From Leucoraja erinacea (Eukaryota): 64,000 nt of DNA. The notes beneath the pieces were generated by a model, which did not search any database, had not been told where the DNA came from, and saw only the letters and a program-made list of their open reading frames with translations. Positions 1 through 64,000 of this stretch are shown one piece after another. Positions within the stretch are counted from its first letter, which is position 1, and each line of letters begins with the position of its first letter. The position numbers were made by a program, and so were the translations under genes. The stretch lies in assembly GCF_028641065.1 (NCBI RefSeq), contig NC_073388.1, positions 20,212,001 through 20,276,000 of the forward strand, in the 5' to 3' direction.

Positions 1-693
1 ATACTGAAGATAGACACAAAATGCTGAAGTAACTCAGCGGTCAGATAGCATCACTGGAGAAAAAGGATGGGTGACATTTCAGTTCGGGACCCTTCTTTAA
101 ACTGGAGCATATGATCCTTGAAATTACAAAGCCATACATATGAGTTTCAGCAATACATTGAGGCAGGAGTACACCACATAGTGGTATCAAGGTCACTCTG
201 TATTTAATTTTCAAGCATATACCCTTTCCTCCTTTATTAATTCCAGAAGAGGTTGACAATATATTCAGAGGCCAATGACTAACAATAATTAGAATTTCAG
301 CTTTTAACTGTTGGTTACCCAATCTGATTAAAACATCTGCATCTCCACTCTTCACAATACATTGCAGAACTTCTGCTTTTCAAATTGAAGTGTTGCAAAT
401 ACGATGAGGGCGGATACACACAGATTCAGCCATAAAATGCAATCTATACAAACTACCCACATAATACATACATGACATTCATTAAAAGAAATACAAGGAC
501 ATGTATGACCACATACATATAGGAATACAGGAAATAGTCCATAGCTATTTTCTACCTCAGTGTTATTTTCCTGCATTATCCCAATATCCACTGATTCCCA
601 TAAAATCCAGAAATCTATGAATCTCTGTTAAGAATGAATTCATTGACTGGGCTGCCTGTATGGTGGAGAATTCTAATGCTACAACTTCCTCTG

Positions 694-2155
694 CAGGGCT
701 CGAAATTAACGATTGCCCGGGTAGCCAATGTCCACCCAAAGTGCCGCCAGGCAACCTAAACGCCGACTCATTTTGCCCGGCTTGGCACTGCAGATACTGG
801 TTTATACCGAAGATAGACACAAAAAAACTGGAGTAACTCAGCGGGTCAGGCAGCATCTCTGGAGAAAAGGAACGCAACGTTTCATGTCGGTGGCGGCAAC
901 AGCTGCAGTGTGGGGCAAAGATACTAAATGCGGGGTGACGAAGGGTCGGAGCGAATGACGGGCACAGCAGCAGCAGCAGCCGCGATAGCAGCTCCATCGC
1001 CTCCCGCACCCCACCCGCCCTGATAGCAGCCGCTGCTTTCAAACCCGCTAACGGCGATAACCGCTTTCAAAACAAACCCTCTCGCACGCCGAGGCCGAGA
1101 GGAGGGAGGGAGGGGGTGGCCTCCTTCCGCCATCTGAAGCAGCTGCACCAAAGATTCTATAGCTATAGGATCTTTGAGCTGCACCGCTCGGCCCCGCACC
1201 TTGCTGTTGGCTGGCGAGGAGGGGAGGCGGTGGCGAGGAGATCCCAACTGCCTCCCCCTTTGGTGGCGGCACTTGGCAGTGGACAGGGACGGCCAAGGCA
1301 GCGGGACGATGTTGTCCGAGGAGCACTGACCTTCCTTCCTCCCCACCTCCTCTGCCCCTTCTTCTCTCTCTTGTACGCAACCCTCCATCCCCCTTTATCC
1401 TGAGACCCCTCATCTCCATCCGCACTGATCCCCATTCCCGCGTCTAGTCCTCACTGACATCCCCTATGCTCCCCACTCCATCTACCTCCCCCCCCCATTC
1501 ATTCTACACTGATCCCCAAATTCATCCTGTACTTACCCCCCTTCCCATCCATCCTGCACTTCTCCTCCGTTCATCCTGCACTGTAAATTTCCTTGCAACC
1601 TGTGTATTTTGTTATGGATAAATTATGTGGGAAGTGAGAGTGTTTCTGTTTCAATAGCAATAATGACCCATACTATGGCCATGTAATGGTAATTTTCAGC
1701 TTCACAGAAACATGCTTGCATCAATCTGTAGTGTGCATGGTTAAGCTTATATGTGACCATGGTCCAGGATTTATTGTCACAGGTTGATCATATGCTGAAT
1801 AATCCAACCATATTTTTGTTTGGAAGTGGAAAGAACTAATAGAAATTGCATTAATTGCAATGTGTAAAAAGAGTTGAGATACTGTATAATAATGTTGCTG
1901 CATGTCATTGTGGTATATATCATGTCTTGATTGGTGAATACGTTTAGTTTGTGACATTATTTGAAGCAGAAATAATATGTGAATGCTTCATTGAGCATAA
2001 TTCCGACTGGTACTACGTGCTTCGTCCGAGCACATTATCGCACGCATCATGCAAACCGTCTTAAATTACAACCTAAACTGTGATATGGCAACATAAAAAA
2101 AGCTGCGAAGGTTGCCCGGCTGGCAACAGGGAAAAAAGGTTAAGTGAGAGCCCTG
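694..2155. mobile_element. Non-autonomous hAT-like DNA transposon with GC-rich interior and nested insertions
   Basis: Imperfect TIR CAGGGCTCgaaaTTAAC ... GTTAAgtgaGAGCCCTG, subterminal TTGCCCGG motifs at both ends; TSD degenerate. Confidence 0.6.
1149..1176. mobile_element. 28-bp palindromic micro-element with 8-bp TSD
   Basis: AGCTGCAC-CAAAGATTCTATAGCTATAGGATCTTTG-AGCTGCAC. Confidence 0.85.
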
Positions 2156-2286
2156 CGTCTGTAAAACATTAAAATAACAATATTGGGCGGGGAAGGGAGA
2201 ACTGCTGGAGAAACTCAGCGGGCGAGGCAGCATCTATGGAGCAAAGGAATAGGTGACGTTTAGGGTCGAGACCCTTCTTCAGACTC

Positions 2287-3905
2287 TTTTATTTATTTGC
2301 CTCTGTAGTCCACAATTTGAGATTTGTAATAGAAAAAAAAAAATCACATGTGGTTGAAGTGCACATTGTCAGATTTTTATAAAGGCCATTTTTATACATT
2401 TTGGTTTCAACATGTAGAAATTACAGCAGTGTTTCTACATAATTCCCCCCCCCCCCCCCGCCCCGCCCCATTTCAGGGCATCATAATGTTTAGGACACAG
2501 CAATGTCATGTAAATGAAAGTAGTCTTGTTTAGTATTTTGTTGCATAACCTTTGCATGCAATGACTGCTTGAAGTCTGCGATTCATGGGCATCACCAATT
2601 ACTGGGTGTCTTCTCTGGTGATGCTCTACCAGGCCTGTATTGTAGCCATCTTTAGCTTATGCTTGTTTTGCGGGCTAGTCCCCTTCAGTTCTCTCTTTAG
2701 CATATAAAAGGCATGTTCAATTGGGTTCAGATCAGGTGATTGACTTGGCCACTCAAGAATTGACCATTTTTTAGCTTTGAAAACTCCTTTGTTGCTTCAG
2801 CAGCATGTTTGGGATCATAGTCTTGCTGTAGAATGAACTGCCGGCCAATGAGTTTTGAGGCATTTGTTTGAACTTGAGCAGATAGGATGGGTCTATACAC
2901 TTCAGAATTCATTATGCTACTACCATCAGCAGTTGTATCATCAATGAAGATAAGTGAGCCAGTACATTCAGCAGCCATACATGCGCAGACCATAACACCC
3001 CAACCACCGTGTTTCACAGATGAGGTGGTATGCTTTGGATCTTGGGCAATTCCTTCTCTCCTCCATACTTTGCTCTTGCAATCACTCTGATATGTTAATC
3101 TTCATCTCATCTGTCCACAAGACCTTTTTCCAGAACAGTGGTTGCTCTTTTAAGTACTTCTTGGCAAACTGTAACCTGGCCATCCTAACTTTGCGGCTAA
3201 CAGTGGTTTGCATCTTGCAGTGTAGCCTCTGTATTTCTGTTCATGAAGTCTTCAGCAGACAGTGATCATTGACAAATCCACACCTGACTCCTGAAGAGTG
3301 TTCATGATCTGTCGGACAGGTGTTTGGGAATTTTTTTTTATTATAGAGAGAATTCTTCTGTCATCAGCTATGGAGGTCTTCCTTGGTAGCCAGTCCCTTT
3401 GTGATTAGTAAAAGCTCACCAGTGCTCTCTTTCTTCTTAATGATGTTCCAAACAGTTGATTTTGGCAAGCCTAAGGTTTGGCTGATGTCTAACAGTTTTA
3501 TTCTTGTTTCTCAGTCACATAATGGTTTCTTTGACTTTTATTGGCACAACTTTGGTCCTCATGTTGATAAACAGCAATAAAAGTTTCCAAAGGTGATGGA
3601 AAGTTTGGAGGAAAGCTCTTATACCTACATTAAGGAGGCAATTAAACACACCTGAACAATTACAAACGCCTGTGAAGCCATGTGTCCCAAACATTATGGT
3701 GCCCTGAAATGGAGGGACTATGTATAAACACAGATGTAATTTCTACATGGTGAAACCAAAATGTATAAAAATTGCCTTTAAAAAAATCTGACAATGTGCA
3801 CTTTAACCACATGTGATTTTCTTCTATTACAAATCTCGAATTGGGGAGTACAAAGGCAAATAGATAAATGATGGATCTTTGCCCCACATATTATGGAGGG
3901 TGCTG
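2287..3905 (-). mobile_element. Degenerate Tc1-family transposon with long (~200-bp) inverted repeats
   Basis: IRs at ~2290-2500 and ~3680-3905, ending CTG|TA; transposase remnant KHGG..VMV..CM...FILQQDYDPKH (ORF 2727-3017); outer left end missing. Confidence 0.9.
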
Positions 3906-6639
3906 TACAATGTTGGTATTATAATTTCTTACCCCGACTTAGATTTATCAACAGCTTTGCACCTCGTTCCTTTGCAACCCAATGAAAATGAATTCATATT
4001 AACCATTGATTAATATTAACTATTGCCAGCCAAAAGGATGGCATAAAGAATAGTGCAAGTGCATCCATTTAAGAGTTAACATTTTAATAAAGGTCGTTTG
4101 AAAAATCGTCAAAATTCCAATTATGCCAAAACTGTCAGACTAAATAGCATTTTGTCAACTAAGCAATCATTTTATAGATGTTAATGCATGTTCTTCACCT
4201 ACTGAAGGCCGAGATAATTTATGCCCGTGAAGTGTAAAACTTCACGCAATTCTGACCACCGGGGTTTATTTGGAGGAACAGCAACGAGTATGGAAGTTCC
4301 AGCTCTCAATTATCTAAATGCCTATTGGTACTCTACATAGAGTAGCTTTTGTAACTGTATCCGCCAAAAATTACAAAATCCTTCATGTGCCTGGTTGAAA
4401 TGGCACATTATGCAATTACTATGAGCATTAAGGTCAACTTCTATTATGCTGTTAACTCATGCGTGTTTATATTAAGGTTATAAATTCTCTATTACAATAG
4501 CACATCAAATTTAATTTTACTCCATTAAAATATTCTGTCTTGCTTTAGACGAAACAACAAAGCTTATACAAATGATATTCAAAATAAGTAGAAGCTCATT
4601 TTTAAAATGAGCTCCTTCCTGTGTCGCTCCACAAGATTATGAGTAACTTTCAATACAAATTTAAACTTTGTAACCCGATTAGAGTTTGTCATTTTAAGAC
4701 AAATACATTTAAGTTAAAAATTTTGAAGAAATAAATAAAAAGGGGAATGGTAAAAAACAATAATTCCAGATATCACACGCAATGCAAGTATTTAAAAATA
4801 TTGTTCTTTAGCATTTTATTGCTGATAGTAACAGCAATTCTCTCTTTCTCAATAGCGATAGTGCAACCTGCTACACTTAATACAGTTACCCAGTTAATGA
4901 ACACCATACACATATTTCCTTCAACCAGTTACATGTTTAGTGATATAATGATTTACTTCAAGACTTTTATTGATTTAGTAAATTGGTCAATTGTCCTTAA
5001 CAAATGATAAGCCACAAATGTGAACTTGGAATGGGCATGGGATGGAAAGTTTAATAAAAATGATCTTTGGACGAGAAAAATTAAGTTTTACTAAAGAGCC
5101 TTTGATGTAAACAGTGAAGGAAGATACAAGATTGTGACTCACATCCTAAGACATATTTAACATAACCGCCATCTCAGAGCAGAAGTTACTTTCAGCACCT
5201 GCATCTTGGGTTGGGTAGGGGTTGGCTCAAGCTGGTAATATCATGCTGAATGTAAACCTGTCCCTATAGATAAACAAGGCAGTAACTATGTCCGATTTTT
5301 TTAAAATAAAATAATATTAACATTGTGGTTATATAAATTATAACCTTAGATTATTAAGGTAAAACGTCATTTTCACAACCGCGGGATATGAACCACAAAA
5401 ATCTGAAATTCACCTTTGAAATGAACATCAACATACATTGAGTGTGTTTACAACAGGCAGGTGACGCTTACCTCTGTAACTCTGGTGCTTTCAAGTTAGA
5501 CTCTAACTGTTGGCTAAACTTTTGCTGAGGGATTTATAGATGGTCTGAGGCTGCTCTGCAGTACTGCTGAATCTTCGGCGTATCTGCAATGCTGATTGAC
5601 ACCCGGTTCCTGGGTTTACACCGAGATTGACGGCTGGGCAATTGCCGACTGGGGCTGTGGCAGACAAGCTTACCAATGGGAGTGGTGTTGAGGTGGGACA
5701 AACAGGATTGGAACCGCCCTCCTTCAAACCAACATCTGTGGTATCAAAACGGAACTGGTCGGTTGGAGTCGAGTGCAAATGTTGGATGTGTTTTGTTTCA
5801 GAATACTCTAGAGATCTGCACTGCGTTCATCTGTCTATATAGGATTATCACGTTTCCTGTCTGTTCTTAATGATTCATTCGTCAAAGCAAAACCTTATCT
5901 TTCACAGAGACCCAAGTAAAGGAAATGGTGAAATTATTCATAATATGTTAGCAATTGGAGAAATAACACAACCTTTTTTATATTTAAGAAAGAACTGCAG
6001 ATGCTGGAAAAATCGAAGGTAGACAAAAATGCTGGAGAAACTCAGCGGGTGAGGCGACAAAAATGCTTCTTTGTAGATCTCTTTTAATTAATAGGACACA
6101 TGGCCTGTGAGGCTTGATTCACCATGGCTGAATTTGCACTTCAATATTTCGATTGCCTCAAACTCAACTGATCTCACTCAAGAATATTGTGGTAGAGCAT
6201 TCTGAAGTTTTGCATTACTCTGAATGAAAACATTTTGTTGTAACACCTACATGCCCATCTTCTTACATTGAGAAGCAAAAATCCTCTGAAGTCTGCTCAA
6301 GTCAAGTGTCAAGAGAGTTTATTGTCATGTGTCCCAGATAGGACAATGAAATTCTTGCTTTGCTTCAGCATAACAGAATATAGTAGGCATGAATACAGAT
6401 ATCAGTGAATCCATATACCATTATATAAATATATACACACATCGATAAATAAGCAGATAAAGTGCAAATAAACAGATAATGGTCTATTAATGTTCAGAGA
6501 TTTGTTTCAGTTGAGTTTAATAGCCTGATGGCTGTGGGGAAGTAGCTATTTCTGAACCTGGACGTTGCAGTCTCTTTCAATACATCAAGGCTGGTGATCT
6601 AATTTGTCCACTTTGCATTCCAACTTCATATCTCTTGTG

Positions 6640-6851
6640 CAGGAAGGAACTGCAGATGCTGGATTACACTGAAGATAGACACAGAATGTTATAGTAACTC
6701 AGCGGGACAGACAATATCGCTGGAGAGAAGGAATGGATGACATTTCGGGTCGAGACTGATGAAGGCTCTTAACCCAAAATTTCACCCATTCCTTCTCTCC
6801 AGAGTTGCTGCCTGTCCTGCAGATTTGCTCCAGCTTTTTGTGCCTATCTTC
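6640..6851. repeat. Foldback (head-to-head) dimer of the hammerhead-bearing repeat
   Basis: Arms at ~6671-6755 and ~6766-6851 are reverse complements; similar structures at 24903-25115, 27315-27500, 52145-52372, 62090-62310. Confidence 0.8.
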
Positions 6852-7196
6852 CATATCTCTTGATTCCTTTTGTCCAAAAATCGCTCGATATCAGGCATGT
6901 ATATCTTAACATAATAGTAGAGGTGACCATTCAACATACAGGGTTCGTGCTAGCCCATGGACAGCAGTTGCGTTCAACCCACCCCTCCCCCGCCCTCTGC
7001 TTATTGCCATCTCCATATCTCTAATACGTATTGATCTCTGATCCAATAACCTACACTAAGGGATAATTTACGTGCCAATAAACTACTGGATTGTCTTTGG
7101 GATGTGAGAGGAAACCAGAGCATCTGGAGGAGACCCACACCATAATGTAGATTCGAGAAATTGTTTTTATCTAAGTCCAATATGATAATCATGGTC

Positions 7197-7323
7197 TTTA
7201 AGAAGGAACTGCAGATGCTGGAAAATCGAAGGTACACAAAAAAGCTGGAGAAACTCAACGGGTGCAGCAGCATCTATGGAGCGAAGGAAATAGGCAACGT
7301 TTCGGGCCGAAACCCTTCTTCAG
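7197..7323 (-). mobile_element. Penelope-derived ~130-bp repeat with hammerhead core
   Basis: Minus strand CTGAAGAAGGGTTTCGGCCCGAAACGTT; TSD GATAA(T/A)CATGGTC. Confidence 0.8.
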
Positions 7324-8289
7324 ATAAACATGGTCCCTAGTTTGAGGCAATGCACTGTTTCAGAAACAATCCACCTCAATTCAAACTAACTCTGCCTTCT
7401 CATTCTTCCAAAACTCCAATGGTTATAGATCCTTCCATTAAATCTTCCACCTAATCTAAGTATTCTAGGCCTTCCCACCTCCAAGACATGCATATTCAGC
7501 GGGCCAGGCAGCATCTCTGGAAAAAAATGGATAGGTGGATGGATAGACCTTTTGGATAGGACTCTTCTTCGGACCTTTTCTACTCCCCTTATCAACTCCA
7601 GTCTCACCCCCTCAATCAAAGACTCCCTTTTTATTACTATTTCCAGTTCCTTTTTATTACTATTTCCAGTTTCTTCTCATCCTAGAACCTGTAGGCTATT
7701 AAATACTACAACCTCCAAATAGGCTCCAAACTATATAGACCTTTGGGGGCATTATTTGATGTTGCGGTATTATTGTTTATTTGTTTGCCCGTTTATGTTT
7801 ATGTAGATACTGAAATTTCTTTGTGGTTTATTACTGGTTTTCCAGAGTACTATGTTTACATATCTCTGGTGCTGCAGCAAGTAAGAATTTCATTGTTCTG
7901 TTTTCGGAACATATGATAATAAAACATTCTTGACTCGTGTCTCATTAAAAAAAATAAAATACTGCTACCTATTCTGAAACACAAATGCCAAAAGTACCAG
8001 AAACACTCAGCAGGTCAGGAGCATCTCTGGAAAGAGAAACAGAGTTAATGTTTCAGGACAGGGATTTATTTCGTTGAAACATTAAATCTGTATTTTTTCC
8101 AATAGATACTGACTACATGCTGAGTGTTTCCAGCATAACCGTATTTTGGTTATGTTCCAGATTTCCAGCATCAACAGTGAACCATATAATCTGAGCACTT
8201 TCCACCTTTGTTTAAGAGAGAACTGCAGATGCTGGAAAATTGGAAGGTAGACAAAAATGCTGGAGAAACTCAGCGGGTGAGGCAGCATC

Positions 8290-9083
8290 TGTAAATAGCT
8301 TGTTCTAAGCTCCCCCAGTCAAGTGCTTGATTCAGTATTTTAGTGACTGAAAGTACAGTCAATAAAATACTGAATCAAGAACTTGAATGAATAAACTTTA
8401 TTTTGGATAACACAACAACAGTTCCCCTATACATAACCACCGCGGGTTCGATCCTTGTATCAGCTTGGCCAAGCCCTTATAGCCTAGTGCGAGCAGAGAC
8501 ACTCCAAAGGGTCACGCAGTCCCAAGCATTCTCCAGAAGATCGACATCGGACCTCGTGGGAGCTACATTTTATAGGTCCCCGAACATTGAAGGGCCGAAC
8601 CACATGGGGGTGGTCTCTATACAGTCCAATAACACATATTGATTAACACAGTACATGATAGACAGTTCCCTAACCCAATAACACAGTAACTAATACAGTG
8701 TATCTGGTGAAGCTTCTAGATGGAAGTTAACAGAGATGAATTATGCAACATGTGCTTTGGGATTCAGACAACCCAGCCAAAGCTCAACATCTAAACCAAT
8801 CAACAACCGTCCAAATAAGGTTTTGCAACATTATTTACACTATGTATATCTGGTTTGCATTGAACCAATCAGTTACATGCAATTTACACCTTATTGTAAG
8901 AACCTGCAGATGTCTCATTCTTTCCCTGCAGCTCCTATCTTGGCCACACACAAACTGGCACCATTGAGCAGCTTGTCCCAGTTTTGAAAAAGGCACATTT
9001 AACTTGACCAAAATGGCCTAGCAGCACAGAAGCCTTTACTCAATTTTAATGTCCTGGCTGCTCCAATTTGGCCAGGATTAACA
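8290..9083 (-). mobile_element. Solo LTR (ERV/gypsy type) inserted in a Penelope-tail repeat
   Basis: TGTAAAT...ATTAACA termini, 4-bp TSD CATC (8286-8289, 9084-9087), host repeat resumes on both sides; minus-strand TATAAA ~8569-8574 and AATAAA 8397-8402. Confidence 0.85.
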
Positions 9084-10089
9084 CATCTATGGAGCGAAGG
9101 AATAGGTGATGTTTCGGGTATCTGCTGAAGAAAAAACAGGTGAATAAATAGCATGCATTGCAGTTCATTTACTGTGAATGTTCAATTGCATCATTGACAA
9201 AAGGAAATCATAAAATTGACCCATAGCCAGTTGGAAATGGGTGAAAGTGGTTTGCACCCAGAAACAATCTAAAAAGGGAACCAAGCATTTATAAGGGGAT
9301 CTTGTGAAATCTAATACATCCTCCATCACTTTGCTACACAACATTGAATAAAGGCACTAACCCTTGAAGACACACTCTGGTGGCATCCTCACACCACTGA
9401 GCAGATAGAAAGTGCAGGAGAGAGTACAGGATACCGAGTTGGATGATCAGCCATGATCATATTGAATTGCGGTGCAGGCTCGAAGGGCCAAATGGCCTAC
9501 TCCTGCACCTATTTTCTATGTTTCTATGAGAGAGGGACCTTCACTCAAAGGATCAACAAATTGTGGTCCATAAGATACATGTGAAAAAGAAAACCAAACC
9601 AAGGCCCATTATGTGAGGATGTCTTTGGGATGTTGTAATAAATGATTCTCTAAATACCTCTGACCAGTTACATAAGGTTCGAACCAAATCAAATAAGCTA
9701 ACTGGAGGGAGGGAGGATGCACCAGAATAGAATTGCATTAAAAACCAGGATATCTATCTTTCCACAGAGCAGGATTAAGAATTATTGAGGTACTTGTTGT
9801 CTCAAACAAGGAACTTTATCCTAACAAGGAACTTCTAACAAGGGCCCCTGCATCTGTACACTGTGGACGTATTGATTGTAATCATGTATATGCTTTTCGC
9901 TGACTGAATAGCACATAACAAAAAACTTTTCACTGTACCTCGGTACACGTGACAATAATAAACTAAATTAGTGAACGCAATTGTTGCAGTTTTAAGTAAT
10001 ATCATTTGGCACTTCATCCAGTTTTCTTTTTACTTGGGGGACCTGTTCATCCTTCCCAGCTGTTAATCTGCAGTTCCCACCATTCGCTA

Positions 10090-10460
10090 TTGTTGCCTAG
10101 ATTTCCCTTTAAATAGGTGTCACCCTGGCCCCGCCCCTTTGGCCTGGCGGGTTCTATTCGAATAGGCCCCTCCCTTAGCAACTGCGGGTTAGCAACGCAT
10201 CCTGACGGCGCGCTGATTGGTCAGTGCCTCGGCGCTCGCAGCCAATGGCGGAGGGGGACGCGATGATTGGTCAACGCCTCGGCATTCGCAGCCAATGGCG
10301 GAGGAGGGCGTGTTGATTGGTCAGAGTCTCGGCGCCGGCAGCCAATGAAAGAGGGGCGAAGTCTTCGGCAGATGGCGTAGGGAGGACGCGCTGATTGGCG
10401 AACGCCTCGGCCAATGGTGGAGGAGCATCGCGCAAGCCGCACTTTTCAAAAATCAATCTG
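10090..10460 (+). promoter_or_regulatory. CCNB3 CpG-island promoter: GC box, RFX-like half sites, 8 CCAAT (NF-Y) boxes, reverse CHR
   Basis: CCCCGCCC at ~10129; TAGCAAC x2 at 10176-10196; ATTGG at 10216, 10266, 10316, 10394 and CCAAT at 10242, 10292, 10342, 10411; TTCAAA at 10445-10450. Confidence 0.85.
10211..10430. repeat. 50-bp tandem repeat (3 full units plus 1 shortened), each unit ATTGG...CCAAT
   Basis: Units start at 10211, 10261, 10311 and 10389; consensus CGCTGATTGGTCAnnGCCTCGGCGnnnGCAGCCAATGGCGGAGG. Confidence 0.9.
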
Positions 10461-10495
10461 CTGCGGGGCCGCGTCCGGATGTGAGAGGTTTGAGT

Positions 10496-10512
10496 CCGCT
10501 ATAGGATCTTTG
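10496..10512. mobile_element. Half copy (17 bp) of the palindromic micro-element with 8-bp TSD
   Basis: GTTTGAGT-CCGCTATAGGATCTTTG-GTTTGAGT. Confidence 0.8.
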
Positions 10513-11874
10513 GTTTGAGTGCAGTGGCCAGCGGACTAGACCAGTCCGGACATTCGGGCTCAAGAGCCGACACCCTCACCGCCCTGTGCTCCCCTTCACC
10601 CCGAGCACGGACCGCCCGAGAACAGTGCTCGCCCCACCTTCCCCTACAGTCTGAACATTGAACCCCTGCTTTAAAGCGTTCCTCCGTCGTTCCCTGAAGC
10701 TTGCCAGGTTCGTAAATTGTTTAAATTCCTCTCGATTTTATTGCATTAGTAAACATGCATTTACTTGTAAGATGTGGAGTGAGCTCAGCTGCCAGCAGTG
10801 TGTGTGCGATATTGGGACGTTAAATCACAATGAGTGCAGGGGGCGTACTGGAAGAGCTGCAACATTAACGTTTTGTGCAGAGATACGAGATATTTGGTTT
10901 TGTGTCTTGTGCTGCGGCACGTAGCCTTTTTTTTTTAAAGAGCCCACCCCTGCTCTCCTTTACGCTATTGAGACCTAGATTGCCTTCAGTGGTTAACTCG
11001 GAGGACTGGGAAAATACCATAATTGCGGTCTCCGCAAAATCCTTCACATTCTTTGGAATATCGGCGAGCCGATGCAAGTATCTTGATTCTTGGTCCTCCA
11101 AAATATTCCAAATCTCTCAGGTCAACCAATATCCGCTGCATTAAGATCTTGGTTAAAGGCCATGTTAATTACTTGCCTGACATCAAATTCCCAAAATAGA
11201 CATTCTCTTATTTGACATGGACATGGGAAGACACCAAGGATGTGTTCTAAACCTCCTTGAAAAGGAGTCCTGATTCTGATTCCTGCAATCTCTGGTCCAT
11301 TGCTAATTTGCAGTTGCTAAGGGAAAATGAGTATGTGGAATGTGCTGAGAACTTTGAGGAAGGTCCTCTGGACTATCTAGAGATCACCTCAACATGTCCT
11401 TACCTGCCCCAATGGGAACAGTCTGCCACTGCAGCCACGTTAGAACCCATAAAGCCAGAGTGAAAGCAAGTAATTCTTAGTCCCTGGGACTGCCTAAGAA
11501 GACGTAGAGCAAATGCACAGTCATTGATTTCCAATATTCTCTAGATTCTGGAATTGGATTGGACTGTAGATAATGTGACCACTAGTGAGAAATGGAGGGA
11601 TAGAAAAAATGAGGAATTACTGGCCTGATGCCAGTAATTGGGAAATGCTGGTCTGAAGTCAAGAACTAAGTAGCCTTGGAAAGAGTCATAGAGTCAACAT
11701 AAATATTGAAACAAAAATTGTGTTTGATTATTGACTGGAGTTCTTTGGCATGATGTTGCTCTTGCGTTCTTAATGGCACACTGGATCTCTTGCTCTAGTT
11801 AATCCAAGTTGTTACCTGCTCTTCTTTCTCTCTTCACCCTTCCTTTCATAGGGGCAATTCAGGTTGTCGAAGCA

Positions 11875-11946
11875 ATGCCTCTAGTTTCAAAGACAAAGAG
11901 CCTTCAACATGAAAAATTTGGAAAGGAGCCATCTATAATAGAAAAG
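11875..11946 (+). CDS. CCNB3: Cyclin B3 coding exon 1 of 11 (MPLVSKTKSLQHEKFGKEPSIIEK)
   Basis: Polypyrimidine tract and AG at 11850-11851, ATG at 11875, donor AAG|GTAAGA; phase 0 joins the D-box exon in frame. Confidence 0.8.
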
Positions 11947-12194
11947 GTAAGATGAATAATATAGTGAAAATACCCTTACATTTAATATAGTGAACATACA
12001 AATCAACTCAAGAGTGTTTAATTGTCATATGTATGGAATGGAGCAATGAAATTCTTGCTTGCTGTAGCTTTACAAGTTCATCAATGCAACAAAACAACAC
12101 ATACTAGGTTATCAGACCAGAAGAGAGTAAGCTAAAATACATGTGCAACCTATAAAAAGTCCATTGCTGAGATAGAGTTGTGGTTGGTACTATT

Positions 12195-12576
12195 CATAGA
12201 AACATAGAAAATAAGTGCAGGAGTAGGCCATTCAGCCCTTCGAGCCTGCACCGCCATTCAATATGATCATGGCTGATCATCCAACAGTATCCTGTACCTG
12301 CCTTCTCTCCATACCCCATGATCCCTTTAGCCACAAGGGCCACATCTAACTCCCTCTTAAATATAGCCAATGAACTGGCCTCAACTACCTTCTGTGGCAG
12401 AGAATTCCACAGATTCACCACTCTCTGTGTGAAAAATGTTTTCCTCATCTTGGTCCTAAAAGATTTCCCCCTTATCCTTAAACTGTGACCCCTTGTTCTG
12501 GACTTCCCCAACATTGGGAACAATCTTCCTGCAGCTTGCCTATCCAACCTATTAAGGATTTTGTAAGTTTCTATAT
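12195..12576 (-). mobile_element. CR1 LINE 3' fragment
   Basis: TRGHSLRI...FFTQRVVNLWNSLP and (CATAGAAA)n tail. Confidence 0.9.
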
Positions 12577-12755
12577 GATAAACGAGAGAGAAGGAAAAGA
12601 AAAGAAAGAAGAAAGAAAATAACGGACCCCTGAGTTGACAATTAGTTTAGAGTGGATGATGGTTTTGAGTACTGAGCTGTGGTCGCTGAGTCTGTTGTGT
12701 ATGTTCTTGTTGTACAAGTGATCCAGTTCTGAGTGGAGGGCCAGTGACATCACAT

Positions 12756-13010
12756 GTCTAACTTCAGATAGCCCTTGCTTTCCCTCTCTATTCCCCCTCA
12801 CCCTTCCCAGTTCTCCCACTAGTCTTACTGTCTCCGACTACATTCTATCTTTGGTCCCCACCCCCCTCCCCTGACAATAGTCTGAAGAAGGGCCTCGAGC
12901 CGTAATGTCACCCATTCCTTCTCTCCAGAGATGCTGCCTGTCCTGCTGAGTTACTCAAGCATTTTGTGTCTACCTTCGATTTAAACCAGCATCTGCAGTT
13001 CTTTCCTACA
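12756..13010 (+). mobile_element. Penelope 3' end (ORF end, pyrimidine tract, decayed hammerhead tail) inserted in an old Rex1-like RT fragment
   Basis: Starts TCTAACTTCAGATAG, like the Penelope ORF end at 51722-51736; TSD CATCACAT (12748-12755, 13011-13018). Confidence 0.8.
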
Positions 13011-13484
13011 CATCACATCCCTTGTTGATTTGTTGTGACGGTAGGTAAGCTGAATTGGCTCCTGGTCTTTGCTAACGCAGAAGTTGATGCGTCTCATGTC
13101 TTCTTGGGCACTGATATTATGGATGTCATTTCAACGACTAGTAACAAGAAACTGCTGATGCCAGTTCACCAAAGAAAGACACAAAATGCTGGAGTAACTC
13201 AGTGGGTCAGGAGGCATCTCTGGAGAACATGGGTGGGTGGCATTTCAGGTTTGGATCCTTCGGAAGGATTCCTTGTTACTACATTTTGACTGCTGCCACT
13301 GCAAAATCAGTCTGAGGAACCTGAGGATAGCCATGGACAGGATTAATAACCATGCAAATTGAATACCTTGGCAGTAATAAGCACATGGACATCTTGACAT
13401 TTCTGTTGCATAATTCATGTGGAATATTTTAATAATCATAGCTAATGTTTTGAAATGCATAATTATGGCTTTGTTCTTCTTTAG

Positions 13485-13568
13485 GATGGTGATCTTCAAA
13501 TCAAAAGGTCCCCCTCATCACCCCAAGGTGGTCCTAAAAAAAGATCTGCATTTGAAGACCTCACAAAT
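13485..13568 (+). CDS. CCNB3: Cyclin B3 coding exon 2, destruction box (KRSPSSPQGGPKKRSAFEDLTN)
   Basis: TTAG acceptor, AAT|GTATGT donor; matches the cyclin B3 N-terminal SPSSPQGGPKKRSAF motif with the RxxF-type D-box. Confidence 0.95.
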
Positions 13569-13702
13569 GTATGTTTGCAACCATGTTCTTCTGTTACAAA
13601 ATAAATGAGTGGCATCCTTTCTTTAACACAAAAAAAAGCTTCTAGAAATTTGAAAAACTGAAAGTTGTTTAAACCTGATCTTTTTCTTTGCACCCCTCAT
13701 AG

Positions 13703-13824
13703 GCTAAGCAAAGCCAAGCACAAATCCTGATTACAAAGAGAAAAGGTGGGAAGGTGGTGAGTAAGAAAACTCAAAAGGGTTGCAGTGGACAAGAAGCACT
13801 GCAAAACATTGAGAATCAAAGAAG
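13703..13824 (+). CDS. CCNB3: Cyclin B3 coding exon 3
   Basis: CATAG acceptor, open frame AKQSQAQILITKRKGGK..., donor AAG|GTGAGT, phase 2. Confidence 0.85.
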
Positions 13825-13964
13825 GTGAGTATCCTTCTCCTGTGTATTTGTGTTCATGTGTGTCTGCTTGCAATTGCACTGTATATCATGATGAAAGCTC
13901 TTTAAAAATTCTCAATGATTTGTTTTATAACTGTAGTTGGTTGCTGCAATAACGGGAATATTTT

Positions 13965-14440
13965 TATTTATTTTAGTTTTGTTATTGTCATGTGTACTGA
14001 GGTGCAGTGAAAAGCTTTTTTGTGTGCTATCCAGTCAGCTAAAGGACTGTACATGATTACAATCAAGCGGTCCACGGTGTAGACACGGTATATAACATTT
14101 AGGTAAAGTCCGATTAAAGACAGTTTGAAGGTCTCCAGTTGGGTAGATGGTAGGTCCAGACTGCTCTCTAGTTGGTGAAAGGATGGTTTGGTGGCCTGAT
14201 AACGGGTAGGAAGAAATTGTCCCTGAATCTGGAGGTATGCGTTTTCAAACTTCTGTACCTCTTGCCAGAGGGGAGAAGAAACGGTGTTACTAGTCCTTGA
14301 TTATGCTGGACCTTGCCAATGCAGCATGAAGGGTAGATGGACTCAATGGAAGGGTGGTTGGTTTGCGTGATGGACTGGGCTGCATCCACAAGTCTCAGCA
14401 ATTTCTTGCGGTCTTGGATGGAGCTGTGGTTATGTTTCCT
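13965..14440 (-). mobile_element. Rex/L2-type LINE 3' fragment
   Basis: LLPSGKRYRSLKTHTSRFRDNFF; related copies at ~43690-44215 (-), 57415-57830 (+), 9850-9965 (+). Confidence 0.8.
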
Positions 14441-15504
14441 CCAAGTGGTTTGACTGGGGGAATTATTTTCCCATTTTGCAGTATGTTGTTTTAATGTTGG
14501 CATGCTTCACCACAGTTGTTTGGGATCTTGCTGTCTCAACCTGAATGCTTCAATTGCACAGTGATGCACTCTAATGTGTAAGAAGGAACTGCAGATGCTG
14601 GTTTAAACTGAAGATGGACACAAAAAGCTGGAGACGGGCAGCATCTCTGGAGAGAATGAATTGGTGACGTTTCGGGTCGAGAACCTCCTTAAGCGCTCTA
14701 ATGTGTTCAAATCAATAGGCTTCTGATCTAAAAGTGTTATTTCACAGAGTATATCTTTGTTATTTCTCTAGGTTTAAGTAAATGTGTAAGTATTTTGCTG
14801 CCTCTGCAGTTTTGCCTTAATGTTCCTAGGTTCTTTGAAAACTGCACTAAAAATGAATTGAGTAACTGAACTGAGGCAGTTCTTGCAAACACACATAACT
14901 CTCCAAATTTGGTAAGCATCCATTTTGATAGTTCATTGTGCCCCAACATACCTATAACCCATCTGGGGCAGAGGTGACCTGTACAAGAGGGGTGGGTTGC
15001 ATTTAACTGGAGTGGAACCAATATCCTGGTGGGCAAGTTTGCTAGTGCTGCTCGGAAAGGTTTCAACTAGAATGGAAGGTGGACGGGATCCAATGCAGTA
15101 GCAAGGCAGGTGGAGGCTACATGGGTGGAGCTGACAAATATCTCCATCTATTCCCCACATAGTTTCATACATATCTATAAGATTATCCTACTGCCTCCTG
15201 CCCTCCAAGGAATGTTGTTATAGCCTGCTCAACCTCACTCTCTAGCCCAGGACCTTGAGACCAGGCAACATTCTGGTAAATCTTCTTTGCACCTATTCCA
15301 GCTTAATAGCATCTTTCACATAGCAAGATGACCAAAACTGAACACAATACCCCCGGCCAATGTCTTGTACAGCTGTAACATAACATTCCAGCTTCTGTAC
15401 TAATTTCTCGGACTGATGGAGGGCAATGTGCCAAAAGCCTTTTTCACCACCTGTGATGCCACTTTCTGGGAACTATATACTCCTAGATTCTGATCCTGAG
15501 AATA

Positions 15505-15950
15505 CAGGGTGACTTGGACAGGTTGGGGGAGTGGGCACAGGTTTACAAGGTTACAAGGAGCAGCTGGGCTTGTACACTCTGGAGTTTAGAAGGATGAGAG
15601 GGATTCTCATTGAAACATATAAGATTGAAGGGTTTGGACACGCTAGAGGCAGGAAACGTGTCCCGATGTTGGAGTCCAGATCCAAGGGCCACAGTTTAGA
15701 ATGCTGACATTTAGAACGGAGACGAGGAAACACTTTTTCTCACAGAGAGTGGTGAGTCTGTGCAATTCTCTGCCTCAGAGGGCGGTGGAGGCAGGTTCTC
15801 TGGATGCTTTCAAGAGAGCTAGATGGGGCTCTTAAAAATAACGGAGTCAGGGGATATGGGGAGAAGGCAGGAACGGGGTACTAATTGGGGATGATCAGCC
15901 ATGATCACATTGAATGGCGGTGCTGGCTCGAAGGGCCGAAAGGCCTACTC
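15505..15950 (+). mobile_element. CR1 LINE 3' fragment
   Basis: Same ORF2 C-terminus and 3' UTR (GATCAGCCATGATC...GGCTCGAAGGGCCGAA). Confidence 0.88.
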
Positions 15951-16412
15951 AAGATACAAGATAGATTTATTCTTCACATGTGCCAGATGGCACAGTGAAA
16001 TGAAATTCCCATACAGCCATACAATAAAAATAAGGGACACAACACACTATAGGGTTTGACATAAAACATCCCCACACAGCAGAATCAAAGTTTCCCACTG
16101 TGTGGGAAGTCACCAAAGTCCTGCACCTATTGTCTATTCTCTTCCACAATACTCACCAGGGAAACGTTGGACAGGCTAGAACTTTATTCCATTCATTGTC
16201 AGACCTTATAAGGAAATATCAGCAATTCTATCTTGGAACCATGAGCATTTCTCTAGGTAATTACCTCTCAGATTCAGATTCCTGTGAAAATGTAAAACTT
16301 GAGAACTTGCTGCTCTGATATTGGATTCTTCCAATGGCAGTGTCAATCAGTCCATTGAACCTGTCCCAAATGGACTTCATACAGGTTCTGCAAGGAAAGT
16401 GAGTGTTTTCTT

Positions 16413-16670
16413 GTTTAGTTTAGTTTAGCGATAGAGTGCGGAAACCAACAAGCGTTGGTTGCCTGCACACTAACGGCATCCTACACACACTAGCGGTGAT
16501 TTACATTTTGCCGATTTGCCTACATCTTTGGAGTGTGGGAGACCAAAGATCTCTGAGAAAATCCACGCAGGTCACAGGGAGAACATACAAACAGCACCTG
16601 TAGTCAGGATTGAACCCGGGTCTCTGGCGCTGTAAGTACGTAACTCTACTGCTACGCCACCGTGCCACCC
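16413..16670 (-). mobile_element. tRNA-derived SINE
   Basis: Same family as 32975-33258. Confidence 0.85.
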
Positions 16671-17404
16671 TTATTTCATGGATTTTAGTTAAATATTTGG
16701 GTCCCTGGTGATTGTAAATGTTTTGGATTTTAAATTAAGCTCCTGACATTAGATTCCATTCCAAGTTTGACAAGCTGCTCTGGAGGTGAGGTGGGTGGTG
16801 TGGGGAATTTTGCCCAGTTCCTTATGATGAGATCTTGCTGCCACTCAGGGCCTCTTGCTCTCAATCCAACCCCCCTCCTTAGGCTGACAACAGATTGCTG
16901 GAAGGCAAGTTCCTACGTGCCACTTTTGTTAGCAAGTGAGTCTGGATTGGTTGCTGCTGACATCAAGTTTGGGTCCATTGCTAAATCGCCTCCTATAATT
17001 TGTCTCTAAACAATAATTGAGATACAATAATTACAAATTACCTTTTGTTAAATACATATCCCAATAAAATTGGATTACTCTATCTTTTTTTCTCTCAATC
17101 TGAATGTACAATGTATTGAGAATGTATACTGTACTCTACCCATTGCATAAAAATATCCACTATAATTCTATTCGCCTTTATTTGCAAATGCTAATACACT
17201 TTGTGTCCGAGGATTGCTTTCTAAAATTGTTATTATTTTGTTGAGTAACTCCTAAACTTTGGCTCTCCTGGGTTTTATTCTGACCTCTGTGGAGTTTTCA
17301 CCTTCTCCCTATGACCACATGAAACCACATGGGTTTACTCTGGGTGCTTTAGTTTAGTTTAGAGATACAGTGAGGAAACGGTCTTTGCAGCAACCAACTA
17401 CAGT

Positions 17405-17733
17405 TATAAAATGTTCCCAATGTTGGGCGAGTCCAGAATCAGGTGCCACAGTCTTAGAATAAAGGGGAGGTAATTTAAGGTGAGGTGAGAAACTTTTTCA
17501 CCCAGAGAGTTGTGAATTTATGGAATTCCCTGCCACAGAGGGCAGTGGAGGCCAAATCACTGGATGGATTTAAGAGAGTTACATAGAGCTCTAGGGGCCA
17601 GTGGAGTCAAGGGATATGGGGAGAAGGCAGGCACGGGTTATTGATAGGGGACGATCAGCCATGATCACAATGAATGGCGGTGCTGGCTCGTGGGGGCGAA
17701 TGGCCTCCTCCTGCACCTATTTTCTATGTTTCT
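17405..17733 (+). mobile_element. CR1 LINE 3' fragment
   Basis: Near-identical to 55525-55856; TTTCTATG tail. Confidence 0.9.
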
Positions 17734-17846
17734 GGCACTAATGTTGTTGTGAGGAATCTTCCTTGTCAGATGTCACAGGCTCTATAATTAATGGCAAAGC
17801 CATGATGATGCTAAATACATCTTCCATTTCCCCTTTCTCCTTTTAG

Positions 17847-17961
17847 CACAGGGACCAAAGCTCCTCAGGAGCGTCTTCAAAACGCAATAGAGAAATCGCC
17901 CAAGACACCAGAAGTACCTGAGGAAAAATCGGATGCTGTTGCTAAATCAGCAGAAGTACAG
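17847..17961 (+). CDS. CCNB3: Cyclin B3 coding exon 4
   Basis: Pyrimidine tract and TTTTAG, phase-2 entry gives an open frame TGTKAPQERLQNAIEKSPKTPEVPEEK..., donor CAG|GTAATC, phase 0. Confidence 0.85.
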
Positions 17962-19169
17962 GTAATCATGATGCGCGATTTTCTAGAGAATCTGTCAGCA
18001 GAAGCCACTGCCACATTACAAATTATTGGCTCCAATAAATTTAAGTGAAGTGATGGGCCATGTGGAATTCACTCACCAACAATTCTGCACCAGAAACATC
18101 TCAAACAGGCTCGGTAAAAAGGACAGTGCTGGAGTAACTCAGCGAGTCGGGCAGCATCTCTGGAGGACAATGGACCAGGTGACGTTTAGAGTCGGCACCC
18201 TTCTTCAGCCTGAATAGTAAAAGAGCAATGTTTGTGATGTGTGGCACATGTTCTACACATTAAATTTTTTTTCAAACTGTCATTGTGTGCTTTTGTTCAA
18301 CATTAGATTACTTTTAAGTATGCTCTTCAGGCCCCAGAACAAAGTAAGTTGCGTTGTTGATAAAGAGTAAAAAAAAAAAAACCCCCAATGATTTAATCCT
18401 GAAGTTATTGATTTGGCCTGAACGCTATGAATAAATTCTGTATCTTACACACCATTGCTGGGTAGCATTTAAGCTTCTGGCATTCCCTCATTTGGGAGTT
18501 AACTGAATTAATTTTAAACATTTTTATTAATGATATCTAGATATCATTGAAGCATAGGTCCAGTTTCTTACCTTGGAAATTCTCGTAATCAAACTGAAGA
18601 ACCAAATACCTTTTAATGCCAAAGATCAACAATATTGAGACATTTTAAAAACTCTTTAGGATGTTCTCTCATTCTGCAATTCTGACTGGCCACTAGCTTA
18701 CTGAGCTTTCACATCTGCTAACAATTCCTTATGAATTTTTAGGATCAACGTCTTTTGTTCTCGGAAAGTAGTAGCACAAGTAGATAAATAAGCCACATAG
18801 TATATTTGCCTTCATCATTTGGGGCATTGAGTATAAAAGTTAGGAACTCACGATGCAACTTTATAAAATATGAGATTTATTAAAATAAAAACACAAGCAG
18901 TCAGCTGAAATGTTAGAACAAAGCATTGTCACAATAGGGTTACTCTTTATTGTAATCTAACATGATAGCCCATGTCTGAAGTTTATTGGAGTTGACAAAC
19001 ACATTCAGTACCCATTGAGTTAGCAGACAGTTCATAATAATTTGTAACATAACCAATGCCTGGGTTTAATGGATATTGTTACTTTTGATGGTTAATTTTG
19101 GGGAACAACTAGTGTTATGTTCTTGCCGAGTTCATGAGTGCTATCTGCTAATCTGGATTTATTTTGCAG

Positions 19170-19268
19170 CCTACTCCCTATGAAGACGTTGATGAGGAGA
19201 ACCTGAATGATCCATTCCTAAATTCAATCTATGCAAAAGATATATTTGATTACATGAAAGAGCGGGAG
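19170..19268 (+). CDS. CCNB3: Cyclin B3 coding exon 5 (EDVDEENLNDPFLNSIYAKDIFDYMKERE)
   Basis: TTGCAG acceptor, GAG|GTAGGT donor; pre-cyclin-box helix typical of A/B cyclins. Confidence 0.96.
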
Positions 19269-20732
19269 GTAGGTTGTCTGCTAATATTTAGAACTTGCTG
19301 TTCCAAAAACTATTATTTTAGATTTTGTAGCAAGAATGTTAGGTTCCTGATTATACATGTAATGTTTATTTTATTGTCACGTGTACCGACGTACAGGGAA
19401 AAAAATTTGTTGCTTGCTTACCAATCATCTGAAAGACAAAACATGATTATAATCGAGCCATCCATAGTGTACAATTACATGATAAAGCTCGGTGCTCTTA
19501 TTTTATCATTGAACAATAATTTTGATTTTGGAAATATGACAAAAGCACCCACAAATAGCCTCTACTCAAAAGCCCCTCAAGGGTTTAGCTACTTTTTGTT
19601 TTAACATTTGGATTTTTTTTTTAAATAAACACAATCCTGGTAAATAACTGGATTACAATATGGCTGCTGGTACTGTAGATTATGAGAGCAATCTAATCTC
19701 CTGCTTGTGACTTGCTGCGAACATGGAACATTTGTCGTACTAGATTAAATATAAGAAGTTAAACTGATGGTTGCTGGTTTAAAAAAAATATGCTGTCAAC
19801 TTATTTTTGGGATGAATAAATGGATTTGTTTGAGTTTGTGACCACAACATGGTTTGTTTGTTAGATGGTGCAAATGCTCCTATGCATGGCACTTCTGCAA
19901 TCCAAGCTGGTACTGTGAAGTGCTAGCCAGGATTGAGGTTTGCTGGGGTGAAAGAAATAATACATTCTGTTATCATCTATCAGTCAGGCAGTAGGAAATG
20001 ACCATAAGGGAAGCGGGAATATGTTTTTCTTTTTGGATCCTTATCTGAGTTTATGTCAAAGTCTAGATTAGTTGGCAAAGTGGGCCAAGGTATGGCAATT
20101 GGATTTTAACTGACAAGTGTGAGGTGTTGCCCTGTGTCATGTCAAACCCACAGGGCAAGACTTGCACAGTCAGAGCTCTGGAGAGTGACGCACCACAGAG
20201 AACTGAGAGTACAGGTGAGTGGTTCCCTGAATGTGGCTGTTCAGATGGGTATTGTGGTGAAGAAGGCATTTGGCACAAAAAGCCAAAATGCTGGAATAAC
20301 TCAGCTGGTCAGGCAGCATCTCTGGTGTACATGAAGAGGTGGCGTTTTGGGTTGGGACTCTTCAGTCTGCCACACTTGCTTCATTGAGAAGAATATTGGG
20401 TATAAAAGTTGAGGCATCGTTATGCTGCTGTGCAAGTTGTTGGTGAGACCACACTTGCAGTTCCGATCGCTCAGCTATAGGATGAATGGATGCAAAGGAC
20501 ATTAACCAGGATGCAACGTGGGCTTCAGTTGGGGGGAGAGGTTGAATAGGCAGGAGCTTTTTTTTTTATAGTGTAGTAGGCCGAGGGGTGATCTTATTGA
20601 AGTGTGCAAGAAATTTATGGACTGGTGCTAGGTTCACTTTTATTTACATCTTGTAAGAATTTGGTTGTGTGTGTTTAAAATGAATCATTGCTGTGATCCA
20701 TTTCATGACAATACGATTTTTGTGCCTGGCAG

Positions 20733-20825
20733 ATGAAATTTGTGCTGAAAGGCTACATGGAAAAGCAGCTTGACCTGAATATTGAGATGAGAGCCATTTT
20801 GGTGGACTGGATGGTTGAAGTACAG
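20733..20825 (+). CDS. CCNB3: Cyclin B3 coding exon 6 (MRAILVDWMVEVQ cyclin box)
   Basis: MRAIL motif; GGCAG acceptor, CAG|GTTGGT donor. Confidence 0.97.
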
Positions 20826-21804
20826 GTTGGTATAGCACACTTTTGGACTAAGATTCCAGTGCCAAGCTGATGAGATGCTGCTGTCTTTCAAATAAAGTGG
20901 AGGCTCCAATTGTGCTCTCGGGTATTTTTAAAACATCCAATGATAACTCCTCCTCACAGTGTTCTCCAGTGTCCTGTCCAATATTTATCTCTCAATCCAC
21001 ACATGGACTGCCAAGAAAAACACATCAGACCACAGCAGTTGTGGGCTCTTTTATATACATTTGACTGTAATTAGGTCACATTACTGATAAATGCAGCTTT
21101 AAAGTACTTGGGACATCTGGGAATCATGAAAGATGCCACTGCAAAACAAATCTCTATTCATTCACAAATTTGTATTGTGTAATCGGAGAGGTACAGGACC
21201 TCCCACGGTTATGAATGTCTGGTTTGTGTACAGCTCATAGATACGAGTACACATTTTGATGCCCGGTGGGATGGATTTGCCGGCTGTTGGGGTTGCAGCC
21301 ATAGTCTGCTGTACGTGACTTGGTTCATGGCAATATTTGAATGGCTGAGTTAAACATCCTGTTTTTTACCATGTGTAGCCCTTGAACGGGCTACATTATT
21401 ATTTAAATGTATTGCTGGGCAGCTGAATTTATGACTTGCGAACTGTTTGGGTCACGAACAGTTGGGGTGCCCTGCTTATGACATTCAATACACTTTACCC
21501 TGATGCACCATTGCTATTTAGGTAATTTGTTGCCCCTGGGCTGATCCTTGGGCGTCATCCCCGTTTCCGATTTCTTTATATCCAATAACCCTGTCTTCCA
21601 CTGCCTCAACAATCATATAAATTAATAAATCCCCTGACATTTAACTTTAATTTACTAGTATGGAACTTTGTTAAATGCCTTTTTAGTAGTCCAAAGAAGC
21701 AATACCAATTGACATTCTTTGTTAAATTGGTTTTCTTGACATGACCTGTATGTATGTATGTATACACAGATTGGCTCACTCTGATCTCATCCATATATTG
21801 TCAT

Positions 21805-22392
21805 AAACAGTCAAACAATATAAAAACAGACCCTTTAGCCCAACTTGCCCATGCTGACCAACATGCCCCATCAACATTAGTCGCACCTACCTACATTTGG
21901 CCCATATGCCTCTAAATCTATCATATCCATGTACCTGCCTAAATGTATCTTATACGTGTGATAGTAACTACCTCTGGCAGATGGGTCCATTCACCTATCA
22001 CTCTTTGTGATTTAAAAAAATAAAAGTTGGCCCACAGTTCACAGTATAAAAATAAAAGTTGGCCCACTATTACAATCTTTCCCCCTCATCTTAAATCTCT
22101 GCCCTCTGTTTCTCCATTCCCCTACTCTGGGTTAAAGATCCTGTGCATTTACCCAATCTATTCCCCTCATTATCTTGTATGCCTCTGTGAGAGCACCTGT
22201 CATCCACCTGTGCTCCATGCCTAGCCATGTCAGGCCCACAAGTCCTGGCAACATCTTGTAAATCTTTTCAGCACCCTTTCCAGCTGAACAAGATCTTTCC
22301 TGTAACAGGGTGACCAAAACTGAACACAGTACTTTGAATATGGCTTGACTGATTACTTGTACAACTATAGCATGACCTCCCTAGTTCTACAC
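21805..22392 (-). mobile_element. CR1 LINE 3' fragment
   Basis: Reverse complement of the CR1 ORF2 end (YKIMRGID) and 3' UTR. Confidence 0.85.
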
Positions 22393-22680
22393 CTATGGAT
22401 TCCAAGAGGTTTTGAACCATGTTAGACCAACAGACCTCTTTTGCTGGTTTCTCTGACACAAGTACTTGCAATTTTATTTAGATCTGAACAAACAATTCAG
22501 TTGCTGTGGTAACTTGGTATTGTGGTCGGTTCCTTTCTTAAAATAGTACATCTGACGGTCATCTTAAGAGGTTCATTACTATCGCATACCAGGCTATGCT
22601 GTGGCAAACTGTATAATTTTGCATTGTGTTGATTACCTCCCAAAATAATTCATTGATGTGAAGCCCTTCTTTCTGTTTAG

Positions 22681-22818
22681 GAAAATTTTGAGTTGAATCA
22701 TGAGACTCTGTACCTGGCAGTGAAGCTGGTGGATCATTTTTTGGCCAAGGCTGTGTGTATGAGGGAAACATTGCAGCTGCTTGGTTCTACAGCAATCCTT
22801 ATTGCTGCGAAGTTCGAC
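22681..22818 (+). CDS. CCNB3: Cyclin B3 coding exon 7 (ENFELNHETLYLAVKLVDHFL...AAKFD)
   Basis: ENFELNHETLYLAVK is diagnostic of cyclin B3; TTTAG acceptor, GAC|GTAAGC donor. Confidence 0.97.
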
Positions 22819-23812
22819 GTAAGCATACTTCATCATTTTCGTACAGATTTTGTTCTTCCTGATCCTTTTCCCTATCCTGCATAGAGCTTGGGAGAAAATG
22901 CTAATTCTTAAGAAACTGGTAGCAGGGCACCACTTCATGATATGGAAATGTGTAACAAATCTAGCTTTTCTGAAGATGTACCAAGCAGCATCGATAATGG
23001 GGATCAGTCAATGTGGTGTATTTGGATTTTCAGTTCACTTTCAAGCTCGTCAAAGACTGTGTATTGGTGTGGTTTCAGAATTGGTTAACTGAAAGAAAAC
23101 TAGGAATAGCTAATTTTGTTTGGATTGGGAGACTGTGACTGCATAGTGTAGGGACCAATGCTCAGGGTGCCACTGTTCACAACTTGGGATAGAGTATATG
23201 CAAAAATATTGTTCACCAGGTGATTCCCAGGATGGGGGTGGAAGTGTTGTCCATTGAAGAGTGATGAAGCATTCTTGGCCCATACTCTAGAGTTTGCAGT
23301 ACAAATGTAACACTGGCAATTGCAGATACTGGAATCTTGAACCAGAATAAGGTGCTGGAGCAACTCTGCAGGGTCAGGCAGCATTTGTAGAGGGAATGGA
23401 CGATGAGCAGTTGGCATGAGGCTTTCCTTGATTAAAGCTATTATTTTCTAAGATGACAATAGTCAAATAATAATACAATTTTAATTTATTTAGATTTTCA
23501 AAAGGCCTTTGACTGAGAACACAATGATAGATATGCTTGGACTCTTAGGAGATTGGGGAGTGGCTAAACCAAAGTAGCTGAATGGCATTTTAGGAAAAAA
23601 ATCAATACATTTAGTTGAGGATTCATGGAAACACATTTACCTAAATAGTGGTAGGAAATTATCACCACAGGGAGAGATTGAAGTAAATAAGGTAGGTGTG
23701 TTAAGGGGAGCCTGGACAAGCTCAAGGAATGAGGGATTTGGGGGGGGGGGGGGGGTTACGCTGATAGATTAGGATGAAGACTGAAGGAGGCTTGGTGAAA
23801 CATTAGCTACTG

Positions 23813-24145
23813 CCTTCCCTCTCTCTCCATCCCCCTCCCCCCCCTTCCCAATTCTCTGACTAGTCTGACTGTCCTCATTTACACTTTATCTGTTTGCTTT
23901 GTTGTTACCATCCCCTAGCTAACAATGATCTATTCTACATTTCCCTTGGTCTCCATCTCCTTTGATTCATTTTCACGCCTTAACTTTCCTTATCTCTGTA
24001 TCTCCCTGATTGAGTCTGAAGAAGGGTCTCGACCGGAAACATCACCCAGACCATCTATCCAGAGACACTGCCTGCCCCGCTGAGTTACTCCAGTATTTTG
24101 CCTATCTTTGGTTTAAACAAGCATCTGCATTTCCTTCCTACAACG
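23813..24145 (+). mobile_element. Penelope 3' UTR copy with decayed hammerhead in a CCNB3 intron
   Basis: CTGAAGAAGGGTCTCGACCGGAAACATC at 24016-24043; TSD TTAGCTACTG (23803-23812, 24146-24155). Confidence 0.8.
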
Positions 24146-24214
24146 TTAGCTACTGTGAACTGGTTGGCCTGAATGGTCTGTTACTGTGCTCTTTAAATGG
24201 TGTAATTCTTTTAG

Positions 24215-24370
24215 GAGCGGTGCCCTCCCTGCATGGATGACTTTCTATACATTTGTGATGATGCATACCAAAGAGAAGAGCTACTTGCAATGGAAGTGAA
24301 CATTCTCCGAACTCTAAAGTTTGACATCAATGTTCCGGTGGCCTATCGATTCTTGAGGAGATATGCAAAG
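24215..24370 (+). CDS. CCNB3: Cyclin B3 coding exon 8 (ERCPPCMDDFLYICDDAY...RRYAK)
   Basis: Cyclin fold sequence; TTTAG acceptor, AAG|GTTGAT donor. Confidence 0.97.
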
Positions 24371-25460
24371 GTTGATTGCTTCATATCAATGAGAATGTTA
24401 TTTGACCCTAAATACAATATTATTGTTTACTTATCCCCTTCTCGAGGAACTGGCTGCTTCTGGGATGTAATTGTGCAGTTACCGTGTCAAAACTATTCTT
24501 TCTATTCCCATGGTTGGGGAGCTGAGATGTAATTATTCTGAGAAGAATGACAGACGTGAAGAGTAGAGAGTCAAAGTAGGACTCGTAGATTGAGTTCCAA
24601 CTGGCACCTTGGTTGATGAAGACCATTCCTGAGAATACTATATATCCCTGAGGAACTCGACTGGTCACAAAATATATTATACAAAATAAATATATATAGT
24701 CTGAAAATACTATTGTGATCATTGGAGTTCCTTGGGTATATGTGGTCTTTATAAATACAAACTTGGGCATAAATGTAGATGGTTTACTTATAAAGATTTA
24801 AACAGATTTAAGAAGGATATTGGGAGCAACCATATCACACATGAGGTAGCCCAAATCTGCAATGAGCTGCCAGAGGAAGCTAAAGAAGCATTTACAATTG
24901 TGGTAGACACACCATGCTGGAGTAACTCAGCAGGACAGGCATCATCTCTGGAGAGAAGGAATGGGTGATGTTTCGGGTTGAGACCCTTCTTCAGACTGGA
25001 GGAAGGTCTCGACCTGAAATGTCCCCTATTCCTTCTCTCCAGGGATGCTGCCTGTGTTACTGCAGCATTATGTGTCTCTTTTGGTTTAAACCAGCATCTG
25101 CAGTTCCTTCCCACGCATTTACAATTGTGACTACTAAAAGACATTTGCACAGTTACATGGATAGGGAGGGTTTTGAAGGCAACGGGACAAATGGAACTAG
25201 ATCAGTATGCCAACTTAGTCAGCATGAAAAGGTGGGTCAAAGAGCCTGTTTCCAGATCTATTTGGTCTGAACATCTCTGACTTTGACACAAAGCAAATGT
25301 ATGCAGCACCATTTGGGCAAATGGGCTTCCTTCCAAACCCTTTTTTTTGTTTGTTTTTGAATTGTCAAAGAATCTGCACAACTGTTTGTACTTAGTTTGT
25401 TGTACTTTGTAAGATTAATTTGTATATACCATCTCACAATCTGAATATTGATGTTTGCAG

Positions 25461-25610
25461 TGTGCCAGAGCCAACCTTGAGACACTGACTCTTGCCCGCT
25501 ACATCTGTGAGTTAACTCTGCAGGAATATGAGTTTATTTGGGAAAGTGCTTCCAAACTGGCCTCATCCTGCCTTCTATTGGCCCTCAAGATGAAAGATCT
25601 TGGAGGATGG
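25461..25610 (+). CDS. CCNB3: Cyclin B3 coding exon 9 (CARANLETLTLARYICELTLQEY...LGGW)
   Basis: Cyclin C-terminal fold; TGCAG acceptor, TGG|GTAAGT donor. Confidence 0.97.
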
Positions 25611-26218
25611 GTAAGTGGTGGTTATCGTTTATTATTAGTTGCAGTGTAACTTTCTGTTTCTCAACATCTTTTTTTGTTGTCATCTTTGACCAAATACATA
25701 GATCTCTTCTGTGCTTCTGTTGATTAGTGGCTCATGTTATGAGTCATGCTTTTGTAGTTGCGCCCACTAGCTTATTAGCGTCGCTGTCTACTGCACTCCG
25801 CAGTCTGAAGTGAACTCTCAAGTGAGAGCTTGTAGTTTATTCTAAATAAAGAGTGTATAACCTGACATGGTGTGAGGTCGCTATTATTACAAGGACTCCA
25901 AACCAACAGCTTCCAAGTCTCTTGATGGTCTGACGTTGGAGAGTTTGCTAGATTACATTTCCCACTTTCATTTTTTCCCTTCCCTTTCAGGAAGTGCAGT
26001 TGGCTTCTACCTTGTATTTTCCTATAATTAGTACTGTTGAAATAAACAGATTCAACACCAGGGATGTGCTATGATTCCGATGTACTACACCACCGTGTAT
26101 CTGACTTGCCTGTTAGTTTTGATGTATGACTTTGAGGACAGGATAAGCTAATAAATTCACAAAATCTGCTGCAGTTTTAAAAAAACCTGTGAATTTGGAA
26201 AATGCGGCTTTGTTTCAG

Positions 26219-26349
26219 ACTCCAACATTACAACATTACACCGGATACCAGTTCACTGATCTGCACTCGCTGATGAGGAGACTGAACCTTTTACTTTACA
26301 GTAAGCCCAATGAAAAGCTGAAGGCTGTGCGGTACAAGTATGCTCACAA
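26219..26349 (+). CDS. CCNB3: Cyclin B3 coding exon 10 (TPTLQHYTGY...KLKAVRYKYAH)
   Basis: TTTCAG acceptor, AA|GTAAGT donor, phase 2; conserved W-TPTL-HY-GY motif. Confidence 0.96.
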
Positions 26350-27787
26350 GTAAGTGGTGGACATTATGCATCTCACCTGGTGATAGTCCAAGATCAAGGC
26401 ATTGGTAACTCTTTCAATTAATAAAAGGTTATTATGATTTATTGCTTTATAGCTCCGGAATGAAGCCAATAAACTCACTGGGTCAATTAGATTGTGGATA
26501 ATTGGTATCTTTTGGGACATTATCCAGAACCAGACTATTGACCTAGCATGCAACACAGCCTTTGTGCATGAGTGGTTCAGATCTGCACTGCCCTTTGCAT
26601 GATAAAAGCTTCTCAAACTCTAGTCTGCATGGCTGTGTTCTGATAAAGGCTGTACCTCTTTATTTTAAACCATATAACCATATAACAATTACAGCACGGA
26701 AACAGGCCATCTCGACCCTTCTAGTCCGTGCCGAACACATAATCTCCCCTAGTCCCATATACCTGCGCTCAGACCATAACCCTCCATCCCCTTCCCATCC
26801 ATATAACTATCCAATTTATTTTTAAATGATAAAAACGAACCTGCCTCCACCACCTTCACTGGAAGCTCATTCCACACAGCTACCACTCTCTGAGTAAAGA
26901 CCTTAATTAAATTATATCTCCATCTGCTCTTATCCCCTCCTTCCCCCATATTCTCATGATGTTGCATTGCGCCTTCTTTAAAACTAATATCCTTTTTGAG
27001 ATTGAATGTCCAATACCCTACGCCACATGGAGCCGATAGTGACTATTGTGAAATATACCTTCCATATTTTGACCTTGTACAAGTACAAAGTGAATTTACA
27101 GAAAACGGCTTTAATGTTGAACAGGTCAGGAGGACACATTATTGGCAACAATGCTGAATACAAGATTCAACTGTCAGTATCAATGTGTCACTGGTCATTT
27201 TGCATTTTATGTCCACCCATTGCCCTTTTGTGAATTTGGGCATCCAAATCTTAATCCTAATTTTCTCATCTTTTTTGATATTCCATTTTGTCTGTATTGG
27301 TGGCTACAAGAAATTGTAGATGCTAGTTTACAAAAAAGACAGTGCTGGAATAACTGAGCAGGTCACACAGTATCTCTAGAGAGGATGGGTAGGTGGCATT
27401 TTAGGTTTGGGCATGAAGAAGGGTCCCAATCTGAAAACTCAGTTATCCATGTTCTCTGAAGATGCTGTATGACCCGCTGAGTTACTCTAGCACTGTCTTT
27501 TTTTTTTGTTTTTGATGGTGATACCAATAAAGAATAGGTAATTGGAAGATGGCATCTGAGTCCTTTGCATTGTTACTAAAATCTGACAAAGAAAAAAATG
27601 AATACCAGTTCACAAGACCTGCCTGACTTGTGGCCCTAGCTTAAGAACTATGTTGTGAGAGTAAGTGGGGCACTGAATTGTAACTTGTTCAGGCATTTCT
27701 GAGTCTTTGTAAGATCTGTATTATTTTCCTATAAATGCATTGTCCTTGAGTGTTTTTAATTGCATTTTGATTTTTTTTTAAAATTAG

Positions 27788-27866
27788 GGTTTTCTTTGAA
27801 GTGGCAAAAATTCCACCCTTGGATGTTCTGAAGCTTGAAGAACAACTGAAATTGAACACCATCTAA
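27788..27866 (+). CDS. CCNB3: Cyclin B3 last coding exon (VFFEVAKIPPLDVLKLEEQLKLNTI*)
   Basis: T-rich tract and TTAG, phase-compatible, conserved VFFEVAKIPP, stop TAA; total CDS 1239 nt. Confidence 0.95.
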
Positions 27867-29260
27867 ATCGGAGATCCTGGCTATTGGGGGAAATGGTGTT
27901 GTATTTCATTGCACTTGTGTGGCTGGGTTTGCTGTGTATGTAGGTGTAAATACTTGCAGCATTTGCTTAATATTTCTTCACAATGATATCTCTGCTAAGC
28001 AGAAATAATTGTAGATAATTATTCTTATGGTAACTCAAATACAGCAAACATTGAAATACAGTATCTGAATTCTTAAATTAAGAGTAGAAAATCAGCCATT
28101 GTAAATTGTAGTAGGGTGGGGGGGGGGGGAAGCTGGGGTTGTAAACATTTTATAATCTTAAATGTGAAATATACCATAAAAAGCAACTGTATTTTTACCA
28201 CAAGATCGGAAGCAATAATTAATGACCACAAAATTGATTCCCTTAATCTTGTATAACTAAATATTTTTGGAGGTAAAATAATTATTCCTAAACTTGCAGA
28301 CTAAAAGAGCATATTGTTATTGAAAAAAAATATTGTTTTGTCAAAATAGGCTATTGGGGAACTTTGCTTATTTTAATAGTCTTTCCCAGAAATCTGTACT
28401 TAAAAAGTATATAACATTATGTAGGAAAACTGCATTGAAAGAAAAAAAATCCATTCTCGTAGGCAAACCTGATTCTTTTTGTTTTGCTTCCTCCATTGAT
28501 TCTTGTTTATTTGGTAAAAATCCCAACTTGCAAAAGCAGCTGAATTTTGTTTTCTCAATTGGCAACAAAGTGCTGAAGATTGGGGCAAACTAATATGAAC
28601 CCATTTTAATTGCTTCAGATTTTACCCAATCCTCCCCTTTGTTGTTATCTCTGTTGTTGTGAAAGTGACTTACCACAGATTTAATACATCTCAGTTGTTC
28701 CACTATCCTGTCGAACAGATCCCGGAGCTTGTGTAATTGTGTAATTTTGCCAATTGCATATGCCTTTTTATTTAAGATACACCTGATATATGCTAAATGT
28801 CATGACTTTTGTTAAGAGGGGAAAGAAGATATTGGTTTGCTACTTTGTGGGGGGGGGGGTTACTATAATTGCTAATTCTAGTTTTTTTATCTTAATTATA
28901 AACAATGGCCTGATGTTTTAGAAACTACTGTTATTAATGTACAGGAACAATATTGATCATACAGTTTTTCAATGTTGCTGTTAATTACCATTTGTAAAAA
29001 TGTTTCATTTGGTATATTTGTACTTGGAACCATTTAAATTATGCTTTGGAAGCTATTTGTCAAGTATTTAAATGTTTTTAAGAATTTTGTCATGGAAAAA
29101 ATGAATATGTGTATAAATATATATATGTTTGAGTACTTTTTTGATCCACACTTTGTTCTCGCTATTTTCATATCTAAGTGAGTCTAATTTCTCTTGTAAA
29201 ATAAATTAAATGTATTCTTGTGGTAAATTTTATTTGTAATAAATTTCACTTTCTAACACT
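27867..29260 (+). promoter_or_regulatory. CCNB3 3' UTR with poly(A) signals, CPE and Pumilio elements
   Basis: AATAAA at 29200 and 29238; TTTTAT at 29228-29233; TGTAAATA 27945 and TGTAGATA 28010; AU-rich with no recognisable transposon sequence. Confidence 0.7.
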
Positions 29261-30324
29261 CGTCTAAAAATTGGTCTTTTCTTTCTCAGAGCTGATCATT
29301 GTAGGTAGTTGTGTTATAACGCAATAGTTGTATTCCGAAGATACCTATGTTTTATAAATCGTGTTTGTAAAGATGATTGTGTCAATGGGGCAAAGGGGTG
29401 CGGTCTTCGAGTTTGAGTTTGTCATAAATACTGTTTTAATCCAAAGCAGTTTTTTTTTTTTTCTGCTTGCCAATCTACAATAACTAGTGTTTTTCCTGTT
29501 TCTATTCAAAATTGTATTATAACCAATCTGACCTGTAATGCAATTGTTCCTGTAATGCAAATGTTCCCTAATTCAACACTTGCATTATATCCAATTTGTG
29601 TCATGGAAACATGTCATAGTCCCATAACGTCGCCTATTCATGTATTTCCAGAGATGCTGCCTGACCTACTGAGTTACTCCAGCACTTCATCTTTTTTGTT
29701 TTTGCAGAACCACCTGTAATCTGAAAATGATTTAAGCAGAAGAGTTAAAGATGCTTTGCCCAGTGGATTTGGTTGTTGTATAATAGATTTTGTTGAAATG
29801 TGAGGATATCAAGTTTAAATAGCTTTCTTGTGTTGGTGGCAGGCATAAATCACCCAAAGACCTCTAATCTGGCACGGCAAATCTAAAATAGAAATCCTAG
29901 ATCTCTTAACAAATTTATTTTCTGAAATCATCGTTAATTTGAAGCAGGTGCAGGATGTACTCCAAATTGAATGCTAACTTTCAGACAGACTCAAACAACA
30001 TTTGTGTTGTTTGAATGCTTAATATGAATATCTAGGAATAGATAAAGTAATTGCACAGTCTTTTACCTGGAATAGGGCCGGAGGACTTAGGTTTAAGGTG
30101 TCAGGGGAGTGATGTAATAGCCTGCGACCTGCGAGCGCCTGACGATGTCATTCCACTGGCCCGAGGTCGCGCACCGGTTTCAGGTCGCTGCCGCTAGAAT
30201 GCCACCTCAGCCACCGGAGCACCGAGGTACATGGATAGGAAAGGTTTAGAAGGATACTAGACTAAGTGGGACCCGTTGGGAGGTCAGGTTCCCCCAACGC
30301 AACTCGTTCCCCAATGCAATATTC

Positions 30325-32698
30325 CAACTAAACAGGATATTTGCGTCCCAGTTAGAGTGAAGGGCAAAGCAAGAAAACATAAGGAAACTTGCCTGATGAG
30401 GGAAATTAAGGCACAGGTCAAAAACAAGAAGGATGCATGGGACAGGTATAGGCAGCTGGGATCAAATGCATCCCTGGAGGAGTTTTGGGAACTAAGGAGT
30501 AAAATGAAAAAAGAGATCAGAAGGGCAAAAAGGGGCCAGGAGATAGCTCTGGTGGATGGCATTAAGGACAATCCTAAAAGATTTGATATACATAAGGGGG
30601 ACAAGGGTAACTGGAGAGTGGGACCTCTCATGAATCAAAGCAGTCACCTCTGTGTGGTCACAGGAGATGGAGCAAGGTCCTCTGAGTGTTTCTCCTCTGT
30701 ATTTAGAAACATAGAAAATAGCTACAGGAGGAGGTTTCTATTCGGCCCTTCGAGCCAGCACCGCGAGAAAGACAGTAGGACGGAGGAACTTGGGGCAGTC
30801 AATGGAAGTGTTTTGAGAGCAGTCAGTGTTACCGTCGAAGTACTATTGTGTGTGAAGGTAGACAAATCTCCAGGGCCTGATCAGATATATCTGAGGACAT
30901 TGTGGGAGCCCTGGTTGAAATTGACGAGTCGTCCTTAAATACAGGAGAGGTGCCGGAATACTGGAGGGTGGCAAATGTTATGCCTCGTTTCAAGAAGCGC
31001 TGCAGGGGAAATGCTGGGAACTATAACCTTAGCATCTAGTTGGAAAGTTACTGGAGAGTATTCTGAGGGATAGGATATACAGGCATTTGGATGGGCAAGG
31101 GCTGATTAGGAATAGTCAGCATGGTTTTGTACGTGGGAGGTCGTGTCTCACAAATCTGATTTTTTTTAAGACGTGACCAAAAAGGTTGATGAGGGCAGAG
31201 CTGTAGATATTGTGTTTATGGATTACAGTAAGATATTCAACAAGATTCCACATGGTAGGTTGCTCTGGAAGGTTAGATCACATGGGATCCAAGGAGAGAT
31301 AGCTGAATGGATAGCAAATTAGCTCCATGAAAGGAAACGGTGATGGTGGAAGATTGCTTCTTGGACTGGAGGCCTGTGACTAGTGGTGTGCCTCAGGGTT
31401 TGGTGGTGCTGGGTTTGTTACTGTTTGTCATCTACATCAATGATTTGGATGAGAACATACAGGGCAAGATTAGCAAGTTGGCTGTTGATACAAAAGTGAA
31501 TGGTTTTGCAGATAGTGAATATGGTTGTGAAAGATTGCAGTAGGATCTGGATCAATTGGCCAGGTGAGCTGAGGAATGATTGATGGAATTTAATACAGAG
31601 AAGTGTGAGGTGTTGCATTTTGGGATGTCTAACAAGGGCAGGACCTATAGTGAATGGTTGGCCTCTGGGGAATGTTGTAGAGCAGATGGATCTTAGAGTG
31701 CAGGTGCATGAGTATTGAGTATAGAAACTGGGAGGTCATGTTGCAGTTGTATAAGATGTTGATGAGACCGCATTTAGAATATTGTGTTCAGATCCGGGCA
31801 CCATGTTATAGGAAAATGTTGTCGAGCTTGAAAGGGTTCAGAAAAGATTTATGAGGCTGTTGCTAGGACTAAAGAGTGTGAGCTATAGGGTGAGGTTGAG
31901 TAGGCTGGGTCTGTCTCTCTTGGAGCGCAGGAGGATGAGGAGTGATCTTATAGAGGTGAATAAAATCATGAGAGGAATAGATTGCATAGATGCACAAAGT
32001 CTCTTGCCCAGAGTAGGGGAATCGTGGACCAGAGGACATGGGTTCAAGGTGATGGAGGAAAAAATTAATAGGAATCCGAGGGGTAACTTTTTCACACAAA
32101 GGAAGGTGGGTGTATGGAGCAAGCTGCCAGAGAAGGTAGTTGAGGCTGGGACTATGCCATCATGTAAGAAACAGTTAGACAGGTAAATGGATAGGATAGG
32201 TTTGGAGGGATATGGACAAAGTCTAGAATTTAGGAGATTGAGAGGGGATCTTATAGAAACTTACAAAATGCTTAAGGGGTTGGACAGGCTAGATGCAGGA
32301 AGATTGTTCCCGATCTTGGGGAAGTCCAGGACAAGGGGTCACAGCTTAAGGATAAGGGGGAAATCCTTTAAAACCGAGATGAGGATAACTTTTTTCACAC
32401 AGTGGTGAATCTCTGGAACTCTCTGCCACAGAGGGTAGTTGAGGCCAGTTCATTGGCTATATTTAAGAGGGTCAGAGGGTATGGAGAGAAGGCAGGTACG
32501 GGATACTGAGTTGGATGATCAGCCATGATCATATTGAATGGCGGTGCAGGCTCGAAGGGCCGAATGGCCTACTCCTGCACCTAATTTCTATGTTTCTATG
32601 TTAACTGCAGGCAGGAGGAACTAGTGGAGCTGGGACATGTTGGCTGAAGTGTGGGCAAGATGGGCCGAAGGGCCTGTTTCCACACTGTATCACTATAG
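30325..32698 (+). mobile_element. Degenerate CR1-clade (HER1-like) LINE ORF2 and 3' end, with a second CR1 3' fragment nested at ~32220-32600
   Basis: KSPGPDQIY, WRPVTSGVPQG..LLFVIYINDLD, SLERRRMRSDLIEV; the nested copy ends in (TTTCTATG)n. Confidence 0.92.
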
Positions 32699-32974
32699 GC
32701 AAATTCACCTACAAACCCGCACTGCCAACCTGCCTCAAGAAGGGTCCTGACATAAACGTCGCCTAGCTATGGTCTCCATGCTGCCTGACCCGAGGAACTC
32801 CAGCACTTTGTGGCTTTTTGTTTACAAAAAACCTACACAAATTTGAGATGACTGAAGGATAATGTGCGAACTCTACACAGACAGTGCCCGAGGTCAGGCT
32901 CGAACGTGGTCCCATGTGCCGTGAGGCAGCGGTTCTTACCTGCTGTGCCACCCTGTCACCGTGCTGATTGGTTT

Positions 32975-33258
32975 GTTTAGTTTAGAGACACAGCGTGGGC
33001 CCTTCGGCCCACCTAATCCACGCTTACCAGCGATTCCCGCACACTAACACTATCCTGTACACACTCGGGACAATTTACAGAGGTCAATTAACCTACAAAC
33101 CTGTATGTCTTTGGAGAGTGGGAGGAAACCAGAGATCCCGGAGGAAACCCACGCAGTCACGGAGAAAGCGTACAAACTCCGTTCAGACAGCACCCGTGGT
33201 CAGGATCGAACCCGGGTCTCCCGCGCTGTAAGGCAGCAACTCTACCGCTGCGTCAACG
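32975..33258 (-). mobile_element. tRNA-derived SINE (HE1/V-SINE-like)
   Basis: Minus strand: A-box region GCAGCGGTAGAG, B box GGTTCGATCC, central GGTTTCCTCCCAC domain, (CTAAA)n tail. Confidence 0.88.
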
Positions 33259-33264
33259 TCACTC

Positions 33265-33404
33265 CCCCTCCCCCCTCGACATCACGCGCACGCGTACTCC
33301 GAGGGTTCGGGAGGGAGATGAGCAAGTGCGCAGGCGCGGTGACGGCCGCCTGCCCGGGGGGAGGGGAGGGGAGGGGAGGTCGCGGTGTCGGGGTCGCTCG
33401 GTCA
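33265..33404 (+). promoter_or_regulatory. MARS2 CpG-island promoter/5' UTR with NRF1-like site and G-run tract
   Basis: TGCGCAGGCGC at 33327-33337, CGCGCACGCG at 33285, (GGGGA)n at 33356-33379. Confidence 0.65.
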
Positions 33405-33699
33405 ATGTGGAGCTCCGTCAGGCCGCACCTGTCCTGCCGCCTCCCGTCTCTGGGCACCGGCTGCCTCCGGCTGGCCGCCCGGGATGGTCGGGCCTCTGGA
33501 TGCCGCTTGGCCGCGGGTAAGGCGTGTGGACACAGTCCCCGCTCAGGCCCGGCGGCCGCTCCCGGCCCCGTCTTCATCACCACCCCCATCTTCTACGTGA
33601 ATGCGGCTCCTCACATCGGCCATCTGTACTCGGCGGTGCTGGCCGACGCCATGTATCGGCTCAAGCTCTTACTGGGGACCGACGCAAAGTTCACAACAG
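33405..33699 (+). CDS. MARS2: Mitochondrial methionyl-tRNA synthetase exon 1 (transit peptide and HIGH motif)
   Basis: Arg/Ser/Leu-rich N-terminus, [20 protein letters not shown], donor CAG|GTACAG phase 1; alternative in-frame ATG at 33318. Confidence 0.93.
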
Positions 33700-33729
33700 G
33701 TACAGGCGGGCTGGAGCGAAAGCTCCGTA

Positions 33730-33935
33730 GGTCACGGTGGCGCCGCGGTAGAGTTGCTGCCTTAACTTACAGCAAAATGCAGCGCGGGTTCGATCGCGAC
33801 TAAGGGCACTCTGTCTGTACGGAGTTTGTACCAAAGATCCTATAGCGGAGCTATAAGATCTTTGGTTTGTACGATCTCCCCGTGATCTTCTCCGAGATCT
33901 TCGGTTTCCTCCCACACTCCAAAGATGCACAGGAG
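33730..33935 (+). mobile_element. tRNA-derived SINE, 5' part
   Basis: GGTGGCGCCGCGGTAGAGTTGCTGCC, GGTTCGATC, GGTTTCCTCCCACACTCCAAAG. Confidence 0.85.
33832..33864. mobile_element. 33-bp palindromic micro-element with 8-bp TSD, inserted in a SINE
   Basis: GTTTGTAC-CAAAGATCCTATAGCGGAGCTATAAGATCTTTG-GTTTGTAC. Confidence 0.9.
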
Positions 33936-34459
33936 TGTTGTAGAGCGGAGGTAGTCTAGAAGTGCAGGTACATAGTTGCTTGAAAAATAACAATACTGGA
34001 CTCTTGTTTAGTAAGGAACTGCAGATGCCTGAAAATCGAAAGTATGCAAAAATGCTGGAGAAACTCAGCGGGTGAGGCAGCATCTATCATGGAGCGAAGG
34101 ACCCTTCTTCAGACTTAACGCTAAGGTCGCTGGGTCAAATAATGATAAATATTGCTTCAGAGGCGTTTTCTTTTTGTATGTAAAAAACCCACTTGAGAAC
34201 CATTGGCGCTTTTAACATTTTACCAGATTTATCAGTTCTGAAACGTTTTAGATGCCAAAGGAATCAAGAAAAAACACTATTGATGAAATGCAGTGAGCAA
34301 ATGTGATAATTCCCAATATTTTCAATCATGATATCTGCACGGCCAATGTTCGCCAATGTTGCTGTTGTTGTTCCTTAAGCTGTCGCTTCTCTCTACCTTA
34401 ATTTCTCCTCATTTTTGGAATTCTGAAGTAGGATAGGTGTGTCTCACGGTTACCCCGAT

Positions 34460-34585
34460 TTCCACAATTATTTACAGTGCAAAAATTGACCATTTCGGTG
34501 GTTTTTAACAGGTAAGAACACGTACTTTCTTACCTGTTAAAAAACGCCGAAATTATCAATTTTTGTGCTGTAAATAATTGTGGAA
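34460..34585. repeat. Long palindrome (~59-bp arms), probably the core of a MITE
   Basis: TTCCACAATTATTTACAG...TTTTTAACAGGTAAGAA / TTCTTACCTGTTAAAAA...CTGTAAATAATTGTGGAA. Confidence 0.85.
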
Positions 34586-34969
34586 GGTGACTGAACGCTC
34601 TGAACCAAATGCTCTCGTATCTTTGCTCTGAATCCGAGCAAGGTGTAAGCAGCCGAAGGAGCGAATCCCTCGGGACAGCACTCCGGGGTCAGCGCTGTCT
34701 GGCCACGGCCGGCCTCCGCCCTGCCTCCTGTGCGGCAGCACTGTCACGCGCTGTGGGTGACACACTGAACCGATCCCCCGACTGTGGGGACAGACGGCCC
34801 GGGGTCCGCGAGCGTGGAACCAAGAGTGTGGAGTCCGGATGCTGGGACAGAAGAAGGGCTGGCTGTGCTGACATTCACCGCGTGTACTCCAGTTTGCGTT
34901 GCGTGGCAACAGTACGGGTCACGGGGTCGTGCCCTCGATGCCGTACAATCTCCCTATACAAATTAATTA

Positions 34970-35548
34970 CAGTAAACCCTCGTTATAATAGACCATGCGG
35001 GGCGGGTGTCTTTTATTGCCGATTGTCCACTATAACCGAGAACGGATTATTATTGTATAAATAGTTGGAACAAACAACTACAGTTGCGGGTTAATACACA
35101 AAAGGACACAAAGTGCTGGAGTGACTCAGCTGGACAGACAGCATCTCTGGAGAACATGAATAGGTGATGTCTTGGGTCCAGACCCTTCTTCAAACTCTCG
35201 GTCAGGAACTTTTGTCCTGGAATCCAGGTGAGTTGATGGCCGGGGAAGAGGCGAGGATCTGCGCATTTGTTGGTCGTTGCTCACAGGTAGCTGGAGTGCT
35301 ATTGGTGGTGGTGGTGATTGTGGTGACTGTGGTGGTGGCGGCGGAGGCGGCTGTGATGGTCGTGGTGTCGGAGGTGATGGTGGCTCCTGCGGGAGGCAGT
35401 GGCGACGGGAGTAGCCCAGCCAGAGAGGCGGCATGGTGGTGGTGGCGGCGGCGGCGGCAGCAGCCCACCGTGGCAGTGAATGTCAGTAGGTTAGTCCACT
35501 ATAACCTAAATCCATTATAAAGATGTCCGTAGAAACAAGGGTTTACTG
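34970..35548. mobile_element. pogo/Tigger-like MITE
   Basis: TA-CAGTAAACCCTCGTT ... AACAAGGGTTTACTG-TA; interior carries a Penelope-tail copy and a (GGT/GGC)n tract. Confidence 0.85.
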
Positions 35549-36005
35549 TACTGCTTGTAGAAGACATATTGGTAAATAAATGTCGCTACTGCTTCTGACA
35601 TTTCCATCACTGCTGATTGAGAATGGTAATTAGCAGTTTGGATTTCTCCTGTATTTTGAAGACAAAACATACCTGGCTGATTTTCCAGTTTGGTGGGTAG
35701 ATGTGTTTTATCAATTTGTTATTAATGTGACCAAAGTCGCAGCTGGTTTGCAAATGCAGGTTTTCCATTGACATCCAGGCTGTTATCTGCTCCCTTGACT
35801 GTTGCAACATCCAATGCTCTCAGCTGGTTCCTGAAGATGGAGTAAATCAAATTTTCTTCTGTGATTACAGAGCAAAAGTCATACAGCATGGAAACTTATG
35901 TTTGCCCCAATTCCCTTTAAACCGGTTCTATCCATTTACCTGTCCAAATGTATTTTAAATGCTGTTATAGTATTGCCTCAACTATCTCCGGCAGCTCGTT
36001 CCATA

Positions 36006-37405
36006 TTCAGATTCAGATTCAATTTTAATTGTCATTGTCAGTGTACAGTACAGAGACAACGAAATGCATTTAGCATCTCCCTGGAAGAGCGACATAGCAA
36101 ATGATTTGAATAAATAATAATAAGTGTCCGGGGGGGGGTGGTGATTGGCAGTCACCGAGGTACGTTGTTGAGTAGAGTGACAGCCGCCGGGAAGAAGCTG
36201 TTCCTTGACCTGCTGGTTCGGCAACGGAGAGACCTGTAGCGCCTCCCGGATGGTAGGAGGTTAAACAGTCCATGTTTAGGGTGAGAGCAGTCCTTGGCGA
36301 TGCTGAGCGGCCTCCGCAGACAATGCTTGCTTTGGACAGACTCAATGGAGGGGAGCGAGGAACCGATGATGTGTTGAGCAATTTTCACCACCCTCTGCAA
36401 TGCCTTTCGGTCGGAGACAGAGCAGTTGCCATACCATACTGTGATGCAGTTGTTAAGGATGCTCTCGATGGTGCAGCGGTAGAAGTTCACCAGGATCTGA
36501 GGAGACAGATGGACCTTCTTCAGTCTACTCAGGAAGAAGAGACGCTGGTGAGCCTTCTTGATCAGAGTTGAGGTATTGTGGGTCCAAGAGAGGTCATCGG
36601 AGATGTTGACTCCCAGGAACCTGAAGCTAGAAACACGTTCCACCTTCGTCCCGTTAATGTGGATGGGGGTGTGCGTGCCGCCTCTGGACTTCCTGAAGTC
36701 TACAATGATCTCCTTGGTCTTCTTGGAGTTAAGGGCCAGGTTGTTGTCAGTGCACCATGCTGCTAAGTGCTGGACCTCCTCCCTGTAGGCCGACTCATCG
36801 TTGTTGCTGATGAGGCCAATCACCGTTGTATCATCTGCATACTTGATGATGGTGTTAGTACCATGTACAGGTGTGCAGTTGTAGGTGAAGAGGGAGTAGA
36901 GGAGGGGGCTCAGCACACAGCCCTGTGGAACGCCGGTGTTCAGGGTGAGGGTTGAAGAGGTGTGCTTGTCTAACCTAACAGACTGGGGTCTGTTGGTTAG
37001 AAAGTCCAGTATCCAGTTGCAGAGGGTGTGGTCGATGCCCAGGTTACCGAGTTTGGTGATCAGTTTTGATGGTATGATGGTGTTGAATGCTTTGCTGTAA
37101 TCGATGAACAGCATTCTTACGTAAGTGTCTCTGTTGTCGAGGTGGGAGAGGGCGGAGTGAAGTGCCGTTGAGATGGCATCCTCCGTTCTGTTCTTGCGGT
37201 AGGCAAACTGATAGGGATCCAGTGTGGGGGGTAGGCAGCTTTTGAGGTGTGCCAGGACCAGCCTCTCGAAGCACTTGGTGATGATGGGGGTAAGTGCAAC
37301 TGGGCGGAAGTAGTTGAGGCTTGCCGCAGTGGAGTGTTTTGGCACTGGCACGATGGAGGTGGTTTTAAGTGTTTTGGCACTGGCACGATGGAGGTGGTTT
37401 TAAGT
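36006..37405 (-). mobile_element. Rex1/Babar non-LTR retrotransposon, 5'-truncated, with 399-aa open RT/C-terminal ORF, in MARS2 intron 1
   Basis: RPVALTP...[12 protein letters not shown]...[14 protein letters not shown]...[17 protein letters not shown]; (CTGAAT)n 3' tail; inserted in a CR1 fragment. Confidence 0.93.
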
Positions 37406-38671
37406 GGTTTATATCCACCATTCTCTGTGTGAAAATATTTCCCCCTGGGTTCCTATTAAATCTTGTCGGGATTGCAAGGAGAAAACTGTTTACTTCTGAG
37501 AAATGTGCTTTGTTATGTTACTCCAAGGAACACTTGAGTGGAGACTAGTCGCTGCAGCTATTTATTTAACATTTTGCTGAAGCAGTAAAGCATTTCACTT
37601 TTTATTACCCACATTATTCTCCTTGCAGCATTGGAGCACACATTTAGCCCAGCCTATTATTTCCAATTCTGCACCTATTTTCTCTATCCTATTCCTCCAT
37701 ACTGTATGAACATTATTCCCTGCCCCCCCCCCCCCTTATTTCTTTAACATCTTCCTATCATTCATCTGCGCAATAGGGGAAATGTATAAAAGCCAATTAG
37801 CCTACCATGCCACTGCTATGCAATCATGTAGATGTGACCTGCATGGTGCCATTAGTGAAGCATTGTAATATTAATCACAAGTATGATTAAAATTGCAAAT
37901 CTCATTGGGACATTTTAACAAATCAAGTCATCTTATGCAAGTAAAATTAGAAATTACAAATTTCCACCTTTTCTCTCCACTTGTAGGTCAACAATGTTTG
38001 TATTCTCTCGGTTCCTAACAGTTTAAGTATGGCATATTTTTTGTTAAAAGCATGCTTGCATCCTCCTCTCCCCATTGTGATTGTCATTTGTCATGTTTCA
38101 CACCAATGACAAAGCAAAAGAAAATATTTAAAAAAAAACCCGACAGGTGCTGGAAATATGAAAGAATAATGGAAAATGCTCGATGCACTCAGCAGGCCAG
38201 GCTATATATGTGGAAAGTGAATTGATCTTTGCTTCAAAGGTAGACAAAAATGCTGGAGAAACTCAGCGGGTGGAGCAAAGGTATAAGTGACGTTTCGGGT
38301 CGAGACCCTTCTTCTGATCTTTGCTTCAGGTCACTCGTACTCAGTGTTTTCAATATTTGCTATTTTTGTGGCATAGTTTATCATTGCTTACACGACTGGA
38401 AGCATTGCCTATCCATTTCTTGCACAAATACTGCCTGACCCGCTGAGGGCCTCCAGCACTTTGTATTTTACTTTGTATAGCACTTGTGTGTCTTTTTTTA
38501 GATCCCCAGATCATTTATCCTGGAGTCATTGTTCTTACTGCAGTCAACTATGTCACTTGCTCATTTCTACTCTCATTTTAACTTTGTCTACTCATTTTCT
38601 AATTTCATTGAAATATTTATATTTTTGTTGTCAGATTTAATTCTATAACACAGCTGTTTCATTCATCTCAG

Positions 38672-39006
38672 GGACAGATGAACATGGCCTGAAGATTCAA
38701 CAAGCTGCAGATGCAGCAGCTAAAAACCCATTGGAGTTCTGTGCCAGCGTGTCTGAGGAGTTCAAGAAACTGTTCCACAAGTCCCTGGTTTCATATACAG
38801 ATTACATTCGAACAACAGAGGAGCGTCACAAAACTGCAGTCCAATATTTTTGGTGTGTTCTGCGTGACAAGGGCTACCTCTACCAAGCAGCATACGAGGG
38901 CTGGTATTCCACTCCAGATGAGACTTTCCTTTCTGATTCACAAGTTTTAGAAAGAAAAGACACAAATGGGAACATTATTAAAGTATCTTTGGAAAGTGGT
39001 CACAAG
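38672..39006 (+). CDS. MARS2: MARS2 exon 2 (GTDEHGLKIQQAA...YEGWYSTPDETFL...ESGHK)
   Basis: CTCAG acceptor, MetRS GTDEHG motif, donor AAG|GTACGC. Confidence 0.97.
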
Positions 39007-39778
39007 GTACGCCTGCATTGGGAGTGCACTTATACTATGTACAATAGTGATCAGGAGTATTAAATGTGATTAGTACCTTGAGTTAATTTTCACAATATTT
39101 GAAAAGAGCAGTAGATATGATTGCTCATAACGCTGCTGTGTGCATTATCTGAAATTTTCCATGGTGGAAAGATTAATTTGCTTGTAACAAAAATAGTAAA
39201 TGCTGGTAGTACTCCAGTGAAGCAGCACACTTGGAGAAAGTTAATGTTTCAGATTATTGCTCTTTCATCAGAGTTTATAGTCCAGTAAACTGGCGCATTA
39301 ACTCTTTTTTCTACGTGTTCTGTCTGTAATTCCAGCATTTTCCTTTTTTTATTTTCATCGAGTATGGGGGAAGAGAACGGGGTGGGGTTTTACATTCATC
39401 AGTGTTTTTTGTGTGCAGACTAAAGGTTAAAAAAAATTGAAATTTTGTTTTCCATTAGCACTTAGCTTAACGATGTAATGTGGTTTGCACATTAACCCTG
39501 CTGAAAGTGACCTTGTCGAACCTTTCCATCTCCTGTAGCTTGATTCAACCTCAAAAGATCACCAGCTGCTGTATTAACATATTGTCAGTATCCTATTTGG
39601 CACTGAGTATTTCCTGATAATAGCTTCACTTTTTAAAAAGTATTTTTCACTTATGCAATTATGTTGTACTTCGTGCTTTAGTAAGTATGCACTAGTTGCA
39701 CACTGTAATTTTCACCTGCAGAAAATTGATGCATAACCTTTACTTTGGTTTAGTCTAAATTTGTTTTTTAACCAACAG

Positions 39779-40981
39779 GTAGAATGGACTAAAGAAGAAA
39801 ATTACTTGTTCAAATTGTCTGAGTTTAAACCCAAGTTGTTAGAGTGGTTAAAGAAGAACCCAGAAGTAATAATCCCTGAAAAATTCTATCACATTGTTCT
39901 CCACTGGCTTCAGGAAGAAATACCAGATATATCTGTATCACGACGAAGGAGCCGTTTGAAGTGGGGTATTCCAGTTCCTGCGGATTCAACACAAACAATT
40001 TATGTGTGGTTAGATGCTTTAGTTAATTACTTGACTGTAGCAGGTTATCCAGAGGATCAAAATCTGCCTGCCCTACATCACATTATTGGGAAGGATATTC
40101 TCAAGTTCCATGCCATCTATTGGCCTGCTTTCCTGATGGCAGCTGGTTTGCAGCTACCAAAACAAATCTATGTTCACTCCCATTGGACAGTCAATGGCCA
40201 AAAAATGTCCAAGAGTCGTGGAAATGTTGTTGACCCAATGGAAAGATTTTCTGTATACACTGTTGATGGTTTCAGATATTTTTTGCTGCGGCAAGGTGTG
40301 CCAGATGCGGACTGTGACTATTATGATGATAAAGTGGTGAAAGTTTTAAATGCAGACCTTGCAGATTCATTGGGAGGTCTCCTTAACCGTTGTACAGGCA
40401 CAAGCATAAATCCTGATCAAATTTACACAACATTTTTCAATCACTGCTTTCCTGAAAGACGGCCTGAAGACAACAGCCCCCTGAAAAGCAGAGCAACAAC
40501 TGAAGATTATAAAATGATTCAGACAGTTGAGCAACTACCGATGAATGTTAAGGACAGCTTCGAAAATCTACAAATTTATAAGGCCTTAGAAGCCATTAAT
40601 TTTTGTGTTCGATTAACAAATGGCTTTTTCCAAAGACACACTCCGTGGAAACTTGATGGAAAAATTGCTGAGGATTGCTGCTGGCTGGAAACAGTACTTC
40701 ACATTACTTTAGAGTGCCTACGCATTTATGGGATCTTATTGCAACCAGTGGTCCCAACAATTGCAAATCAACTGCTTTCACGGTTAGCTGTTGGCCCACA
40801 TGAACGAGACTGGGAACATTTGAACTTCTTGGCCAGATACCACAATAATATTTGCATATTTGAAGGAAGAAAGTTAGGTCCAGATACAGGAATCTTGTTT
40901 AACAGATTGGAGAGGATACATAAAGCTCCAAGCAAAACTCGAGGCAATCAGGAGATAAAGTTGCAACATATTCTGAAGTAA
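39779..40981 (+). CDS. MARS2: MARS2 exon 3 (catalytic core, KMSKS, anticodon-binding domain, stop)
   Basis: AACAG acceptor; [36 protein letters not shown]; total CDS 1833 nt; ATTAAA at 41044 and 41053. Confidence 0.98.
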
Positions 40982-41639
40982 ATCTGAGATGTTAAGTCAC
41001 TCACCGTCCTGTGTGAATAATGAATCCTGAAGATATTGTACGTATTAAAGTTATTAAACAATAGATTAATAATTTTTAAATTGTTTGTACAAGTTATTTT
41101 ACTTGCATTATAAATGCGTTTTTCCTCTTTTTTAGGTAATGACATCAGCTCTAACCCGAAAAATTTATGAACATTGGTTTATGACTGCTACAGGCTACAT
41201 GTAACTGACCTGTATGAATTCATCTTTAAGTCTGATATAATTTCATTTACAAACTGTTCTTAATATCTAACCACCTATAGCAGTAATGTATTTTTGTACA
41301 GAATCTAATCTATTTCTAAACCAAATTCATGCTCTTTGAGTAGCAATTTAAGTTTTCAGGTTAATTTATTTTCTTGTGTCAGAATAACTGGTATGTTGTA
41401 TGGGAAAATCATTCTTTTTTGCTTTTGCTTCCCTCAGTATGGTCAAGTATTTGCAGGTTTTTATTCATACAGTTTTATGAATCTGTCTCTCTTTCTCTGC
41501 AACTTAGTATGGTACATTTTGGAAATTGATTTGCTTCAAAGCTACACTCGCCCTTAGTTATGGCACATCTCTATAATGCTGCCATAATTTTGTCAGTTGT
41601 ATCAAATACTAGACGACCTGTTGGGTCCCAGATATCCTC

Positions 41640-42510
41640 GAGACGTTCAGTTATTTGAAATTCCATCGATCTCCTGGGTCCTGCTTAGCCATCCTCCTCT
41701 GCTGTACCACTTGTCTGGCCTGTGGCTCTTGTGGGCGTGGCCCTCTTGTGGGCGTGGTCCTGGGTCGCTGGGCCTGCCAGGGCTTTGACTCAATTCGGTC
41801 CTGCGATTCTGGGGATTGCAGCGGTTCCAGGTATTCCAACATGCCCATCTGCTGCTGGTCGAAGATGCACAGCTCATCAGCGCGGGCCGCTAGCCGGATG
41901 GGATCCTCGAAGCTCTCCCCCGCGAGCTGCTTGCGGATATCTCACGGCAGCTGCTGCAGGTAGGTAAATTCAAAGCAGAGCTGGTGGTTGCCCATGAGCG
42001 TGAGCATCTCGCACATGAGGGCCGAGGACATCCGGTCGCCGAGCCCGCCCATGTTAAGGACCTGACAGGCGCGCTGCATTCGGCTCGGCCCATTGATCCG
42101 GAAAAGCAGCTCCTTGAAGCCTGTGTACTTACCCACCGCCGGCGGATTATCCAGGTAAGGAATGACCCCGACCGGCCGTCTGCTGGTCAAGGGCGCTTAC
42201 CACATAGTGATAGCGAGTCTCATCGGTTGTAACACTGTGGATGTAAAATTGGGATTCGGCCTGTCGGCCTGTAAAACCTCGGCTGCGAGGTCCAAAATGT
42301 CAATTGCTTTAGGAAGACTCTGTTGAGTCCGGCCTCATCGGCCTTGTTTCCTCAAAAACTAGTCGGACACGAGTTGTGTGCATTAGACATGTTTAATCAC
42401 TCTAATACAGCTCCCTACTCCTCCAAGGACACAGGCGTTGCCCGGCCTTAAATACCAAATCTGGTACTGACCCCATGACTATTGGCCTAAATTTGGTATT
42501 TGCTGGTCAC
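41640..42510 (-). mobile_element. Gypsy-type LTR retrotransposon gag remnant, possibly with partial LTR
   Basis: QAESQF..VTTDETRYHYVVSALD....YLDNPPAVGKY..KELL and GLGDRMSSALMCEML...YLQQLP, frameshifted. Confidence 0.75.
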
Positions 42511-42699
42511 TTGTGCAGCATAGAGTGTAAAAGATTCTATAACTAGCTGATAAAATATAATGCCACTATTTTGATGCCTCATTCTTTTTGATTAATTCAA
42601 GTTGACAATTTACAATTCTAGAAGGCAAAGGCTTCAACCCAATAGCTGGACTCAATTGTACTCAAATTATGATTATTTTAATCTTTAGAATGATAAAAA

Positions 42700-43428
42700 C
42701 TATCCACCGGATGGCGCTCTGATGGCAGCCTCACCAAGAGTCGGTCCTTTTCGTCTTTGTTATATTTAGTGTGTTTTTAAAGCATGTGTTAATGTTCTCT
42801 GGTTTTATGTGGGCGGGGTGTCGGGGGAAATGTTTCTTCAGTCTCTTACCTTGCCGGAGATGCAATTGTTTTCCCGGATTGTATCTCCAGTCACTCTGCG
42901 GCCTAACATCGTGGAGGGCGAGGCCTTGCTCAGGACTGACTTTGAGCCCCACTGCGGGGCATGGACTTACCATCAGAGCCGATTCCTTGCCTGCGATTGG
43001 TGCGGACTTTAACATCAAGGAGCTCGCAGTCTTGGGTTGAGACCGACGACGGGAAGCTCCAAAAGCCACACGACGTTCGACTAGCCCCGACCCGGGGTAG
43101 ATCGCCCGGCAGTGGAGAAGCTGAGATCCCCCGACCCCCCCCCCCCGATGCAGGAGCTTGATCGCTCCGATGTGGAGGCCCGCCCCGGCTACGGGAAAGA
43201 TCATCCCAACAACGAAAGGTTAGAGGCCCTCGACCGCTGGAGGTCAAAGGGAGAGATTGAACTTTTTTTTGCCTTGCATCACAGTGAGGAATGCGGCAGA
43301 GTCACTGGTGGATGTTCATTTTAAAAAGTATTTTGTGTGTTCTGTTGCTTTTTATTGGTATGATGACTACGGCAAATCAAATTATTTGAACGTTGTAAAA
43401 TGTACATGGCTAATAAAGTATGATTATG
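42700..43428 (+). mobile_element. Unclassified non-autonomous retroelement, CpG-rich body with LINE-like tail
   Basis: No credible ORF; ends AATAAAGTATGATTATGA with a short tandem tail like Rex/L2 3' ends. Confidence 0.45.
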
Positions 43429-46400
43429 AAAATTAAGGTCAATAAGAAGAGTAATATAATCCTGCAGTTTAATCAAGAATTAAATGATTTCTGCACTCAA
43501 TTATACAGTCAAATTGTACAGCATAAAATAAGCAAGCCTTCAGCCCACTGCATGTATGTCCACTTTATGTCTATCTATATGAATCAGTTTTCTTGCCTTA
43601 ATTTCATATCTCTATGCCCTGCTCATTCAAGTGTCTGTTCAGATGCTACTGTTTGTGCCTACACCACCACCACCTCTTGACAGCTCATTTAGTTTAGTTT
43701 AATTTAGTTTATTGTCACATGTAAAGAGGTACAGTGGAAATCTTTTGTTGCATTCTAACCAGCCAACAGAAAGACTTCATGATTCCAATTAAGCTATTCA
43801 CATGTACAGATACATGATAAGGGTATAACGTTTAGTGCAAGTTTAGTCCAACCAAACATAGTCCGAGGGTCCCCGATGAGGTAGTTAGTTGGTCAGGACT
43901 AGTCTGGTTGTGGTGGGATGCTTCAGTTGCCTGATAACAGCTAGGAAGAAACTGTCCCTGAATCTAGAGGTGTGCATTTTCACACGTCTTTGCCTTTTGC
44001 GCGATGGGAGAGAGAGTGGCCAGGGTGTGACTCATCCTTGATTTATGCTGCTGGCCTTGCCAAGGTGGCGTGAGGTATAAATTGAGTCAATGGAAGGGAG
44101 GTTGGTTTGTGTGATGGTCTGGGCTGCATCCGCAATTTCGAGTAGTCTTGGATGGAGCTGAACCCAAACTAAGCTGCGATGCATCCCGATAAAATGCTTT
44201 TTATGACGCATCTAGAAGTCCTCAGATATCCTTTATACCTCCTCCCTTTCAGCCTGATCATTTTGGACTCGCCAACCATGGAATACAGATTTTATCTATC
44301 CGAAAAAAGACACTGCTGGAATATCTCAACGGGTCAGGCAACATCTCTGGAGAACAATGGATAGGTGACAGTTTGAGTTGGGACCCTTCTTCAATCAATG
44401 CTTCTTCACTTACTTGACCGACACTAAAAAGGAGTCCGAGAAAGGGTCTTGACCTTCTTGTATCTCTTATGCTTGGATGCTTGTATCGCTAGAACTGACT
44501 TCAGCAGCATTTCTCAAGTCATTGCCCATGATCGTGTATGTCCTGCTCTGGGTTAATTTCCCAAAATGTTAAACTTCCTTTGCCAGCTTTTCCAGTTGAT
44601 CAATAGCCTGTTATAACTTGGACAAGCTTCTTCGCTATCCACTATTTTGGTATCAGTTGCAAACTCACTGATCGTGCCAGCTTCATTCTCATCTGAATCT
44701 TTGATATAAATGACAAATAACAAAGGATCTGGGACCCACCCCAGGCCTCAGTGTGAAAATATCCCTCTTCTACCACTCTGTACCTCCTACCATCAACCCA
44801 ATTTTGTATCCAGATGGCTAGCTCATCCTAGATCCCATATCCCTTAGTCTTCAGGGCCAGCCTATCATGGGGCATTGTCAAAATGTTTACTAAAATCAAT
44901 CAAATGTACAGCACAGAACCAAGCCCTTCAGCCCACTGAGTCCAGTCCAATTATTTACACTAATTCTACATAATCCTAATTCTGGATTACTCCTATATGC
45001 TACCTTTGACTCACCAATTTCCCTTTATCCTTTGTACCCAGACAACACGCGGTACATAACAATGGTCAATTAATCTACCAATCTGCGTGTTGTTGGGAGT
45101 AAAATAGAGCACCCAGAGGAAACTTGTGCATCATTTGCAAACTAAACACACTCTACATAGGATTGAACATGGGTCAGGATTGAACATAGGTTTCCAGTGC
45201 CATGAGATGGTGGCACCACTAGTGCTACTGTGCCATCCCAAAGCAATTTGTGGTCATGTACCCATCAATGTAATTTCAGATCCTAATTGTTTAATATTAA
45301 AGCAGCTGTCAATGTTATGAATATTCACTTTTTTTTCAACAATTAAAATAGGAAATGTAGGGGAATTATAGTCATGAGGAAACTGTATTTGAAAATGTTA
45401 AATCTTCAGTTCTTCACTGTTCTGGTGCAAAGTCATCGTACTGAAGTAATTCTGTGCTTGACTCCATTACTGTTTCCTGAACTGTTGAGTAGCTTTCAAG
45501 TAAAGTAATAAATCAGGCCACAGGACAGATATTTTCTTCTGTGACTTGCAAGTTTTAATAGATGCAGTGTTAAGAGAGACGCAGATAAAAGCCTGAAAAT
45601 GTTGGCAGTCTAGATTCATTAATGTTATCACAATGTCGGGGTCAATCAAGGTAAAATAGGGTTATGAAGTTGTGAATGTTTTGGTACAGATTGAGTTAAA
45701 GTTTGGGAATGTCTGATCTGTCATCCGGTATTATCTTGATAATAAATGTACTATATTTCTTGGATCCCTTAACTCTTGATTTCATTATAAACCTAAAATG
45801 TGGTTATTACTTTATAAATGCATTCAGTTGCTCAATCTAGGACCTCCTGAGAGAAATCCCTCTTCATTTCGGTCCAAAATGGATGACACCATATTCTGAT
45901 CCCAATTCCAGATTCCTACACAAGGGGGAAACAGTCTCCTATTATCTATGACCTCCAGTCCCTTCAGAATTGTATATGATCCAACACCAAATTAATACAA
46001 TGTTAAGCAAATATGGAAGAGGAGGACTTCCTGCTCATTTGGAATAATGTTTGAATTCTAACCTTCATGAAGAACCGTAGCAATGATGCTGAAGTGGCCT
46101 GATAAAAGTAAATAGAGAAAGGTATTTAAAAAGTAAGCATGGAAATAAAACAAACCAAGGTTCAAGCACAGTGGACAAATTAAGGCTGTAAATTTATTTC
46201 TCATACTTAAATAGACATGAAGTATAATTGAATTAAAACTAAGATTTCTTAAAACAAATGATTTAATTATATTTGTAACGTCTGCTGAATGCTGAGCAGC
46301 AAAACATGATTTTTTTTTTTAACAAACTCACACCGATAGAATAGCTTTCTAAGCATTCACCTTGTGATTTTATATTGAGTGGAACCATTTCAATGCAAGT

Positions 46401-46867
46401 TCATTGTGGGACATTATTGTTCTTTTCTCTTTCCGCATATTATCTTTCTTAAGATGTGTAAATTACATTATTAAGTTATACTATTTGAAATAATTCAATC
46501 CAGCCATAACAACTGAATGTCTAGTTTATTGTTGATCATATCAGCCTTTATTCACATTTAAGATGATGTATGCTGGACCTTCAGAAATATGTCATATTTT
46601 AAACAAATAAGACAACTATTTAGTTCAGATCTCAGGGCAATGTCTCTTGTGTCTATGGATTACATGATTGTACCAGGAGTTATTCCTTGGAGCACAGGAG
46701 TATGTGGTGATCTTATAGAGGTGTGTAAGATCATGAGGGGAATAGACAGCGTGAACACACAGTAGTTTTACCCCAAATAATGGAATCAACAACCAGATGA
46801 CGTAGGTTTAAGGTGAGAGGGGAAAAATTTCATAAGAACCCGAGGAACTACTTTTTCACTCAGAGGG

Positions 46868-49765
46868 TCAAGTCAACTTTATTTGTCACATACGCATACA
46901 AGTTGTGCAATGAAATGAAAGTGGCAATGCCTGCGGATTGTGCAAAAATAACAAAACAAAACAGAACAGAACCAGTATTTACATTTTAGAAAAATAAAAA
47001 GACACAACACAACAGTAAATTAGTCCCTGGTGAGATAAGAGTTTACAGTCCTGATGGCCTGTGGGACAAAACTCCGTCTCATCCACTCTGTTTTCGCAGC
47101 GTGACAGCGGAGGCACTTGCCTGATCGTAGCAACTGGAACAGTCCGTTGCTGGGGTGGTATGGGTCCATCATTATCTTGCTGGCTCTGGATCTGCACCTC
47201 CAGGTGTATAGGTCCTGCAGGGGTGGTGAGTGCAGTTCCCATAGTGCGTTTGGCCAAATGCACTACTCTGTGCAGAGCCTTCCTGTCCTGAGCAGAGCTG
47301 TTCTCAAATTAGATCGAGATGTTACCGGACAGGATGCTTTCTACAGCCCCAGAGTAGAAGGACTGAAGAATCCTCAGAGAGACTGAATTTCCTCAGCTGC
47401 CTTAGATGGTAAAGGTGCTGCCTTGTCTTCCTCACCAGTGCGGCAGTGTGTGATGTTCATGTCAGATCCTCTGTGATGTGGACTCCCAGGTACGTATTTA
47501 AAGCAGCTCGCCCTATCCACAGTAGTCCCATTTATCCCCAGTGGCATGTACGTCCCCAGTTATTGTGCCCTTCTAAAGTCCACAATCAGCTTCTTAGTTT
47601 TTGTGACATTCAAGAGGAGGCTGTTGTCCCGACACCAGAGTGCCAGGTCAGCCACCTCCTCCAGGTAGGCCTTATCATCGTTATGGCCCACCACCACAGT
47701 GTCATCAGCAAACTTAATGATGGAGTTGGAGCTGAACCTGGCCACACAGTCATGTGTGTACAGGGAGTGCAGTAGAGAGCTGAGGACGTATCCCTGGGGG
47801 GGATCCTGTGTTCAGGGTGAGGGGGTTGGAGGTATGTCTCCCCATCTTAAGCACCTGGGGCCTGGTGGTGAGAAAGTTCAGGACCCAGGCACACAGAGGG
47901 GTGTTCAGCCCCAGTTCCAGCAGCTTCTCAGCAAGTCTGGTGGGGACGATGGTGTTGAAAGCTGAACTGAAATCAATGAACAGCATGCTCACATACCCTC
48001 CCTTCTGGCTGTCAAAGTGAGAGAGAGCGGTGTGCAGAACCTGGGAGACCGCATCATCCATGGATCTGTTTGGACGGTATGCGAACTGCAGCGGGTCCAT
48101 GGTGCGAGGGAGGAAGCCGCAGATGCAGTTCTTGATCAGCCTCTCGAAGCATTTCATGACTACCAAGGTGAGAGCCACCAGTCGGTAGTCATTCAAGCAG
48201 GCTGGAGAGGCATTCTTAGGCACTGGTACAATGGTGGATCTTTTGAAGCAGGCAGGGACCACGGACTTGGCCAGGGAGAGGTTGAATATTGTGGTGAGCA
48301 CTGGAGCAAGCTGATTAGCGCAAGACTTTAGTACTCGCCCAGATTTACCATCTGGGCGTACAGCTTTCCTCATGTTCACACACGTCAGAGCCCTCCTCAC
48401 GTCGTGCTCGGACACCGAGAATGTGTGCACATCCCCAGCGGTGGACCTCCCTCCAGCCTCGCTAGCCAGCGCGCCGGCGGTGTTATAGTTAGCTGGCGAG
48501 CTAGGGGTGATGTTGCTCATCTCGAATCGTGCGTAAAAAGAGTTTAGGTCATCAGCTAAGGAGATGCCGGCACGCCCGGTCGAGGGGAGGATGCTCTGGT
48601 AGTTAGTTATAGTCCGTAGCCCCTGCCAAAGGCGCCTGGTGTCCCACTGCTCCATCTGCGACTCCATCCTGTCCCTGTACCTCCTTCTTGCGTCCTTCAC
48701 CGGCCTTCGCAGTCTGTACGACTCTACCTTGTAGTCGATCATACTGCCGGATGCCAGGCCGGAGTTGTAAGCAGCGGTGTGAGCATTCAAGGCAACGCGA
48801 ATGGACCTGTCCACCCAGGATTTTTGATTAGGAAAGATGTGAACCCTTACCGTGGGGCCAATGTTATCAGCTATTGTTGCAATGAAGTCCGTGACTCCTT
48901 TCGCGAACTCACTGATGTCTCTGGAACTTGATTGGAACATATTCCTGTTGACATCGCTCATTGCATCCTGCAGCATGGCCTCTGAATGGTCAGACCACTG
49001 CTTTATGTCCCTCGTCACTGCCGCTTCCCATACTATCCGTTGTTTATACTCCGGCAACAGGAAAATGGCATCATGGGCAGATTTTCCAAAAGGAGGGAGA
49101 GAAACGGCCTTATATCCTTTCCTGAACGGCGTGTAGCAGTGGTCCAAAATTCTTTCCCCCCTGGTGACACATGTGATGTGTTGACAGAAGTTAGGCATAA
49201 CCTTTTTGAGATTTTCCTTATTAAAATCCCCAGCCATCAGCATAGCCGCATCAGGGTTTTTGTACTGATGCCGACATAACACATCGTGTAGGGCCAATAG
49301 TGCCACATCGGTGTCCGCATACGATGGTATGTAGATGGCTGTGATGATCACTGAGCTGAACTCATGGGGAAGGTAGAATGGACGGCATGAGATAGTCAGA
49401 TGCTCCAGGTCAGGCGGGCAGAAACGAGAAAGCGTATTAATATTCCTAGGTTTGCACCAGCTATTATTGGTCATGAAGCAAACTCCTCCACCCTTTGATT
49501 TCCTGGATTCTTCCGTTCTGTCCGCACGGAAAACGGACTCGATTGGGCAAATTACTTGATCCGGCACCAGCGTTCAGCCATGTCTCGGTCAAACAGAAGA
49601 TGTTGCAGTCTCTTATGTCCTGCTGGAAGATAATCCTCGCCCTGAGGTCATCCAACTTGTTCTCCAGGGTCTGGACGTTAGCCAGAAGGATGCTGGGCAG
49701 AGGTGGACGGAGGACTTGGGCTCTTAGCCTATTCTGAATACCCCCCGCTTACCTCGATGTTTTCG
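46868..49765 (-). mobile_element. Near full-length Rex1/Babar ORF (APE endonuclease plus RT), inserted in a CR1 fragment
   Basis: LPSILLANV..LENK, CLTETWL, AGDFN, LDHCY, 605-aa ORF with MLFIDFSSAFNTI, KFADD; CR1 sequence resumes on both flanks. Confidence 0.93.
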
Positions 49766-50369
49766 GTGGTTGGGTACATGGAACAAGCTGCCAGAGGAGG
49801 TAGTTGAGGCAGGTACTATGACTACATTTAAAATACATTTGAAGAGGTACACAGATAGGAAAGGTTTAGAGGGATATGGGTCAAACACGGGCAGGTGGGA
49901 GTAGCGTCGAAGAGGCAAGTTGGTCCAAAGGGCCTGTTTCCGTGCTGTATAACTCTTATTAGTGAATCAACACCCATTAAAAAAAAATGATTAGAGGAAT
50001 AATTGACAAGGAGACATTACTATTGGCCGTATTCCATGACTGACTGGATCCTTTAGGTGTTCAAGGAGTCGATCTCCAGTTTAGCAGCCCGCTGGAGCGC
50101 TTTATAGTAACAAGGTATCTCCATGGGACTGCATCTCACAGCAGCCATCCATCCAGTTTATAATAATCTTCAAGCCTAATGTAACCTACTTAAATTTGCT
50201 GCTCTTCATTCTTCTGCAGGATTACTTGAACTACTGGCTGTGCTGCTCAACTGCTGTTTAACCACAAACTCCTTCATGTACTGTAAACATTGTTGTGGAA
50301 ATATCTAACCAATCCTTCTGAGATCTCCCACTGTCTGACAATCTGAAACTTTAACAGTTTTATAGTATA

Positions 50370-51929
50370 CCAGACCAACTGGCCCTGTCACACGGTACCC
50401 CAATGCAATATTCCACCACTAACCCATAGCCCCCCACGGGAGCGAAAGATTCCACAACTCCCCTGCCTCGCCCAGCACCAGACTTTAACAAAAAATCAAA
50501 TTGCACTTCCCCTGCCTGCCACAGCACTTCCAATTGCAATACAAATTGACCCTCCCTCTTCTGTTCAAATTGGCAGGAGCATGAGTAAGTGCTCTATGAT
50601 GGCAACATTGTTGCAAATGTCGGGTGGCGGACTGTGAGATTGCATTCAGGTGAAAACTTGGTGGAAGCACAGAATGTCCCTGGATTGCAATTTTGTATGG
50701 AAGTTTATTGCAAGCTGGGGCAGCAAGGATTTAACAGTGAAAATATCTTTAAACTTCCATCCGGCACTCAAATACACCTGGACCATTTCCGACATTTCCC
50801 TACCATTTCTTGACCTCACTATCTCCATCGCAGGTGATGGACTCCTGACCGACATCCACTATAAACCCACTGACTCCCATGGCTATCTGGACTACACTTC
50901 TTCCCACCCTGCTTCCTGTGAGGACTCCATCCCCTACTTCCAATTCCTCCGTCTACGCCGCATCTACACCCAGGATGAGGTGGTCCACACCAGAGCATTG
51001 GAGATATCCTCATTCTTCAGGGAACGGGGGTTCCCCTCTTCTACCATAGATGAGGCTCTCGCCAGGGTCTCTTCTATACCCTGTGACCCTACTCTCACTC
51101 CCCATCCCCCCCACTCGTAACAAGGGCAGAGCCCCCCTTGTCCTCACCCTACCAGCCGTCACGTACAACAAATAATCCTCTGGCATTTTTGCCACCTCCA
51201 ACGTGACCCCACCGCTTGCCACATCTTTCCATCTCCTCACCTTCCTGTTTTCCGCAGAGACCGCTCCCTCCGCAACTCCCTGGTCAATTTGTTCCTTCCC
51301 ACCCGAACCACCCTCTTTCCGGGCACTTTCTCTTGCAACCCCTAGAAATGCTACACTTGTTGCTTTACCTCCCCCCTTGACTCCATCCAGGGACCCAAGC
51401 AGTCTTTCCAGGTGTGGCAGAGGTTCACCTGCACCTCCTCCAACCTCATCTATTGCACCCGCTGCTCTAGATGTCAGCTGCTCTACATCGGTGAGACCAA
51501 GCGTAGGCTTGGCTCGCTTCACCGAACACCTCCGCTCGGTTCGCAATAACCAACCTGATCTCCCGGTGGCTCAGAACTTCAATTCCCCCTCCCATTCCAA
51601 ATCCGACCTTTCTGTCCTCGGCCTCCTCCATGGCCAGAGTGAGGACCACCGTAAATTGAAAGAGCAGCACTTCATATTTCGCTTGGGCAGTTTGCACCCC
51701 AGCGGTATGAACATTGACTTTTCTAATTTCAGGTAGTCCTTATATTCTCCTCCCCTTCTCGGCTCTCTCTCAACCCACTGGCTCCTCCTCTTCCTTCTTC
51801 CCCCCCCCCCCCCCCTTTTTAACGTTGTGCAAAGATTTTAGCGCTACCATGTACCGTTTTGGCGTAGATGCGATCACAATCACAGACACACACACATATA
51901 TAGAAACAATATTTTTAATAGTATATAGA
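50370..51929 (-). mobile_element. Non-autonomous Helitron-like element hosting the Penelope insertion
   Basis: Minus strand begins A|TCTATATACTATTAAAA then (TG)n and ends CTGG|T (CTRR); related CTAG-terminated ends at ~30256 and ~41608. Confidence 0.6.
50750..51815 (+). mobile_element. 5'-truncated Penelope-like retroelement (RT C-terminus plus GIY-YIG endonuclease), frameshifted
   Basis: FHPALKYTW..LPFLDL..TDIHYKPTDSHGYLDYTSSHP; NLIYC..C..C..LYIGET; EHLRSVR...E..FIFRLGSLHPSGMN. Confidence 0.92.
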
Positions 51930-54241
51930 TTCATTATTTATACTTTATCAATTTATTTTGCATTTGGTTACTTGTGGAGACAGTAAATGCCAGGGAGATT
52001 AACGAATACCCTATGCAGATAACGTTTGTTGTATGAGTACATTTAAAATTTGCATAATGTGATGACCAGGCCACAAAATAAAGTATCAAAGCGACGATGT
52101 ACTTCAAGCAACAATTAACTAGAGGCAGGACGTTAGGTACAAATGTGTAGGAAGGAACTGCAGATGCTGACTGCAGATGCTGGATAGACATAAAATGCTG
52201 GAGTAACTCAGCGGAACAGGCAGCATCTCTGGTGAGAAGGAATGGGTAACGTTTCGGGTCGAGACACTGCTTCAGGTCTGAAGACGGGGTTTGATCTGTA
52301 ACAACACCCATTCCTTCTCTCCAGAGATGCTGCCTGTCCCATTGAGTTACTCCAGCATTTTGTGTCTATCTTCTGTATGTACAAATAATGTGCTAATGTA
52401 ATATGGTACCCAAAGCAAGTGAAATGGTGGACTGCAAACAATGGAGGAGTAGCAGGTACCCTTATCACTACTGCAAAATAATGGTGAGAGTATAACGTTG
52501 GTTATGTGAAAAAAATCAAAGAAAAGTTCAGTCTGTGTAAGAAATATCAAAGGTGCTAAGGAATGGAACAGTTTGAAAAAAAAAGTAATATAACTGATAA
52601 CAAGCTAAACGTGTTGTCGAGAATTGGAAATGACAACAGGTAAGATAACTTTGGCTGTTAGCTGTCATGTAAAGTCAAAGAGAAAAATCATACACACAGT
52701 AGGACCAAGAGGAAGAGAAACCACACGGCAACGCAAGAGGAGAAGAGGATGCACCGCATTAGATTGGAGGGTCACTCATGAAATCTCAAAGAGCACAATG
52801 ATTAACAAAGATTATAATCACTATTTCTTTGTACTAAATATAATTCATTTAATATACCCGGATAGGCAGTGTTTTGTTGTAATAGCAAACGTCATGTTAG
52901 ATTAAAGATAATTATGGGGAAAAAAACTATAATTGCCAAAGTCTTGCGGAAGAACACCAGTTTATCAGCCTGTACGATGTACATGAACTGACTGGACTCG
53001 GTGTACTTAGAATTGCATCCCAACACCAATTGGCGTTTTCATTAGGGAACTAAAATCAATATTGTTTTAAGCACCGCCTTCAGTCCTGTCATCTTCCTAA
53101 TTTAAATGAAAGGACGGAAAGGGGTGGAGTGAGCGCGGCCCGAGAATGATACACAGCATAGCTTTATTCATAGCTCAAGCTTACATCACCTCCAATTTTT
53201 CGAGTCATCAGAGTATTCGGTGGATCTACGTCCGGTCATCAGCCATTCCTTTATTAGAAAACTACATTTAAAATGTAATACCATTTCCGTGTATGTTTAA
53301 CTCCTGCTGTCATTATGATTTAAGTATTGTTCATAGTCTCCAGATTCAATTTACAAATAACTTGGTGGGTTAATACAATTGAAACCACGTTCTCATTGCA
53401 GTGGCCCAGAATATGTGAGGTGCATTTTTGGACAAAGCACATTGGAACCTTAAAGATACCCAAGTGTCAGAATCTTCCGGGGCTTGTTTTATCCTCTGCC
53501 GGGATTGGTTGGTCATTTTGCCATCCCACTTCCTTTTTAATATCTCTCTTTCTCGGGTTAGTGATGAGGGTAGAGGGGAGCAGAGCAGAGGTTGGAGATG
53601 TGAGCGAAGCATGATTGCTCATCCAGAATAGGCAACTCAGAGGATAAGTGGACATACTGTTTTCCTGTTGCTATTTTCATTTGAAAACCAAGTATCGAAT
53701 ATGCAATTCAACAATTAATTCTGATTGCTTTAGGTACAGAGAGATGTAATAGAGCGTCGGATGCACGGCTAGCTGTAATGCTGTAAGTGATCCGGTGTCT
53801 GTCTGCCTCCTTGCTGTGTAGGCTGTGCTTTGTCTTGTTGCCAGCGCTCTGCTCCCAACACTGCGTCAGTTTCACCTGATCAATCACTGCGTGGCCACAT
53901 TAATCAGCACAAAAAACACACACACACACAAGGCGCCGGGAGCGAGAGGAGGGATAAAGGAGCAGCTTTCTGAAACTGGTCCCAGTTTTATCCTCAAAAC
54001 CTATTCAGTCCACACAAACCGAGGAAGGAAAAATACACAAGGATCGCCCCGATTGCAAGGATGCTGATGAATACAATCTCAGCCCCGACACAAATGTTAT
54101 GTGTTTAATTTTTAAGGACAATTCCTTTGACGGTCAATTCTGTTTTTTATCGATGGATGTGAGCTCCCTTTGCCCCTGAATCAATAATTTTTTTCTCCTG
54201 AAGATTGGTTGCACTTTTGTTAACACAAAGAAGATTCCAAT

Positions 54242-54496
54242 ATGGCAAATCAAGTGGCGGTGAATGGCGAGACCCGGGGCTTCACATCGAAGAAGACGAC
54301 CAGGGACTACGAATCGTCTTTGGAACTGTCCGTGCAAGCGCGGATATTTAAAATCATTGTGATCGGGGACTCCAATGTCGGGAAGACGTGCCTGACCTTC
54401 AGATTCTGCGGGGGGACGTTTCCCGATAAGACTGAGGCCACCATCGGAGTGGATTTCCGAGAGAAGCCCGTGTCTATCGAAGGAGAAACGATCAAG
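54242..54496 (+). CDS. RAB33A: Ras-related protein Rab-33A, first coding exon (gene continues beyond the window)
   Basis: [42 protein letters not shown], with the FCGGTFPDK of RAB33A rather than RAB33B; donor AAG|GTAACC; the WDTAGQE exon was not found in the window. Confidence 0.93.
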
Positions 54497-55282
54497 GTAA
54501 CCAGCAATGTAATAGATTGTCCAAGGTGACATTAATCGATTAATGCCGCCCCTTGCATCTACCAGTTGATACTCAAAATTGTTAAAAAAAAATAATCACC
54601 GAGTCTAGACTAGTATTCGTGCATTGGTGTCGATTCGCATCTCTGTGGGAGCAGTCACTAGCAGACATGCCAGCTTTCCCCGGGGATATCTTCATTATAA
54701 CCCGCTCCCAAAATGAGGATCATTCAGTCAACGGCACCTCGCCCTGTGTAAATGCTCCAACATGTTATGCTGGCAGGTGTTGACAGTCTGCTGAACCGTG
54801 GAGAATATGGAACTGCGCCTACATCTCCAATTTTCCCACAAGGCTTCTCGGGATCATGCTCTGCTGAGAGGCCCCAGGCCAATTCCCAGCGTTGGATCCT
54901 TTTACATTGAAAACCGATTTATTCAGATCAGTAATTAATACTCTGCGCAAATTGATCCATGTGATCCAGGTTTAACTAATCCAGATGTGTGATCAAAATA
55001 ATGTATTCCTGTTAAACTTGATGAATTTAGGTTCAATATTTATAATCTGATCATCTAATTTGTGGATGAGAATTTTGGGGGTCATCTCTCCTTTTCTTTT
55101 CCATATCAGACTGCTCCACTCAAACCAGAAAAAATGTAACTATAGCCCAATAACATACTGGTGTGGTTGGCATACTCGCCAGAGATGCTGCCTGACCCAC
55201 TGAGTTACTCCAGCACTTTGTGTCCTTTTGTTAGAAAGGTCTTGAACCAAAATGTCAACTATCCATGTTCTCAAAAGATGCT

Positions 55283-55853
55283 CTGGTGAGACCACATCTG
55301 GAGTATTGTGTACAGTTTTGGTCTCCTAATTTGAGGCAGGACATCCTTGTGATTGAGGCAGTGCAGCGTAGGTTTACGAGATTGATCCCTGGGATGGCGG
55401 GACTGTCATATGAGGAAAGATTGAAAAGACTAGGCTTGTATTCACTGGAGTTTAGAAGGATGAGGGGGATCTTATAGAAACATATAAAATTATAAAAGGA
55501 CTGGACAAGCTAGATGCAGGAAAAATGTTCCCAATGTTGGGCAAGTCCAGAACCAGGGGCCACAGTCTCAGAATAAAGGGGAGGTCATTTAAGACTGAGG
55601 TGAGAGAAAACGTTTTCACCCAGAGAGTTGTGAATTTATGGAATTCCCTGCCACAGAGGGGAGTGGAGGCCAAGTCACTGGATGGATTTAAGAGAGAGTT
55701 AGATAGAGCTCTAGGGGCTAGTGGAATCAAGGGATATGGGGAGAAGATAGGCACAGGTTATTGATAGGGGACGATCAGCCATGATCACAATGAATGGCGG
55801 TGCTGGTTCGAAGGGCCGAATGGCCTCCTCCTGCACCTATTTTCTATGTTTCT
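55283..55853 (+). mobile_element. Young CR1 LINE 3' fragment inserted in a Penelope-tail repeat
   Basis: [15 protein letters not shown]...LEFRRMRG; (TTTCTATG)n tail; flanking ATGCT duplication. Confidence 0.92.
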
Positions 55854-58800
55854 ATGCTGCCCGACCCGCTGAGTTACTCCAGCATGTTGTGGCCACGCTG
55901 AAACTACCATGCCTTCTGGTGAAGTTACACGTTGCATTCTTTGGCAGGTATTTGTTTACTGAGATAAATAAAGGATATTTACAGCTAGGAGCCAGACAAG
56001 GCCTGATAGATGGTATCAAAGTCTTGAGTTCTGAAGAAAAATGAGAACCTAAGGCCTCTTCATTCTTGATGTGCGGAATCAAAGATATTTTAAGATAAGG
56101 AAAAATATGAAACAGAATATACATTCCATAGTAGCAGGACATGAGGGTCTGGTTGTAATTCTACTGTTAAGATGTTTCTCATCTGGCAGGTAAGTAACGC
56201 AACGTACCAACAACAACTGTTTAAGGCACAACATTGTAGACTCAACTTGCAATTCCTTCACAGTTATAAATATCAGTAGATTTAGCATAAAGATAGTAGA
56301 TATCCAAACTGCTGCTCAGTACATCAGGCAGCATCTGTGGAGGGACAAAAAGAGTGATAATTTCAGATTGACGATTTTCATTACATGAAGTATTAACTCT
56401 GTTTCTTTGTCCACATACCCTACATGATCGGCTGAGTTTCCCATTTTTTCTGTTTTCTATTTCAGATTTCCAGCATGTAGTACAGAATTTCCCTTTTGGA
56501 TATATAAACAGTATCGACAATAGCTTCATTCGTGTGCAGAATTTTGAGTCAATTTTTCCCATAAAGGCAACTATTATAAAGGTTCCTTAAAGATATTGTT
56601 TACTGGGATTTGATTATTTGCACGTGCACCTTGTTCTCCATAAACAGTTCTCTTTGCTGTTCTGTTATATTCTATTATTCTATTTTCAGTTGTTACAATC
56701 ACTTAAAGAGAGGCTGGATGTGATTACATGCTATTACTGTTTGGTTATAGCATGGATTTTTGCTCTTCAGCACTCTATGCTTCCTGGGGGGACAGGGTAA
56801 ATAGTTGGTTGCCGTCTGAGGGAGAAGCTGGAGTTTGCCAGGAATCACTGTTTGCTAACAGACGGTATACCAACAGTAGTAGACAGCGATTAGGCAGAGG
56901 CCAAACAACAAAGCCATTTTATTGAGATCATGCTGTTCTTTGAGCTTAAATGAAACTAAAATATATAGAATTGTTTTGCGATGAAAAAGTGTGATGAGAT
57001 CTTGGATGGTAGTTAGGTGGAAAATTGAAAGCAAAATAAGAAAGATTTTTTTTTCAACACCTCTCAGCAATATGGAAACAAGAAATAAGAATGCCAATTG
57101 TCTGCTTGCTCTCTTATTGGAGAATCGTTCACATGGTGTACAGTCACATGAAATATGGCCACTGTTGAGTTTGCCTTCTAAATATGAACCCTTGTGGTGA
57201 CTGTCGTTACTCCCGGTTGTGTGTTAGTAGGTTCCATGCAGAAAACTCTGACTGTGAGCAGCTGAAGAAAGTGCATGAGTACCTAGACAGCATGAGCACA
57301 AAGCTTTCTTGCCCCAGATTGTCAGCTGCACTGCCAGAATAGAGTTAAAGAAATGTTGATTTGAAAGATTGATGGTTGTAACCCCAGTCATATGACGTTG
57401 AATGATCATCATTAAGAGTAAACTCCATCTACACCACGCTGCCTCGGCAAGGCCGCCAGCATAACCGAGGACCAGTCTCATACTGGTCACTCACTCTTCT
57501 CCTCTCTCCCATCAGGCAAGAGGAACAGAAGTTTGAAAAACGTATACCTCCAGATTCAGGGACAGTTTCTTCCCAGTTGTTATCATACAACTGAACGGTC
57601 CTCCCATCAGCTACAGTATGGCCCTGGCCTTTCTACTTACTCGTTGGAGGCCTTTGAAATATCTTAAATCAGACTTTATTTTGCACTAAATGTTGTACCC
57701 TTTACCCTTTATCCGTGCAGTGTAGACAGCTTGATTGTATTCTTGTAGTCTTCTTTGACTGGAAAGCAGGCAAACAAAGGTTTTTCACTATACCATGATA
57801 ATAATAAACTAAATTAAACAAAACTAAAATCAATTTATTTAATGAGATTGCATTATATTATAAGAAATAATTTAAATCATTTTTACACCTATTTTTACCT
57901 TTTCAACCACCTATGCTGTTACAGGGAAGGCTGCCTCTTGTGTTGTCAGCATTCGTTACCCTTGACTCTTGAGGCTGGTGTTGATGGAGCTGGCAAACCG
58001 GCACAAGGTCTGATGGAAGAAATGGCGTTTGTGGAATGAAGAGTGGTTTTCCCGGTGTTCCTGGTGACCGAGCAACCAATCTCTCTCTGGGGTTAGTTAC
58101 AGGTCACCTGCGTTTGAATGGATCTGGTTGAGCGAGATCTTTGCCAGACCACCCCCATGTGTTCAATTCCCTGGAGGCTCAATAACCATCTGTTAGATTT
58201 AATTACTAACAGAAAATGCTCATCATTTGAAATGTCATTTCCTATGTTTTTGAGCAGAGAGCTGTCTCGATCATTAGTGAGAGGACTGGCTAACTAAACC
58301 TGGCAGCTGCTTTAAAGTATGTTGGACCTGCCGAATTCTGCTGAGATTTATAACTTGAATCGTTAAATACGCATTTGCTATGTTTTTGTTGTGATTTAAA
58401 AGTATTGGCTAGCCTTAGCAACAGGTATTCATTTGGAGAAACAAGGCACTGCAGATGATGGTCTACAAAATAATCACAAAGTACTCAGAGGGTCAGGCAG
58501 CATCATGGATTTGTTCCACGTTCTCCTGTGGTGCTGCCCGAGCCACTGACTTAATCCAGCATTTTGTGTCTTCTCAATGGGCTGTATTACCAAACAAAAG
58601 TGGGAAAAATTCAACTATTGTTTATTTTGAATGAAGCTGATCTGTTTTGTGGATAGAGGAAGGGCGTGGTTATTGTTGAGATCACCTTATGTCTGTGTTA
58701 AATTTACCTGGGATAATTCGAACAACACAGTTAGTATTTTGGTCAAAAGTTATTCCATTATTACACAAAGCATTTACATTGCATATTTAACATAAAACAA

Positions 58801-61185
58801 CCTCCTGAGGTCCTGCATAGGTGCAGGATTGTGCAAGGATGATCACTAAGCACAGTACAAGGTGGCTTCCAAGGAATTCAAGAGCCAGCAGAAAAAAATG
58901 GTTTCTCTGCCTCTTGCTGATGCAGCTTAAATGCATGGCAATAGAACATAGATCATCAGATAGTACAGCACAGGAACAGACCCTTCAGCTCACAATGTCT
59001 ATGCCGAACATGATGCCAAGACCAAATCCTATCTGCCTGCACATACTCCACATCCCTCCATTCTCTGCATATCCATATGTCCATATGCATATACCCTCCC
59101 ACAACCCTCTACCCTGGGCTGTTTTGAAAATGTACTGAGTTCTGAAGGAGGGTCATCAACGAAATATTTCCCTCTCTACATTTGCTACTGCATCAACGTT
59201 TGCCATGATTATTCCAGATTTCCGAAGTTTATTGCTTTTTAACTGTCTGATACAGAATCTTCACTGCAGTAGATGTGATTCATTCCATCACTAAACGTTT
59301 GGATGAGATCAGCGTGCTAATTTTCTACTGATACTGGCGTTAAGTTTACTTTTTTTTTAAGTCAACAAATCAGTAGTTAATTGTGATGATACATGATAGA
59401 AACATAAGGTGCAGGAGTAGGCCATTCGGCCCTTCTTAAATTTGAAATGTTCATCCAACTCAGTAAGCCTGCCTTCTCTCCATACCCCCTGATCCCCTTA
59501 GCCACAAGGGCCACATCTAACTCCCTCTTAAATATAGCCAATGAACTGGCCTCAATATTGTTAAATTTAAAGTTTTAAGCAGTTGATCCAATAGAGCCAC
59601 TAGAATATTGTGCCATTTGTTGAACTGGTAGGAATAACATCCCGGACATAGGAAAGCAGAATGTGAACCATGTGTTTGACTGAGATACTGTATGCCTTAA
59701 AACATAAAAGAACAGTACAGCACAAGAACAGGCCTTTTGGCCCACAATGTCTGTGCCAATATCATCTCTTAACTACCTGCATACAACCCATATTTGTCCA
59801 TTCACTGCATAACCATATGCCTATCCAAAAGCAAGGCAACTAACATATCTGCTACAACCGCCTTCCATATAACCATATAACAATTACAGCACGGAAACAG
59901 GCCATCTCAGCCCTTCTAGTCTGTGCCGAACACTTATTCTCCCCTAGTCCCTTCTACCTGAACTCAGACCATAACCCTGCATTCCTTTCCCTGGCAATGT
60001 GTTCCAGGCACTCACCGCCCTCTGTTTAAAAAAAATACCCTGCTCATATCCTTTAAACTTTGCCCCTCTCACCTTAAAACCTTGCCATTTAGTATTTGAT
60101 TCTAGTATTTAGTATTCGACTATTCACACCTGTTTAAATTTATGTTTTTGTGTATTTATGTATTTGTGTAGTTATGTGTATATATGTATTTATGTTTAAA
60201 TTTTTGTTATATCTCAAATTTAAATTTAAATCATTTTATCACCATAACGATTTACTGATTTGTTGACTTGCAAAAACAAAATTAAAACATAACACAATTT
60301 TCAGTAGAAAATTAACAGGTTGATCTCAGATTCAGATTCAACAGGTTGATCTGTACAGTACAGAGACAACGATCAGATTTGGATCTGATCCAAAAGCTCA
60401 GTGATGGAACGCACCCAGCCTTGTACCGGAGACTGTGGTAAGGTACAGTTTGATATTACAGTTTGTATCTTCAGACCTCCATGCAAGCAGTTCCCCGCCT
60501 TGATTATTGAGGGGAGAGAATTGTGCAGTAAATAATTTCATCTTTTATAAATGTCTACAAGTTCAATTGTATTTGGAGAATCCAGAAAAAGAAGGACATG
60601 GGAATGGGGAGAATACTGGAATGTTAACTAACAACTCTTTGAACCAAAGCAGAGCCAAGGAGTGAATTCTGACAAAGCCAAAAGCTAATTGCTGTTACAG
60701 CAGTTTTGTCTGCAAAATCTTGACATATTGCTTCCTCTTTGGAAAACACCTCACATTTTTGTCAGTTGGACATCTTCCCTCTCACTACCACAGCACCCTG
60801 CTATCTCTCAGAGAAATGTTGGCGCAATCATTTAAGCCAAGTGACCAAAATCTCTATTTACATAACAGGATTACCCATAATGGTGGAATCTGTTGCAGTT
60901 ATTAGACTGCAGTCATTTCTCAATTGCAGCGTGGGCATATATTGTACAGACTAGGTGATGTATATGGACTGCAGATGACCGAACAGCTACAGGACAGTTC
61001 AGTATCTAGTCAACTGCCTGGTAAGGCTTTTGTTTACAGTAATGCTGGCCGCTAGAATAGCGCCATGTATTCCTTCCCACCAACTTGAATTTGTTTACAT
61101 TTTGCTGTAAATATGAGATTAGATTTGTCCAATTACAGAGCCAATACGAGCCCTGTATATCAGTCAAACAAGTATTGATCAGTTG

Positions 61186-61314
61186 TGTTCAAGAAGGAAC
61201 TGCAGATGCTGGAAGATCGAAGGTACACAAAAATGCTGGAGAAACTCAGCGGGTGCAGTAGCATCTATGGAGCGAAGGAAATAGGTGACGTTTCGGGCCG
61301 AAACCCTTCTTCAG
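61186..61314 (-). mobile_element. Penelope-derived 129-bp repeat with intact hammerhead core
   Basis: Minus strand CTGAAGAAGGGTTTCGGCCCGAAACGTC; 12-bp TSD ATTGATCAGTTG (61174-61185, 61315-61326). Confidence 0.85.
61287..61314 (-). ncRNA. Minimal type I hammerhead ribozyme motif (Penelope type)
   Basis: CUGAAGA, stem II GGGU-UUCG-GCCC, GAAA, palindromic stem III ACGU, cleavage triplet GUC; the 5' strand of stem I appears to be absent. Confidence 0.65.
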
Positions 61315-61597
61315 ATTGATCAGTTGATGGCATGTTACTTACCATTTCCAGTAGCTCTGTCAGGAGGCAGCTTTTCTGCAGCTAGTCAAAGACTGAGCCA
61401 TGACTAGGTTTAAGCTGTATGTGAACATATAGTTCTGATCCCATCGTGCTTTTTCAAAACAACACCATTCAAAGTTCAGAGTTCAAGGGAACTGCAACAG
61501 AGGGATTTAAAAAAATTGTTTTTTTGGCTTCGCTGTTGGCAAATATTGGACTCAATTGCTCTGGCGAATAAATCCACTTTACTACTCCTTTCACCTT

Positions 61598-61887
61598 TTA
61601 GTTTAGTTTAGAGATACAGCATGAAAACAGGTTTTACAGCCCACCGAGACCACGCCGATTAGCGATCACTCATACTTTAGTTCTATCCAACCCAATAGGG
61701 ATATTTACAGAAGCCAATCAACCTACAAACCTGCATGTCTTTGGAGTGTGGGAGGAAACCGGAGCACTCTGAGAAAACCAACGCGGTCATAGGGCGAACT
61801 TACAGACATATCCCCGTGGTCAGGATCGAACCCGGGTGTCTGGCGCTGTAAGGCAGTAACTTTAACATAGCGCTATTCTGCCGCCCC
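61598..61887 (-). mobile_element. tRNA-derived SINE
   Basis: Same family; B box at ~61823-61832. Confidence 0.85.
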
Positions 61888-63456
61888 TGTTGTGTACAAA
61901 AATTATTCTAAGCAACAATGACTCAGGCGTTGGAAGCTGCAGAACCTAGCACATTATTTTTGTTGTAAGCATAAAACGTTTTGACACTGGTTTATACGAA
62001 GCAGCTCAGCATCTCAAACCATCTATGGCCAGATGGCGTGATTCTATTTATATTTAAATGATGTGGTCAGTGTTCATTTTTCTTAGTGAGGCCACAAAAT
62101 GCTGGAGTAACTCAATGAGCCAGGCAGCATCAGTGGAGAACATGGATAGGTGATGCTTCAGGTTGGGACCCTTCTTCAGACTGTTCAGCCTGAAGAAGGA
62201 CCCCGACCCTAAACATGGCCTATCCATGTTTTCCAGAGATGCTGCCCAACCGGCTGAATTACTCCATCACTTTGTGGCTTTTTTGTAAAATAGCATCTGC
62301 AGATCCTTGCTTCTCCATTCTTCAGTTTTCTTAGATTGCTCTTGGTGCCTTGAGCAGGATTAATATAATGGTTACTGTAGAATGCAGGCATTATTGATGA
62401 CAATAGTGGCTCAAAACCATTCATCAGACTCCATTTATCCTCTATAACATTGGTTTATTTAATATAATCCCACCCACCACATTTCTGTGCAGTATGAAAT
62501 CATGTCGTCATACAGGCCTTTCAACCCAAAATGTAGTGGACTTCAATAAAGCCTTTGACAAGGAAGTGTTAGAGCCCATGAGACCCAAACAAGTTGGAAA
62601 ATTGGGCTTGGGTAGAAATAGGAGGAAGAGGGGTGATGAATGGGAGCCACTTTTGTGATACAAGCTAGTGACCGACAGAGTACCACTAGGATGAGTGCTG
62701 GGACTATCTGATTTTTCATGTACATCAATTAATAAGAAGTGCAAAAAGAAGTACCTACAATTATGTGGCTTATCCCTGTTCCCTTCTTGAATAAAGATAC
62801 CATGTTTGATGTCCTCCAGTTATCTGATATCTCATTTGTGTTCAGTAAGGATTTAAATATTTCCATCAAGACCTCAGCAAGACCTCTTGCTTTCCAAAAC
62901 TGCCTGTGATACATCTCATTGGGCTCTGAGGATTTATACCTGTTTTTTTAATCTTAGCTTGCCCTCAAATGTCACTGTACTAACTGGAATTTCCAGCCTC
63001 AATGTATTTTTTTCATATTGAAAGCAGATGAACAGTATTCATTTCTGAGCTGTGTAGAAAGGATCTGAAGATGCTGGTTTAAACCAAAGATAGACACAAC
63101 ATGCTGTAGTAACTCAGCGGGACAGGCAGCATCTCTGGAGAGAAGGAATGGGTGACGTTTCGGGTTGAGACCCTTCTTAATTTCTGAACTTTTCCACATC
63201 CTCTGGCTCCACACATAGATTACACTGTTTGTTGCTAATCAATCCCACTCTTTCTCCAGCTACTATATTGCTCTTAATGTATTCACAAAATGCCTTGGGA
63301 TCTTCCTTATTTCCTACTCCTCGTAAATTTCCTTTTTAAGTGCCCCCCCTCCACACACGCACGCACGCACGAGCGCGCACACACACACACACCCACACCC
63401 ACACCCACACACTCTTTATATTCTGTTTTCTGCGCTCAGTATCCACCATCTTACAC

Positions 63457-63740
63457 TTTAGACTTCAGAGTTACAGCATGGAAACAGGCCCTTCGGCCCA
63501 CTGAGTATACGCCGTCCACCGATCATCCCATACACTAGAACTATCCTACACACTAGAGACAATTTACATAAGCCAATTAATCTACAAACCTGTACTTCTT
63601 TGGAATGCGGGAGGAAACTTGAGCACCTGGAGAAAACCCACGCAGTCACAGGGAGAAGGTACAGCACCTGTAGTCAGGATCGAACCCTGATCACTGGCGC
63701 TGGAAGGCAGCAACGCTACTGCTGCGCCATCGTGCCACCC
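63457..63740 (-). mobile_element. tRNA-derived SINE
   Basis: Same family. Confidence 0.85.
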
Positions 63741-64000
63741 TATGTTTCACTTAAAAAAAATTATATTCAGCATTCCTTGGACCTCCTGTCCTTATGTTTC
63801 ATCCTAATGGAACACGTTCACCCTGAACTTTCACTGTTTTAATTTTAAAAGATTCCTGCTTCACAAATGTAGATATAATGTAGATTCCTAGCACAAAGAA
63901 TCAAATCCATTTGGCACTTAATACAGAAATTCTCCATATACGAATGACTTTTAAAACTAAACCAACAACCTAAATACTACAATGCAATAAATTCTAAGTG

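Follow-up and report, generated by a model that had tools for sequence, protein, structure and literature searches.

What left three short, largely palindromic sequences, each held between two identical 8-bp repeats, in a 64,000-nt stretch of the genome of the skate Leucoraja erinacea? The stretch (RefSeq assembly GCF_028641065.1, contig NC_073388.1, positions 20,212,001 to 20,276,000 of the forward strand) is called the window here, and positions are counted from its first letter. An earlier note, made from the letters alone, had proposed either an ultra-small transposon of 17-33 bp present in three copies or a footprint of a larger element of the hAT superfamily. Our analysis indicates that the palindromes are probably scars, left in CpG-rich DNA where a larger cut-and-paste transposon with P-element-type cutting was excised. 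Excision, a 17-nt stagger and a P-type parent are what we infer from the chemistry that the anatomy of the scars implies.

The three positions reported earlier proved correct: with their flanking repeats, the remnants occupy 33824-33872 (copy 1), 1141-1184 (copy 2) and 10488-10520 (copy 3). Copy 1 is a 33-bp imperfect palindrome with GTTTGTAC on both sides (33824-33831 and 33865-33872), copy 2 is a 28-bp palindrome (1149-1176) between two copies of AGCTGCAC (1141-1148 and 1177-1184), and copy 3 is a 17-bp half (10496-10512) between two copies of GTTTGAGT (10488-10495 and 10513-10520). The 8-bp duplication is intact and perfect in all three; its boundaries were placed by sequence inspection and, on the left of copy 1, by its identity to the right-hand octamer and by the single octamer of a paralogous short interspersed element (SINE). 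Common to all three remnants is a 14-nt end, CAAAGATCCTATAG.

This end is rare in the window. Allowing up to 2 mismatches, it has five matches in the 64 kb, all of them within the three remnants; dinucleotide shuffles gave a mean of 0.55 matches, and 0 of 100 shuffles reached 5. We also scanned the window with a pattern blind to the family sequence, namely a perfect 8-bp direct repeat around an inverted-repeat core of 10-70 bp with arms of at least 10. Copies 1 and 2 were the sole matches to this pattern, and none was found in 100 dinucleotide shuffles. All three scars of this one family lie within 33 kb (1141-33872), a cluster that could reflect the density of CpG islands or local hopping.

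The composition of each remnant becomes clear when the copies are compared with one another. The left end of copy 1 (33832-33848, plus strand) is identical over 17 nt to the reverse complement of copy 3 (10496-10512, minus strand). Because these two agree over 17 nt, the family end in this genome must be at least 17 nt long (CAAAGATCCTATAGCGG), not 14, and the earlier parse of copy 1 as 14 + 5 + 14 is better replaced by 17 + 1 + 15. On this decomposition, copy 1 consists of 17 nt kept from the left end, a single A at 33849 that is either a filler letter or the substituted 16th letter of the right end, and 15 nt kept from the right end with one substitution (33850-33864, minus strand, placed by the end search and junction decomposition), so that 32 of its 33 letters come from the two ends. 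Copy 2 is made of two 15-nt ends, the left one with one substitution, that overlap by 2 nt at GC (15 + 15 - 2 = 28). Junction decomposition shows copy 3 to be a one-sided scar, with 17 nt of one end joined straight to the duplication and 0 nt of the other. In other words, the left end of copy 1 and the right end of copy 3, which belong to two independent skate scars, retain the same 17 nt and both stop there. The skate arms carry 2 substitutions in approximately 73 letters, which indicates that the events were not very recent.

A two-armed arrangement of the same kind was found outside the skate genome. We searched other collections with a two-armed pattern, which detects only two-armed scars with a spacer of 0-8 or 0-12 nt and is blind to one-sided scars and full elements. 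It returned two contigs from one sample of JGI metagenome Ga0209365, L001 (positions 382-430) and L002 (positions 1777-1828); 596 Gb of prokaryote genomes and a set of viral contigs yielded none. In L001, 33 bp that read as 17 + 16 lie between perfect copies of CCCATGAT; in L002, 36 bp that read as 17 + 2 + 17 or 18 + 18 lie between ATCATGAT and ATCATGGT, a duplication with a single mismatch. Both duplications contain CATGAT. The ends in the two contigs equal the skate end over the first 14 nt and diverge from the 15th letter, and otherwise the contigs share nothing with the window. L001 carries a eukaryotic PHD-finger frame, and its protein-cluster leads are weak (best score 0.88, a eukaryotic PHD-finger, with Mollusca or Arthropoda commonest). 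The scar family or a close relative is present in a second eukaryote, which these weak leads suggest is an invertebrate.

Taking the three window copies and the two metagenome copies together, we found five different internal junctions in five copies, with none of the 10 possible pairs alike and with lengths of 33, 28, 17, 33 and 36 bp. Each junction consists of at most 17 nt per end plus either 0-2 filler letters or an overlap of 1-2 nt. Nine of the 10 ends scored keep 15-17 nt, and the remaining one keeps 0-1 nt. No arm in the five copies is demonstrably longer than 17-18 nt, and this limit of about 17 nt is drawn from few ends and from a reference end that is itself 17 nt, against which longer arms are not scorable as such. 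Independent repair events would be expected to differ in this way, whereas copies of one mobile master would not.

The site of copy 1 can be compared with its uninterrupted form. The earlier note saw that copy 1 interrupts a SINE, and a second copy of this repeat bears it out: the SINE at 33090-33275 (minus strand) has a single GTTTGTAC and lacks the insert at the corresponding position. The interrupted SINE extends from 33720 to 33945 (plus strand), as delimited by comparison with the paralogous copy and by alignments of read contigs; the two lie approximately 600 bp apart and are about 73-75% identical. Since the paralogous SINE has one octamer and no insert, the octamer at copy 1 was duplicated by insertion, and the copy 1 event is younger than the SINE copy that it interrupts. 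The two copies of this tRNA-like SINE, which point in opposite directions, flank the first coding piece of a gene for methionyl-tRNA synthetase.

We aligned read contigs of four out of 24 sequencing runs (X15, X17, X4 and X7, each from a different organism) to positions 33300-34400 around copy 1. Orthologous contigs end inside the SINE, at 33759-33760 in three runs and at 33807 in X7, and none of them bridges copy 1. Over the rest of the copy 1 region lie some 36,000-46,000 paralogous SINE contigs per run, thousands of which align as far as 33831, where the first duplication ends, and restart at 33888 or later. The core of the SINE (33892-33928) has a word depth of 4-8 million in the runs aligned. 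A short repeat nearby, at 34040-34113, reaches summed word depths of up to approximately 5-13 million in all four runs and is among the most abundant sequences in these genomes.

All three copies lie in CpG-rich DNA, as had been claimed. We called a segment CpG-island-like when its GC content was at least 0.5 and its ratio of observed to expected CpG at least 0.6, a definition that covers 16.2% of the window. By these two measures, copy 1 shares the segment 32661-34140 with the first synthetase coding piece (33570-33704, plus strand), copy 2 lies in the segment 521-1500, and copy 3 lies in the segment 9841-11030; the corresponding probability is 0.162^3 = 0.004, for n = 3 only. The additional claim that two copies lie at gene 5' ends was upheld for copy 1, which lies approximately 120 bp past the first coding piece of the methionyl-tRNA synthetase gene, but not for copies 2 and 3, where no Pfam match was found among the 10-20 open frames from their CpG islands. 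The data on an insertion preference for promoters or open chromatin are therefore three of three copies in CpG-island-like DNA, with n = 3 and with a gene start only near copy 1.

The synthetase gene has at least three coding pieces on the plus strand (33570-33704, 38653-38946 and 39752-40978). Within the first gap, of approximately 5 kb, lie the SINE with copy 1, further repeats and, on the opposite strand, a long reverse-transcriptase frame (36155-37399). That frame, which also has an ALKBH8_N-like stretch, and a second open reverse-transcriptase frame at 47753-49573, likewise on the minus strand, are retroelement copies. The open frames of the first and second halves of the window also include a match to Cyclin_N (E 6.5e-09) and one to Ras/Roc (E 8e-14), respectively.

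A longer element with these ends would be the natural parent of such remnants. We found none in the window when searching with ends of 17, 12 and 10 nt at 4, 2 and 1 mismatches, respectively. The relaxed searches gave some extra matches, which had neither a partner end nor a duplication and which we attribute to chance. Pfam comparison of all 217 stop-to-stop frames of at least 70 aa in the window gave no THAP, P-transposase or hAT domain; the only matches among these frames were to tRNA-synt_1g, Cyclin_N, Ras/Roc, RVT_1 and ALKBH8_N.

The anatomy of the remnants is consistent with the cutting described for the P element. According to PMC7776569, the cut that P transposase makes is staggered: the 3' strand is cleaved where the element ends, the other one 17 nt farther in, within the inverted repeat. 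This cleavage results in 17-nt 3' tails beside the 8-bp duplication. Under the proposed excision, a DNA transposon of the cut-and-paste type, longer than the remnants, would once have occupied each site in the skate; its ends would have started with CAAAGATCCTATAGCGG, and its insertion would have generated the 8-bp target duplication. The element would later have been excised from each site by a transposase with the staggered cut of the Drosophila enzyme, one strand being severed at the edge of the element and the opposite one approximately 17 nt inside the inverted repeat, leaving a 17-nt single-stranded tail of the element on each flank. Host end joining may then have fused these non-complementary tails in different ways: bluntly or with a filler letter at copy 1 (17 + 1 + 15), at a 2-nt microhomology at copy 2 (15 + 15, with GC in common) and after the loss of one tail at copy 3 (0 + 17). 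The product would in each case be a short palindrome within an intact duplication, that is, a fossil scar and not a mobile unit. The position of the scars in CpG islands would then mark the insertion sites of the parent in open, promoter-like chromatin, much as fly P elements favor promoters as well as replication origins (PMC7776569).

Three other explanations have to be weighed against excision of this kind, two of them involving hAT elements. These elements end in the motif YARNG, and their duplications have T at position 2 and A at position 7. The end CAAAG fits the motif, and T2 or A7 is found at 7 of the 10 duplication positions (binomial 0.008). The earlier note had taken the 8-bp duplication and a GTnnnnAC-like target as signs of hAT, and both features are present; the fly P motif fits them equally well, with a duplicated core of GTCCGGAC (PMC2577343). 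Because that core has the same T2 and A7, these letters do not separate hAT from P. They, the terminal CAAAG and the 8-bp duplication would suit the view that extreme internal deletion of a hAT or another 8-bp-duplicating element, or of a miniature inverted-repeat transposable element (MITE), produced the remnants, through abortive gap repair or replication slippage between the inverted ends and never by clean excision. We regard this as unlikely. Deletion of that sort should leave arms of widely varying length, whereas nearly all the ends scored keep 15-17 nt and two independent scars end at the same 17th letter. The filler letters and 2-nt overlaps are marks of end joining, as documented in PMC2895639, and the hAT excision products described in PMC5873905 are without element letters. 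The earlier suggestion of a footprint left by a larger hAT was right as to the kind of event, a footprint, but the anatomy does not support its attribution to hAT.

If the remnants are scars of excision, they could in principle come from a superfamily other than P, hAT-like or unclassified, that duplicates 8 bp and whose transposase cuts within the inverted repeats with a long stagger. The anatomy of a scar informs on chemistry and not on the protein, and the skate end, which starts CAAAG, is unlike the P-type ends quoted for fly and zebrafish, which start CAT, beyond the letters CA. Against such a source stands the 17-nt stagger, which PMC7776569 describes as unusual and as distinctive of the P element transposase, and we keep a non-P parent as a rival of low probability. 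Less probable still is that the palindromes of 17-33 bp are themselves mobile, as minimal non-autonomous elements of two inverted repeats moved in trans. Several copies do have perfect duplications, and an unrelated eukaryotic sample contains these ends too. However, no two of the five copies are alike in both length and junction, which is at odds with an ultra-small transposon in three copies, and copy 3, having one end, could be cut on one side only. Movement of P-type elements takes more than 100 bp per end; for deleted Drosophila P elements the minimum is 138 bp of one end and 216 bp of the other (PMC1562414), and remnants of 17-33 bp would therefore be expected not to move.

Excision by P-type cutting is thus the reading that we retain. 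It lends itself to a wider one, which we favor with some hesitation: a P-type family was mobile in the germline of a cartilaginous fish, was targeted to CpG-island promoters and was cut with a fly-like 17-nt stagger, and the 14-nt end that it shares with a second eukaryote reflects spread across phyla, possibly by horizontal transfer. To our knowledge, cutting by vertebrate P-type enzymes is known only from assays. According to PMC7776569, vertebrate P-type transposases are known mainly as the domesticated THAP9 gene and the Pdre elements of zebrafish. Our search of published papers returned none on such scars in vertebrate genomes or on P elements in skates. Scars of this kind are known from fly genetics; their survival as fossils in a vertebrate genome seems not to have been described before.

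If the scars are what we propose, they would record repeated insertion and excision of a P-type family in a vertebrate germline, and the cut geometry of a vertebrate P-type transposase, its stagger, could be read from genome sequence with no experiment. They would also mark CpG-island promoters as targets of the family. Furthermore, they would account for short perfect palindromes at promoters, a class that annotation pipelines would miss or call new elements, and would correct the idea of a 17-33 bp unit that transposes.

Among known systems, the footprints of hAT elements such as Ac/Ds resemble the skate remnants in combining an 8-bp duplication with a scar at the donor site. According to PMC5873905, however, hAT donor sites are repaired from hairpins formed on the flanks, which results in short deletions or palindromic additions of flanking sequence and no element ends; the window copies instead retain 15-17 nt of the element ends, and their junctions are not of the flank-hairpin type. 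MITEs derived from P elements in Anopheles and Drosophila (PMC1562414, PMC3698922) have the inverted ends of their parent and an 8-bp duplication and are non-coding, as here. Their copies are hundreds of base pairs long and share an interior and subterminal parent sequence, while the remnants described here are 17-36 bp long, have no common interior and differ from one another; a common length and interior with both ends present would characterize MITEs, but here no junction recurs and one of the ends is missing from copy 3. Also comparable are the P-like elements of vertebrates, Pdre2 of zebrafish and THAP9, which likewise have 8-bp duplications and have short inverted repeats of 13 bp. They differ in the sequence of their ends and, in the accounts of them that we drew on, in their excision products, which are deletions and rearrangements rather than 17 + 17 scars; those accounts describe no genomic fossil scars.

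The closest counterpart is the Drosophila P element itself. Its target motif, ATRGTCCGGACWAT, is palindromic (PMC2577343). Its end and the skate end are unrelated beyond CA, and the stagger in the skate is read from the scars. The fly junctions are experimental and arose within one generation, whereas the skate scars would be old germline fossils, as the substitutions in their arms suggest. In anatomy, however, the two agree. P footprints, for example those of P{wa} excision, have intact 8-bp duplications, retain no more than 17 nt from either inverted repeat and show the same kinds of join. In the donor junctions tabulated by Chan, Yu and McVey (2010, PMC2895639, Table 1), the two outer duplications enclose up to 17 nt from each end, with a microhomology or an insert between them. 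The classes given there are microhomologies of 1-3 nt, of which 2 nt is the commonest (14 isolates), insertions that are short or of 1 nt, and one-sided joins with hardly anything left of one tail. Each of the three skate copies has its like among these classes: copy 2 corresponds to the 2-nt microhomology class, copy 1 to the 1-nt insertions and copy 3 to the one-sided joins.
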